Below, piece after piece: positions 1-52,579 of a stretch of DNA of 52,579 nt. The first letter of the stretch is position 1. Each line of letters starts with the position of its first letter. This DNA is from a bacterium (GTDB lineage Bacteria; Patescibacteriota; Minisyncoccia; Portnoybacterales; JAKAHB01): positions 1-52,579 of the forward strand of contig JAKAHB010000001.1 of NCBI GenBank assembly GCA_021815315.1, written 5' to 3'. The notes under the pieces were generated by a model. That model worked only from the letters and a program-made list of their open reading frames with translations. It ran no database searches and was not told the DNA's origin. Made by a program: the position numbers and the translations under genes.

Positions 1-2
1 AC

Positions 3-674
3 GCGCAATTTTTAGACGGTTGGCAACTATCAGACAGCGGCACCAAAAGCAAACCTTTTGTTTTTCCTAAAAAAACTTTAATCGCTCCTAAAAGCTACCT
101 AGTCGTTTCGCGCTCCGTCACCAACATCGCGCTGAATAACAACGGCGACACGCTCAAATTGCTTTTTCCCAATGGCTCCTTGGTACAAGAAATAAAATAC
201 GCCAAGGCCAAAAAGGGTTTCTCAGCCGCGATGGATGAAGATAATAATTTTTTCTGGACTGCTTTAAAAACGCCGGGTGGCCCTAATTTTTCTCAAGTTC
301 CGGCTGAAGATACCGCCAATCAGAAACCGGTTTCTTTGCTAACTCCACGGAAATTAGCCTTGGAAGTTTTTGTGAAAAAGCAAGCTTTTTCAAACTTAAT
401 CCCTCCGGTCCAAGCCGCCCAGGTGCAAGAGCAAAAAACGGACGAAGCTTCTCTCCTCCAAGCAGAAGAGCCGACAAAGGGTAGTTTTTTAAATGATAAA
501 AAGGCAGGCGACAATCAAACTGGCAGCGTCGCGCCAACAACACAAAAGAACGGGGTCTTGAAAACCCCGCCCGAAAAAAATAATTTGCCGCTGATAATTT
601 TATTTGTTTCTCTTGTTTCCAGTCTGACAATTTTTGGCGTCTGGCTGGGAAAAATCACGAAAAATAAAATCTAA
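3..674 (+). CDS. Lamin-tail domain (LTD) protein with C-terminal membrane anchor, 5'-partial
   Basis: Frame is open from position 3: AQFLDGWQLSDSGTKSKPFVFPKKTLIAPKSYLVVSRSVTNIALNNNGDTLKLLFPNG fits the LTD pattern (L.GW.L.D...F.FP..T.I.P..YLV...LNN.GD.L.L). A low-complexity linker and a hydrophobic C-terminal helix (LPLIILFVSLVSSLTIFGVWL) follow. The ORF-track start at 159 is internal. Confidence 0.75.
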   Translation, partial: AQFLDGWQLSDSGTKSKPFVFPKKTLIAPKSYLVVSRSVTNIALNNNGDTLKLLFPNGSLVQEIKYAKAKKGFSAAMDEDNNFFWTALKTPGGPNFSQVPAEDTANQKPVSLLTPRKLALEVFVKKQAFSNLIPPVQAAQVQEQKTDEASLLQAEEPTKGSFLNDKKAGDNQTGSVAPTTQKNGVLKTPPEKNNLPLIILFVSLVSSLTIFGVWLGKITKNKI

Positions 675-712
675 AAAGTCGGGTTTTAACGAGTGGCCAA
701 GGCCCGGTTTTT
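674..712 (+). terminator. Possible intrinsic terminator hairpin between convergent genes
   Basis: aaaagtcgggtttt ... aaggcccggttttt can pair using several G-U pairs and ends in a T run. Confidence 0.35.
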
Positions 713-739
713 GCTTCGCAAACGATTACAATTTTTTTC

Positions 740-1522
740 CTATTTTTTCAACCAACCGAAGAGCCAGCCGAAAATTCCTTTGATAGCGGCTTCTTTATCC
801 GCTTTTGCCTGTAAACGATCTTGTTCCTGTTGCAAAGTTTGAATTTGTTGCTGGAGCATCTGCTTGACATCATCTTTCAATTGCGTTTGCTGGCCCAGCT
901 TCAACAACTGCTGGATTCTTTCTTTGTTTTGTTCCGTTTCCTGCTTTAGCGCTTTTGCTGCTTCACTGTCGCCGCCAAAAAAGAGGCGCTTCAGAAACCC
1001 CCTGGCTTCTATTTTGTTTTCATTCTCTACCGTTTTTTGCACCGAATTATCAACTTCCCGAGCAATAGCAGAAACTTGTTTCCCGATACCGCCGGTTAGG
1101 TTTTCCATAGCCAACAAATTGTGGACCGCCAAGCGGACCTCGTTTTGATTTTCTAAAACCTTCTGCTCTTTTTTGTCTCCCAACTGCTCCGCTTCTTGCT
1201 GCACTTCCTGGGTCCGCTCTCGCGCCTTTTCCTTCAGTTCCTGTACCGATTTAACTACTTGCTGAATTTCATTTTTGATTTTTAGTTGCTTCTGCTCTCC
1301 TTTGTCTTTGGTTTGCTCCTGGTTTTTGTCTTCTTGCTCTTGGCTGGCCGTGCTTTCGTCTTGGTCTTGGGGGTCGCTTTTTTTATCCCCAGAATCGCTA
1401 CCTTTAGTATTGCTTTGAACCACGGCGTTTTGGTTTCCCGAGGTTTGCGTTTCCTTGGCCCAGATTAAAGAAACGGGTATTAGGGTTGAAAAAATCGTTA
1501 AGATAAAGATTATTTTTTTCAT
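740..1522 (-). CDS. Secreted coiled-coil hypothetical protein
   Basis: Signal peptide MKKIIFILTIFSTLIPVSLIWA; Q/E/K-rich coiled coil; aromatic amphipathic C-terminus GIFGWLFGWLKK. Confidence 0.8.
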   Translation of the reverse strand: MKKIIFILTIFSTLIPVSLIWAKETQTSGNQNAVVQSNTKGSDSGDKKSDPQDQDESTASQEQEDKNQEQTKDKGEQKQLKIKNEIQQVVKSVQELKEKARERTQEVQQEAEQLGDKKEQKVLENQNEVRLAVHNLLAMENLTGGIGKQVSAIAREVDNSVQKTVENENKIEARGFLKRLFFGGDSEAAKALKQETEQNKERIQQLLKLGQQTQLKDDVKQMLQQQIQTLQQEQDRLQAKADKEAAIKGIFGWLFGWLKK

Positions 1523-1552
1523 GTTTTTTAATTATTGCTTCTATCTTTTTCT

Positions 1553-1561
1553 AGTATAGCA
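1553..1561 (-). promoter_or_regulatory. Extended -10 element (TGcTATACT) for the 740..1522 gene
   Basis: + strand agtatagca = TGCTATACT on the minus strand, ~30 nt upstream of the ATG. Confidence 0.5.
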
Positions 1562-1598
1562 TCTTTTAGCAAATTCTGGAAATTCCACCAAATTTTAA

Positions 1599-1627
1599 TT
1601 GACGGCTGTGCCCTTAAATGCTAATCT
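1599..1627 (+). promoter_or_regulatory. Sigma70-type promoter of the yebC-ruvC-ATP-grasp operon
   Basis: TTGACG (1599-1604), 17 nt spacer containing the extended TG, TAATCT (1622-1627). Confidence 0.55.
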
Positions 1628-1677
1628 TTCACTAGTTAATCTGCCTTATTTTGTGTTTTTAATGATCGCTTACCACT

Positions 1678-2409
1678 ATGTCTGGGCATAATAAATGGAG
1701 TCAAATAAAACATAAAAAAGCCGCTTCTGATGCCAAAAAAGCCCAGAGCTTTTCCAAGTTGGCCAAACAAATTTCTTTGGCAGCCAAAGAAGGCGGCGGG
1801 GATCCTTCGGCCAACGTGGCCTTGCGCATGTGGATGGAAAAAGCCAAGACCGTTAATATGCCTATCGCCAACATCGATAAGGCTGTCAAGCGCGGCACCG
1901 GCGAGCTGGCTGGAGCAGAGATCAAACCTTTTCTATACGAAGCCTATGGTCCCGGAGGCGTGGCTCTGTTGATTGAAGGCGCCACCGACAATACCAACCG
2001 CACCAATTCGGAAGTTAAACACCTGCTAAATAAACTGGGGGCCAAGTGGGCCGAGTCCGGGAGCGTGAGTTACCTTTTTGAAAGAAAAGGTCTTATTTTT
2101 GTTGATAAAACTAAAACTAAAAAATCGGCTGACGATTTGGAAATGGCTGTTATTGAAGCCGGTGCCAGCGATACTCAATGGGTGGAAGAAAACGTCTTGC
2201 AGGCAATCACCGAGCCGGACATGCTAGACCTAGTTCAGGACGGCCTGAAAGAGGCCAAGCTAACAATTGAAGACTCTTTGCTAGGCTATCTGGCCAAAAT
2301 GGAAATCGAGGTTGACGACGAAAAAACGCGGCAACAGCTGGCCAACATCTTTGAAGCATTGGAAGAACACGAGGATGTTAACAGTGTTTATTCAAACGCG
2401 AAGTTTTAG
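1678..2409 (+). CDS. yebC: YebC/PmpR family protein
   Basis: MSGHNKWSQIKHKK N-terminus, YEAYGPGG and TDNTNRT motifs; usual position next to ruvC. Confidence 0.97.
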   Translation: MSGHNKWSQIKHKKAASDAKKAQSFSKLAKQISLAAKEGGGDPSANVALRMWMEKAKTVNMPIANIDKAVKRGTGELAGAEIKPFLYEAYGPGGVALLIEGATDNTNRTNSEVKHLLNKLGAKWAESGSVSYLFERKGLIFVDKTKTKKSADDLEMAVIEAGASDTQWVEENVLQAITEPDMLDLVQDGLKEAKLTIEDSLLGYLAKMEIEVDDEKTRQQLANIFEALEEHEDVNSVYSNAKF

Positions 2410-2427
2410 ACTTAAAAATTGCCGCCT

Positions 2428-2898
2428 ATGCTCATTCTCGGTTTTGACCCCGGCACGACTCTAATCGGTTTTGGACTAATAGTTAAAGACTGCCAGCAGT
2501 TAAGCGCTGTTGATTACGGTTGCATCAACACCACTGCTTGCGCGCCGCAAGACAGGTTGCGCCAGCTGGAAAAACAAGTTTCTGATTTAATTGCCAAGCA
2601 CCAACCGGATTTTATTTCTATCGAAAAGCTGTTTTTTTCAAAAAACGTCAAAACCGCCATGTCCGTCAGCGAGGCCCGCGGAGTTATTGCTCTGTGCGCC
2701 CAAAAAAGTCAGAGCTCAATTTTTGAATACACTCCGCCGCAGATCAAACAAGCCGTCGTTGGTTACGGCCAAGCTACTAAAAAACAAGTGCAACAAATGG
2801 TAAAAGCTATCTTAAAATTAAACGAGGTCCCCACGCCCGATGACACAGCCGATGCTCTAGCCGCGGCCATCTGTTGCGCCCATTCGGAAAGGTTTTAA
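2428..2898 (+). CDS. ruvC: Holliday junction resolvase RuvC
   Basis: ILGFDPG (D7), SIEKLFF (E66), PDDTADALA acidic residues; ATG at 2428 preferred. Confidence 0.96.
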   Translation: MLILGFDPGTTLIGFGLIVKDCQQLSAVDYGCINTTACAPQDRLRQLEKQVSDLIAKHQPDFISIEKLFFSKNVKTAMSVSEARGVIALCAQKSQSSIFEYTPPQIKQAVVGYGQATKKQVQQMVKAILKLNEVPTPDDTADALAAAICCAHSERF

Positions 2899-2903
2899 TC
2901 TTT

Positions 2904-3548
2904 ATGCACGAATTTACCCAGGCAATTCTCGCCGTTGGTGTTCCTAGGGACACCATCGTCTATTTAATCGGCTTGCCGGTGCTGGCAACCCTGATCGCTT
3001 TCGCCCGTCAGATTGTCGGCATTAAAGGTTTTGGTATTTATACTTCTTTGTTGCTGGCGCTTTCGCTGGTGGCTTTGGGGGCTAAATATGGATTGGCCAC
3101 CTTTGTGACCATCTTAGTGGTGGGCACTTTTACTCGTTTTTTAATTAAAAAATTACGCCTGACTTACCTGCCCCGCATGGCGCTGTTGATAACCGTCGTG
3201 TCACTGGCTTTGCTGGTTATGTTTTACGCCGCCGGATATTTTGCCCGAGCCGGTATCTTCGCCACTTCGATTTTAGCTGTTTTGATTATGCTGTCGTTGA
3301 TAGAAAAATTCATTTCCGCTCAAATTGAAAAGGGCGGCAAGGCGGCCATTCTTTTAATCTTAGAAACTCTAGCTCTGGCCTTGACTTCTTATTATCTGAT
3401 TACCTGGAAATCTTTTCAAAAAATAATTTTGGAGTTTCCCGTATTAATTATTACCGGATCTATTGTCTTTAATATTTTGTTAGGCAAGTGGACCGGCTTG
3501 CGTCTGTTTGAGCGTTGGCGCTTTCGCGAAATTTTGAAGAAAATCTAA
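2904..3548 (+). CDS. 7TM membrane protein of the family usually fused to an inactive transglutaminase (7TM_transglut-like), here standalone
   Basis: LPVLATLIAFARQIVGIKGFGIY, LTYLPRMALL and LGKWTGLRLFERWRFR signatures; about 7 hydrophobic helices; sits directly before an alpha-L-glutamate ligase-like gene. Confidence 0.85.
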   Translation: MHEFTQAILAVGVPRDTIVYLIGLPVLATLIAFARQIVGIKGFGIYTSLLLALSLVALGAKYGLATFVTILVVGTFTRFLIKKLRLTYLPRMALLITVVSLALLVMFYAAGYFARAGIFATSILAVLIMLSLIEKFISAQIEKGGKAAILLILETLALALTSYYLITWKSFQKIILEFPVLIITGSIVFNILLGKWTGLRLFERWRFREILKKI

Positions 3549-3549
3549 T

Positions 3550-4875
3550 ATGATCTGGCAAGCTTTTATTCGCAACCGCAAAAAAGTGCTGGGCATAAAC
3601 GCTCGCTCTCTTCTCTACACTCGACCCTCTAATAAAAAGAGGGCAATTGAAATTGCCGATAACAAATTACTAGCCAAAAAAATCCTTAAGAAAGCCGGAC
3701 TCCCGGTTTTGGAAACCTATCAAATTCTCAAAAGCAACCGGGAGGTTAAAAGCTTTGGCTTTTCTATTTTGCCAAAAAGTTTTGTTTTAAAACCAAACGC
3801 CGGTTTTGGCGGAGATGGTATTCTGGTTGTTTACGGGAAAAAGAAAAACAAGGACGATGTTTGGGTTAAGGCCGATCGCGACTTGGTGAAGGTTGCCGAT
3901 TTAAAAAGTCACTGCTTCAGTATTGTAGATGGAGATTTTTCTCGCCTGGGATTGCCGGATGTCGCCTTTTTTGAAGAAAGATCGAAAATTTCCAAATTGC
4001 TGAAGCCTTATTGCTTTCGCGGCGTCCCTGACATTAGGATAATTGTCTATAATTTGGTGCCAGTAATGGCCATGCTTAAATTGCCCACCAGGGAATCTGC
4101 CGGCCGCGCCAATATGCATCGCGGCGGTATTGCCATTGGCATTGATCTGGGCACCGGCGTGACCACTACCGCCACTTACAGGGGCCTTCCGGTTGAAAAG
4201 CTTCCCGGTACCCGCTTGCTGCTTTCCGGCCTTAAAATCCCTTTTTGGAAAGACTTTTTGATCATCGCTGGCCGCGCTCAAGAAGTTACCGGCATTGGCT
4301 ATTTGGGAATTGACTTGGCGTTGGATCGGGACAAAGGCCCGGTAATTCTGGAACTTAACGCCCGACCGGGGCTGGGCATCCAGCTGGCCAACCAAACAGG
4401 GCTAGCCGAACGACTTAACCGCGTCAAAGGACTTAAAATCAATTCTGTCAAGAAGGGTGTACGCGTTGGCCAAGATCTTTTTGGTGGAGAAATTGAGGAA
4501 GAGCTGGAAGAAATTTCCGGCCGCAAGGTTATCGGCATTAACGAGCCGATAAAAATTTTCCCCCCCGAAGGCTTACCCCTGGAAACCGTCGCTAAGATTG
4601 ACACCGGGGCGTATCGCTCCACCATTTGCACTAGTATCGCTGAAAAGCTGGGGCTAAACAAGATTGTTAACTACAAGAAAGTAAAAAGCGCCCTGGGAGA
4701 AGCCGAGCGTCCGCTGGTGGAAGCCTCTTTTTCTCTGGATAAAAGAACTGTCAGCACCGAGGTCTTCCTAGCCGATCGATCGGAGATGAAATATGACGTT
4801 ATTGTTGGCCGCAAGGACTTAAAAAGGTTTCTGGTTGATCCGGCAAAAAATGTGTTTATGGGAAAGAGAAAGTAA
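3550..4875 (+). CDS. Alpha-L-glutamate ligase-like ATP-grasp (RimK-related) fused to a C-terminal RimK-associated aspartic-type protease domain
   Basis: LGINARS, ADNKL, FVLKPNAGFGGDGILV, GVPDIRII, ANMHRGG, LELNARPGLGIQLAN; C-terminal domain with AKIDTGAYRSTI and LADRSEMKYDVIVGR. Confidence 0.88.
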   Translation: MIWQAFIRNRKKVLGINARSLLYTRPSNKKRAIEIADNKLLAKKILKKAGLPVLETYQILKSNREVKSFGFSILPKSFVLKPNAGFGGDGILVVYGKKKNKDDVWVKADRDLVKVADLKSHCFSIVDGDFSRLGLPDVAFFEERSKISKLLKPYCFRGVPDIRIIVYNLVPVMAMLKLPTRESAGRANMHRGGIAIGIDLGTGVTTTATYRGLPVEKLPGTRLLLSGLKIPFWKDFLIIAGRAQEVTGIGYLGIDLALDRDKGPVILELNARPGLGIQLANQTGLAERLNRVKGLKINSVKKGVRVGQDLFGGEIEEELEEISGRKVIGINEPIKIFPPEGLPLETVAKIDTGAYRSTICTSIAEKLGLNKIVNYKKVKSALGEAERPLVEASFSLDKRTVSTEVFLADRSEMKYDVIVGRKDLKRFLVDPAKNVFMGKRK

Positions 4876-4901
4876 TTAAATTATGATTTTTAGTTTAGCC
4901 T

Positions 4902-6407
4902 GTGTTAATCAAAGACCTTAAGACAACCAAAGAGTTTTTTGCCAAACAGGTTAGCCAGCCGATTTTTGGCGTGGGAGTTTGGGCTTTTAACCGCTTGGGG
5001 TTGGAGGAGGTTTTTGACGACTATCGCCTTCTTTGTCTACGTCACAGCCCCGACACCGAGCTGATGGAAAAAGATTTAAAAGTCTTGTCTCTGGAAAAAG
5101 GGCTCGGGAACAAGCACCTGGATGTTCCCCGAAATTCAACTAGTATTTTACGGCACGAAAGAACCATCGCTCTTTTAAAGTCTTTTAAGAATCCCTTAAT
5201 CATCCCCTATAAGTCATCGAGCGGCATAGAATCGGTTTGCCAAGAATATAACTGGCGACTGGGCATCGCGCCGGTCAAGTTTGGCAAAAAAATGTTTGAA
5301 AACAAAGTTTTTTTTCGCCGAGTTTTGGACGGCCTGGGCATTGCCGTCCCTTCCGGCCTGATTATTCCTTTCTCTCAATTGAGCTTTAAGCTGGGTAAAG
5401 AAAAATTGGGGTTGCCTTTTGTTATCCAACATCCGACTCGGGGCGGAGGCAAGGGCACTTTTTTCATCCACACCCAAGAAGATTTTGCTTTAGCTTTTTT
5501 GAAGCTAATCAAGCCGCCCCAAATTGAAGAGGGCGAAGAGGCAAAAGCAGACGATGTCCCGAAAGAAATTGTTATCGCCAAGTTTATTAAGGGACCATCT
5601 CCTAGTATTACCGCTTGTGTAACTCGCCAGGGAATTTTGAGCACCAATCTCCAACAACAAGTTTTAGACATTCCGGAACTTTTCAGTCCCAAAAAAGGTT
5701 CTGGTCTTTTCTGCGGGCACGATTGGACCACGTCCGACTCCTTGAGCCACAGCTTAAACCAGCAAGCCAATCAAATCGCCCAAAGGGTCGGCTATTATTT
5801 TCAAAAACAAGGCTATCAAGGAATATTCGGCCTGGATTTTATCGCGGACGAAAGAGCGGAAAAACTGTATTTAGTGGAATGCAATCCGCGCATGACCGGG
5901 GTTTTTCCCACGCTGGAGATGGCTTTGACGGAATCGGGCGCGCCTCCGCTGCTGGCTTTTCACGCTCTTGAATATTTAAACGCCGATTACGAGCTGGATG
6001 TCGTAGCCATAAACAAGCTGCTGCAACAACCCAAAAAAGGCGCGCATCTCTTTCTGCATAATTTAACCGAACGCTGGGCTTATAATTTTGGAGTTCTAAA
6101 GCCCGGCGTCTATACATTGGTTAAAAATCGCCCGCAATTTCAGCGCTCTGGTTACAAATTGCGAGACATTCAAGCGTCCGGAGAGTTTTTAATAACTGAA
6201 GGTGTCCCGACTTACAAAAATTATTTCAGTCCTAACCGTCGACTCTGCCGCATCCTTACCAAAGACGCAGTCTTAGAAAAACCAGGGAGCCTTAATGCTT
6301 GGGCACGTCAGGTTGCCGGGGCAGTTTATAAAGAGTTTAAAATAAGACCTATTCACTTCGCCAAAATAAAAAAATTATTCAATAAAAATTTTCTTATAAA
6401 AGGATGA
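4902..6407 (+). CDS. ATP-grasp domain protein (uncharacterised family, often loosely labelled biotin carboxylase-like)
   Basis: FENKVFFR, PFVIQHPTRGGGKGTFFI, FCGHDW, GYQGIFGLDFI, LVECNPRMTG ATP-grasp motifs; GTG start. Confidence 0.8.
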   Translation: MLIKDLKTTKEFFAKQVSQPIFGVGVWAFNRLGLEEVFDDYRLLCLRHSPDTELMEKDLKVLSLEKGLGNKHLDVPRNSTSILRHERTIALLKSFKNPLIIPYKSSSGIESVCQEYNWRLGIAPVKFGKKMFENKVFFRRVLDGLGIAVPSGLIIPFSQLSFKLGKEKLGLPFVIQHPTRGGGKGTFFIHTQEDFALAFLKLIKPPQIEEGEEAKADDVPKEIVIAKFIKGPSPSITACVTRQGILSTNLQQQVLDIPELFSPKKGSGLFCGHDWTTSDSLSHSLNQQANQIAQRVGYYFQKQGYQGIFGLDFIADERAEKLYLVECNPRMTGVFPTLEMALTESGAPPLLAFHALEYLNADYELDVVAINKLLQQPKKGAHLFLHNLTERWAYNFGVLKPGVYTLVKNRPQFQRSGYKLRDIQASGEFLITEGVPTYKNYFSPNRRLCRILTKDAVLEKPGSLNAWARQVAGAVYKEFKIRPIHFAKIKKLFNKNFLIKG

Positions 6408-7114
6408 AAATATCCGTTCTTGTCGTCGCCCACAACGAAGAAGAATATATCGCCAAGTGCATTGACTCGTTGTTGGTCCAAACTTTAGTTCCGGACGAAA
6501 TTATTATTGTCTGCCACAATTGCTCCGACTCAACTCCGGAAATCGTCAGGAGCTATGGCGCCAAAGTTAAACTCGTAGAATACGCGGGTCCGGAAGGAAT
6601 TATCCCTGCTCGCATCCGAGCTTTTGCAGAAGCGCGAAACGAAATGATCGCTTGCCTTGACGGCGACTCAAGCGCTTGCAAAAATTGGCTTAAACGGTTA
6701 GTCGAACCCCTAAAAAATTCGGCCATCTCAGGCGTTGGCGGGTGTATCCAGCTAACCGGAAACTTGCGCGCCCGCCTGACAAGTATCGGGTTTTTCTTTC
6801 TTGACCGGTTTGTTAACAAGCAATATAAATTTTATTTTTGGGGCGCAAATTTCGCTTGCCGCAAATCAGACTATCTCAAGCTGGGCGGTTTTGAAAAAAT
6901 AGCAAACCTCAAAAAAAGCTTGCAGTTAAATTACACCGCCGAAGATCTTATTTTTTCCTTGTCGCTCGAAAAATTAGGAAAAGTTGTCTTCGCGCCAACG
7001 GCTTTGGTTTGGTCCCCGGCCGCCGAAATTGGCTCTTTTGGTTGGGAGGAAAGAAGAAAAAAGCAAAACGAAGATCGAAAAAAGGTTTTTGAATATTTCG
7101 GCCTTGCAAAATAA
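6404..7114 (+). CDS. Glycosyltransferase family 2 (GT-A fold)
   Basis: ISVLVVAHNEE, CLDGD (DxD), GANFACRK, AEDL; ATGA overlap with the preceding gene. Confidence 0.9.
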   Translation: MKISVLVVAHNEEEYIAKCIDSLLVQTLVPDEIIIVCHNCSDSTPEIVRSYGAKVKLVEYAGPEGIIPARIRAFAEARNEMIACLDGDSSACKNWLKRLVEPLKNSAISGVGGCIQLTGNLRARLTSIGFFFLDRFVNKQYKFYFWGANFACRKSDYLKLGGFEKIANLKKSLQLNYTAEDLIFSLSLEKLGKVVFAPTALVWSPAAEIGSFGWEERRKKQNEDRKKVFEYFGLAK

Positions 7115-7130
7115 TAATTTTTGGACTCAT

Positions 7131-7164
7131 AAAGGCCTGGCCTCGTAAAACGGGCCAGGCCTTT
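7131..7164. terminator. Hairpin/bidirectional terminator between convergent GT2 and tyrS
   Basis: aaaggcctggcc(t)cgt-aaa-acgggccaggccttt inverted repeat. Confidence 0.75.
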
Positions 7165-7182
7165 GTCATCTCTAAAAGAGAG

Positions 7183-8373
7183 TCATTCCACCTCAAAAAA
7201 TTTTCTGGGACCGACTTGAATAACGTCTTTGCTTTTAACCTCTCCCGGTTCTTTCCAGTCGGTTATTTTTTTATCGTTTAATTTTACTCCGCCCTGCTCC
7301 ATTAACCGGCGCGCCTCTCCCTTCGAGCCAGCCGCTCCGATGGCTATCAGAGCATCAAGAGACAGTTCAGCAATCTTTACCTTGGGCATCTCTGTTGGCT
7401 TCTCTCCTTTTTGAAAGACTTTTTTAAATTCTTCTTCTGCTTCCAACGCTGCTTTTTCTCCATGATAAAGTTTGGTCAACTCAAAAGCCAGTTTCATTTT
7501 AGCGTCGCGCGGATTAAGGCTTTCGTTCTTCAACGCCTCTTCAATCTCTTTTATCTCTTCCAGCGACATTTTGGTCGTCAGCCTGAAGTAATCTGTGATA
7601 TATTCGTCCTTCATGGACATTATCTTGCCATACTTTTCTTGCGGCTCATCCAGAATGGTGATGATATTTCCCCAGGAAGTGCTCATTTTGCGACCGTCCA
7701 GACCATAGAGCATTTCGTAGGTCATGATGTCCTGCGGCTCCTGACCGAATCTCTTTTGAATGATTCTTCCGGCTTTCAGGTTAAAAAGCTGGTCCGAACC
7801 CCCTGTTTCCACGTCGGCTTTAATCGCCACCGAATCGTAGCCCTGCATCAGAGGATACATAAACTCGTGTAAACCGATTTCCTCGCTTCGCTCGTCTCTC
7901 TCTTTAAAATTGCGACGATTAAGCATTTGGCGGACGGTAAACAGCGAAGCCAGGCCAATAACACCGCCGAAATTCATTTGTCCCAACCATTCGGAATTGC
8001 GGCGCAACTCCACTTTATCCAGGTCCAAAATCATCGCCAGTTGCCGGTTATATTCTTCGGCGTTGCTTTCCAGCTCCTCTTTGGTTTTCATCGGACGCTG
8101 TGAAGTCTTGTCCGAAGCATCGCCGAGTTGCCCGGTAAAATCACCGATAATCAAAACTACTTGATGTCCTAAGTCTTGAAATTCTCGCAGCTTCCAAAGC
8201 GCGATCGCGCGACCTAGGTGCAGTTTTGGTCCGGTTGGATCAATGCCTAATTTTACCCGCAGCTTTTCTCCGGCCATCAAACGCTTTTTCAGGTGGTCAC
8301 GATCAATAACATCCTCTACGCCGCGGGTTAAAATTTCTTCTATTTTTTTTTCGTCAACGATAATGTTAGACAT
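7183..8373 (-). CDS. tyrS: Tyrosine--tRNA ligase
   Basis: KLGIDPTGPKLHLGR (HIGH variant), YPLMQGYDS, GGSDQLFN, KMSTS (KMSKS variant), C-terminal S4-like domain. Confidence 0.97.
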   Translation of the reverse strand: MSNIIVDEKKIEEILTRGVEDVIDRDHLKKRLMAGEKLRVKLGIDPTGPKLHLGRAIALWKLREFQDLGHQVVLIIGDFTGQLGDASDKTSQRPMKTKEELESNAEEYNRQLAMILDLDKVELRRNSEWLGQMNFGGVIGLASLFTVRQMLNRRNFKERDERSEEIGLHEFMYPLMQGYDSVAIKADVETGGSDQLFNLKAGRIIQKRFGQEPQDIMTYEMLYGLDGRKMSTSWGNIITILDEPQEKYGKIMSMKDEYITDYFRLTTKMSLEEIKEIEEALKNESLNPRDAKMKLAFELTKLYHGEKAALEAEEEFKKVFQKGEKPTEMPKVKIAELSLDALIAIGAAGSKGEARRLMEQGGVKLNDKKITDWKEPGEVKSKDVIQVGPRKFFEVE

Positions 8374-8399
8374 TATGCTAAATTTTTATAAAACTAGAC

Positions 8400-9683
8400 T
8401 CAAGGCTCCAATCTTTTGACGTCTCTGGGGAAGAGGATGGCTTCTTTGACCGAATCCAGATTAAACAATTTGTAAAGTAGTCTTTCCGACCCCATGCCCC
8501 AACCACCATGCGGCGGCATAGCGAATTTAAAGGCTTCTAGATAAAAGGTAAAGTCGTCGGGATTAAACCCAAACTTTTTAATGTTGTCCACTAACATGTC
8601 GTATTCGTGAATACGTTGGGCTCCAGTGGCAATCTCAATCCCTCGAAAAAGCAAATCAAAACTTCTGGTTTTGTCGCCGTCAAAAAAATGGTAAAAAGGT
8701 CTGTCGCCAACAGGATACTTGGTTAAAAAAATAAAGTCCGACCCGAGTTCTTCCTTCGCGTATTGGCCGGCCAGCTTTTCTCCTTCCGGATCAATGTCGG
8801 TGTCAGCCGGGACTTCGTAATTATATTTTTCCTTGATTATCTTTTTTATCTCCGTCAACTCCAGCGCCGGAAACTTACCTCCGGGAAATAAAACCGGTTC
8901 AACGGTTCTGCTTTCTAAAATTTCTGCTTGTTCCTCGGCTACAAAATTAAATAGGCTTCTTAGACAGTTTTCCAGCATCTCCATCACGTCCTGCTCGTTT
9001 TCAATGAAGCCCATTTCACCGTCCAAAGAAACATATTCGTTTACGTGACGGCTGGTGAAGTGTTTTTCTGCCCTAAAAACGGTACCAATTTCAAAAACTC
9101 TTTCATAGATACCGGTAGCAATCTGTTTGTAAAATTGCGGACTTTGGGCCAAGAAGGCTCGCTTGCCGAAATAATTAACCGAAAAGACATTGGATCCCCC
9201 TTCCGAAGCCGCTCCTAAAATCTTGGGGGTTTTTATTTCAATAAAACCGTTCTCTCTCATAAAGCGGCTGTAGCCTTCCAGAATAGAACCGTAAACCCTG
9301 AAAATGTCTCTTTGCGTTTCGTGGCGCAAAGAGAGCGGCCGGTGGTCCAACAGAGTGTTGATGTTTAAGTTGAGCTCTTTTTTAGAAAGGTCAAAGGGGT
9401 AATCTTCTTTCACCGCGGTTATTGTCTCCAGTTTTTGACCCTCCAGCTCAACTCCGCCGGGAGCACGTTCTTCTCTCTTCACTTTCCCGGATAATTTAAC
9501 GATCGAGCCAACTTTAATTTCCGCTGGTTCTTTTTCAAAAACGGCCTGAACCAGCCCTTCTTTGTCCTGCAAAACCGCAAAGGTAATACCGCCCATTTTG
9601 CGTAGAGCGTAAAGCCGGCCAAGCAGCGATACTTCTTGACCAATTTTTTCTTCAAGCTGGTTTGACAAAATTCTTGGTTGCAT
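8400..9683 (-). CDS. aspS: Aspartate--tRNA(Asp/Asn) ligase, archaeal/eukaryote-like short type, probably non-discriminating
   Basis: OB-fold N-terminus with APGG loop; LAQSPQFYKQ, FRAEKHFTSRH, GAQRIH, PPHGGWGMGSERL; no GAD insertion; ATG at 9683 lies just downstream of the promoter. Confidence 0.9.
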   Translation of the reverse strand: MQPRILSNQLEEKIGQEVSLLGRLYALRKMGGITFAVLQDKEGLVQAVFEKEPAEIKVGSIVKLSGKVKREERAPGGVELEGQKLETITAVKEDYPFDLSKKELNLNINTLLDHRPLSLRHETQRDIFRVYGSILEGYSRFMRENGFIEIKTPKILGAASEGGSNVFSVNYFGKRAFLAQSPQFYKQIATGIYERVFEIGTVFRAEKHFTSRHVNEYVSLDGEMGFIENEQDVMEMLENCLRSLFNFVAEEQAEILESRTVEPVLFPGGKFPALELTEIKKIIKEKYNYEVPADTDIDPEGEKLAGQYAKEELGSDFIFLTKYPVGDRPFYHFFDGDKTRSFDLLFRGIEIATGAQRIHEYDMLVDNIKKFGFNPDDFTFYLEAFKFAMPPHGGWGMGSERLLYKLFNLDSVKEAILFPRDVKRLEP

Positions 9684-9692
9684 AACAGGTTT

Positions 9693-9721
9693 ATGGTAGC
9701 AAAAAAGACGCCCCAAAGCAA
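9693..9721 (-). promoter_or_regulatory. Sigma70-type promoter of aspS-tyrS giving a near-leaderless transcript
   Basis: Minus strand TTGCTT, 17 nt spacer, TGc-TACCAT; the -10 ends 10 nt before the ATG at 9683. Confidence 0.5.
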
Positions 9722-9744
9722 GAAGCGAAAATGATTTTTTGACC

Positions 9745-9772
9745 TTGAAAAAAAGCTTATTTGTGACATAAT
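9745..9772 (+). promoter_or_regulatory. Putative promoter of the class A PBP gene
   Basis: TTGAAA, 16 nt spacer, TGa-CATAAT; 10 nt before the ATG at 9783. Confidence 0.4.
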
Positions 9773-9782
9773 TAAGGCTGTT

Positions 9783-12380
9783 ATGAGAAAAGTCACTAAG
9801 CTATTCGCCCGTTTTAAATTAAAGCGTTGGCAGAGCAAAGAGCTAAACCGCTTTCCCGCCTCAAAAAAGGGCCGCCGGAAAACCCGTTTTAAAAAAGTTG
9901 TTAAAATCTTCGGTTTTTTCTGCCTGGGATTTTTTATTGTCGTCCTCGCTCTTTTTGTTTATTTTGCTAAAGATTTGCCGGATCCTAAAAAAATCCAGGA
10001 AAGAAAAATGTTGGAGTCAACAAAAATCTACGACCGCACCGGCGAGATTCTGCTTTATGAAATCCACGGCGAAGAAAAGAGAACTGTTATTCCTCTGGAA
10101 AAAGTTTCTCCCAATCTGATTAACGCCTCTTTGGCCACCGAAGACGCTAATTTTTATCATCACTTCGGGATAGACTTAAAAGGTTTACTACGAGGCGCTT
10201 TTCTTTCTTTGACCGGCAGTTCTCTGCAAAGCGGCTCCACCATCACTCAACAGTTTGTGAAGCAGTCTATTCTCTCTTCCGAACAAACTTTTTCTCGCAA
10301 GATAAAGGAAATTATTCTTTCCATCGAACTGGAGATGAGGTATTCAAAGCACGACATTCTGGAGCTCTATCTCAACCAAATTCCCTACGGCTCTAATCTT
10401 TACGGCGTTGAAGCGGCCGCCCAAGGTTTCTTCGGCAAGAATGCCAAAGATTTAACTATCGCCGAAGCCGCCGTTTTAGCCTCTCTCCCTAAGGCGCCGA
10501 CTTATTACTCTCCTTATGGCTCTCACCCGGAAAAGCTGCAGGCCAGGAAAGAGTATGTCATCGACCGAATGGCCAAGCTGGGAATGATCACTTCGGAACA
10601 AGCCGAGGAAGCCAAAAAGCAAGAGCTGGTTTTTTCCGAAAATCGTTCCGGCATCAAGGCTCCTCATTTTGTCATGTTTGTGAAAGAATATCTGGAGGAA
10701 AAATACGGGCAAGACTACCTGGAACAATCCGGTCTGTCTGTTTACACGACGCTTGATTGGGATTTGCAACAAGCCGCCGAAAAGGCCGTTACCGAGGGAG
10801 CGGCGAAAAACGAAAAAAGATTTGGCGCACATAACGCCTCGCTGGTTTCTCTTGATCCCAAAACCGGTCAAATTCTGGCTATGGTTGGTTCCAAAAATTA
10901 TTTTGATTTAAAAAATGATGGCAACGTTAACGTTGCCATTCGCCCCCGACAACCAGGATCGTCTTTCAAGCCCTTCGCTTACGCTACTGCCTTTAAAAAG
11001 GGTTTTTCGCCGGATACCGTTTTATTTGACGTTCAAACCAACTTTTCCGACGATCCCGCCAACCCCTATATCCCCCAAAACTACTCCGGGACTTTTTCGG
11101 GCCCGGTAAGCATGCGCAACGCTTTGGCCAAACCGCTTAATATTCCCGCCGTAAAAACGCTTTACCTGGCAGGCCTGAAAGACACCATAAAACAAGCCAC
11201 CGCCATGGGCATTAGCACCCTGGACAATCCAGACCGTTTTGGCTTGGCTTTAGTTTTGGGAGGCGGAGAAGTCAAGCTTCTTGAAGAGACTGCCGCTTAT
11301 GGCGTTTTTGCCACCGAGGGAATAAAAAATGAAACCGCTTCCATTCTAAAAATTGTCGACCGCCAGGGAAAGATCGTTGAAGATCTAAAACAGACTCCCA
11401 GGCGGGTGCTTGACCAGCAGGTTGCCAGACAAATCAGCAGTGTTTTGTCCGACAACACTGCCCGCGCTCCAGTTTTTGGACCCAATTCCGCCCTTAACCT
11501 AGGAAACATAACCGCCGCCGTAAAAACCGGGACCACCGATGAATATCGCGACGCCTGGACGGTTGGCTACACCCCGTCAATTGTTGCCGGTGTTTGGGTT
11601 GGCAATAATAATAACGCCAAGATGAACAAAGCGGACGGTTCATACGCTGCCGCGCCCATTTGGAATGATTTTATGAAAAGCTCCTATGCTCTAAAGCGCA
11701 AACAGGAAGAGACGAAGAAACAAAAAGAAAACTATTTCAGCCTGCCCCAAGACGACGAGGGCTTCGCTCCCCCCGAAACCAAACTCCTGCCTAACAAGCC
11801 CATGCTGAACGGACAGCCCGTCGCAGAAAAGGTTCTTAATATCGATGCCTCTTCCGGAGAGTTGGCCACCGAAAATACGCCGCCGGAGTTAATTCAACAA
11901 AAGACGTTCAAAGAGGCGCACTGTATTCTCTATTACGTCGACAAAAACGACCCCCAAGGGGAACGCCCGAAAAATCCAGCCAGTGATCCACAGTTTAATA
12001 ATTGGGAAGTCGGCGTTGCCGCTTGGGCGCAAAGCGCCGGTTTGCTCGGAGAACAACCACCGACAATTTCCGACACCACCCATACCGACGCTGCCAATAA
12101 ACCAGTCTTAACAATAACCAAACCGCTTGATAACGAAGAAATTACTCAAGAAATTTTGCACACTGAATTTTCGCTTGTTTCCAAAACAGATATTAAACAA
12201 ATTGATTTTTTTATTGACGACTCTTTCATCGCCAGTAGGTCGGGCCTCGTTTCTACCATTGACCTATCTTTAAGAGGTCTTGGACGCGGTTCCCATACTT
12301 TAAAGATCAAAGCCTATGATAAAAATTTAAACAGCGGCCAAGCCAGTGTTGACTTCTCGTATAAACCGCCTATTAAATGA
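9783..12380 (+). CDS. Class A penicillin-binding protein (PBP1A family) with C-terminal Ig-like domain
   Basis: N-terminal TM; GT51 motifs EDANFYHHFG, GSTITQQFVK, RKIKE; transpeptidase SSFK and KTGT, but SxN reads PLN; beta-rich C-terminal domain (GSHTLKIKAYD). Confidence 0.93.
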   Translation: MRKVTKLFARFKLKRWQSKELNRFPASKKGRRKTRFKKVVKIFGFFCLGFFIVVLALFVYFAKDLPDPKKIQERKMLESTKIYDRTGEILLYEIHGEEKRTVIPLEKVSPNLINASLATEDANFYHHFGIDLKGLLRGAFLSLTGSSLQSGSTITQQFVKQSILSSEQTFSRKIKEIILSIELEMRYSKHDILELYLNQIPYGSNLYGVEAAAQGFFGKNAKDLTIAEAAVLASLPKAPTYYSPYGSHPEKLQARKEYVIDRMAKLGMITSEQAEEAKKQELVFSENRSGIKAPHFVMFVKEYLEEKYGQDYLEQSGLSVYTTLDWDLQQAAEKAVTEGAAKNEKRFGAHNASLVSLDPKTGQILAMVGSKNYFDLKNDGNVNVAIRPRQPGSSFKPFAYATAFKKGFSPDTVLFDVQTNFSDDPANPYIPQNYSGTFSGPVSMRNALAKPLNIPAVKTLYLAGLKDTIKQATAMGISTLDNPDRFGLALVLGGGEVKLLEETAAYGVFATEGIKNETASILKIVDRQGKIVEDLKQTPRRVLDQQVARQISSVLSDNTARAPVFGPNSALNLGNITAAVKTGTTDEYRDAWTVGYTPSIVAGVWVGNNNNAKMNKADGSYAAAPIWNDFMKSSYALKRKQEETKKQKENYFSLPQDDEGFAPPETKLLPNKPMLNGQPVAEKVLNIDASSGELATENTPPELIQQKTFKEAHCILYYVDKNDPQGERPKNPASDPQFNNWEVGVAAWAQSAGLLGEQPPTISDTTHTDAANKPVLTITKPLDNEEITQEILHTEFSLVSKTDIKQIDFFIDDSFIASRSGLVSTIDLSLRGLGRGSHTLKIKAYDKNLNSGQASVDFSYKPPIK

Positions 12381-12407
12381 TCGGGCAGTTGAGTCAACAG
12401 TCTTTTT

Positions 12408-12449
12408 AAATTAATAAACCCCCGCCTTTGGGCGGGGGTTTATTAATTT
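12408..12449. terminator. Bidirectional intrinsic terminator
   Basis: 19-bp perfect stem aaattaataaacccccgcc-tttg-ggcgggggtttattaattt between convergent genes. Confidence 0.88.
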
Positions 12450-12458
12450 TTAGAAAGA

Positions 12459-12800
12459 TTAATTGCCTTTCAAAAATGTCCCCATCAAAGCGTTAACTAC
12501 CGCCAGCACAACACCAAAAATTAACGCCGACCAGAAAGAAGCGACTACCAGGCCGGGGACAACAGACCCCGCCAGCATAATTAGCAAAGCGTTAACCACC
12601 AAAGTAAAGAGACCCATCGTCAGAATATTTATTGGCAGAGTCAAAAGAAGCAAAAACGGCCTTAGAAAGAAATTGAACGCCCCCAAAACAACCGCGAAAA
12701 CTAACGCTGGAAAAAACCCCGCCACTGTTACGCCGTGAACCAAATAAGCGGAAAGTAGAACCGCTAATATTCTGATAATTAGATTGATCAACAGTTTCAT
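12459..12800 (-). CDS. YvlD-like 4-TM membrane protein ('phage holin family')
   Basis: NFFLRPFLLLLTLPINILTMGLFTLVVNA and SFWSALIFG signatures. Confidence 0.88.
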   Translation of the reverse strand: MKLLINLIIRILAVLLSAYLVHGVTVAGFFPALVFAVVLGAFNFFLRPFLLLLTLPINILTMGLFTLVVNALLIMLAGSVVPGLVVASFWSALIFGVVLAVVNALMGTFLKGN

Positions 12801-12821
12801 TAAGGTTATTTAAAATAATTA

Positions 12822-13868
12822 TTAAGGATGGAAAAAGAAGGCCACCGCAATAATTGCGTAGGCAACAATTAACTGCAAGCCTTCCAGCCAATTGCTTTCT
12901 CCATCTTCCACCACTAAATTCGCGATTAGAACCGAAAGCACAATGGCTATTAGCTCAAAAGTATTAAAGACCAAACTCATTTGCTCCTTAAAGAATAAAC
13001 TAAATAATACCAAGACTGGGGCAACGAACATCACAATTTGGCTAGCCGAACCGACAGAAACAGCCAGCGCCAAGTCCATTTTATTCTTTCGCGCCATAAT
13101 GATGGCCGATGTGTGTTCCGCAGCGTTGCCAATAATGGCCACCACCACCACGCCGATAAACAGCTCTGTCCACCCCAGATTTTTTACTAACGGCTCGATA
13201 GAATCAACTAAAATTTTAGACATCCCGGCCACAGCCAAAGTGGCGCCGATTAAAATACTGATGCTTTTTAATTTGCTCCATTTAGCCTCCAGCTTGCCGA
13301 CTTCTTGAGCATAGAGATGTTTATGCGTGAATAATGAGAAAAAAATACTGGCCAAGTAAACCAACAACATAAAAATAGCGACAAAAACACTTAGCTTTTC
13401 CACCACCAGACTGTTTGCCCCGGGAGCAGTCTGTAAAAATATGGCTGGTATAACCAGGGCAATCACAGCTAAAAGCAAGGTCGCGGCGTTGGCCAGAGCA
13501 CCAGTTCTATTAAAAGTCTGCTTTTCCTTCCCCCACCCACCGACCAGCATGGACATTCCCATAACCAACAAAAGATTACCCACAATGGCGCCCGTGATGG
13601 AGGCTTTTACCACCTCCAACAACCCAGCCTGGATAGCAAAAACACTAATAATAAGCTCGGTGATATTCCCGAAGGTGGCGCTCAAAAAGCCTCCAAGAGC
13701 TGGGCCGGCATAAACGGTTATTTCCTCCGTCGCTTCCCCAATATATTTTGCCAGGGGAATAATGGCTAAGGCAGCTAACAAAAAAATAACCGTTGCTGAC
13801 CAGTGAAAAAAATTGGCCGCCAGAGCCAGAGGAATAAAGACAAACATTCCGACAAAAAATTTGTTCAT
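12822..13868 (-). CDS. cax: Calcium/proton exchanger (CAX/ChaA family)
   Basis: Alpha-repeats FGNITELII and IIGNAAEH; DGESNWLEG; about 10-11 TM helices. Confidence 0.93.
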   Translation of the reverse strand: MNKFFVGMFVFIPLALAANFFHWSATVIFLLAALAIIPLAKYIGEATEEITVYAGPALGGFLSATFGNITELIISVFAIQAGLLEVVKASITGAIVGNLLLVMGMSMLVGGWGKEKQTFNRTGALANAATLLLAVIALVIPAIFLQTAPGANSLVVEKLSVFVAIFMLLVYLASIFFSLFTHKHLYAQEVGKLEAKWSKLKSISILIGATLAVAGMSKILVDSIEPLVKNLGWTELFIGVVVVAIIGNAAEHTSAIIMARKNKMDLALAVSVGSASQIVMFVAPVLVLFSLFFKEQMSLVFNTFELIAIVLSVLIANLVVEDGESNWLEGLQLIVAYAIIAVAFFFHP

Positions 13869-13878
13869 AGCCTTGGCC

Positions 13879-13916
13879 GTTTTCTTAGTTTTTAAAAATT
13901 TAAAGACTAAGAAAAC
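13879..13916. repeat. AT-rich inverted repeat between dciA and cax (terminator or operator)
   Basis: gttttcttagtttttaaa-aa-tttaaagactaagaaaac, 18-bp arms with one mismatch. Confidence 0.6.
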
Positions 13917-13939
13917 CGAATTAAAAAATCGAAAACCAA

Positions 13940-14233
13940 TTAACTAATAAATCTTATTTTACTAATCTTGTCTCTGCCAATTTTTTTCCTCAACCAAGTC
14001 AAGATTTTTTCTTGTCGCAGATTAAACTCGCAAGCCCAAGATGAGTTTAAACAATCCACCACTAAGGTTTTATCCTTAAACGATACCGGTTTTGATTTTT
14101 TAACAAAAGGTTGGCCGAAACAACCGCTTATCTGCTCGTCCCATTGCGTGAAAATCTCGCTTTCTTCCAGCCCTTCTTTTACTTTTAAACGGCTGGCTGC
14201 TTGAGGAATTATTCTTTTTAAATCAATCCACAT
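13940..14233 (-). CDS. dciA: DciA (DUF721) replicative helicase loader-like protein
   Basis: IFTQWDEQI...SKPVSFKDKTLVVDCLNSSWACEFNLRQEKIL...ISKIRF matches the DUF721 pattern; immediately downstream of dnaN. Confidence 0.8.
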   Translation of the reverse strand: MWIDLKRIIPQAASRLKVKEGLEESEIFTQWDEQISGCFGQPFVKKSKPVSFKDKTLVVDCLNSSWACEFNLRQEKILTWLRKKIGRDKISKIRFIS

Positions 14234-14234
14234 C

Positions 14235-15350
14235 TTAAACAGCCTTTATGGGCATAATTAAATAAAGGTAGCTGCTATCAACCGAAGAACGTATGATGCC
14301 AGGAGATGTTTCATTACTAAAACCCAAGAGCGCTTTTTTGCCGGTTAAGTTGCTTAAGCCCTCCAGCAGATAACGGTAATTAAAGCCAATTTCAAAAGCT
14401 TCTTTTTTATTCGCTTTCTCTATCTCTATTTCTAGCTCTGATTCGTTGGTTCCTAAGTCGGGATCCGCAGCTAAAATAACCAGCTTTTTCTTTTTTAAAT
14501 TAAAAGATAATTTTACCTCATTTATTTTACTGCCAAAAACACTAGCCAAACGTACGCTGTTTATGAGCTGGTCTTTGTCTAGTTTAAAAATAAATTCTGT
14601 TTCGCCGGGGATAATCTGCTGGTAGTCCGGATAGGAACCGTCAATAAGCCGGGACACAAGCTGAATCTCGCCTGTTTCAAAGAAAACCTGGTTATTTTCA
14701 AAGGTTATTTTTATCTTATTATTGGGGTCGTCACTTAAAATTTTTATTAATTCTTGGATAGTGCGCTGAGGGATAATTTGACTAATATCTTCTGTCCCCT
14801 CGGGCCTTATTATTCTTTTTTCAGCCAAACGAAAACTATCCGTGGCTACAAATTTTATTCCAGACTTGTCACTATTAAAAAGAATTCCAGTTATCTCCGG
14901 CCGAGAATCCGACAAAGAAGTTATTCCTACCACAGACAAAAGCGCGTCTTTCAAAGTTTTATTTTCTATAATTGAAAAGTTTTTTTGGGTCGTTTTGGGA
15001 ATAATAGGAAATTCTTCTGCGGTTAAACCATTAATTTCAGCTTTAAAATTATCGCTATTAATTTTAAGAACGCTCTTTTTTACCTCCAATTCTACTTTTT
15101 TATTAGGTAGGTTATTAATAAAAGAGGTGATAGTTTTTGCTGGAATTGTTATTTTACCCTCTTTGTCTATTTTTCCAGAAACATTTGCGCTAATACCAAC
15201 CTCCAAATTAGTTGAAAATATTTTTATTTTACCCCCAGACACATCAATTAAAATATTATTTAATATTGGTAAAATTAAATTCTTACCAATAATATTACTA
15301 GCTATATTTAAAACTTTTTTTAAATTTTCTTGAAGACAAGTTATTTTCAT
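14235..15350 (-). CDS. dnaN: DNA polymerase III beta sliding clamp
   Basis: LPILNNILI, STNLEVGI, VATDSFRLA, SRLIDGSYPDYQQIIP, YLIMPI; follows dnaA. Confidence 0.97.
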   Translation of the reverse strand: MKITCLQENLKKVLNIASNIIGKNLILPILNNILIDVSGGKIKIFSTNLEVGISANVSGKIDKEGKITIPAKTITSFINNLPNKKVELEVKKSVLKINSDNFKAEINGLTAEEFPIIPKTTQKNFSIIENKTLKDALLSVVGITSLSDSRPEITGILFNSDKSGIKFVATDSFRLAEKRIIRPEGTEDISQIIPQRTIQELIKILSDDPNNKIKITFENNQVFFETGEIQLVSRLIDGSYPDYQQIIPGETEFIFKLDKDQLINSVRLASVFGSKINEVKLSFNLKKKKLVILAADPDLGTNESELEIEIEKANKKEAFEIGFNYRYLLEGLSNLTGKKALLGFSNETSPGIIRSSVDSSYLYLIMPIKAV

Positions 15351-15615
15351 GAAACTAATTTTTAATAATAGTTATATTTATTTATTAAAAAAATTATTAG
15401 TATAATTAGTTAAAACTTTTCTGTTTAAAACTCGGTAAAGTTATTATTAGTCATAATAAAATAAATAATAACTCGTATAAAAAACTGTGAAGAAGTGGGT
15501 GGAAAAGGTGTTATTAATTTTTTCAATAAAATTAGTTTTAAAGTTATTATATATTTATAGTCGGCCACTCAACAGGTTTTTCCCACTACTATCCACGGGT
15601 TTTTTAAATAACTAA
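15351..15615. other. Probable oriC: DNA-unwinding element with degenerate DnaA boxes
   Basis: Very AT-rich dnaA-dnaN spacer; near-consensus boxes TTCTTCACA (rc 15486-15494), TTTTCCACC (rc 15498-15506), CTATCCACG (15589-15597), TTTTAAACA (rc 15422-15430); TAT/TAA/TAG triplet runs at ~15360-15470. Confidence 0.7.
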
Positions 15616-16986
15616 TTAGGAATTATAAATCCTTTCTTTTATTAAATTAATTTCTCGTTGAATGTTTTCGTTTATTTTCACTTCAGCCCCAATTTTTTCG
15701 CAGGCGTAGATAACGGTTGTGTGATCACGGCCGCCAAGCTTCTCGCCAATAAACGGATAAGAACTGCGCAATTCTGTCCGCATAAGATACATAGCAATTT
15801 GTCTGGGCCAGACAACCTCTTTGCGCCGGCACTTTTCAATTAAATTATGAGCGCCGATGTCGTAGAATTCAGCGACAGATTTTAAAATTACTTTATGGTT
15901 GGTCAATTTTTTTGGAGCGTTGATAATAGTTCCAAGAATCCTTTTAATTTGGTTGGAGTCAGGTAAAACATTATTTATTTGATAATGAGCCTTAATTCTA
16001 TTAAGGGCACCCTCCAATTCGCGAATATTGGTTTGAATATGGCTAGCGATATACGTCAAAATATCTTCTTCTAGGGCTAGTCCCTGCTGAACGGCTTTGC
16101 TTTTTAGAATCGCGATGCGAGTTTCTAAGTCGGGAAAAGAAATATCGGCGATCATTCCTCCTTCAAAACGAGAGCGGAGCCTTTCTTCCAGGGTGGCAAT
16201 GGCTTTTGGGGGGCGGTCAGAACTAATAATAATTTGCTTGTTGGCTTGGTAGAGGGTATTAAAAGTGTAAAAAAATTCTTCTTGGGTCTTTTCTTTTCCA
16301 GCTAGAAATTGCACGTCATCAATAATCAGCATGTCTATTTGCTGATACTTCTTTTTAAACTCTTCCATCTTTCCTTGGTGTAGAGCATTAACCAGCTCAC
16401 CTGTAAATTTGTCGGAGCTTATATATTTAACCTTGAAGCCTTTATGGGTATTGGCGATAGCGTTGCCTGTGGCCTGCAAGAGGTGGGTTTTTCCCAGCCC
16501 CACCCCACCGTAGATAAAGAGTGGATTATAGACTTGGCCCGGTTTCTTTATAACCGCTTGAGAAGCTGCTTGGGCTAATTCGTTGAAGGGGCCAACCACA
16601 AAATCGTCAAAAGTATATTTGCTATTAAGGTTGGTTTCTTTGTTCGCCTCCAGTTCTTGAAAACCGGGTTGTTGGGGAGAAGGTTCTTTTTTGGTTGGCT
16701 TGGTCTTTTCTTTAGAAGCAGAAACTTCTTTTAAGGAGCCGATAGAGCCGATAATGAAATTGACATCTTTGATTTCCGGCGAGAGATTACGTAAAGACTT
16801 TAGAATAAGTTTATTATATTTATTTTCCAGCCACTCTTTACTAAAGCCGTTGGGGGTGACAACAATTGCTACCCCATCTTTTATTTTTTGGATAGCCGTG
16901 TTTTTAAACCAAGTGATAAAATTGGCCTTGGAGACATTGAGCTCCACCTCACCCAGAGCGGTTTTCCATAATTCTAATTTATCCAT
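15616..16986 (-). CDS. dnaA: Chromosomal replication initiator DnaA
   Basis: YNPLFIYGGVGLGKTHL (Walker A), LIIDDVQFL, RLRSRFEGG, NIRELEGAL, GGRDHTTV. Confidence 0.99.
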   Translation of the reverse strand: MDKLELWKTALGEVELNVSKANFITWFKNTAIQKIKDGVAIVVTPNGFSKEWLENKYNKLILKSLRNLSPEIKDVNFIIGSIGSLKEVSASKEKTKPTKKEPSPQQPGFQELEANKETNLNSKYTFDDFVVGPFNELAQAASQAVIKKPGQVYNPLFIYGGVGLGKTHLLQATGNAIANTHKGFKVKYISSDKFTGELVNALHQGKMEEFKKKYQQIDMLIIDDVQFLAGKEKTQEEFFYTFNTLYQANKQIIISSDRPPKAIATLEERLRSRFEGGMIADISFPDLETRIAILKSKAVQQGLALEEDILTYIASHIQTNIRELEGALNRIKAHYQINNVLPDSNQIKRILGTIINAPKKLTNHKVILKSVAEFYDIGAHNLIEKCRRKEVVWPRQIAMYLMRTELRSSYPFIGEKLGGRDHTTVIYACEKIGAEVKINENIQREINLIKERIYNS

Positions 16987-17115
16987 GGTGAAAGAAGTTT
17001 AGACTCAGTTTTAATTTAGACGTTAGCGAGGGCGAGCCTCAAGATAGGCGCTTATCCCAAAAAGGTCTTTTAGCGACTTTGACCGCTAAAAGAGCGAGAA
17101 GATGGGGACTTCTTT

Positions 17116-17124
17116 AGTATAGCA
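17116..17124 (-). promoter_or_regulatory. Extended -10 element of dnaA
   Basis: agtatagca = TGCTATACT on the minus strand, ~130 nt upstream of the dnaA ATG. Confidence 0.5.
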
Positions 17125-17175
17125 GTTTTTTGGAGCGTTAAGTGTTTAAAGACGAGACCAAAACTGTTTATGAGC

Positions 17176-17195
17176 AGGGGATAATCGGTGGATAA
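17176..17195. promoter_or_regulatory. DnaA-box-like sites upstream of dnaA
   Basis: aggggataa and ggtggataa (rc TTATCCCCT and TTATCCACC), 2 and 1 mismatches to TTATCCACA. Confidence 0.5.
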
Positions 17196-17270
17196 ATATA
17201 ATTTAAGCAATTATTTAAAAAAATACAAGCTTCCTGGTCTTTCCTTACCGGATGGGTTAAAAATGGCGGA

Positions 17271-17299
17271 TTGACTAGTCTAACATTTATTGCTAGAAT
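17271..17299 (+). promoter_or_regulatory. Sigma70-type promoter of the rpmH-rnpA-yidD-yidC operon
   Basis: TTGACT (17271-17276), 17 nt spacer, TGc-TAGAAT (17294-17299). Confidence 0.7.
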
Positions 17300-17434
17300 A
17301 ACCACGTTATCCTCCCAGGCTTTAGGCTAGGGAGGATTCACTCTTTTCAGACGCGGCTACGGGCTCAAACCGGTATTTAGCGGTAAAAAATAAGGGTTAA
17401 AAAACCACTTGATTATTAAAAGTAAATTCAGTTT

Positions 17435-17569
17435 ATGTCTATTACCTATAAACCCAAAAAGAAAAAAAGAAAAACAACCCACGGCTTTTTGGTAAGGATG
17501 CAAAGCAAGAATGGCGCCAAGGTCATCCAGCGTCGTCGGGCTAAGGGCAGAAAAAAATTATCCGTATAG
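17435..17569 (+). CDS. rpmH: 50S ribosomal protein L34 (not in the ORF track)
   Basis: Manual translation [44 protein letters not shown]; divergent from dnaA, upstream of rnpA. Confidence 0.97.
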
Positions 17570-17571
17570 TT

Positions 17572-17907
17572 TTGGCTATTTCCAGTTTTAAAAAACAGGA
17601 AGACTTTTCCTTATTGTACAAGAAAGGAAAAAGATTCCAAACCAAGAATCTTAGTTTCTGCTTTGTTCCGTCCCAACAAAAACAAGCGCGCTTTGGCATC
17701 GTCGTTGGCAAAAAATTGTCAAAAAAGGCGGTGACGCGTAACTTGGTAAAAAGAAGAATCCGCGCCTTGATAAGAGAAAACCAGCAACAGCTTGAAAAGT
17801 GTCGGCAAGACGTTTTAATAACAGTCAACCCCACTGCCGCTACGGTCAAAATGGATGAGCTGAAAAAAGATTTTCTCTCTTTTTTATCCAGAAGCCACCA
17901 GTCATGA
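17572..17907 (+). CDS. rnpA: Ribonuclease P protein component
   Basis: RFGIVVGKKLSKKAVTRNLVKRRIR (RNR-like motif); synteny; TTG start. Confidence 0.93.
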   Translation: MAISSFKKQEDFSLLYKKGKRFQTKNLSFCFVPSQQKQARFGIVVGKKLSKKAVTRNLVKRRIRALIRENQQQLEKCRQDVLITVNPTAATVKMDELKKDFLSFLSRSHQS

Positions 17908-18146
17908 AAAATCTCTTCATAAAACTGATCAAGATGTACCAGATGACTGTTTCCCCGGATAAGGGAATTTTTGTTAAAAGAAGAAACACCTGTCGTTTCT
18001 GGCCCACTTGTTCCGAGTATTTGATTGAAGCCTTGGAAAACTATCCTTGGCCTCAAGCAATGTGGCTGGGGCTAAAGAGAATTTCCAGGTGCCGCCCGGG
18101 TGGCGGTTGGGGCTACGACCCTGTTCCCCTGGCTGGTAAAAAATAA
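17904..18146 (+). CDS. yidD: Membrane protein insertion efficiency factor YidD
   Basis: CRFWPTCSEY, RISRCRP..GGYDPVP-like motif. Confidence 0.93.
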   Translation: MKNLFIKLIKMYQMTVSPDKGIFVKRRNTCRFWPTCSEYLIEALENYPWPQAMWLGLKRISRCRPGGGWGYDPVPLAGKK

Positions 18147-18158
18147 TTTTTCAAACAA

Positions 18159-18887
18159 ATGATCGGTAATATTTTTAATTTAATACTGGTTAAACCACTT
18201 CTTAATCTCTTGGTAGGCATTTACAACGTAATACCAGGCCATGATTTTGGCGTGGCCATTATCATCCTGACCATTCTAGTGCGCTTGATTTTATATCCTT
18301 TGGCGCAAAGCGGGATTAAATCGCAGAAAGCTTTAAGCGAAATTCAGCCGGAGATAAAAGCTCTGCAAAAAAAATATAAAGACAATAAAGAAAAACAATC
18401 CCAAGAGCTAATGAAGTTATATAAAGAAAAACACATAAATCCGGCTGGCGGCTGTTTGCCGTTGCTAATTCAGTTGCCGGTCCTGATCGCCCTGTTCCAG
18501 GTCTTGCGTAAGGGCGTAACTGGCGAGGGTGGGGCCCTACTATACGGTTTTGTTAGCCACCCCGCAGCAATTAACCCCCTGTTTATTGGCCTGATTAATC
18601 TGGGAACGGCCAGCATCGTCTTGGCCATTTTGGCCGGAATAACCCAATTCATTCAAGGCAAAATGCTAGCGCCTGCTTCCGCGAGCCAAGGTAGCGGAGA
18701 TAAGGGAGATTTTTCTTCCAGCCTGAATAAACAAATGGTCTATACTATGCCTATCTTTACTTTATTGATCGCACTTCGCTTTCCCGCCGGCTTGAGCCTT
18801 TACTGGGTGGTTAGCAATGTTTTCACTATTTTCCAGCAATATTTAATTATTAGCAAGAAACAAAAAGATGAAAGAGCGAGAAATTAA
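18159..18887 (+). CDS. yidC: YidC/Oxa1 membrane insertase (short form without periplasmic P1 domain)
   Basis: FGVAIIILTILVRLILYPL, NPAGGCLPLLIQLPV, PAGLSLYWVVSN. Confidence 0.95.
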   Translation: MIGNIFNLILVKPLLNLLVGIYNVIPGHDFGVAIIILTILVRLILYPLAQSGIKSQKALSEIQPEIKALQKKYKDNKEKQSQELMKLYKEKHINPAGGCLPLLIQLPVLIALFQVLRKGVTGEGGALLYGFVSHPAAINPLFIGLINLGTASIVLAILAGITQFIQGKMLAPASASQGSGDKGDFSSSLNKQMVYTMPIFTLLIALRFPAGLSLYWVVSNVFTIFQQYLIISKKQKDERARN

Positions 18888-19326
18888 AGAATTGATAGAC
18901 AAGATTCTAGAGATAACCAAGTTTGACGGTCAAGCAGAGGTCACCAAAGAAGAAGATATTTATCGCGCCCAAATTACAACCGTTGAGGCCAACCGTTTAA
19001 TTGGAAAATATGGCCAGGTCTTGCTGGAGCTAGAGCACATTATCAGGCAAATTCTTTTTAAAAAAATTGGCGAACCATTTCGTTTTTTCTTGGATATCAA
19101 TGATTATCGCAAGGACAAAGAAGCCATAATTAAGGGTTTGGCCAGGGAGTACGCCCAACGGGCTAAAAATGAAGGGCGGGTTGTGGCCATGCAGCCAATG
19201 AACGCTTATGAGCGAAGACTAGTGCATATGATTTTGGCCGAAGACGATCAGGTGGAAACTTTCAGCGAGGGCGAGAACGAAGAGCGCAAAGTTTTGATTA
19301 AGCCTAAAAAGGAATTTAGTCTCTAA
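18868..19326 (+). CDS. jag: Jag/KhpB-like KH-R3H RNA-binding protein (no Jag_N domain)
   Basis: LIGKYGQVL (KH GxxG), LDINDYRK, PMNAYERRLVH (R3H), SEGENEER; follows yidC. Confidence 0.88.
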   Translation: MKEREIKELIDKILEITKFDGQAEVTKEEDIYRAQITTVEANRLIGKYGQVLLELEHIIRQILFKKIGEPFRFFLDINDYRKDKEAIIKGLAREYAQRAKNEGRVVAMQPMNAYERRLVHMILAEDDQVETFSEGENEERKVLIKPKKEFSL

Positions 19327-20765
19327 TGAGCGTCAAAAAACAAATTGCCTTTAACTCTTTTATTTCTGTTTTCTCCAGGATTGTTTATACTCTGGTTTCT
19401 TTAGTAATCATCGGGGTGATGACACGGTATCTAGGCGAAAAGGGGTTTGGCGAATACTCAACTGTTTTGGCCGTCGTTTATGTCTTTACTGTGCTGGCCG
19501 ACTTGGGGCTTTATGCCATTACTATCAGGGACATTTCTCGCAGTGGTGCCGATGAAATAAAAATCGTCAGCAATAGTTTCACTCTAAGGGCCGTAGCCGG
19601 TCTTTTTTTGTTTACTGCTGGTTCGCTGATTATTTGGTTTCTCCCTTATTCCACGGAAGTGAAACGGGGAATAGCGATCGGGTCTTTGGCCTACTGGCTC
19701 TTTTCCAATATTAATGTTCTCTTGGGAGTGTTCCAAAAGAATTTAAAAATGATTTTGGTGGGTCTGGCCGAGCTGATTGGCCGGTTGGTGCAACTGGGGC
19801 TAATGTTACTGGCGGTGAAACTGAGACTTGGCTTCGTGACCTTTATTTGGGCGATGACAATCGGAGCCCTCGTGCATGCCTCTTTGGTTATAATCTTTTC
19901 CCGAAGAATTGTTCCTTTCCATTTGGAATTTGACTTTGTCTACTGGAAAAAATTGCTAAAAGAAAGTTTTCCCCTGGCCGCTTCCTCGGTTTTAGTGATG
20001 TTTTACTTTAAGTTTGATACCTTGATGCTGTCATTAATGAAACCCCAAGAAGACGTGGGCATTTACAGCGTAGCCTATAAAGTTCTGGAAAATTTAATTT
20101 TTTTACCAGCGATGTTTGTGGGCCTGATTATGCCTTTAATTTCTAAATCTTTTTTTGATAATTTAGCTTATTTTAAGAGAATTATTAACAGCACGCAGCG
20201 CATCTTTATTGTTGTGGCTACCCCGCTTTTTTTTGGCGGAGCGTTATTAGCCAAGAAGATAGTCATGCTTTTGGCTGGGCGCAATTTTTTACCAGCTACC
20301 GGGGTTTTGGTTATTTTGCTGGCGGCTTTAACGGCTATCTTTTTTGGAACTATTTATTCCAGTGTTCTAATCGCTATTAGCAAGCAAAAACTTTTAACAT
20401 TGACCTATGGCCTGGGGGCGGTGTTTAATTTTGGGCTAAACCTGTTTTTTATCCCCCGCTTTTCTTATACTGGGGCGGCGATTACCACCTTTCTGACCGA
20501 ATTACTGGTAACAATAGTTATGGCTTGGCTTCTTTATCGGGAAATTAAGTTTGTCCCCAGTTTTCGTCCGGTTTGGCCGGTCTTAGCGGCCAGCTTGCTT
20601 ATGTCATGGATTATTTATTGGTTGCGCGCTCTTAACCTGCTGGAGCTGGTGGCCTTGGGTGGATTGACTTATTTTTTAAGCCTCTACGCTTTCGGTGGCA
20701 TTAAAAAAGAAGATTTGAAACTTTTCTTTAAAGATGAAACAATTGCCATGCCCAACATTCCTTAA
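19326..20765 (+). CDS. Wzx-like polysaccharide flippase (MOP superfamily)
   Basis: TRYLGEKGFGEYS, ADLGL, DTLMLSLM...VGIYSVAYK, IPRFSYTGAA; 12-14 TMs. Confidence 0.88.
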   Translation: MSVKKQIAFNSFISVFSRIVYTLVSLVIIGVMTRYLGEKGFGEYSTVLAVVYVFTVLADLGLYAITIRDISRSGADEIKIVSNSFTLRAVAGLFLFTAGSLIIWFLPYSTEVKRGIAIGSLAYWLFSNINVLLGVFQKNLKMILVGLAELIGRLVQLGLMLLAVKLRLGFVTFIWAMTIGALVHASLVIIFSRRIVPFHLEFDFVYWKKLLKESFPLAASSVLVMFYFKFDTLMLSLMKPQEDVGIYSVAYKVLENLIFLPAMFVGLIMPLISKSFFDNLAYFKRIINSTQRIFIVVATPLFFGGALLAKKIVMLLAGRNFLPATGVLVILLAALTAIFFGTIYSSVLIAISKQKLLTLTYGLGAVFNFGLNLFFIPRFSYTGAAITTFLTELLVTIVMAWLLYREIKFVPSFRPVWPVLAASLLMSWIIYWLRALNLLELVALGGLTYFLSLYAFGGIKKEDLKLFFKDETIAMPNIP

Positions 20766-22035
20766 AATGATGAACAAAAAATCGCTTTTTTGGCCGGTCT
20801 TGTTTTTTCTTGCTCCCTTCCTCCCCTATCTTAACCCGGCTTACGACCTTGACCTCTCGTCATTAAGAATTATCTTGGTCTTGGCGGAGCTGGTAATTTT
20901 CTTATTGATATTGCGGCAAAAAAAATACAGAAACTGGCAATTGAGCGCAACTTCTTTTCTTTTATTTGTTTTTTTATTTTGGTCTTTGGTTTCTTTGTCT
21001 TGGGCGCCCAACCTGTTTTGGGGTGCCAGAAAGCTGATTTTGTGGATTAACTTTTTTTTACTTGTTTTTTTGGCACCAGCCTGGTTCATCGGCGGCAGAC
21101 TGTTTGGCCTGAAGCTAAGCAAGGCGGTAGCCTGGTCCGGAGCCGTGGCGAGCTTGGTGGGCCTGGGGCAATTTGGAGCGCAGTGGATTTTGCCCCCGGA
21201 AAAAGTTTTTAGTTTCTTGGTTCAGAACATTTCCCCCATTTTTACTGGGGCCTCTCTTAGCGGTTTGGTAACAGATTTTCCCAGCTGGTTTTTTGAATTC
21301 AACGGGACGACGCTAATGAGGGCCGTTTCTGTTTTTCCCGACCCCCACATGTTGGGATTTTTTTTGGGGATGGCCACCTTTTTGTCTTGGGGAATCTTTA
21401 TGGTCACAAAAGAGAAGAAATACCTGGTGATTGAGGTTTTATTATTAGCGGGGCTAGTTTTGACCTTCTCTCGAGGCGCCTATCTCGGTCTGCTTGCGGC
21501 CCTGGTGGTTGTCGTGCCGGCTTCTTTTAGCCGCGTTGATTTCCGGTTCAAAAAAATGATGGTGGGAGTGGTTACGCTTGCTTTTTTGGTGCTGCTTTTT
21601 TTTGGCGGGCCGGTTATTAGCAGGCTTTCTTCGTCTTTTGACGCTGCCGAGGGTTCCAACCAAGGGCGGATAGCTATTTGGACAGAGGCTCTGGGTTTAT
21701 CCGGAGAAAAAATATTTATAGGGCATGGTCTGGGAAGCTACTCGGCCTTGGTCGCTCCCGCGACAGAGTATCGCTCTCCAATTAGTGCGCACAATCTTTA
21801 TTTGGAAATTTTGGTAGAATTGGGGTTGGTAGGGCTAACAACCTTCTTGTTACTAATGGTGGTCGTGTTTTGGCGCGGTTGGCGACGACAAAAAACCGAC
21901 CCGCTGTTTTTGGGAGTGATTGGAGCTTTGGTCTTTTTTTTGGCCCACTCTTTTTTTGAGGTGAGCGTTTATAACCCGATAATTTTGTTGGTCTTTTGTC
22001 TGTTGTTGATTCTGCCTGATTTTTCGGAGAGTTAG
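20734..22035 (+). CDS. O-antigen ligase/Wzy_C family membrane protein
   Basis: RAVSVFPDPH, LTFSRGAYLG, GRIAIW, GHGLG, SAHNLYLEILVELGLVG; start may instead be 20767. Confidence 0.85.
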   Translation: MKQLPCPTFLKMMNKKSLFWPVLFFLAPFLPYLNPAYDLDLSSLRIILVLAELVIFLLILRQKKYRNWQLSATSFLLFVFLFWSLVSLSWAPNLFWGARKLILWINFFLLVFLAPAWFIGGRLFGLKLSKAVAWSGAVASLVGLGQFGAQWILPPEKVFSFLVQNISPIFTGASLSGLVTDFPSWFFEFNGTTLMRAVSVFPDPHMLGFFLGMATFLSWGIFMVTKEKKYLVIEVLLLAGLVLTFSRGAYLGLLAALVVVVPASFSRVDFRFKKMMVGVVTLAFLVLLFFGGPVISRLSSSFDAAEGSNQGRIAIWTEALGLSGEKIFIGHGLGSYSALVAPATEYRSPISAHNLYLEILVELGLVGLTTFLLLMVVVFWRGWRRQKTDPLFLGVIGALVFFLAHSFFEVSVYNPIILLVFCLLLILPDFSES

Positions 22036-22058
22036 GATCAACAGAAAAAAATAACCTT

Positions 22059-23366
22059 ATGTTTTATCAACTAGTTGGTCCGGTCGAATATTTTTTAGCT
22101 AGTTTTGTTTTTGCGGCTTTTGGAGTCTTGTTTTGGCGTTATCCGCAAAAAGCTTTGGCGCTGACAATTTTTTTACTGCCTAGTTATTTGTTAAAAATCA
22201 GAGTGAGAGCTTTATCCTTTACTTTTTTGGATGTTTTTTTGTTGCTGATAATTATTATTTGGTTGCTGGGTAATTGGAAAACACTTGAAAGACAGTTCAT
22301 AAAACCCGCCATCGTTTTATTCGCGCTGGTGGCTTTTTTGGGGCTGGCGGCTGTTTGCCCGTCAGCTGACTGGATTCATTCTTTGGGCCTTTTTAAGTCG
22401 TTGATCTTCCTCCCCCTTTTGGCGGCTTCGATCTTCGCAACATTTTTGGAGAAGACCGGAGCTTGGAAAAATTTTTTTCTTCAGCCCATCTTCTGCTCTG
22501 CTTTAACAGTTAGCGTTATCGCCTTTGCCTATAAATTGAGAGGGGCTGTCACTTTTGACAACCGCCTGGCTGCTTTTTGGCAATCTCCAAATCAGCTAGC
22601 GATGTATTTGAGTTTGGGGTTTTTGGCTGGAGTATCGTTGCTGTTGAGCCAAAAACAACCAAGGCCCAAAAAAAGCTTAATTTTGATTGGGCTGGCCTGG
22701 TTGCTCGCTGTGATGTCGTTCGCCTCCTCCTGGGGGGCGACGCTGGCTATCTTTGGGTCGTTGGGTTGCCTGGCGGTTGGCAAGGTAATCTCCAGAAACA
22801 AACGGCTTTTGGGGATGGTTTTTTTAAGCGGTTATCTTACAGCTGGATATTTTCTGCTGTTTCGGGGAGAATTTTTGAGACCCCTATTTAGGGGTTCTTT
22901 TGATTCCCGACTGGTTATTTGGCAAGTAGCCAAAAGCCTGATTGGGCAACGGCCAGGGACGGGCTTTGGGCTAGGGGCCTTTCAGACCAATTACCTGGCC
23001 TCCCAGGGTCACTATCCCCCTTATCTTGAATGGGCGGTGCCGCACGCGCATAATCTTTGGCTTGATCTTTGGTTGAACTTTGGTTTTTTAGGGCTGGCCT
23101 TTTTTGGGCTTCTATTGGCTGGGCTCGGGTGGCGATTACTAAAAAAAATAAGACCGACAGAGAGCAGTCTTATTTTTGGACAACTATTTTTTTATTGGCT
23201 GCTTATTTATGGCTTGGTGGACGAGCCTTTGTGGCGTAACGATTTAGTGGTGATTTTTTGGTTGGTGTTGGCTTACAGCTTGATGCCGTACAATTGGCTA
23301 TCGTATTGGTTAACGAAAAAGAGATATTTATTATCATCGGAGACCAACAAAGAAGAAGCGTCATAA
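22059..23366 (+). CDS. Second O-antigen ligase/Wzy_C family membrane protein
   Basis: RLAAFWQSPNQLAMYL, SRLVIW, GFGLGAF, PHAHNLWLDLWLNFGFLG. Confidence 0.85.
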   Translation: MFYQLVGPVEYFLASFVFAAFGVLFWRYPQKALALTIFLLPSYLLKIRVRALSFTFLDVFLLLIIIIWLLGNWKTLERQFIKPAIVLFALVAFLGLAAVCPSADWIHSLGLFKSLIFLPLLAASIFATFLEKTGAWKNFFLQPIFCSALTVSVIAFAYKLRGAVTFDNRLAAFWQSPNQLAMYLSLGFLAGVSLLLSQKQPRPKKSLILIGLAWLLAVMSFASSWGATLAIFGSLGCLAVGKVISRNKRLLGMVFLSGYLTAGYFLLFRGEFLRPLFRGSFDSRLVIWQVAKSLIGQRPGTGFGLGAFQTNYLASQGHYPPYLEWAVPHAHNLWLDLWLNFGFLGLAFFGLLLAGLGWRLLKKIRPTESSLIFGQLFFYWLLIYGLVDEPLWRNDLVVIFWLVLAYSLMPYNWLSYWLTKKRYLLSSETNKEEAS

Positions 23367-24391
23367 AATTGAGTATCGGTTGACTCAAAAAGTTTAATTT
23401 GTTGTCCGGTGGCAAAATTAATTTCGTAGAAATCGTCTTTAGTGGAAACAGTGCCCTTGTAGTAATCGTCAGGCCAGACGGCGCCTTGGTTGATGGTCTT
23501 GGGGACGGCGCAAAAAGCGCTGTTATTGTTAACGCTCCAGACGCACTTATCAACTAGAGTGGCCAGGGCCAGCTCTTTTTTATTAGCGCCTTTGTCATCA
23601 CTAATAAAAAGAGTTAGATTCTTGCCTTGGGCCTGGGTGGCGGAAAATAGAACCTTGTCTCCGCTAGGCGACCAAAGCGGCTTGAGCCCGAAGTAGTCGC
23701 TTAAAACCTTGGAAAAGTCGGTGGTGTCCGGATTCAAAGTATAAACCAACCCCTGCACGGTTCCGCTTGGAGGAGACGCTAGCGAGATCTTGTTCTTGGT
23801 CACCCAACTTGCCTGCCAATCGGGCAAACGAGTTGGAAAGATATTTTTCCATTTTGTCCCGTCGGGGTCGGCGACACTGATGTTATTATCGCTATCCTTA
23901 CCTAAAAATTCATAAACAATTTTTTTCCCTTCGGGATCCCAACTGACCCAGGCAGTGTTTTCGTTAAGCAAGGTTGACTGTTTAGCCTTATAATCATAGA
24001 AATACTTTTTCACTTTTGTTTTGGTAGCGGGGTCGCTAAAGAGGCCTATAACCTTGGAAGTATCTTTATTCCAGAGCGCTTTGATAAATCCGGTCAGAAC
24101 GTTATCGGAAATCGTCTTTTTATCTTTACCTTCAAAACTAACGGAAAAAACCCGGCCATCGGAGGCCCGATAATATTTTATTCTGTCACTGCCGGAGTCA
24201 ATCACAGGAGAAATAACCGGCTCCTGGCTCAAGTTAAAAACGCTTCCCGTGACAATCTCTGTCTTTGACGCGGCTGGCTGGTTGTTGGCCGGGGCGGAAC
24301 GAGGTTTGATAAAAAAGTTGTAGATTATTAAAGAAACAACGATAACGGTCAGCACAACAGCTGAAACAATGAATAACTTTTTGGGATTCAT
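23273..24391 (-). CDS. Membrane-anchored beta-propeller (TolB/PD40-like repeats) protein
   Basis: N-terminal TM, then repeated W-[SD]-P-x-G-x-K-[IV] blades (WDPEGKKIV, WSPSGDKVL, VSDDNKYLF). Confidence 0.75.
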   Translation of the reverse strand: MNPKKLFIVSAVVLTVIVVSLIIYNFFIKPRSAPANNQPAASKTEIVTGSVFNLSQEPVISPVIDSGSDRIKYYRASDGRVFSVSFEGKDKKTISDNVLTGFIKALWNKDTSKVIGLFSDPATKTKVKKYFYDYKAKQSTLLNENTAWVSWDPEGKKIVYEFLGKDSDNNISVADPDGTKWKNIFPTRLPDWQASWVTKNKISLASPPSGTVQGLVYTLNPDTTDFSKVLSDYFGLKPLWSPSGDKVLFSATQAQGKNLTLFISDDKGANKKELALATLVDKCVWSVNNNSAFCAVPKTINQGAVWPDDYYKGTVSTKDDFYEINFATGQQIKLFESTDTQFYDASSLLVSDDNKYLFFVNQYDSQLYGIKL

Positions 24392-24401
24392 GGTTTTTTA
24401 A

Positions 24402-25331
24402 TTAAGATTTATAGGCGGACGCTTTGGGGGAAAACTTTAAATCCCAATGAGAAGGGACATTGGACAAATTTCTTTCGTCAGCTACCACAACGGTACAGCA
24501 AGCGGTGTCATAAGAATAAAGAGGGGCGCCGTCGCTTCTGGTGCCAGCGCTGGGCAAACTTGAAAAAAAAGTATTAGAAGCGGTGTCTTTCGCGCTAAAA
24601 TCGCTTTTGTAGCCATTGGCGTGCGATTCAACCCCACTGGTTGAATGAGTTCCTTCGGTAACGCTGGTGAGCTTCAGCTTGCAATCCGGGCACCCTTGAG
24701 CCAACTCTCTGATTCCTTCAACCGTTGAGGCTTGGACTCCCTCAAAACCGACACAACCACTGGTGCTACTTCCAGAGCAAACATTGAAAGAAACATTACT
24801 TTGGTCCCCCAGCCGGGCAATGGCAGTTTGCTGGTCAAGCTTTTGGTCAATATTTGTCGGAAGCAACCCAGGCGTCTCCGGAATGGTGACAGCCCCGGGG
24901 GCGTTTGCGGTGGTGGTCGTGGTAGAAGAAGTCTCTCCCGAAGAGCCGGCAGGTAAAGTAATGTCTAGTTTTAACAGATTGGGGTCAATGGTTTGCAAGA
25001 TTAAAGCGGCGGCTATAAGCAATAAAAGACCCAAAATGGCCCCAGTAATCATTCCCCGGGCCTTACCGACTTGGCTTTGGCTGACACCGCCAACCATATA
25101 TAAAAATCCTCCGGCGACGATCATGCCTACCGCCAAAACCCCAGCAACGCCCAGAGCAACATTATAAAGATTAACAAGGTATTCTCCCGGCGAACTGACG
25201 CTTTCGGCGTTGCCGATAGGATACTGCAATTTGGTAGAAGTGTCTGCCGCCAGAACTGGACCCGCAAAAAAAGGCAAGAGGCCGGCGGCAAACAATACCA
25301 AGAAGCAAAAAATAATGGCGCGTTTTTTCAT
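24402..25331 (-). CDS. TrbC/VirB2-like pilin fused to a putative zinc peptidase (Hedgehog/DD-peptidase, M15-like) domain
   Basis: Signal peptide; pilin helices (GVAGVLAVGMIVAGGFLYM...KARGMITGAILGLLLL...TIDPNL); S/T linker; C-terminal SHANGYKSD and HWD motifs. Confidence 0.7.
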   Translation of the reverse strand: MKKRAIIFCFLVLFAAGLLPFFAGPVLAADTSTKLQYPIGNAESVSSPGEYLVNLYNVALGVAGVLAVGMIVAGGFLYMVGGVSQSQVGKARGMITGAILGLLLLIAAALILQTIDPNLLKLDITLPAGSSGETSSTTTTTANAPGAVTIPETPGLLPTNIDQKLDQQTAIARLGDQSNVSFNVCSGSSTSGCVGFEGVQASTVEGIRELAQGCPDCKLKLTSVTEGTHSTSGVESHANGYKSDFSAKDTASNTFFSSLPSAGTRSDGAPLYSYDTACCTVVVADERNLSNVPSHWDLKFSPKASAYKS

Positions 25332-26050
25332 AGCCAGACAAGATTAATTTTTTGTTTTAAGGTTTCGCCGGTTTTTAAAATTACGTCAGCTTCCATTCCT
25401 TTTGGCTCTTTTTTGGGGAGGGACTTGGGGATGGTAAGAGTGAAAGAATCATCTTGAGTGGTCAGAGTATTAACCGCTCCAACCTGCCAGAAAAAAGAAG
25501 GGTTATTATTCGAAGCTAGATAATGGACCAGCGCCTTGAAAGAAAAAGCAGTATCAAGCTTCAGGGGGAAATCTTCCTGGATTGCTTTTTTAAAATAGAA
25601 AGAAGTTTCCGCTCGGTCAGGTTTTTGGTAGACAAAAACAGCGGGTTCTTGGGGGAGAAAAGAAAGATTCTCTGTTTGAATAATCTGGTCACCTTTTTTT
25701 ATTTGGAGCACCACTTCATAGATAATTCCTGGCGAGGGGCTTATTTGCAGATAATTTTTTCCAAGACCGTTGGCCGCTTTTTGCTCTTGTTTATTTAAAT
25801 ACCAGGAAAAATTGTAATCGTTTAAAGTTAGTTTTTGATCAGGCTGAGCGACAAAAATAATGCTGGCTCCCGGGATAATCAAAGCTTTTCCCGGAAAGTC
25901 GTCGGCCTCGCTTACCTGGTCTTGGCGAGACCAGGTAAGATCAAAAGTCTTAACGGTCTGGCCTTGGGCGAATGAAATAAGTCCCTGGTTTAAGGGCGAA
26001 GACAAACCGATGATTATAGTTATTAAATTGACTAAAATAATTTTTTTCAT
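25328..26050 (-). CDS. Secreted beta-sandwich (Ig/PKD-like) hypothetical protein of the T4SS-like cluster
   Basis: Signal peptide; YNFSWYLN...GLGKNYL and SFFWQVG strand motifs. Confidence 0.6.
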   Translation of the reverse strand: MKKIILVNLITIIIGLSSPLNQGLISFAQGQTVKTFDLTWSRQDQVSEADDFPGKALIIPGASIIFVAQPDQKLTLNDYNFSWYLNKQEQKAANGLGKNYLQISPSPGIIYEVVLQIKKGDQIIQTENLSFLPQEPAVFVYQKPDRAETSFYFKKAIQEDFPLKLDTAFSFKALVHYLASNNNPSFFWQVGAVNTLTTQDDSFTLTIPKSLPKKEPKGMEADVILKTGETLKQKINLVWL

Positions 26051-26059
26051 CCTAAATAC

Positions 26060-26485
26060 CTAAGTTTTTTTCCCGACAAGTTCAATCGTTTGCTCCAGAC
26101 TGGCCGGACCAAAAGATTGAACGGTCTTCTTCACCATTAAAGAAACAACGAAAGCTGTCCAGGCGGGCAAGGCGTCCAGAATGGGAATGAATTTTAATCC
26201 GGCTGTCGCTAAAAATCGTTTGGTTGGAAATTTGTGCAACCGGAACAAACACCAAAGCCAAAAGATGGCAACGATAAAAAAATTGGTGATTCTGTTAAGA
26301 ACAATTCCGATGCCAAAAGCTAAATCCAAGGCTGCGTCCAAGGAGTCCTTCCCAATTGCCAAAAGAAGCATCATGCCCAACTCCGCGAAACCGGGGCCGG
26401 CGTTGGTGTCGTCTTCACTTTGTTGAGCCGGAACGGGAGTCTGTCCTCCCGCTTGCCCGGCGTTATTTTGCGGGTCTTCGTTCAT
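26060..26485 (-). CDS. Small membrane protein of the T4SS-like cluster
   Basis: Hydrophobic segments with KFIPILDALPAWT; ATGA overlap with virB4. Confidence 0.7.
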   Translation of the reverse strand: MNEDPQNNAGQAGGQTPVPAQQSEDDTNAGPGFAELGMMLLLAIGKDSLDAALDLAFGIGIVLNRITNFFIVAIFWLWCLFRLHKFPTKRFLATAGLKFIPILDALPAWTAFVVSLMVKKTVQSFGPASLEQTIELVGKKT

Positions 26486-28266
26486 TTCAATTCTTCTTTA
26501 GCTCTTTCTATTTCTAAAAGCTGGGCGGGGTCGGAGGTGATAATTTGGTCTTCGGTATAGGAAGCGATAATCTTAATGGCGGCGTGTTTTAGGCCGGCGA
26601 AAAAGATTCCCTCCCCCACGGTGCTTTCCAGCAACAGCATTTTTTCTTGGTCGGTCAAATTAAAAGTTTCTTGGATGATATCAATGGTAGCCGGCGATTG
26701 ACGCAACAACAACTGAAGCGAGGAGTTGGTGACAATTGGTTTGCCATAGGGCGAGGCCATAAAGTCGGCGACGTCCTGGGTAATAGTAGAAAGTCCCAGG
26801 TAATATTTGCGGCAACGTTTGGCGATACTGTACATAAAAGAGCCGGCATCTTCATAGCGCATCATGGTCCAAGCCTCGTCTACCACTAAAATTCTTTTTT
26901 TAAGTTCCTGGCGAATAATGTTCCAAATATAGTGTAACACAATATACATCGCCGCCGGGCGCAAACCTTCCTCCATGTCTCTAATAGAGAAACAGACCAT
27001 GTTGTTCTTCATCTCTACGTTTGTTTGTTGGTTGAAAAAATTTGAATAGGTACCTCGGGTATATTTTTCCAGTCTTATAGCCAGGTCTTGTCCGCCTTCC
27101 ATATTTTGTAGAACAGTTTGCAGGTTGCCCAAAGTGGGAGGGGTTTTGGTAGAGACATCTGTTTCCGGATTAATATCCCGAGAGGCATATGTTTCGGTGA
27201 TTGCCCTGTCTAAAATGGCGTCTTCTTGCGGCGTTAAACCTCCAAGCAGAATGCGCAACAGCCCAACCAAATCAGCAATATTAGATCTTAAAATATCGGC
27301 CGGTTTCTCGTCTTTTCCCGGGACTGGCAAATCAAAGGGGTTTAAGTGATGAGGCGAATTTAAAGAAATTTTTATATAAGTGCCACCCACCGTTTCGGTT
27401 AGATATTGATATTCGTTTTCTGGATCAATCACAATCACGTCTGTCCCCAGCATCAGTGAACGCAAAATCTCCAGCTTAACAGAGTAACTCTTACCGGCTC
27501 CGGACTTGGCGAAGATTACGGAGTTGGCGTTTTCCAAGCTGAAACGATCAAAAAGAATGAGACTGTTGTTGTGGCGATTAATGCCGTATAAAATCCCCTT
27601 ATTGGAGGTTAAGTCGGCGGAAACAAAAGGAAAGGAGCTGGACAAGGGAGAGGTGTTTAGCGGGGTGCTGATACCCAGCCTATCCAGCTGCAGAGGCAAG
27701 GTGGAGGCAAAGCCCTGTTCTTGTTGAAAAGTCGCTGGCTTGCTGAAAATAATTTTTGTTTCCAACAAAGAGCGGATTTCATTTTCAACATCGTTTAAAT
27801 CTTTTTCAGAATTGGCGACAAGAGTGATGTAAAAACCGAAGCGAAAAAGCTTCTCCACTCCTTGTTGAAGTAAGTCTCTCAAGTTCTCCATATCTTGGAG
27901 AGATGTCTCCAGCACCGGGTCGCGCACTTGCCCACCTGCGGCTTTTTCGCCCATTTGAGATTGCACCTGGGCGACTCTTTTTTTGAGTTGTTTTAGGGCG
28001 TAGGAGGTTTCGACCGGATATAAGTGCATGGAAACGCGCATTTCTTTGTCTAGGGAAATTATAGGTGAAAGCCAGTTGGCGCTTAAATAACGAGGAAAAC
28101 TGTAGACAAAGAGGGTCCTGGCCATTCTCTCCCCCAGTTGAAGAGAATTGGGATTAATGCGCAAAGCCGGTGGAGCGATCATGTCTTTCACGCGCGAATA
28201 GCCCCTATCTTTAGGCAAGTCATTTAGAAAATTACCAGGCTGCTTCTTTTGAAAAAAATCAAACAT
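26482..28266 (-). CDS. virB4: VirB4/TraC-like type IV secretion ATPase
   Basis: Walker A AKSGAGKS, IVIDPENEY, LNPFD, Walker B LVVDEAW, KRCRKYYLGLSTITQ. Confidence 0.9.
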   Translation of the reverse strand: MFDFFQKKQPGNFLNDLPKDRGYSRVKDMIAPPALRINPNSLQLGERMARTLFVYSFPRYLSANWLSPIISLDKEMRVSMHLYPVETSYALKQLKKRVAQVQSQMGEKAAGGQVRDPVLETSLQDMENLRDLLQQGVEKLFRFGFYITLVANSEKDLNDVENEIRSLLETKIIFSKPATFQQEQGFASTLPLQLDRLGISTPLNTSPLSSSFPFVSADLTSNKGILYGINRHNNSLILFDRFSLENANSVIFAKSGAGKSYSVKLEILRSLMLGTDVIVIDPENEYQYLTETVGGTYIKISLNSPHHLNPFDLPVPGKDEKPADILRSNIADLVGLLRILLGGLTPQEDAILDRAITETYASRDINPETDVSTKTPPTLGNLQTVLQNMEGGQDLAIRLEKYTRGTYSNFFNQQTNVEMKNNMVCFSIRDMEEGLRPAAMYIVLHYIWNIIRQELKKRILVVDEAWTMMRYEDAGSFMYSIAKRCRKYYLGLSTITQDVADFMASPYGKPIVTNSSLQLLLRQSPATIDIIQETFNLTDQEKMLLLESTVGEGIFFAGLKHAAIKIIASYTEDQIITSDPAQLLEIERAKEELK

Positions 28267-28310
28267 ATTTTTATTTTATCAAGCTTCGTTTTTTACCTTC
28301 TATTCTCGGT

Positions 28311-28949
28311 TTATGCCGAACCCTCAACCACCGGCCTTTCCTTGGCTTCGGGATTGTAGAGTCGATAGAACAGCTCAATTAACTCTTCGGTGTTCAGTGG
28401 CGCGGCGCGCAGACCAACAGCATTAAGTCCGGAAATGACGTAATCCACTCTTTGCCAAAGTTGGGTCTTTTGTTGCTGAAAGGTTTGTTTCGAAGTTTCG
28501 GGCGCTCCCTTTTCCTTAAAAAGGTCCAAAATTTTGTCTCCAAAATTTTGCACGGTTTGTTCAATAGCGGCGAAGGGAATAACCACGTAGAAACTTTTAG
28601 ACATAATATTGGTCATATCGGCCAAGTTTTTTATAAAGTCAATATACTCGGCAATCTGGATCTTCATCAGTTCCGCTTTTTGCTCTTTAGATTTTTGTTG
28701 GAGCATTAAGATGTATTCGGTAATATCGTATTTCTTCGATTCAATCATAATTTCCAAGGGAAAATCCAAAGAATTGAGAAATTCTTGGTACCTGGTGATA
28801 ATGGCTTGTTGTTCGTCAAGCGATTTCAAGGAAAAGTTAATGGAAGAAACCATCAAAACAGCCCTTAAGCTTTTGTCTTTAAGAACGGCCACCCCCTCTT
28901 GGATGTCTTCAATTTCTATTTTCTGTTGGATACTGGTTGGATCATCCAT
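28311..28949 (-). CDS. Conserved T4SS-cluster protein resembling the VirB4/TraC N-terminal region
   Basis: LRAVLMVSSINFSLKSLDEQQAII...FLNSLDFPLEI...LFYRLYNP; lies between prgI and virB4. Confidence 0.7.
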   Translation of the reverse strand: MDDPTSIQQKIEIEDIQEGVAVLKDKSLRAVLMVSSINFSLKSLDEQQAIITRYQEFLNSLDFPLEIMIESKKYDITEYILMLQQKSKEQKAELMKIQIAEYIDFIKNLADMTNIMSKSFYVVIPFAAIEQTVQNFGDKILDLFKEKGAPETSKQTFQQQKTQLWQRVDYVISGLNAVGLRAAPLNTEELIELFYRLYNPEAKERPVVEGSA

Positions 28950-29226
28950 TTTTTTCTTTCCAAATATAAGTTCTTGGCTTTAGCAGATAATTAATCATCG
29001 AGCCTAAAAAATTAGCGAAAGGGCGACCGTTTATTTTCAAAAAAGCCAAAGAAAAAGATAGCGTTAAAACGGGAATGGCCACGATTAAAAATAGCCAAAG
29101 TTTTAAAATGTACCAGAGCAAGAAAACCAATCCAGCCCCGCCGGCCAAGTAAAGAAATTGCTTCAGGGTTAGCGGGCCGATAATCTTGTCTTCTATCTCT
29201 ATAAATTGGGGAACGGAAAATTGCAT
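28942..29226 (-). CDS. prgI: PrgI family (VirB3-like) protein
   Basis: MQFSVPQFIEIEDKIIGPLTLKQF, two TMs, KINGRPF. Confidence 0.85.
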   Translation of the reverse strand: MQFSVPQFIEIEDKIIGPLTLKQFLYLAGGAGLVFLLWYILKLWLFLIVAIPVLTLSFSLAFLKINGRPFANFLGSMINYLLKPRTYIWKEKNG

Positions 29227-29271
29227 AAATGAAACTGAAGTGTTGAAAAAGCCTATTTCCCAACTTTTGGC

Positions 29272-30144
29272 TTAGTGGTTGTCTCTCAAATCAACCACAT
29301 TGGCCGGGTTGGAAAAGCCCTCGTCCATTGAAAGCGGCTTTCTCTGGGGCGCTTCTATTTTGAACTTATTTTTTAAATCTTTGGGGTCAACCGGTTGGCG
29401 GTATTTGTCGGCCAATAATGCTTCGGGAGCGTTTGGGGGCGGGGCGAGACTCGTCAGCTGTTGGGACGCGGCAACGCCCGATTCAGGGGCAAGGAACGGT
29501 TGCTTATCTTCAGCCTGCAAGATTTCTTCGGCGGCTTCTTCGTCAAGGTCTAGGGTAAAAGTCAAGACGGTGTCGTATAGTTTAAAAATATTTTCTAAGA
29601 CCTTTCGCTCCTCTTCGTTCAAATTCCGAGCCGACTGACTTTGATTAAGAAAATTGATAATACTAAGGTCGTCTCGGCCCATGAAATCTTCAAATTGGTT
29701 ATAGAGGGCCAACCACTCACTGACTCTTTTTTCTCCCAGTTTTTCCGTGTTTGATTCCACGGCCTTTAACATTCTACGGCGCAACTCATCTCGACCGGCA
29801 TAAGGAAGGAAAAAAAGCTTGGCGACTATTTTGCCTTGAATAGCCACTCCTTGTTTTAGGGCCAAAAGCAAGGCAGTTCTTAAAAGTTCAACGGCATCTT
29901 CTTCAGCTAGGCGGACAAAGGCTGTCCAAAGCAAAGAAATTTGCAGCGGACGATAATTTTCGTAAGCGCCCCCGTCTTTGTTTGTTTCCAATAGTTTGGC
30001 TAACGCGAGTCGCATTTGTTCGGACATTTCAAAAGCCCGATCCTCTTCGGAAAACCGCGCGATTTCTTCAACCAGGTTTTTTACTTTGTCAAAAACCTGC
30101 GGGCTGGCCAATTGTTCGGCTGTTAATTGATCAATAGTTGGCAT
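29272..30144 (-). CDS. Cytoplasmic hypothetical protein with helical core and Pro-rich tail
   Basis: Long ORF in operon context; C-terminal DKYRQPVD and NVVDLR motifs. Confidence 0.7.
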   Translation of the reverse strand: MPTIDQLTAEQLASPQVFDKVKNLVEEIARFSEEDRAFEMSEQMRLALAKLLETNKDGGAYENYRPLQISLLWTAFVRLAEEDAVELLRTALLLALKQGVAIQGKIVAKLFFLPYAGRDELRRRMLKAVESNTEKLGEKRVSEWLALYNQFEDFMGRDDLSIINFLNQSQSARNLNEEERKVLENIFKLYDTVLTFTLDLDEEAAEEILQAEDKQPFLAPESGVAASQQLTSLAPPPNAPEALLADKYRQPVDPKDLKNKFKIEAPQRKPLSMDEGFSNPANVVDLRDNH

Positions 30145-30165
30145 AGTTTGGTGTTTCTAAATGGA

Positions 30166-32304
30166 TTAAGTCGTGGTCCCGCCGCCGGCTGCCCCGCCAC
30201 TCTTTTGGGCGGTGGGCGGTTTGGCCATTTTCTCTAAAACAGCTAATTCTTTTCCCTCAATTTTGTTGGACTCTCGCAGTTGCCGGGTCAGCTTGCCAAT
30301 TTCTTCCACAAACCGCGGCGACATATTATTGGCGGTAACAAAATTTTGATGAGCTTGAGAATTAGCGATTTGAGTCAAAATTTCTTTGCCCGAACCGGTT
30401 AAAGAATATTGACCACCCTTGCCTTGAGCGGCAAGTTGGTCAATAGAAAGCTTGTTGATAGCCTCTTTCGGTTTTTGAGCGGCGAACTTATTAACAGCGG
30501 CTTCTTGCTGCTTAGCGGAGTCTGGATTAACGACGAACGCCTTTCTCCTGGCGTCATAGGCGGTAGAACCGGCAAACTGGTATTCCCCGTTGTTAACCGC
30601 GGCAATTTGCAGATCGCGAAGAGTCTGGCCCGAATACCTCTCGCCGGCCTTGTCGCTCCGGAGCCTGACGTCAATCGCTTTCATTAGCGCCTGCGGCGAG
30701 GTGTTCTCGGCGCCCAAAGAATCTTTAAGTTTGGTATAGGACTTGGTTTCCATCAAGTGGCGGATAGCAGCTTCTTTTTGGGTGGCGGTGGACTTCGCAT
30801 TTTTCAAAATATTTTCGCTGTGATCCGGGTCGCCGATTTTCTTTAGAGTCTCCATTTCTTTGGCTACGTCCGTTTGACGCCTTCTTTCTGTTTCGGTCAA
30901 GGCGCCGGCTTGCTCGGCTCTCTTACGAGCCCTGGCGCTGGAATCAAGCATCTCAAACTTTTTCTGCATCGCGCCTTCGCCTCCTTTCTTGATTGCTTCC
31001 TGGGTTCGCGCTAATCTGCCCGCCCCGATTGTTTCCGGCCTGAACATGGAACCACCCATGCGGACTAGTTTGTTGTCGGACTGTAACATCTTATTCCCGG
31101 CAAGCTGGCGTCGTTCGTCAAGACGCTTTCTGGCAAAACCGAGAGTCGCGTTATAGGCGCCCTTGCCGACAAATTCCAGCTTACTTCCAACCACCACGGC
31201 CATAAAAAGCAGACCGATAATGGCGATGTAGGACATTAAGATGCTGGGAACGAGAAAGTCGCTGATATATTGGGATAATCCGGTTAATGACTGATTACTG
31301 GTTACTCCGATTTTATCCGTGTTTCTGGCGACGCGGAGAGCCAAGAAGACAAAGAAAGTGGCGGCTGGAGCGGTAAAAGTCCATTTCAAAAAAGCGGTTC
31401 GCCACTTGGTTGTGAGGCCAGCTCCGCCGGGGACAAGATAAAAAACCCAAGCCAGTGGCGCCAGTATTAAAACAATCCAAAGAATAATAACCCGGACCAC
31501 AAAAATTAGGAATAAAAAAAGAAAGACAACAAAAGCGATAGAAGTAACAATAATAGAAAAAAACTTATTTACTATAAGTCTTAGCGGAGGGCCAACAACG
31601 CCCCAGCTATTAGCGGCTTGAGCGATTTTAAAATCCTCTACGAACTTGGCCCACCAGCTTTTGCCGGAGTCCCGATTGGATAGATCGGTCTTTTCAACAG
31701 TTTGCAGTTGCAGTCCTTTCATGAGATCCTCGGAAATTGATTTTCCGGGAGTGACGGCGTTATTTAGAAAATAGCTGGAAATTACTTGGGAGAAATCTAT
31801 AATGGCGCCGCAAATAAAAAGACTAAAGTTGATTGAAAGAGCGACAACAATCAATTTGGGGAGCATCTTTTTGGCATTATAGGCTCCGATATTGAGAATA
31901 GTGGAAAAAGCCATAATCAAAAGAGCGAGGGCAAAGATAAAATTAACAACGCTACGCGTTATTTGCCAGCCTACGATAACGACATCCGCTTTGGCGATAT
32001 TATCAAAAAAAAGTGCCCAATCGGCCAGTTTGGCGGCCATAAAAACCAAAAAATCAACAATCCCCCCAACGATAACCAGGAGGCCATAAACAACAAACCC
32101 GACAACAGAGGTTGGAACATTTGAAGTGTTCGAGGCTTTTTGTTCTGCTACAGATGTTCCCGTGGTCGTATCGCCGGATGCCGGAGGGTCAGCTGCTTGG
32201 GAAAAATCAATCCGAGAAGCAAAAACAAAGAATGAAGAACAAACAACCAAAAAAGCCGTCAGCCCCACGATCATTTTTCTTTTTTTATTCGATTTGGCCA
32301 TCAA
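30166..32304 (-). CDS. VirB6/TrbL-like polytopic membrane protein with cytoplasmic C-terminal extension
   Basis: GWQITRSVVNFIF, LPKLIVVALSINFSLFICGAIID, VRVIILWIVLILAPLAW; several TMs then a charged tail. Confidence 0.75.
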   Translation of the reverse strand: MMAKSNKKRKMIVGLTAFLVVCSSFFVFASRIDFSQAADPPASGDTTTGTSVAEQKASNTSNVPTSVVGFVVYGLLVIVGGIVDFLVFMAAKLADWALFFDNIAKADVVIVGWQITRSVVNFIFALALLIMAFSTILNIGAYNAKKMLPKLIVVALSINFSLFICGAIIDFSQVISSYFLNNAVTPGKSISEDLMKGLQLQTVEKTDLSNRDSGKSWWAKFVEDFKIAQAANSWGVVGPPLRLIVNKFFSIIVTSIAFVVFLFLFLIFVVRVIILWIVLILAPLAWVFYLVPGGAGLTTKWRTAFLKWTFTAPAATFFVFLALRVARNTDKIGVTSNQSLTGLSQYISDFLVPSILMSYIAIIGLLFMAVVVGSKLEFVGKGAYNATLGFARKRLDERRQLAGNKMLQSDNKLVRMGGSMFRPETIGAGRLARTQEAIKKGGEGAMQKKFEMLDSSARARKRAEQAGALTETERRRQTDVAKEMETLKKIGDPDHSENILKNAKSTATQKEAAIRHLMETKSYTKLKDSLGAENTSPQALMKAIDVRLRSDKAGERYSGQTLRDLQIAAVNNGEYQFAGSTAYDARRKAFVVNPDSAKQQEAAVNKFAAQKPKEAINKLSIDQLAAQGKGGQYSLTGSGKEILTQIANSQAHQNFVTANNMSPRFVEEIGKLTRQLRESNKIEGKELAVLEKMAKPPTAQKSGGAAGGGTTT

Positions 32305-32309
32305 CCTTT

Positions 32310-34154
32310 TTATTTAGAAGTGGTGTAGTAGTTGTTGTTGGTAATTTCCTCTTTGGGGTAATCGCTGGCGAAACAACGATTGTATTGATCTTGCAATTTG
32401 GCATTGTCGCTATTGGCTTCGCTAATCCACGCATCAATCATTGCCTGGCTAATCCCGATAGAGGCCAAAATTTCGTTGGAAATTTCTTTTTTATTACTCA
32501 TGACGTTAGAGCTTAGATTGGTTGTTTGAGAATCAACGTCCTCGGCCAGTTTAGTCAAGGCCGATTTGGTCGCCTCGCCCGTTTCTTCCGAGACATCATC
32601 CGTGTAATCCTTGTTAAGAGCAGCAAAGTCTTTGACCTTGCTGATGATATCCTCTTTGGTGGCGGCCAGCTGTTCAAGTTTGGCGTTGATTTCGTCATCG
32701 GTGGAAGCGTCCAAAGCGGCCAGATCGTTTAGATAGTTTTCTACGGACTGGCTATAGTTATAAGTCGTTGTTTCGGTCGTAGCAATCTTGCCTAAACGAG
32801 AATCAGTATTTTCATAGTTGTAGGTTCCCAAGAGTTCCAGGTAATGGTTGACCTCGTCAATCTTGGTGCTGATGGTATCGGCGGGAGGGTTTGGCGAGTC
32901 ACAACCATCTCCTTTGCCCTTAATTTGTTCGGCCAGTCGTTTGTTGTCTTCCAGTCTATTTTTCAACGATTCCAAGGAATTGTTGTTGGTGGCAACTCCT
33001 TGACTGCCAATGCCAGTGATGGCCGACTTGAAGCTAGCCAGGCTAGCCAGCAGCTTATTAGCCGCGGTCACCTCTAGACCCAAATTTCGTTGTCCGGCCG
33101 TGAGACTGCTGGAAGAAACATAAAAAGAAGAGAGGGTTGTTTTTGGGAGGCTACTGACGGAAGGCTCACTGATCTGGGTTTTCTTTAGAGTCGCCATCGT
33201 TTCTTTTGTCAACCGCCAGATTAAAGCGTCGCCAATGGCGGTTAAGTACGGGCTCATATCAACCTTTGATTTAAACAGGGAGATCTCCATGTTTTTACGG
33301 TCAAAATCGGCGGTTAAAGCTTTGCCGGTCATATTCAAAAGGATGCTTCCTGGAGTAATGACGTTGCCCTTGTCGCTAGCGCTACACATACCAGAACTGA
33401 TTTTATCGTCGGTGCATTCAAGAGGCTTGAATCCTCCGCTGACTTGGGTTTTAAGCCTTTGCGCCTCGGCTGTTTGGTTTTTGATCGCGTTCAGCTCGTC
33501 ATAGGTGGCCAGATAAGCACCGTGAATGGTGTTTTGCGGTTGTTCGGCCATGCGGATCCAGGCATCCCAGCCTCCCTTGGAAAAATCGTTGAAAAAACTG
33601 GTCAAATTAGCGCCGATATCCGAAATAGAACAGCGCGCTTTTTGGGAAAAAGGGCTGGTTTTAAAAGCCAACTGCAGAAATGGCCTAAAGGGTTCGCAAA
33701 GAAAGCCTAGGCCCAAGTATTTATCCAAAAAATCTCCGGCGGCCTGGTCAACAGCGTCGGTTATGTAAGAACTGAAATCGGTAATAAACTTTGGGCCGCC
33801 ACCTGATTCTCCCTTGATATATTTAATCATGTCATCGGTGATTTTGTTCATTAGGCGCTCCCCGATTTTCCCCATCAGATAGTTAAGGGCGTTAGAAAGC
33901 ATTTTATTGTTTTGCGACCAGAGACTGTAAGCCGCGGTAACCCCCTGAAGATTTGTGGAAACAAAACTGTTGGCCGAGGTTAAAGTTTGCTGCGCCGCCG
34001 CCCAAAGCTGGGTTGGTTCTGTCGCTCCTCCGGTTGCCGCTCCGCCACCTCCAGCCTTGACCGGATCGACAAAAATGACGATTTGCAGGGGTGACAAAAT
34101 AAGCGCCAGAGAAGTGACGGCAGCGACTATTTTTTGATAAAGCTTTTTGTTCAT
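32310..34154 (-). CDS. Large exported hypothetical protein of the T4SS-like cluster
   Basis: N-terminal signal/TM; conserved-looking PKFITDF, LCEPF, CSISDI, FFNDFSKGGWDAW, ITPGS; coiled-coil C-terminus with paired Cys. Confidence 0.7.
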   Translation of the reverse strand: MNKKLYQKIVAAVTSLALILSPLQIVIFVDPVKAGGGGAATGGATEPTQLWAAAQQTLTSANSFVSTNLQGVTAAYSLWSQNNKMLSNALNYLMGKIGERLMNKITDDMIKYIKGESGGGPKFITDFSSYITDAVDQAAGDFLDKYLGLGFLCEPFRPFLQLAFKTSPFSQKARCSISDIGANLTSFFNDFSKGGWDAWIRMAEQPQNTIHGAYLATYDELNAIKNQTAEAQRLKTQVSGGFKPLECTDDKISSGMCSASDKGNVITPGSILLNMTGKALTADFDRKNMEISLFKSKVDMSPYLTAIGDALIWRLTKETMATLKKTQISEPSVSSLPKTTLSSFYVSSSSLTAGQRNLGLEVTAANKLLASLASFKSAITGIGSQGVATNNNSLESLKNRLEDNKRLAEQIKGKGDGCDSPNPPADTISTKIDEVNHYLELLGTYNYENTDSRLGKIATTETTTYNYSQSVENYLNDLAALDASTDDEINAKLEQLAATKEDIISKVKDFAALNKDYTDDVSEETGEATKSALTKLAEDVDSQTTNLSSNVMSNKKEISNEILASIGISQAMIDAWISEANSDNAKLQDQYNRCFASDYPKEEITNNNYYTTSK

Positions 34155-34163
34155 GAGTAAGGC

Positions 34164-35117
34164 TTAGAAGGTCGCGCTGACCAAGGCTAGCTGGTTATAA
34201 GCTGCAAGAATCATTTCTTGTCCCATTTCTATTTCTTTTAGGGCAATAGCCGATTTGGCCGGGTCGGTGCTTGCGTCTTGCAAGGCTCCATAGCCCTTGC
34301 CCAGAGTATAAAAACTTTCAAGACCGGCAAGGTGGATTTGAAGCAAGGTGGAGGGAACCTTGATTTCTTTGCCCCGTTTATAGGCGTCCAACCAGTTTTG
34401 CGACAACTGCGAAGCATAAAAAGGCTGATTCTGTTGGACGGCCAGCAGAATCACCTGCTCGTCTGTCAGGTCTATTTTGTTTTTTGGGCTGGAGAAAACC
34501 TTGGAAAAATCCTCAATATATTGATGCAAAGATTCTTTACTGTTGTCCTGGCTGACGGGGAGGTCTTCGGACTTAATTTTTGGAGGCATAAAATCCATTA
34601 AGATCAGGAGCAGATGTTTTCTGGTGGCGTCGGTCAAAAAGTCCTTCCCGGTGCTGTTTTGAATGGAGTCCACCAACTGCGTGGGGTCGGCTGGAGCGTT
34701 GGGATTAAGAGAAATTTGGGCAGCATTATCAACAATTGCCTCGGTCAGATTTTTTGGTTCTTGCAGTTTCTCGCCGATGGCCTTATTCATTTTGATATCC
34801 GCCACTTTGTCGTTGGGCCCCTTAACAAGCGGGTCGTGGCCGGAAGCTACCTCTTCGCCGTCTTTAAAACCGTCGCCGTCGGTGTCGGGGTTATGAGGGT
34901 CCGTGCCGATGAGCTCTTCTTCCCAATCGGGCAGACCGTCGTGATCGGAATCCAAGGTTTTACTCTGGAGAGCGGGGTCGCTTTTGGTCGTATCAAAAGC
35001 GTCTTTTTGTTGGCTGGCGCGGGTAACGAAAGTCAGAAAAACAAAAACCCCCACCAGCAAAATAGCTCCGGCAATAATTTTTGGACGCTTTAGGAATTGT
35101 CCAATTTTTTGTTTCAT
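34164..35117 (-). CDS. Membrane-anchored protein with bacterial thrombospondin type 3-like Ca-binding repeats
   Basis: DSDHDGLPDWEEELIGTDPHNPDTDGDGFKDGEEV; N-terminal TM; ATG 35117 chosen because it lies downstream of the promoter. Confidence 0.8.
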   Translation of the reverse strand: MKQKIGQFLKRPKIIAGAILLVGVFVFLTFVTRASQQKDAFDTTKSDPALQSKTLDSDHDGLPDWEEELIGTDPHNPDTDGDGFKDGEEVASGHDPLVKGPNDKVADIKMNKAIGEKLQEPKNLTEAIVDNAAQISLNPNAPADPTQLVDSIQNSTGKDFLTDATRKHLLLILMDFMPPKIKSEDLPVSQDNSKESLHQYIEDFSKVFSSPKNKIDLTDEQVILLAVQQNQPFYASQLSQNWLDAYKRGKEIKVPSTLLQIHLAGLESFYTLGKGYGALQDASTDPAKSAIALKEIEMGQEMILAAYNQLALVSATF

Positions 35118-35127
35118 TTCCTGCTTT

Positions 35128-35156
35128 ATTTTACCATAAATCATGATTAGCGACAA
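35128..35156 (-). promoter_or_regulatory. Putative promoter heading the T4SS-like cluster
   Basis: Minus strand TTGTCG, 17 nt spacer, TGg-TAAAAT; 10 nt before the ATG at 35117. Confidence 0.55.
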
Positions 35157-35220
35157 AGCGGTTTGGCTCGGGACTGTGGAATACTAACAAGACAACAAAA
35201 AAGAAAAGAAAAAACCAGCG

Positions 35221-36849
35221 TCAACCAAAAAACGGAGGAAAGAAAGACTTGTTTTGAGGCTGCCGCCCGCCTTTTCTCTTGAGAAAACAACACCCCCGGG
35301 CAATCAAAAGCAAGACACAAACCAAGGGGACAAAGTCGCCCGTCAAAGAGTACAGACTTTTGTTTTTTATCATGCGAGCTTCCGCTCGCAGGTAGGTTGT
35401 TTTCAGATCAGTGCTTTTTTGAACGATACTCCCGCGATTATCCAAAATAAAAGATGAGCCGAAATTGGTTGTCTGGATAAAATAGCGGTTATTCTCGGCG
35501 GCACGAATTTGAGCCATGGCCAAGGTTTGAGCTTCCAGGACGGGAGAACCCTTAAAAATACTATGGCTAGCCAAATTAAAAAGCACTGTCGCTCCCCTGG
35601 CGGTGGCTTGCTGGTAGATTGAAGGAGCCATAACGGCGGAACAAAGCTCGCCTCCCAAGTTAATGTTTTGCCAAGAAGCTATTTTTAGGGCGGGCCCCGA
35701 AAAGTATTGACGCGAAGAATCAAAATTGCCGATAAAATCTTTTTGTCCAAAAAGAACAGCCGTTAATTTTACCAAATAAGGCAAATATTCTCCTCCGGGC
35801 ATAAGAAAAATCTTTGGTGATTGCGCCAGTATTTTTTGCTGGGAGAGATCATAAAAACTAATAAGGTCTAAAGCATTTTTTTCGGTTTGAGTTCTTGAAG
35901 AGTCAACAAGCAGAACGTTCTTATCGGCAAAGTTTTTTTGCAGGACAATCTTTGCCGCGAGCGGATAGTTGCGCAAAAAACGGCTATCTTCGGGCATAAA
36001 AATTGCGGCTTGTTGAAAATTTTCTTGAGCAATCTTTTCCAGCAAGAGAGATTGCTGCACAAAGTTGGCCGTACTGGACTCGGGAGTCTCTCGGAGAGAA
36101 GAAGGAATTTTTGTTTGAAGGGCAAAAACCGTTTGGCCCCAGCCGTTATTTTGGGCAAACAAGTAAGGAGCGGTGTTTATGGCCAGAAGCGACAAAAAGA
36201 CCGCCAGAAAAAGATAAGTTTTGTTTTTTTTAAAATTTCTTTGTAGAAGAAAAAAAAGAGCGCAATTGATAAAAATTATAAAAAAATCAAGCAAATAAAT
36301 GCCGCCAATACTTGACAGAAAACGCCACTTGGGGAAGGCCGCTAAAGCGTAAGCGGGGCTGATAAACGTCCAATAGCCTCCAACTGCGGCTTCTTTCCCC
36401 GCCCACAGCAAAGCTGGTCCCCAACTTCTTAAATATTCGGTCACGGTGAAAAGCGGAACCAGCCAGAAAAAGGCAAGGTTGTTCTGAAAGAAAAACCTCT
36501 TGGCTCCATAAGTAAAAAGTCCCCAAAAAACAGCTAGACTGAAAACGGTTACCGCCCAGACGGCAAAAATTAAAAACCGGCCGAGCAAAAGGCCGTCAAT
36601 CCCGGCCCAGTCAAGCGGGACCGCGGTAAAGAACCAACGCAACCCCCAACCAAAATAAATTATTCCCGAGATTGTCCCCAGCCAGAAGCTGTTTTTGGGA
36701 GCGGGACTTTTTTTTAGGGCGCTGAAGAGAGGAAGAAAAGCGAATAAAATTAACCAGCCAAGAGAAGAAGGAGGGAAAGTAACGGCCAGAAGAAGGCCGG
36801 AAGCAATGGCCAAAAAATAATGTAAATTTTTTGAAAAAAGTTTTTTCAA
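35221..36849 (-). CDS. lnt: Apolipoprotein N-acyltransferase Lnt
   Basis: N-terminal TM bundle (ASGLLLAVTFPP, TEYLRS, GGIYLLDF); nitrilase-fold triad E (MPED), K (KIFLMPGGEYLP), C (ELCSAV); RAAENNRY. Confidence 0.88.
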   Translation of the reverse strand: MKKLFSKNLHYFLAIASGLLLAVTFPPSSLGWLILFAFLPLFSALKKSPAPKNSFWLGTISGIIYFGWGLRWFFTAVPLDWAGIDGLLLGRFLIFAVWAVTVFSLAVFWGLFTYGAKRFFFQNNLAFFWLVPLFTVTEYLRSWGPALLWAGKEAAVGGYWTFISPAYALAAFPKWRFLSSIGGIYLLDFFIIFINCALFFLLQRNFKKNKTYLFLAVFLSLLAINTAPYLFAQNNGWGQTVFALQTKIPSSLRETPESSTANFVQQSLLLEKIAQENFQQAAIFMPEDSRFLRNYPLAAKIVLQKNFADKNVLLVDSSRTQTEKNALDLISFYDLSQQKILAQSPKIFLMPGGEYLPYLVKLTAVLFGQKDFIGNFDSSRQYFSGPALKIASWQNINLGGELCSAVMAPSIYQQATARGATVLFNLASHSIFKGSPVLEAQTLAMAQIRAAENNRYFIQTTNFGSSFILDNRGSIVQKSTDLKTTYLRAEARMIKNKSLYSLTGDFVPLVCVLLLIARGCCFLKRKGGRQPQNKSFFPPFFG

Positions 36850-36894
36850 CTCCTAATTTTAAATTGTTGCAAGGGTAGCTATTTTCTCCTCCCG

Positions 36895-37665
36895 CTAATC
36901 CAGAAAATTTCTAACCAGACAAACCCACTGCTCCAGGTTCAATTCTTGCGCTCGATTTAATTTGTTCAACTCGCATTGAGCCAGCCAGGACTCTGTCTGT
37001 ATTTTATCAAGCTTTAAAATATTAACAAAATTGTTGAATAAAGTTTTACGCCGAGAAGCAAACCCGGCTTTTAAAATCTTAAAAAATAACGGTTCGTCGG
37101 CGAAAGCCGGTTGTTGGGGCGAGATTTTTATCACAGCAGAATCAACCTTGGGTTGGGGTTGAAATTTTTCTTTGGGCACGGACAACAAAATTTGCGGTTG
37201 GCCGTAAAACCGCACAGACATGCCCAACAGATTGCCTTGCGGCGGCAGGGCGATAATCCTTTGGGCCACTTCTTTCTGAACCATTAAAATAATTTGTCTG
37301 GGTTGGGGTTTGTTCTCTAGCAGTAATCTAATAAAACGACTGGTCAAATAGTACGGGATATTGGCAACAACGAAAAAAGACTCTAGGGCGGCGGTTAATT
37401 GGGGCAACGCCTTTAGAATGTCCCCTCTTTCCAGTTGCAACCGGGGGTTTCCTTTGAATTTTTCTTGCAAAAGAGTAAACAGCTGGGGGTCTTTTTCAAT
37501 TGCTATAATTTCGGCCCCACTGGCTAACAACTTTTCAGTCAAGACTCCTTTGCCCGGGCCAACTTCCAGCACTACATCTTGGTTGCTTAAATTAGCCGCG
37601 GCCACCATGCGGGTGGCAACGGTTTTATCTTTCAAAAAATTTTGACCAAGCAGTTTGTTGGGCAT
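36895..37665 (-). CDS. rsmA: 16S rRNA m6(2)A dimethyltransferase RsmA/KsgA
   Basis: LGQNFL, LEVGPGKG, VVANIPY, MVQKEVA, PQPKVDSAV, RRKTL. Confidence 0.96.
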   Translation of the reverse strand: MPNKLLGQNFLKDKTVATRMVAAANLSNQDVVLEVGPGKGVLTEKLLASGAEIIAIEKDPQLFTLLQEKFKGNPRLQLERGDILKALPQLTAALESFFVVANIPYYLTSRFIRLLLENKPQPRQIILMVQKEVAQRIIALPPQGNLLGMSVRFYGQPQILLSVPKEKFQPQPKVDSAVIKISPQQPAFADEPLFFKILKAGFASRRKTLFNNFVNILKLDKIQTESWLAQCELNKLNRAQELNLEQWVCLVRNFLD

Positions 37666-37683
37666 AGTCATTTAAAATTGTTG

Positions 37684-39630
37684 TCAGTCGTACTCAATCT
37701 CTTCCACCTCGTCTTCCCAATCTTCGCCAATCATCCAGGCGCTTTTTATTTTTTTACTCTGTTTTTTTTCAACCAGCTCTTGGGGAATTTCTTTAAGAAA
37801 GCGGGAAGGAGGATTTACCTGAATTACGCCATAGAGGTTTCGCTGTCTGGCGTGGAGCAAAAAAAGATGTTTTTTGGCTCGGGTAATGCCGACATAACAG
37901 AGGCGGCGCTCTTCTTCCAGCTGGCCGTTTTCTCCCAAGCTTCTTTGGTGAGGGAAAATGCCCTCTTCGCAGCCGATAATAAAAACCGCGGGAAATTCCA
38001 ACCCCTTGGCGCAATGAAGGGTCATCAGATTCACTTGGTCTTTTTGTGTCTCAATCCCGTCTTGGTCGGTTAATAAAGAAACCTCCTCCAAAAACAGTTC
38101 CAGCCCGCGAGGCGGAATTTCCTCGTCATATTTTTTGGTCACGGTTAAAAGTTCTTGAATATTTTCAAAACGATTGATTCCCTCTTCGGTGCCATCCAGC
38201 AAATAGTTTTTAAGGCCAGCCAGTTCCACTATTTTTTTAACTAAAAAACTTAATTTTTGTCGGGAGGCCGTGGCACGCAATTCATCAGTCAATTCTTTGA
38301 AGTTTTTTAAAGCCGGTAACGGCAAATCCAAATCCCAAGCCCTGGAAGCCAATTTTTCAATCGTTTTTTGGCCGATTCCGCGGGGCGGCGTGTTTATAAT
38401 TCTCTCCAGGCTGATTTGGTCATTGGAATTTTGAAGAAATTTCAAATAGGCCAGCAGATCTTTGATTTCTTTTCGCTCATAGAACTTAAAACCGCCAATG
38501 ATTTTGTAGGGAAGGCCGACGCGCAGGAAAGACTCTTCAATGCTTCTTGATTGGGCGTTGGTGCGATAAAGCACCACAAAATCTTTCAGTTTTAATTTTT
38601 CTTTTTCTCGCAAGAAGCTTATCATCTGGACAACGAAATCGCCCTCTTCCCGCTCGCTGGCCGCCTCAAAAATTGTCAGGAGCTCATTTTCTTTGTTGTC
38701 TGTCCAAAGTTTCTTATCTTTTTTTTGCCGCGCGCCTTGGATAATGTGATAAGCGGCATCTAGGATGGTTTGAGTGGAACGATAGTTTTGTTCCAGCAAG
38801 ATTATTTTGGCTTCGGGATAATCATTCTCAAAGTTTAGAATATTGCGAAAATCGGCGCCGCGCCAACTATAGACAGATTGCGCTTCATCGCCGATCACAA
38901 ACAGGTTTTTGTACTTGCGAGCCAGCAGATTGATCAAGGTGTATTGGGCGTGGTTGGTATCTTGGTATTCATCCACCAAGAGATAGCGGTAGCGATTTTG
39001 ATACTTGGCCAAAATTGCTGGATAATCCTGTAGGATTTTAACCATGAGCAAAATAAGATCGTCAAAATCAAGAGCGTTTGTTTCTTTGAGCCGTTTTTGA
39101 TAGAGGGTATAGATTTTGCTGATTGTCTCCGGAAAATAGTCAAGGGCCGAAAGCCGGTATAGCTCTTCGTCAACCAGCTCGTTTTTTGCTCGAGAAATTA
39201 TTTCTTTGACCAAATTAAGTTTGAACTGTTCTTCTGCAATTTGTAATTCTTTCATCACTTTCTTTAACAAACCACGAGAATCGTCGGCGTCGTAGATGGT
39301 AAAATTTCCCGCGTAACCGAGAACTTTAATTTCACCGCGCAGCCAGCGCGCGCAAATAGAATGGAAAGTTCCGATCAGGGGCAATTCCGAAGTTTCCGCG
39401 CTAATCAGCTGGCGGATTCTTATGCGCATTTCTTCGGCGGCTTTATTGGTGAAAGTCACCGCCATAATGTCCCGCGGACCGACTCCCTTCTCCAACAGGC
39501 GGGCAACTCGATGGGTCAACACTTTGGTTTTACCCGAGCCAGGGCCGGCCAAAATCAAAACAGGGCCATTCAGGGTGGTAACGGCCTCTTTTTGCTTTGA
39601 GTTTAGTCCTTCAAGAAGCTTTTCAGACAT
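37684..39630 (-). CDS. pcrA: PcrA/UvrD superfamily 1 DNA helicase
   Basis: LAGPGSGKT, TFTNKAA, LVDEYQDTN, LEQNYRST, MTLHCAKGLEF, EERRLCYVGITRA; likely start ATG 39630 (MSEKLLEGLN). Confidence 0.96.
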   Translation of the reverse strand: MSEKLLEGLNSKQKEAVTTLNGPVLILAGPGSGKTKVLTHRVARLLEKGVGPRDIMAVTFTNKAAEEMRIRIRQLISAETSELPLIGTFHSICARWLRGEIKVLGYAGNFTIYDADDSRGLLKKVMKELQIAEEQFKLNLVKEIISRAKNELVDEELYRLSALDYFPETISKIYTLYQKRLKETNALDFDDLILLMVKILQDYPAILAKYQNRYRYLLVDEYQDTNHAQYTLINLLARKYKNLFVIGDEAQSVYSWRGADFRNILNFENDYPEAKIILLEQNYRSTQTILDAAYHIIQGARQKKDKKLWTDNKENELLTIFEAASEREEGDFVVQMISFLREKEKLKLKDFVVLYRTNAQSRSIEESFLRVGLPYKIIGGFKFYERKEIKDLLAYLKFLQNSNDQISLERIINTPPRGIGQKTIEKLASRAWDLDLPLPALKNFKELTDELRATASRQKLSFLVKKIVELAGLKNYLLDGTEEGINRFENIQELLTVTKKYDEEIPPRGLELFLEEVSLLTDQDGIETQKDQVNLMTLHCAKGLEFPAVFIIGCEEGIFPHQRSLGENGQLEEERRLCYVGITRAKKHLFLLHARQRNLYGVIQVNPPSRFLKEIPQELVEKKQSKKIKSAWMIGEDWEDEVEEIEYD

Positions 39631-39754
39631 AGAAGCTATCCTCCAGTATAGGCTTAAAGCGGCTATTAGCCAAGGGTTGATTTCAAGCGATGAAAACGGG
39701 GAAAAGCACCCCGCTGGAAGCCGTTTTTCGGATAGACATTTGTTCACTAGAGGC

Positions 39755-39783
39755 TTGACATTAGCCGCCACCAAAGGTAGAAT
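39755..39783 (+). promoter_or_regulatory. Sigma70-type promoter of the LysM/M23 gene
   Basis: TTGACA (39755-39760), 17 nt spacer, TAGAAT (39778-39783). Confidence 0.75.
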
Positions 39784-39811
39784 AAACGAGTAAGATCACT
39801 CATCAATATTT

Positions 39812-40996
39812 GTGAGTACAACCTCAAAAAATTTCTGGCGCAAGGCCAAAAAATTTGCCGGAAGTTTAATATATAAAGTCGCCGATACCCTGCGCGGATT
39901 CCTAAATAACAGGAAGTGGATTTTGGGAATAGTAGCAGCGGTTTTGTTTTTTCTCTGCTTTTCGGACTGGTCCGGCGGTCTTTTCGGGCAACGGGACGTT
40001 GTTTCTCCTTTGGCGTTTCTTGAGGGGGTGATAAATCCAAAGGGCGGAGAAAGTGTCCAGGGTTCAATCGCGACTAACAAAAATGCGATTCTGGCCACAA
40101 CCGGGCCGGTGCTCTCCCAGGGAGGTCCTCTTTCCAGCGGGCAATTAGTTGATCCCTCAGCCGGTGAAGGTGAAAATCAACCTCTCTGTCTGGTCCAAGA
40201 CAACAGTTTTTTGGCGGTTACCGCTCCCGACCCCAACTGTTTCCCCAGCGGGGATAATCGTGAAGTTAAAACCTATACGGTTAAATCCGGAGATACCTTG
40301 GAAGGAATTGCGATTTCCCACAACATAAACTCGGACACTTTGGTTTGGGCTAACGGATTAAGTAGTGATTCGGTTATAAAACCCGGGCAAGTTTTAACCG
40401 TTCTGCCAATTAATGGCGTGCGCGTCAAGATAAATTCCGGTGATAACATTGAAGCGGTGGCTAAAAAATATTCGGCGGATGTGAAGGAAATCATCACCTA
40501 CAACTCTTTGCCGGCTGACGGTACCCTGCCGGCTGGTAGCTATATAATTTTGCCCGGAGGTGAAATAGCTGCTCCCCCTGTCCCTGTTGCTCCGCCAAAG
40601 AAAAACGTTTACACGGCTCCTAAATTTGCCCAAAACCAAACTTCTGCCGGTTGGTTGATAATGCCGGCTTCGGGAATAAACTGGGGAAGACTGCATGGAA
40701 ATGGCGGCGTGGATATCGCCAGCCAGTGCGGAACTCCAATTTACGCGGCGGCGGCGGGAGAAATTTCTTTGGCCGATGGCGTCGGTTGGAATGGCGGCTA
40801 CGGAAAATATATAAGAATCAAACACGGGAGCGGCTTGGAAACCCTGTATGGCCATTTATCAGTTATTTCTGTTGAGGTCGGGCAAGGCGTTGCCCAGGGA
40901 CAACTAATCGGCTACATGGGGACAACCGGCAGATCAACTGGCTGTCATGTCCACTTTGAAGTTCACGGGGCCAGAAACCCCTTTGTTTGGCAGTAA
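39812..40996 (+). CDS. LysM-LysM-M23 peptidoglycan endopeptidase
   Basis: TM; YTVKSGDTLEGIA...NGL (LysM) and a second LysM; LHGNGGVDIA, GGYGKYIRIKH, GRSTGCHVHFEV. Confidence 0.93.
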   Translation: MSTTSKNFWRKAKKFAGSLIYKVADTLRGFLNNRKWILGIVAAVLFFLCFSDWSGGLFGQRDVVSPLAFLEGVINPKGGESVQGSIATNKNAILATTGPVLSQGGPLSSGQLVDPSAGEGENQPLCLVQDNSFLAVTAPDPNCFPSGDNREVKTYTVKSGDTLEGIAISHNINSDTLVWANGLSSDSVIKPGQVLTVLPINGVRVKINSGDNIEAVAKKYSADVKEIITYNSLPADGTLPAGSYIILPGGEIAAPPVPVAPPKKNVYTAPKFAQNQTSAGWLIMPASGINWGRLHGNGGVDIASQCGTPIYAAAAGEISLADGVGWNGGYGKYIRIKHGSGLETLYGHLSVISVEVGQGVAQGQLIGYMGTTGRSTGCHVHFEVHGARNPFVWQ

Positions 40997-41000
40997 AAAC

Positions 41001-41036
41001 AATGAAAATAACCCCCAACCGGGGGTTATTTTCATT
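41001..41036. terminator. Bidirectional intrinsic terminator
   Basis: 16-bp perfect stem aatgaaaataaccccc-aacc-gggggttattttcatt between convergent genes. Confidence 0.88.
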
Positions 41037-41064
41037 AGGTAAGCTTTCTAGCGCCAAGACAAAA

Positions 41065-42609
41065 CTAGGCAGACTCTTCTTTGGGCCGATACTGCAGGGC
41101 TTCGGCGATATGGGCGGCTTGGATTATCTCCGCCTGGCCCAGATCGGCAATCGTGCGGCCAATTTTTAAAACGCGGTGATACGAGCGAGCCGACAAATGC
41201 AAACTGTCAACGGCAGTCTTTAGTAACTCGTGAGCTCTACTCTCCAGCTGGCAATACTGCTTCATTTGCAAGATATTCATTTGGCTGTTGGTTTGAATTT
41301 GGTTGTTAGCGAATCGTTGTCGCTGGCGTCCTCGAGCCGCTAACACTCTTTGCAAAACCGTTTTGCTATTCTCCGCTATTTTTTCGGCCGCCAGTTTGTC
41401 GTATTTAATCAGGGGCACTTCCAAGTGCAAGTCAATTCGGTCAAGTAGTGGCCCCGAAATCTTCCGCTGGTATTTAGTCACTTGTCCGGGGGTGCAAACA
41501 CAATCTTTGTGCGGGTTGGTTAAGTGCCCGCAAGGACAGGGATTCATGGCGGCCACCAACATAAAATCGGCTGGGAACTCAATCGTTCCGGCGGCTCGAG
41601 AAACTGTGATAACCCCGTCTTCCAGCGGTTGTCGCAAGGCCTCTAAAACATCGCGGTGGAATTCCGGAAGTTCATCCAGAAACAAAACTCCTCGGTGAGA
41701 TAAAGTAATTTCTCCGGGTTTGGGATGATTGCCTCCGCCAACCAGCGCCACGGCCGAAGCGGTGTGATGCGGATGGCGGAAGGGACGCTTTATAACAAGA
41801 GGCCTTTCCGGTTTTAGCTGTCCGGAAATACTAAAAATTTTAGAGACTTCCAGAGACTCGTTAAAAGTCAGCGGCGGTAAGATGTTGGCTAGAGCTTTGG
41901 CCAACAAGGTTTTTCCCGAACCGGGTGGGCCGCTCATCAAAACGTTGTGACCTCCACTGGCGGCGATTTCAAGGGCTCTTTTGGCTTGTTCTTGGCCGCG
42001 GATATAAGCCAAATCATAAACTTCGCTGCCTTGTTGGTTGTCGGTAAGGGCATTAAAGTTAATTGGTTCTTGCGCGGTTAAAAGACTGGCGCCCTTGAGA
42101 TGTCCAATCGCTTCTCCTAGGGTCCGCAAGCCAAAGACTTGCAGGTTGCCCGCGATCGCGGCTTCCGGGGCGTTGGCTTGCGGGAGATAGAGTTCGTCAA
42201 AACCAAGCTGTTTGGCCATCAAGGCTATAGGCAGGGCGCCATTAACCGGGCGCAAGTTTCCCTCCAATGAAAGTTCGCCAATAAAAAGTTTTTTTTCCAA
42301 AAATTCAAAAGGAAGCTGCTTGGAAGCCGTCAAGAAAGCCAGAGCGATAGGCAGGTCAAAAATCGGCCCCTCTTTTTTGATGTCGGCTGGAGCTAAATTA
42401 ACTACAATCCGTCGGTGCGTGTGGTGCGGCGGTGAATAACCGGAATTGCGAACCGCGGAGTTAACCCTCTCTTTGGATTCGTTCACCGCGGCGTCCGGCA
42501 AACCAACAATCTGGAAAGAATGCAACTGGCCGGGGATAGTGTCTACTTCCACCTCAATAGGTTGAGCCTCCAAGCCGATAATGGCGGCCGAGAATGTCTT
42601 TGAGGGCAT
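41065..42609 (-). CDS. comM: YifB/ComM Mg-chelatase-like AAA+ ATPase (competence helicase)
   Basis: IVGLPDAAVNESKERV, VNLAPADIKKEG, GPPGSGKT, LFLDELPEF, AAMNPCPCG, SGPLLDRID. Confidence 0.95.
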   Translation of the reverse strand: MPSKTFSAAIIGLEAQPIEVEVDTIPGQLHSFQIVGLPDAAVNESKERVNSAVRNSGYSPPHHTHRRIVVNLAPADIKKEGPIFDLPIALAFLTASKQLPFEFLEKKLFIGELSLEGNLRPVNGALPIALMAKQLGFDELYLPQANAPEAAIAGNLQVFGLRTLGEAIGHLKGASLLTAQEPINFNALTDNQQGSEVYDLAYIRGQEQAKRALEIAASGGHNVLMSGPPGSGKTLLAKALANILPPLTFNESLEVSKIFSISGQLKPERPLVIKRPFRHPHHTASAVALVGGGNHPKPGEITLSHRGVLFLDELPEFHRDVLEALRQPLEDGVITVSRAAGTIEFPADFMLVAAMNPCPCGHLTNPHKDCVCTPGQVTKYQRKISGPLLDRIDLHLEVPLIKYDKLAAEKIAENSKTVLQRVLAARGRQRQRFANNQIQTNSQMNILQMKQYCQLESRAHELLKTAVDSLHLSARSYHRVLKIGRTIADLGQAEIIQAAHIAEALQYRPKEESA

Positions 42610-42667
42610 GAAAAATTTTTAATTTTATAATTTTTTTAAATAATACTCTAAATGCCAAATTTTAAAA

Positions 42668-43012
42668 CTACGCGCTGCACGTCTTTGATATTTTAGCGAA
42701 AATAAGAGTTAGCTCGTGGGCTTCTCTCCACAGTTTCTTGCAAACGTCTTTTTCTTCTTCTCTTGCTTTGGCAATCATTCTTAACCAATGCTTTGTTTCG
42801 TTTACTTCTTTCTGGCAGATACGTATTTTGTTTTTAAAATCCTTTTTCGAGCTTGCCTGGTTTGCCTCCATATAATTGGCTCCAACGCTTGTCCCAGACC
42901 TTATTATCTGACCGATTAGGGGTCTAACAATTTCATTTTTGGGTAAGGATTTTGCAAAATTTATAATTTATTCACCAAATCTAGCAGTTCTCTCTTCTAG
43001 ATCGTAGTTCGT
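42668..43012 (-). pseudogene. Four-helix-bundle protein (23S rRNA IVP-like family) pseudogene
   Basis: In-frame upstream sequence reads (ACG)NYDLEERTARFGE*IINFAKSLPKNEIVRPLIGQIIRSGTSVGANYMEANQASSKKDFKNKI...; internal TAA at 42968-42970 and no in-frame ATG before it (ACG at 43010-43012). Confidence 0.85.
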
Positions 43013-43014
43013 GT

Positions 43015-43054
43015 TTTTAAAATTACAAATTTAGATTTATTTTAAAATTACAAA
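43015..43054. repeat. AT-rich direct repeat flanking the four-helix-bundle pseudogene
   Basis: ttttaaaattacaaa at 43015-43029 and 43040-43054. Confidence 0.6.
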
Positions 43055-43117
43055 AATTAAAAATTTATTTTACAAGTGCTTATTGTCGATGTTTTTAATT
43101 TCATTCCGGTTTCTTGT

Positions 43118-44701
43118 TCAGGCTTCCAGCGGCAACGCAACCACAAACTCACTCCCCCTTCCTTCCCCGTCTGAATAGGCGGTAATCTTGCCCTGGTGTT
43201 CTTCAAGAATAATGCGAGCGACATAAAGACCCAGCCCCGTACCATCTGTCCAGACGCGCGGCGAACGCTCACCGCGAGAGAATTTTTGAAAGAGTCGGGA
43301 AAGTCCATCCAGAGAAATCCCTATGCCGGTGTCAGCCACTTTTAAAATGGCCGATTGGCTTTCTTCTATTAGGCTTACGGTTATGCTTCCCTTCTCGGTG
43401 TATTTAATGGCGTTATCAATTAAATTCATTACTACTTGTCGCAATTTGTTTTCGTCGGCTCTTACCAAGAGATCTCGCGGGGTGATTTCAAGATTAAGCG
43501 CCAGTTCTTTTTTCTTGGCCTGTTGTTCCAGTTCTTCGGCGACGCTTTTAACCATAGTGGTAAGGTTGACTCGATCCTGCCATTCATATTTCATGCGCCC
43601 TTGTTCAATCCGAGAAATGGTTAAGAGGTCGTCAACCAAAGCCATTAGTCGAGTGGAGCTTTGCATGATTTTATCCACCTTGTCTTTGATTTCCGGAGAA
43701 GTCGGGCCATAGTCGCCTTCAAGAATCATGGAAGAAAATCCGCGAATAGCGGTTAAGGGAGTGCGCAGTTGATGGGAGGCGATGGAGATAAATTCCGACT
43801 TGGCCTGGTCAAGCCTTTGTAATTTCTCGTTGACCGCTCGCAATTCCAAAGTCAGTTTCTCCAGGCGCTCTTTGGACTCTACCTCTTTGATAACGCTACG
43901 AACCAGTAAGAAGCTGAAAATGGCGATAAGGATGAAAATGAAAGAACTAAGCGCCCACTGGCTCGGAGTTTTTGAAACGAAAATATTAAACAAAAAAACG
44001 AGAGAAATCGCTCCGGCAAAGAATTCGGTGGTTATAACCTTGGTGTTAAAGAGATTATGTTTTAGAACCGGATAGCTCATAAAAAAGATATAGAGGATGA
44101 CAAAATAGTTGCCGAAGGGGTAAGAATTGAATAATTGCGGAAAAAAGTTAGTTGCTCCGGCGCTAAAACCAAAGACCAAAGAAAGAAGAACATATTTTAT
44201 TTGTTGCTTGGCTACTCCCGTTTCTTCCCGGTAACGCTTAAATAGAAGGGTGGCCGAGTAGCCAAGATAAAAAACAAAAATTAGCGGAAAAAGATAATAA
44301 AGCGGACCGGGATCAACCCAATGAAACCCGAACTTGAAAGTCATGCCCTGCTTAAAAAGGCGAGTAAAACTTAGGGCAAATAGCAATATTCCGGCAAAGA
44401 AAGCCGACAGCCTGGCCAACCCCTTTTCTTTTTCTAGGTTTAAAAAATTAAGAGTAAAATTAAAATATAAAACAGGGATGAAAACGCCGGCCGCATCCAA
44501 AAAATATTGCCACAACAAAGCATTTTTTTCGCTCAAACTGTTAGTAACGCCCCAAAGGCCCAGCCCCCAAAGGGCGATAACGACAGACACCAAAAACCAA
44601 GAATGATTGAGTTTTGATTTTCTGTTGTCGGCATAGATTATCAAACCCAGACCCAAGCTGGCGAAGAAGATAATTATGCTGGAAACAGAAAAGAGGTTCA
44701 T
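43118..44701 (-). CDS. Sensor histidine kinase with N-terminal multi-TM (HisKA_7TM-like) sensor domain
   Basis: About 9 TMs; H-box SIASHQLRTPLTAIRG, N-box NLIDNAIKYT, DTGIG, GTGLGL; ATG 44701 overlaps the HAD stop (ATGA). Confidence 0.92.
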   Translation of the reverse strand: MNLFSVSSIIIFFASLGLGLIIYADNRKSKLNHSWFLVSVVIALWGLGLWGVTNSLSEKNALLWQYFLDAAGVFIPVLYFNFTLNFLNLEKEKGLARLSAFFAGILLFALSFTRLFKQGMTFKFGFHWVDPGPLYYLFPLIFVFYLGYSATLLFKRYREETGVAKQQIKYVLLSLVFGFSAGATNFFPQLFNSYPFGNYFVILYIFFMSYPVLKHNLFNTKVITTEFFAGAISLVFLFNIFVSKTPSQWALSSFIFILIAIFSFLLVRSVIKEVESKERLEKLTLELRAVNEKLQRLDQAKSEFISIASHQLRTPLTAIRGFSSMILEGDYGPTSPEIKDKVDKIMQSSTRLMALVDDLLTISRIEQGRMKYEWQDRVNLTTMVKSVAEELEQQAKKKELALNLEITPRDLLVRADENKLRQVVMNLIDNAIKYTEKGSITVSLIEESQSAILKVADTGIGISLDGLSRLFQKFSRGERSPRVWTDGTGLGLYVARIILEEHQGKITAYSDGEGRGSEFVVALPLEA

Positions 44702-45360
44702 AAAAGGTCTTTGAAATGAAGGACGGGCCAACTTCTTTTTTGAGCTTCCCGCAAAAGTTTTTTACCGGGGTTTACGACAAAAGGGTGCGCTACACTTTGC
44801 AACATGTCCAGATCGGAGAAATGGTCGGCATAGGCCCAAGCCGACTTAAGGGAAAACCCTTTTTCATTCGCGAATTCATGAAGGGAGCTAGTTTTGTTCT
44901 TGCCATAAACAATTTTGCTAATCTTTCCGGTAAACTTACCGTTCGCAACTTCCAGGTGAGGAGTTTTATACTCGGTAATCTCAAGGAATCTAGCAATTTC
45001 TTTTACCAAGACATCCGGCACGCTGGAAACAATCAGCAATTTTCGTCCTTTGGCTCGGTGTTCGTTTATCAGGGCGACCAAGTCTGAAAAAATAATTTTT
45101 TTTAGAACCGTCTCAAAAAAATCAGCCGCCAATTTTTGGACTTCTTCGCTCCCCCTGCCTTTTAAGAACCCATAGGCAAACTCCATCATTGCTTCCGGGT
45201 TTTTAGCCAGATTAAGTTTGTAGAGGACAAACCAAAGAGACAGTTTGAGATAGAATCCCAGAGTGATAAATTTTTTTTGCAGAAGATACTTCAAAAAGAG
45301 CTGCTGGCTGTAGCCGTTAATAAGAGTGTTGTCCAGGTCTATAACCACAAGTTCATTCAT
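44698..45360 (-). CDS. HAD-superfamily IB phosphatase (SerB/CicA-like)
   Basis: VIDLDNTL (DxD), IVSS, GKNK, AYADHFSDLDML, PFVVNP. Confidence 0.9.
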   Translation of the reverse strand: MNELVVIDLDNTLINGYSQQLFLKYLLQKKFITLGFYLKLSLWFVLYKLNLAKNPEAMMEFAYGFLKGRGSEEVQKLAADFFETVLKKIIFSDLVALINEHRAKGRKLLIVSSVPDVLVKEIARFLEITEYKTPHLEVANGKFTGKISKIVYGKNKTSSLHEFANEKGFSLKSAWAYADHFSDLDMLQSVAHPFVVNPGKKLLREAQKRSWPVLHFKDLL

Positions 45361-45372
45361 TTTATTTGTTAT

Positions 45373-46092
45373 TTAATGAAGTTCGGACAAAGTGTTTTTA
45401 TCGGCGAAAGGATATTCTTGGCCGATTAGTTCGGCGATTTTGACCATCACATAATCGGTAATCCGACGATAGTCTTCTTCGGTTGTGTCCAGCTCGTTGT
45501 ATTGGTCGAGATAGATTGGTTCTCCGATTTTTATCCCAATCCTCTTTGCCAGTTTGGGCTGGTGTTGCCCGGGCGGCCAAACTTCGTAAGCGTTTATAAT
45601 CCCGACCGGTAAAATCGGCGCCCGGCTTTTGACGGCGAATTTAGCTATCCCAGTGAAGGATTTTTGCAGTTTACCCGATCGACTTCTTGTTCCTTCGGGA
45701 AAAATGCCGAAAGCGCGGCCCTGTTTTAGGACGGATAGGGCTTGACTGTGCACCTCGGCCTTGTTGGGATTATCGCGATCAACCCGTATTTGCCCGGTCA
45801 TTTTCATTAAAAGTCGCCACAGCGGTTTTTGAAAAAATACTTCGGCGGCCAGGTAATGTACCGGGCGGCCAGCAATGGAAGAAAAACAAAGAAAATCCAG
45901 ATAACTCTCGTGGTTGGAAGCGATAATTACCGGACCGGTTTTGGGAATTCTTTGCTTCCCCGAAACAGATTTTATAAAGATAGCTTTGATTAACGGGACC
46001 AAGGTTATCCTCAGTAGCCGATACCCCCACTTAGAAGTAAAAGTTTCTTTATATTCAAGTTCGTGATTATTCTTTTGCTGTGAGTTAGACAT
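45373..46092 (-). CDS. plsC: Lysophospholipid acyltransferase (PlsC family)
   Basis: IIASNHESYLD (HX4D), GQIRVDR, IFPEGTRS, ILPVGI. Confidence 0.9.
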   Translation of the reverse strand: MSNSQQKNNHELEYKETFTSKWGYRLLRITLVPLIKAIFIKSVSGKQRIPKTGPVIIASNHESYLDFLCFSSIAGRPVHYLAAEVFFQKPLWRLLMKMTGQIRVDRDNPNKAEVHSQALSVLKQGRAFGIFPEGTRSRSGKLQKSFTGIAKFAVKSRAPILPVGIINAYEVWPPGQHQPKLAKRIGIKIGEPIYLDQYNELDTTEEDYRRITDYVMVKIAELIGQEYPFADKNTLSELH

Positions 46093-46117
46093 TATTGATT
46101 TGGAGAATTTATTACAA

Positions 46118-46148
46118 AAAAACCAGTAAGTTCATTATACTGGTTTTT
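46118..46148 (-). terminator. Hairpin with U-tract ending the pheST-RNHCP unit; overlaps the plsC -10
   Basis: aaaaaccagta-agttcatta-tactggttttt; minus strand ends in TTTTTTT. Confidence 0.6.
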
Positions 46149-46162
46149 GCGGAATTTGTGAA
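46134..46162 (-). promoter_or_regulatory. Promoter of the plsC-HAD-histidine kinase operon
   Basis: Minus strand TTCACA, 17 nt spacer, TATAAT. Confidence 0.6.
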
Positions 46163-46167
46163 AATTA

Positions 46168-46635
46168 TCAATCTTTTCCTAGTAACTGTTTTTTTATTTC
46201 TTCTCTGTCCCCCTCATCCAAGAGCTTAATCTCTTGCTCCGCAAACTTTTTTTTGGCTTTTGCGTTAAGATTTCTTGAGGTTTTCAGCAAATCTAAGATT
46301 CTTTCCGGATCGTCATCTCCCGCCAGGCGGTTGATGCGGACCTTGTCGCAATGTCGGCATTGATGAACCAGCATAATTTCACCCTGTTTTTTGTGACCAT
46401 ATTTGTCAAAGCCCGCGTGTTTGAAGGTCAAGGCAATTGGCGCCATATCGTCGTGACAGAGCGAGGCCCGGTCCCCCGAAGTTTCGGCATCAACGTGCCT
46501 GGACCACAAACAAGACGGACAATGATTGCGGTTTTTAGTGCCGATTAAATTTTGGCAATTTACTTTTTGTCCGCAGTGGGAGCAAACAAAAAAAAGCTCT
46601 TTCCCGTCCGTTGCCTTATTTTCTGATTTCCGCAT
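46168..46635 (-). CDS. RNHCP domain (zinc-binding) protein
   Basis: CSHCG...RNHCPSCLWSRHVD...GDRASLC...HQCRHC...NRLAGDD. Confidence 0.9.
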   Translation of the reverse strand: MRKSENKATDGKELFFVCSHCGQKVNCQNLIGTKNRNHCPSCLWSRHVDAETSGDRASLCHDDMAPIALTFKHAGFDKYGHKKQGEIMLVHQCRHCDKVRINRLAGDDDPERILDLLKTSRNLNAKAKKKFAEQEIKLLDEGDREEIKKQLLGKD

Positions 46636-48961
46636 GGAATTTTTGCTTGAGAACCTCGATTATTTTAGCAATGATTTCATCCGCTTCTTTGGCTTCTAGC
46701 GTTCTCTCGGGCGAACGAAATTCCAGATGAAAAGCCAAACTTTTTTTATCAGCACCGATTTTGTTTCCCTCAAAAATGTCAAAGAGCTCAATTCTAGTAG
46801 TCAAACCCGGAGCAACGCTGGCCAAGGCTTGTTCCAAATCAGCATATTTTATCTCTTTACTGATGATAAAGGCTAAGTCGCGCTCAACGCCGGGAAACCT
46901 CGGTATGTCCCTAAAGACTTTAGTCTTGGGGTCAACTTCAAGAAGTTTTTTCAGATTAATTTCAAAAAATACGGCCAGTTTGTCCCCATGAGTTTCAGAT
47001 TGATAGGCAATCAAGTTTTCCCGATAAGCAAGCCCTAGGCGCCCAAAAAGGCTCTCCAAGATTCCTTTGGCCTGCAAGAATAAATTATTGTTATTCCCTA
47101 CCAAAACTCCGGCCAAGTGTTTCTCTTGACGCGGCAGCTTGGCGCTACCGGAATTATCAGCCGGAATGTCACCCGGCTCTTTGAAATAGACTGAACCGAT
47201 TTCAAATAAAGAAAACTTATCAAAAAATCTCAAATTATCCGTAACATTTTTTCTCAAATTGGAAACAAGATTTTGGCGCAATAGGGCTTGTTCTTGGCTG
47301 ACCGGGTTTTTGAGTTTCAAAAATCCGGTGGAATTTTTCTCCGCCACCTCAACCTGCTCGGAACCGACAAAAGAGTAATTTAAGACCTCGTTCATGTTCG
47401 CTCCCAGGGCCAGAAATTCTTTAATTTTTTCAATTAGCTCTCTTTCTCTGTCTTGTTCGGGGGCTCTCATTTGTAAAGTCGGCAGGCTTGGTTTGATATT
47501 ATTAAAGCCATAGAGCCTGGTTAGCTCTTCAACAAGATCGTCCGGGATTGAGACATCGCCCGTGGATCGCCAGGTCGGGACTGTAACAATTAAATTTTTA
47601 CCAGAACCGGAAACGGCAAACCCCAGCGGTTTTAAGGCAGACTTGATAGCGGCGGGAGCGAAATCAACACCGGATTTTTTGCGAACGTAATCTTGGTCCA
47701 ATTTTATCTTTAAATTATGGTTTTTGAAGTTCTGGATGTCGGTAATTTGGCTGGCGATTTGCGCTCCCGGGGCTGTTTCTGCCAGAAGCTCCAAGAATCT
47801 CAAGAGGCCAAACTCCGCCAAATTGGGATCTTGGCCCTTTTCAAAACGCATGGAAGCTTCAGTGCGCAGATTAAGGCGCAGGGAAGTTCGGCGGATGGTT
47901 TGAGCGTCAAAATTAGCTGCTTCCAAAATGATGGAGGTGGTCTTTTCATCAATTTCCGAATTACCGCCGCCCATTATGCCAGCCAAAGCCACCGGTTTCT
48001 GCGCGTCGCAGATTAAAAGATCGGTTTCTTCAAGTTTGATTTCCGACCCGTCAAGCAATTTCATAGCTTCGCCGTTTTTGGCTTGACGGACAATAATTTC
48101 CTGGTCGGCCAATTTATCGGCATCAAAAGCGTGCAGGGGCTGGCCCAAATCAAGCATCACAAAATTGGTCAAGTCCACAATATTGTTGATTGAACGGTTG
48201 CCGGTAGCGGCCATGGCGCGTTTGAGCCACAAGGGCGACTCGGTGACTTTGATGTTATCAATTTTAACCGCTAAATATCTTGGGCAGGCCTGTTTGTTTT
48301 TTATTCCCACGGACACCTTGTTTGGCGAGGCGCCAAGCCGTTTTTGGGGCGAAGCTTCTTTTAGTTTCGCGTCGGTAAGCGCGGCCAGCTCGCGAGCAAA
48401 TCCGGAATGGCTCCAAAGGTCCGGCCGGTGAGTAATGGTTTTGTTCTCTATTTCGTAAACAGCATCGTCAAGTCCCAAGGCTTCCCCCAGGCCGGCGCCG
48501 ACTTTTAAGCCGTAAGGCGTTAAATCCAAAATCTCTTTCTCCCCCACCATGAATTGTCGTTCCAGGCCAATCTCTTGGGGGCTGCAAATCATTCCCGAAG
48601 ATTTGATACCACGAATTTCTGTTTCTTGAAGCTCGATCAAACCTTCTTCTCCGTGCCATTTTACTTGGGCGCCTATTTTTGCCAAGGGCACGAGCATTCC
48701 TGATCGAACATTCACCCCACCGCAAACGACTTGATATTCGTTTTTCCCGTCGGTTAGTTTGGCGACCACTAAACGATCGGCGTTAGGATGTTTTTCTACC
48801 AAGAGGACTTGAGCGACAACGACTCCAAGCATGCTTTGGGCTGGGTTTTTAATCTCTTCCACTTCAGCAGTATGCAAAGTCAAAAGTTCTCCGATTTGTT
48901 CGGGAGTATGTTTGCTTGGGATATCAACGTGTTTTTTCAGCCAGTTAAGGGATAAATACAT
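46616..48961 (-). CDS. pheT: Phenylalanine--tRNA ligase beta subunit
   Basis: MYLSLNWLK, KHPNADRL, SSGMICS, THRPDLWSH, GQPLHAFD, LAGIMGG, DLVEELTRLYG, FDX-ACB domain (RDLAF...KSLAF). Confidence 0.97.
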   Translation of the reverse strand: MYLSLNWLKKHVDIPSKHTPEQIGELLTLHTAEVEEIKNPAQSMLGVVVAQVLLVEKHPNADRLVVAKLTDGKNEYQVVCGGVNVRSGMLVPLAKIGAQVKWHGEEGLIELQETEIRGIKSSGMICSPQEIGLERQFMVGEKEILDLTPYGLKVGAGLGEALGLDDAVYEIENKTITHRPDLWSHSGFARELAALTDAKLKEASPQKRLGASPNKVSVGIKNKQACPRYLAVKIDNIKVTESPLWLKRAMAATGNRSINNIVDLTNFVMLDLGQPLHAFDADKLADQEIIVRQAKNGEAMKLLDGSEIKLEETDLLICDAQKPVALAGIMGGGNSEIDEKTTSIILEAANFDAQTIRRTSLRLNLRTEASMRFEKGQDPNLAEFGLLRFLELLAETAPGAQIASQITDIQNFKNHNLKIKLDQDYVRKKSGVDFAPAAIKSALKPLGFAVSGSGKNLIVTVPTWRSTGDVSIPDDLVEELTRLYGFNNIKPSLPTLQMRAPEQDRERELIEKIKEFLALGANMNEVLNYSFVGSEQVEVAEKNSTGFLKLKNPVSQEQALLRQNLVSNLRKNVTDNLRFFDKFSLFEIGSVYFKEPGDIPADNSGSAKLPRQEKHLAGVLVGNNNNLFLQAKGILESLFGRLGLAYRENLIAYQSETHGDKLAVFFEINLKKLLEVDPKTKVFRDIPRFPGVERDLAFIISKEIKYADLEQALASVAPGLTTRIELFDIFEGNKIGADKKSLAFHLEFRSPERTLEAKEADEIIAKIIEVLKQKFHAEIRK

Positions 48962-48965
48962 ATAG

Positions 48966-48993
48966 TTTCAAATTCCAAATTTCTAATTTCCAG
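48966..48993. repeat. Degenerate 7-nt tandem repeat in the pheS-pheT spacer
   Basis: tttcaaa-ttccaaa-tttctaa-tttccag. Confidence 0.45.
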
Positions 48994-49017
48994 ATATTGA
49001 GCTTTTGGATTAAAAAC

Positions 49018-50010
49018 TCAAAACTGTTTTAAAAAACGCAAATCGTTTTGATGAATCATCCTCGTGTCTTCAAACCCGAATTTAAGTTGTGCCAGGCGGT
49101 TAAGGCCAACGCCGAAAGCAAAGCCAGAATATTTTTTTGGGTCAATTTTCCCGTAAGCAAGCACCTGGGGGTGCACCATGCCGGCTCCGATAGATTCTAC
49201 CCAGCCGGTCCCCTTGCACAACCCACAACCTTTGCCGTGGCAGACGGCACATTCAACATCAACCTCAACTCCCGGTTCCACAAAAGGAAAGTAGCCCGGA
49301 CGGATGCGCATTTTTATTTTGTCACCGACAATTTTTTCAACCAGCAGTTTCAAAAAAGCGTTCATATTGGCGACAGAAATGTTTTCATCTACCACCAGCC
49401 CTTCCAGCTGGTAAAAGGTATGATCGTGGCGATTGTCGGTGGCTTCATAGCGAAAAACGCGGCCTGGGGCGACAGCGTATAGCGGCGCGCCGTATTTGAG
49501 CATCGAGCGGATTTGGACCGGACTTGTTTGAGTGCGCAAAAGCACTCCCGGCTGTTCTGTCCAGATGGTGTCTTGCATCTCTCGAGCCGGATGCCAAGCC
49601 GGAACATTCAAGGCTTCAAAATTAAAAAATTCGGATTCTACTTCCGGGCCATCAAGGACCATAAATCCCATAGCGGTAAAATAGTTGGATAGTTCTTGGG
49701 TAATCTGGGTAATAGGATGTAGCGTCCCGGTTTGGAGTTCAAGGCCCGGGAGGGTTTCATCAAAACTTCCATCTGTTTGTTTCTCTCCCGTTGTCATTTT
49801 CTCCAGTGCCTCCTCTACGTTCTTCTTGAGTCGGTTTATTTCCGGGCCCCACTGCTTTTTATCGGCCTCGTTCATTGTCGCCAACTCTTTCATCAAATTA
49901 GTGACCAGGCCGTTTTTGCGTCCCAGATATTTCACCTTCAAGTCAAAACCAGACTTGGTTGTCAGGTCTTGCTTGAAATCTTTTTCGGTTTGATTGAGTT
50001 TTTCTTGCAT
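49018..50010 (-). CDS. pheS: Phenylalanine--tRNA ligase alpha subunit
   Basis: NFEALNVPAWHPAREMQDT, LLRTQTSPVQ, FYQLEGL, YFPFVEPG, CxxC-x3-CxxC insert, GFAFGVGLNRL. Confidence 0.97.
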   Translation of the reverse strand: MQEKLNQTEKDFKQDLTTKSGFDLKVKYLGRKNGLVTNLMKELATMNEADKKQWGPEINRLKKNVEEALEKMTTGEKQTDGSFDETLPGLELQTGTLHPITQITQELSNYFTAMGFMVLDGPEVESEFFNFEALNVPAWHPAREMQDTIWTEQPGVLLRTQTSPVQIRSMLKYGAPLYAVAPGRVFRYEATDNRHDHTFYQLEGLVVDENISVANMNAFLKLLVEKIVGDKIKMRIRPGYFPFVEPGVEVDVECAVCHGKGCGLCKGTGWVESIGAGMVHPQVLAYGKIDPKKYSGFAFGVGLNRLAQLKFGFEDTRMIHQNDLRFLKQF

Positions 50011-50118
50011 CTAATATCGTGTTAACCAGCGAACTGGAAATTAAGAGGTGGCTTTATTTTATACCAATTACGGTTTTTGGTTAAGGCTCCTGCCTTCCTG
50101 GTCTCCCTGTCTTGCGTC

Positions 50119-52296
50119 TCAAATCTTGCTTGGCCAATCTTCAATAATCAAGGCTTTTTTTGGTCGGCTAGGCAGTTTTTGGTAGATTTCTTCGGTGATA
50201 AAAGGCATAAAGGGATGTAACAACTTTAGAGAATCATAGAGAACTGTCCACAAAACCAGTTGGGCGGTTTGTTTGTCTTCTTTTGAACTGGGCTCATAAA
50301 TTCTCTTTTTGGCGTCTTCAATGCAGCGGTCGCAAAAACTATGCCAGAAGAAATGATAAATGGCCTGCGCCGCTTCATGAAACTTATATTTTTCAAGATT
50401 TTGCGTTACCTCTTTGGCTGTTTTTTTCAATTCCTCCAAAATCCACTCGTCTTCTTGGGTGTATTTCGGTTTTATTTGGGTTGGGTTGAACTCGTCGGCT
50501 GATGAGTCTTCCAATTGCGACAGGGTAAACCGCGAAGCGTTCCAAATTTTATTAGCGAATTTGCGGTGAGCGATAATCTTGTCTTCGCTTAAAACAATAT
50601 CGCTTTCATTGGAAGATCCAAAAACCAGGCTCATGCGCAGGGCGTCGGCGCCATATCCATCCACCACTGCCAAAGGATTAATCACGTTGCCTTTTGACTT
50701 ACTCATTTTCTGCTTGTCTTTATCGCGCACCAAGCCGTGCATGTAGATATTCTTGAAAGGCACTTGGCCGGTGCGATAGAGGCCCAGCATTAACATCCGA
50801 GCTACCCAGAAAAAGAGAATATCCCAGCCGGTTTCCATGACGCTAGTCGGGTAAAAGGCTTCAAAGTCACCCTCTTTAGTTGTTTGCAAGGTGGCAAAGG
50901 GCCATTGGCCGGAAGAAAACCAGGTGTCAAAAGTATCTTCTTCGGCGACAAATTCAGTGGCGCCGCACTTTTGGCACTTGTCCGGTTTTTTATCGGAAAT
51001 GACATAGCAGGTTTTATCTTGATTGCAATACCAAACGGGGATGCGGATACCCCAGACAATTTGACGGGAGATATTCCAGTCGCGAATATTATTCATCCAG
51101 TGCATAAAAATTCTTTCATACTTGCTGCTGGTGAATTTGGCCTCGCCTTTTTTGACGGCGGCAATCGCCTTCTCCGCCAAGGGAGCGATTTTAACAAACC
51201 ATTGCTTGGAAACCAGGGGTTCAATGGTGCGACCGCATTTGTAGCAAACACCGACCGAATGTTTGTAGGGTTCTTCTTTCTCCAAAAAGCCTTGAGCCTT
51301 TAAGTCAGCGACAATCTTTGTTCTGGCTTCTTCAACTTTCAGTCCGGCATAGTCCCTGCCTGCCTCCTCGGTCATTTTGGCAGTTTTTCCGACAACAGTA
51401 ATAAGAGGCAGATCGTGCCTTTGGCTAATTTCAAAATCGGATTGGTCGTGCGCCGGTGTGACTTTAACGGCGCCAGTGCCGAACTCCATCTCCACGACTT
51501 CGTCGGCCACAATCGGGATTTCTCGATTGGTCAAGGGTAACCTAACCGTGGCGCCGATTAAGTCTTGGTACCTTTTGTCTTTGGGGTTAACCGCAACCGC
51601 TGTATCCCCCAACATGGTTTCTGGCCTCGTTGTGGCCACAACGATAGATTTGGGATTGGGGGCGTGCCTGCCCTCCGATGCGGCGGGAGACTTGAGGTCA
51701 TATCTTATATACCAGAGCTTGTCTTCGCGGTCTTCGTATTTTACTTCCAGCTCCGAAAAACCAGTTTGATGCTTGGGGCACCAATTGATAACCCGTTCAC
51801 CGCGATAGATTAGGCTGTCTTTGTGCATCTGCTCAAAAGTTCCATAGACTATTTTTATAATGTCTGGGTCCAGAGTAAATTTAGCGCGCGACCAGTCGCA
51901 AGACGCTCCCAGGCGTTTGAGTTGGTCCTTGGCCACATCTTTGTTCTCTTGGACGTAGTCCCAGATCATTTTAAAGAGAGTCTCTCGATCAAAGTCAAAA
52001 CGGCTTTTACCTTGCTTTTCTAGCTTTTTTTCAAAAACAACTTGAGTTTCAAAGCCGGCGTGGTCCGCTCCGGGCAGCCAGAGAGCTTTCAGCCCTTTCA
52101 TTCGGTGGTAGCGAATGAGGGCGTCTTCAATCGTGACAAAAACAGCGTGCCCGGCATGTAGGGCCTCATTGGCGTTGGGAGGAGGCATAACGATGCAATA
52201 GGGTTCCCCCGTCCCTTGCGGTTCAAAAAAACCACCCTCTTCCCAGAGCTGGTAAATTTTTTGCTCAATTTCTTGGGAACTGTAAGCCTTGTTCAT
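50119..52296 (-). CDS. valS: Valine--tRNA ligase (lacking the C-terminal coiled-coil arm)
   Basis: MPPPNANEALHAGH, ATTRPETMLGD, DWNISRQ, DTWFSSG, KMSKSKGN; likely start ATG 52296 (MNKAYSSQEIE). Confidence 0.97.
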   Translation of the reverse strand: MNKAYSSQEIEQKIYQLWEEGGFFEPQGTGEPYCIVMPPPNANEALHAGHAVFVTIEDALIRYHRMKGLKALWLPGADHAGFETQVVFEKKLEKQGKSRFDFDRETLFKMIWDYVQENKDVAKDQLKRLGASCDWSRAKFTLDPDIIKIVYGTFEQMHKDSLIYRGERVINWCPKHQTGFSELEVKYEDREDKLWYIRYDLKSPAASEGRHAPNPKSIVVATTRPETMLGDTAVAVNPKDKRYQDLIGATVRLPLTNREIPIVADEVVEMEFGTGAVKVTPAHDQSDFEISQRHDLPLITVVGKTAKMTEEAGRDYAGLKVEEARTKIVADLKAQGFLEKEEPYKHSVGVCYKCGRTIEPLVSKQWFVKIAPLAEKAIAAVKKGEAKFTSSKYERIFMHWMNNIRDWNISRQIVWGIRIPVWYCNQDKTCYVISDKKPDKCQKCGATEFVAEEDTFDTWFSSGQWPFATLQTTKEGDFEAFYPTSVMETGWDILFFWVARMLMLGLYRTGQVPFKNIYMHGLVRDKDKQKMSKSKGNVINPLAVVDGYGADALRMSLVFGSSNESDIVLSEDKIIAHRKFANKIWNASRFTLSQLEDSSADEFNPTQIKPKYTQEDEWILEELKKTAKEVTQNLEKYKFHEAAQAIYHFFWHSFCDRCIEDAKKRIYEPSSKEDKQTAQLVLWTVLYDSLKLLHPFMPFITEEIYQKLPSRPKKALIIEDWPSKI

Positions 52297-52300
52297 AGCT

Positions 52301-52486
52301 GTTACTTTCTTGTAACCAAGAAAGTAACCAAAGAAGTTCCGCTCAAGCGATAAAAATCCAAGCCAATCAAGTCTCGCTCCGCTGAAAAATTGCCTCCCGA
52401 GCTCGTCGCTTCGCTCCTCTATCGGCAATTGTTTCTACGGCTCCGCTCGGCTGATTGGCTGATAGATTTTTTCGCAATGAGCGGGA
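52301..52486. repeat. Composite palindromic element (REP/MITE-like) upstream of valS
   Basis: Perfect 12-bp hairpin gttactttcttg-taac-caagaaagtaac (52301-52328), then a ~150-nt nested inverted repeat (ttccgctca/tgagcggga, gcgataaaaatc/gattttttcgc, agccaatca/tgattggct, aattgcc/ggcaatt). Confidence 0.75.
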
Positions 52487-52579
52487 GTTGTCAACTGTTC
52501 GATTAATTCGCCTCTTAACTTGACTGCTAATTGGTTGCTGAAGCGTTTATAGTATGCTCATTCTAGCCGCTTTCTTTGC

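Follow-up and report, generated by a model that had tools for sequence, protein, structure and literature searches.

What is the role of four tightly packed genes in a tiny-genome bacterium, and do all four belong to one functional unit? The locus was analysed computationally within the window, i.e. the whole stretch of 52,579 nucleotides. The initial annotation had described a four-gene module at positions 2904–7114 behind yebC and ruvC. Its open reading frames, gaps and ATGA overlap were all recovered as claimed, and both upstream genes were identified by Pfam matches. The relevant features are:

1678–2409, plus strand: yebC (TACO1/YebC family; PF01709, 2.7e-46; PF20772, 7.2e-28), context only
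2419–2898, plus strand: ruvC (PF02075, 4e-50), context only
2904–3548, plus strand: G1, predicted 7TM membrane protein, 214 aa, ATG start
3550–4875, plus strand: G2, predicted ligase-protease fusion, 441 aa
3604–4428, plus strand: ATP-grasp ligase domain of G2 (residues 19–293, PF14397 stretch)
4483–4536, plus strand: conserved, Glu-rich acidic linker of G2 (residues 312–329)
4537–4866, plus strand: retropepsin-like protease domain of G2 (residues 330–439; catalytic D-T-G at 4600–4608)
4902–6407, plus strand: G3, predicted ATP-grasp protein, 501 aa, GTG start
6404–7114, plus strand: G4, predicted GT2 glycosyltransferase, 236 aa
7129–7166, no strand assigned: hairpin (GC core 7134–7161) between the convergent genes G4 and tyrS-like
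7183–8373, minus strand: tyrS-like gene, convergent with G4

G1 and G2 are separated by 1 nt and G2 and G3 by 26 nt, while an ATGA overlap joins G3 to G4. The co-oriented cluster begins with yebC. Since the ruvC stop codon and the start of G1 lie only 5 nt apart, G1–G4 are probably part of the yebC-ruvC operon rather than a separate transcription unit. The single closing hairpin proposed earlier was found, with the 69-nt segment 7114–7182 (beginning one base inside the G4 stop codon) folding at -33.3 kcal/mol. It is, however, absent from the output of a consensus terminator scan, because no T-run follows on its 3' side.

The Pfam families 7TM_transglut and ATPgrasp_ST reportedly go back to a study of predicted amidoligase-peptidase neighbourhoods by Iyer, Abhiman, Burroughs and Aravind (2009), who are said to have put forward the idea of a ligase and a peptidase working on peptide tags or surface polymers. 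The triad of 7TM protein, alpha-L-glutamate-ligase-like enzyme and protease, to which the locus had been compared, proved to be the right frame. The description of this system as one of unclear role no longer holds entirely: the proteobacterial version was genetically characterised in 2025 as the rlo operon (RloABC) of Pseudomonas aeruginosa (Lormand et al. 2025, bioRxiv 10.1101/2025.03.18.643919, PMC12239564). According to that preprint, RloA cleaves runs of 8 or more Glu residues, a triple protease mutant is rescued by loss of rloB or rloC, and 96% of RloB hits are from Proteobacteria (10.1101/2025.03.18.643919).

G1, whose ATG start agrees with the N-termini of its orthologues, matched PF14402 with 75.6 bits (cut-off 25; 5.6e-21) at profile positions 58–247 of 248. 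The match is limited to the 7TM part, consistent with the earlier observation that the transglutaminase domain is absent. The NCBIfam RloB model aligned at positions 314–507 of 508 (49.5 bits, cut-off 900). By these profiles, G1 is an RloB-type 7TM domain alone, without the ectodomain. Seven hydrophobic segments were read from the sequence, for which the positive-inside rule would give an N-out, C-in topology. Invariant polar residues in the orthologue alignment include R35, Q36, R78, R85, Y88, P90, E134 and Q140 as well as E154, T155, N190, W196, R200, E203 and R206.

G2 matched PF14397 (ATPgrasp_ST) with 214 bits (3e-63) and, in its C-terminal part, the retropepsin-like family PF05618 with 34.3 bits (cut-off 27; 2.5e-8), the only PF05618 match of the genome; the proposed fusion of protease and ligase was thus borne out. 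TIGR02291 scored 262.6 bits, below its curated cut-off of 314.2. The family PF14397 bears the name 'sugar-transfer associated'. From these matches, G2 is best described as a putative cytoplasmic RloC-type ATP-grasp ligase with a C-terminal retropepsin-like protease. In the ligase domain, K81, the G88/G90 loop, D255, E268 and N270 are invariant among 19 orthologues and can be read as ATP- and Mg-binding motifs. Across the same orthologues, E316, E317, E320 and E321 of the linker are invariant or nearly so, and D351, G353 and A354 of the protease are invariant. The catalytic motifs are intact. In the AF2 model (residues 316–329 with pLDDT <50), ArgX is the closest structural match of the ligase domain (Z 17.7, rmsd 2.9, 212 residues aligned), with RimK at Z 16.1 and 24% identity; for the C-terminal domain, retroviral proteases come closest (Z 10.4–11.7, EIAV protease at the top with 11.7). 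The protease domain aligned best with chains of PDB entries 9g58/9g59, across the D-T-G-A motif. These entries, named by their depositors only as 'putative ATP-dependent zinc protease domain', are taken here to be RloA-type structures.

G3, with orthologues aligning from residue 1 at its GTG start, matched PF02655 (ATP-grasp_3) with 35 bits (cut-off 23.2; 1.9e-8) and NF005096 with 128.6 bits (cut-off 684). Its AF2 model (pLDDT 89.2, pTM 0.88) had tied structural neighbours: PylC (Z 21.2), PurK (20.9), PurD (20.1), BesA (20.0) and peptide ligases (19.4–19.7). The model suggests an ATP-grasp ligase of the PurK/L-amino-acid-ligase structural type, whose chemistry is not fixed by the comparison since the carboxylases PurK and biotin carboxylase rank level with peptide ligases. 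The likeness of G3 to the L-amino-acid ligases BacD, BL00235 and RizA and to BesA, and of G2 to the G domains of cyanophycin synthetase (Z 11.3–12.7 in structure comparison), would suit a small soluble product, be it an osmolyte, a di- or oligopeptide or a cyanophycin-like store, released through G1, and an osmotic phenotype of the Pseudomonas system is given in the preprint (10.1101/2025.03.18.643919). The matches to BacD, BesA and cyanophycin synthetase are, however, tied with many other ATP-grasp proteins, a fused endopeptidase needing long substrates fits such a product poorly, and an Atlas structure search with G1 found no transporter fold, the best rows outside the family having a TM score of 0.33 or less. 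A product of this kind is considered highly improbable.

Conservation was surveyed in 60 genomes of the same order or class and in a phylum-wide sample of 251 genomes. Among the 60 relatives, G1 immediately precedes G2 in all 38 that have both, and G3 immediately follows G2 in 24 of the 25 that have G3. The G2 ligase is present in 82 of the 251 genomes; all 11 strong G3 matches in this sample (E <= 1e-61) share the strand of G2 and lie downstream of it at a distance of at most 4 kb. The cassette is preceded by yebC in 19 of 20 order-level loci. G1–G3 form a conserved cassette that is common in the phylum, with G3 as an accessory member, since the query used here gave no G3 match in 14 of 39 G2-bearing relatives (in one of the 14, G046, G2 is cut by the contig end). 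The linkage extends to natural fusions: a 926-aa protein joins gene-2-like parts (ATPgrasp_ST and retropepsin) to a gene-3-like part (P0163), and in other proteins G3-like parts are fused to retropepsin (P0161), to a MATCAP peptidase (P0121) or to RimK-like proteins (P0207, P0242). The loci of relatives also carry extra RimK/Ddl-like ligases, Mur-ligase-like genes and M17 or MATCAP peptidases.

The four-gene module proposed initially was to be judged by co-occurrence in other genomes: the second ATP-grasp accompanies the 7TM/ligase pair, so that the module holds for G1–G3, whereas the GT2 gene does not. G4 matched PF00535 (GT2) with 84.7 bits (9e-24) and has a D86-G-D88 motif in its sequence, but no orthologue adjoins the cassette in any of the 60 relatives, where the best match is 31% identical and located elsewhere. 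The best public relatives are 44–46% identical, none of the 95 loci of GT2 relatives contains a G1, G2 or G3 homologue, and the nearest relative is a lone gene amid housekeeping (tRNA-synthetase) genes. In other loci, unrelated genes take the place of G4: additional RimK-like ligases, genes resembling Mur ligases, or peptidases. An obligate four-gene pathway, in which the GT2 protein glycosylates the peptide to yield a glycopeptide or peptidylated glycopolymer, is therefore very unlikely, even though the ATGA overlap suggests coupled translation of G3 and G4, the Pfam family name of G2 points to sugars, and sugar genes occur at two distant loci, with a GT2 gene 7 nt behind a RimK-like gene two genes past G2 (L146) and GT4 and GH130 genes behind G3 (L140). 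With the overlap and these occasional sugar genes as its basis, glycosylation of the product is possible. By sequence, G4 is a GT2 glycosyltransferase, small and soluble, that fills the variable downstream position of the cassette in a lineage-specific manner.

The closest known system is RloABC of Pseudomonas, an envelope-stress system of which the cassette is a stripped-down relative. Both have an adjacent 7TM_transglut protein, a cytoplasmic ligase of the ATPgrasp_ST/TIGR02291 type and a retropepsin-like protease with a D-T-G motif. However, G1 has 214 aa as compared to about 508 and lacks the inactive-transglutaminase ectodomain, the gene order is 7TM-ligase/protease instead of protease-7TM-ligase, G3 is an extra conserved ATP-grasp, and the NCBIfam Rlo models, RloA and RloB among them, all scored far below their cut-offs, as did the RimB model. 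The compartment logic of Pseudomonas is not directly transferable, since RloA is secreted whereas the protease of the cassette lacks a signal peptide and is a C-terminal fusion to the ligase.

A role in the cell wall was also considered: peptidoglycan precursors (lipid II) would receive side-chain or cross-bridge residues from the ligases at the membrane, with G1 as the binding protein for the lipid-linked substrate. ATP-grasp D-Asp ligases exist in the synthesis of Gram-positive cell walls. Mur-ligase-like genes occupy the same position in L035 and L155, PBP1-type genes are found a few genes away in the window and in many relatives, and a YkuD transpeptidase gene lies near the cassette in L039. 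Morphology and beta-lactam phenotypes of Pseudomonas mutants, as given in the preprint (10.1101/2025.03.18.643919), point in the same direction. Nevertheless, the PBP1/tyrS neighbourhood is conserved synteny, either encoded on the opposite strand or directed into the cassette, and hence does not amount to shared operon membership, a stem-peptide ligase is not expected to have a dedicated endopeptidase resembling poly-Glu cutters, and nothing in the analysis ties the cassette genes to lipid II. This role is regarded as quite unlikely.

RimK-RimB offers a second comparison, with a cytoplasmic ATP-grasp bound by a cytoplasmic retropepsin, an association that the fusion in the cassette makes permanent. 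The similarity is limited: TIGR00768 scored 49.2 bits (cut-off 143.4) and the RimB model 26.2 (cut-off 200), RimK has no 7TM partner, and a profile search of the genome with PF08443 (RimK) gave no match at E <= 0.001, while in a direct Pfam scan of G2 this family scored 29.1 bits (cut-off 21), although no single stretch passed. By analogy, the cassette could act as a reversible switch, in which the ligases extend a single specific protein of the cell, be it ribosomal (as S6 for RimK) or membrane-bound, by a short C-terminal stretch of amino acids that the fused protease removes again; nothing would be exported, and G1 would serve only as an anchor or sensor. The nearest folds of G2 (ArgX/LysX, RimK) all target the C-terminal glutamate of proteins, and the protease is cytoplasmic, as is RimB. 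In other Patescibacteria, carboxypeptidases of the MATCAP type occur in place of the retropepsin or together with it, and a ligase combined with such an enzyme is reminiscent of the ligase/eraser logic of tubulin. The cassette also shares its operon with yebC, which encodes a translation factor. The S6 protein encoded by this genome has a lone Glu at its end, a feature that points neither way. The cell surface is, on the other hand, suggested by the obligate 7TM partner and by the PKD ectodomain in all nine long forms of the 7TM protein from other lineages, and as many as four additional ligases in an array (L138) exceed the needs of a simple tag. Such a switch is rather unlikely.

The predicted G1-G2 complex reached an ipSAE of 0.51 in three runs, as compared to 0.00 for the best of 3 controls, with at least 82% of contacts in common and a partner pLDDT of at least 78. 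Of 80 solved complexes, 58 passed the mark of this test, as did 2 of 110 mismatched pairs; these counts are only rough for G1-G2 because self-made alignments were used. Passes at 0.60 or under comprised only 7 of the 80 solved complexes but both mismatches. The prediction hints that G1 may bind G2.

With moderate confidence, G1–G3 are interpreted as a compact Patescibacterial ligase-peptidase system of the Rlo type in the yebC-ruvC operon, with G4 as a local addition. On the cytoplasmic side of the membrane, the ATP-grasp domain of G2 would extend an acceptor at its carboxyl end by amino acids in alpha-peptide linkage, with glutamate or some other acidic residue as the most likely choice, and G3 would contribute a second building block or prime the chain. 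The retropepsin domain probably acts as a dimer that cuts back or limits this chain, a part played by RimB in the RimK system. G1 probably tethers the ligase to the membrane and displays the product at the cell surface or hands it on there. The likely function of the cassette is that an acidic peptide is built and trimmed at the membrane.

The genes under study lie in a run of six co-oriented plus-strand genes (1678–7114), followed by a hairpin:

1678–2409, + strand, yebC
2419–2898, + strand, ruvC
2904–3548, + strand, G1, 7TM protein (214 aa)
3550–4875, + strand, G2, ATP-grasp ligase–retropepsin fusion (441 aa)
4902–6407, + strand, G3, second ATP-grasp protein (GTG start, 501 aa)
6404–7114, + strand, G4, GT2 glycosyltransferase (236 aa)
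7129–7166, hairpin in the 68-nt space between G4 and a convergent tyrS-like gene

The initial annotation had read the last four genes as one peptide-ligation module, and the spacing it gave for them (1 nt between G1 and G2, 26 nt between G2 and G3, an ATGA overlap of G3 and G4) proved correct. The ruvC stop codon is separated from the G1 start by 5 nt, and the sole promoter-like site outside coding sequence on the plus strand of this region precedes yebC (1486–1513); G1–G4 are therefore probably read as part of the yebC–ruvC operon. The hairpin described behind the four genes was present and strong, with a free energy of -33.3 kcal/mol for the 69-nt segment 7114–7182, which includes the last base of the G4 stop codon; it was not called a terminator by the consensus scan because no T-run follows it. 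In three metatranscriptome runs from a single study, next to none of the sampled words were present. The genome comprises 668,883 bases on 27 contigs and is 99.3% complete. The nearest named proteins of G2 (71% identity) and G3 (63%) belong to Candidatus Portnoybacteria, a lineage within the Parcubacteria group of Patescibacteria.

The expected families were all matched, namely PF14402 for G1 (7TM part only), PF14397 and PF05618 for G2, PF02655 for G3 and PF00535 for G4; the families PF14402 and PF14397 reportedly originate from Iyer et al. 2009. G2 was assigned as an ATPgrasp_ST or alpha-L-glutamate-ligase-like enzyme with a C-terminal retropepsin-like domain, based on a match to PF14397 (ATPgrasp_ST) at 3e-63 (214.1 bits, cut-off 31.4), and scored 262.6 bits against TIGR02291, under the cut-off of 314.2. 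A direct Pfam scan of G2 gave 29.1 bits for PF08443 (cut-off 21) with no stretch passing alone, and a search of the genome with PF08443 (RimK) returned no match at E ≤0.001. PF05618 is matched nowhere in the genome but in the C-terminal domain of G2, and the G2 sequence as a whole reads as free of an N-terminal hydrophobic segment. In an AF2 model of G2 (pLDDT 78.0, pTM 0.66), the nearest folds of the ligase part were ArgX (Z 17.7), RimK (Z 16.1, 24% identity) and LysX/ArgX (Z 15.6); each of these enzymes acts on the C-terminal glutamate of a protein. These neighbours bear on a rival explanation, in which the genes tag a protein without any export; the membrane protein encoded directly upstream of G2 speaks for the cell surface instead. 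The ribosomal protein S6 of the same genome (145 aa; contig C17, L156:1498–1935) is extended at its C-terminus by a long stretch rich in Lys and Glu, whose last residues are ...IINE, with a single final Glu, and is uninformative on S6 as a target. The C-terminal domain of G2 was closest in fold to retroviral proteases (EIAV, Z 11.7; foamy virus, 11.0; HIV, 10.4), and its best sequence alignment, to PDB chains 9g58 and 9g59, runs through the D-T-G-A motif. The catalytic D-T-G is present (D351-T-G353-A354). Across 19 orthologues there is no variation at D351, G353 and A354, nor at K81, D255, E268 and N270 of the ligase. Ligase and protease are joined by a Glu-rich linker (residues 312–329; window 4483–4536), almost invariant in the 19 order-level orthologues and modelled as disordered (pLDDT <50). 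Because relatives of the G2 protease cut poly-Glu, this linker could, by analogy, be a pseudo-substrate or a self-cleavage site.

G1 matches the 7TM half of PF14402 only (profile positions 58–247 of 248) and positions 314–507 of 508 of the NCBIfam RloB model (49.5 bits, cut-off 900). The profile matches uphold both peculiarities noted initially, the absence of the transglutaminase domain and the fusion of the protease to the ligase. Seven hydrophobic segments were read from the sequence, and an N-out/C-in topology is predicted because loops 1, 3 and 5 and the C-terminal tail are rich in K/R. The polar residues invariant in G1 and 16 orthologues, which include R35, Q36, R78, R85, Y88, P90, E134, Q140, E154, T155, N190, W196, R200, E203 and R206, lie largely in helices and on the side predicted to face the cytoplasm. 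Look-alikes outside PF14402 were sought in the ESM Atlas, where a feature search gave no usable match and the best non-family rows of a structure search had TM ≤0.33. A prediction of the G1–G2 complex, run three times, gave an ipSAE of 0.51 each time; the best of three controls scored 0.00. At least 82% of contacts were common to the runs, and the partner pLDDT was at least 78. In a benchmark, 58 of 80 solved complexes attained this mark, as did 2 of 110 mismatched pairs, counts that apply only roughly to a prediction made with our own alignments; at ipSAE ≤0.60 there were only 7 of the 80 solved complexes, plus both passing mismatches. The model raises the odds of G1–G2 binding a little, and no more.

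Linkage was followed in the 60 nearest genomes (same order or class) and in 251 evenly drawn Patescibacterial genomes. At order level, G2 was found in 39 genomes and G1 in 38, each time on the same contig and strand and directly upstream of G2; the pair occurred in 35 of 36 genomes of one family and in 0 of 16 of another. G3 was present in 25 genomes, lying directly downstream of G2 in 24 and on another contig in one (G002), so that the claimed co-occurrence of the second ATP-grasp with the 7TM/ligase pair holds. Fourteen genomes had G2 without a G3 match, among them G046, in which a contig end cuts G2. At phylum level, relatives of G2 (E ≤1e-10) were detected in 82 of the 251 genomes, the window's own counted, and G3-like matches in 40; all 11 strong G3 matches (E ≤1e-61) lie on the contig and strand of G2, 0.3–3.9 kb downstream, and the weaker ones are scattered, with 17 of those genomes lacking G2. 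Twenty of the 39 order-level loci were fetched, 14 from the 25 genomes with G3 and 6 from the 14 lacking it; they were hand-picked, and their ratios are not frequencies, the unbiased counts being those from the 60 nearest genomes. The order yebC–ruvC–G1–G2 is kept in 19 of them (L021–L039 throughout), and in the twentieth (L040) yebC is followed by an unassigned 221-aa ORF and then G2. An ORF with a NUMOD3 motif (homing-endonuclease-like; L025:4665–5348) is inserted between yebC and ruvC at one locus, and a zeta-toxin-family gene (L032:3791–4516) lies just upstream of yebC at another.

G3 is an ATP-grasp of a different kind from G2. It matched PF02655 at 1.9e-8 (35 bits, cut-off 23.2) and NF005096 (PRK06524, biotin-carboxylase-like) over positions 20–481 of 493 with 128.6 bits, below the cut-off of 684. 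Its model (pLDDT 89.2, pTM 0.88) gave tied structural matches in VIA-align to PylC (Z 21.2), PurK (20.9), PurD (20.1) and BesA (20.0), to two Streptomyces peptide ligases (Z 19.4–19.7) and to the L-amino-acid ligases BL00235 (19.1) and BacD (18.7); Foldseek placed PurK and biotin carboxylases on top (TM ~0.5). A PDB profile search found no close solved relative, the best match (E 4.4e-8) covering the ATP-binding part only. Assignment of a substrate class from structure was dropped, as the matches are tied between carboxylases and ligases, and the chemistry of G3 is therefore not fixed by structure alone; the L-amino-acid ligases among them would suit a further rival, in which the product is a small soluble peptide, and the fused endopeptidase, which requires long substrates, would suit it less. 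The glycine-rich K184 loop and the residues D312, E326, N328 and R330 are invariant in 25 G3 homologues, consistent with an ATP-grasp fold with intact nucleotide- and metal-binding motifs, the assignment of residues to motifs being our own reading.

The glycosyltransferase behaves differently. G4 matched PF00535 at 9e-24 (84.7 bits, cut-off 23.3), and its translation contains a D86-G-D88 motif that would represent the GT-A D-x-D of GT2 enzymes. No orthologue was found in the 60 nearest genomes, where the best non-self match was 31% identical (E 3.9e-16) and no match adjoins the cassette (G1–G2–G3). The top relative in 185,579 species genomes (46% identical; Nomurabacteria MAG, L041) is a lone gene. 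Its neighbours, among them Met- and Pro-type tRNA synthetase genes, an M16 peptidase gene and one resembling RecO, are all on the other strand; the best relatives in a metagenome collection were 44–46% identical. When G1, G2 and G3 were compared by tblastn with all 95 loci carrying G4 relatives, no match was obtained at E ≤1e-3, and the GT2 therefore fails to co-occur with the other three genes. A genuine four-gene glycopeptide pathway, the rival closest to the initial annotation, could draw on the ATGA overlap and on the glycosyltransferase genes near two distant relatives of the cassette (L140, L146); the comparisons of G4 itself speak against it. Of the proposed module, the observation and the three-gene cassette G1–G3 stand, but G4 is a local add-on in the cassette's variable downstream position.

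This position follows G3 or, in loci that lack G3, G2. Eight of the 20 order-level loci have co-oriented extra RimK-like ATP-grasps there (L021, L025, L030, L031, L033, L035, L036, L037), two of them in L031; other occupants are a Mur-ligase-like gene (L035), an M17 aminopeptidase (L024) and a MATCAP-like fragment (L039), and in L022, L028, L029, L034 and L038 tyrS or PBP1 is already next. A further 20 loci were fetched at phylum level, including L139, which stays in the denominator although the ORF caller favoured a 1260-aa antisense frame there. Of these, L138 has four downstream ATP-grasps, L141 three, and L147 and L153 two each; L136 combines three with a MATCAP-like gene, and L155 two with a Mur-ligase-like gene. 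In L146 a GT2 begins 7 nt behind a RimK-like gene, and in L140 the downstream genes are MATCAP, G3, GH130 and GT4. The Mur-ligase-like and PBP1 genes would fit another rival, modification of a peptidoglycan precursor; against it, the PBP1 neighbourhood reflects conserved synteny and not a shared operon, and an endopeptidase resembling poly-Glu cutters would not be expected beside a stem-peptide ligase. At phylum level, 8 of the 20 loci have yebC, ruvC or both directly upstream (L136–L138, L140, L143, L144, L151, L155), and in 17 loci G1 directly precedes G2; no G1 was seen at L149 and L152.

G1 and G2 also vary in domain content. Eight phylum-level G1 proteins are short (212–305 aa) and nine are long (506–530 aa; L136, L137, L138, L140, L143, L144, L148, L150, L155). 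All nine long forms carry an N-terminal PKD domain, with ~180 unassigned residues, and no transglutaminase domain, whereas proteobacterial forms have an inactive transglutaminase at this place; in a search for longer 7TM proteins, 7 of 10 were PKD+7TM and 3 matched the 7TM family only. G2 is found as a ligase with retropepsin (~430–490 aa), as a ligase with retropepsin and a MATCAP-type metallopeptidase (~800 aa; L136) and as a ligase with MATCAP (~670–800 aa; L148–L150), in which a degenerate D-L-G, D-L-H or D-P-H is what is left of the retropepsin motif and the domain is below Pfam detection. From these sequences it looks as if MATCAP had replaced retropepsin as the eraser, the peptidase opposing the ligase, in L148, L149 and L150. 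A PF08014 (MATCAP) search of the window's own genome was blank, as were the control genomes, and is uninformative. A G3 search of 1.84 billion cluster representatives yielded 1557 proteins with E ≤1e-3, of which 213 had E ≤1e-30. Among the fusions in the longer matches, each from a cluster of one or two members, P0163 (926 aa) combines ATPgrasp_ST, retropepsin and a G3-like domain, and thus G2 and G3, in a single chain; G3-like domains are also joined to retropepsin (P0161), MATCAP (P0121), RimK-like (P0207, P0242) and GNAT (P0133) domains. An automatic ESM Atlas list holds candidate fusions of 7TM_transglut with ATPgrasp_ST (Pseudomonadota) and with a retropepsin-like domain (Actinomycetota); neither kind was among the 10 longer 7TM proteins. 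If these candidates are real, every pair within the triad is fused somewhere in nature.

The closest comparison is the Pseudomonas Rlo system (RloA, protease; RloB, 7TM protein; RloC, ligase). According to Lormand et al. (bioRxiv 10.1101/2025.03.18.643919, PMC12239564), RloA proteases cut runs of at least 8 glutamates, a triple protease mutant is rescued by loss of rloB or rloC, the system affects osmotic tolerance, biofilm formation, cell shape and antibiotic sensitivity, and 96% of RloB matches are in Proteobacteria. Ligase, protease and 7TM protein are likewise encoded side by side here (G1 and G2 are 1 nt apart, and adjacent in 38 of 38 relatives), and G2 keeps the catalytic D-T-G. In contrast, the transglutaminase ectodomain of RloB is missing from G1, whose 214 aa represent the 7TM half alone, and RloA is a separate secreted retropepsin with a signal peptide, whereas the protease is fused to the G2 C-terminus here; RloA models scored 24.8–29.1 bits on G2 (cut-offs 210–280), and every equivalog-level NCBIfam model scored below its cut-off. 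As in RimB, the protease is cytoplasmic and ligase-bound, although joined here to an Rlo-type 7TM partner; the RimK models TIGR00768 (49.2 bits, cut-off 143.4) and PRK10446 (S6-Glu ligase; 16.8 bits, cut-off 331) were not reached. The conserved second ligase, G3, sets the cassette apart from both systems. Cyanophycin synthetase, which pairs ATP-grasp and Mur-ligase-like domains, is distant as well (TIGR02068, 25.5 bits, cut-off 850): the window's cluster has no Mur-ligase domain, and separate Mur-ligase-like genes are present only in some relatives (L035, L155). By analogy, the cassette would work like Rlo and RimK/RimB, yet it is not a strict member, because the transglutaminase ectodomain and the separate secreted protease are both missing. 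A literature search found no paper on the Patescibacterial form; the supplementary distribution figures of Lormand et al. may show more.

The reading with the most support is that of a ligase and its eraser working together on a 7TM docking platform. Its grounds are the family and fold assignments of G2, catalytic motifs that are intact, the close gene linkage, the natural fusions, and the other amide ligases and peptidases that recur nearby. The G2 ligase would add residues, most likely glutamate, to a carboxyl end through alpha-peptide bonds, G3 would prime the chain or add a different unit, the fused retropepsin would trim the chain, and G1 would anchor the enzyme and pass the product to, or present it at, the surface; we infer glutamate as the substrate, an acidic product and its export. 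A broader proposal is speculative and, taken as a whole, rather improbable: about one third of Patescibacteria would possess a modular, membrane-docked and ribosome-independent peptide assembly line, consisting of a 7TM platform, in some cases with a PKD ectodomain, an RloC-type ligase with built-in retropepsin and/or MATCAP erasers and, alongside, one to five interchangeable ATP-grasp/Mur-type ligases, sometimes with glycosyltransferases. The make-up of a surface polymer specific to each lineage, peptide or glycopeptide, would then be encoded in the ligase set; the polymer might serve the episymbionts' dealings with hosts or osmotic stress, and the conserved acidic linker of G2 would control the protease as a pseudo-substrate or as a self-cleavage site.

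The Patescibacterial cassette is a minimal natural form of an Rlo-type system, without an ectodomain, with ligase and protease in one chain and with a second ligase kept alongside. With few proteins and clear catalytic residues, it offers a convenient handle for biochemistry and makes the question of the Rlo product testable. The variable downstream ligase arrays suggest combinatorial peptide making without ribosomes or NRPS. The system is common in a phylum that is still poorly understood, and the retention of the cassette in a 0.67 Mb genome, together with the presence of G2 in 82 of the 251 sampled genomes, speaks for an important role in the envelope of organisms whose biosynthesis is very limited.
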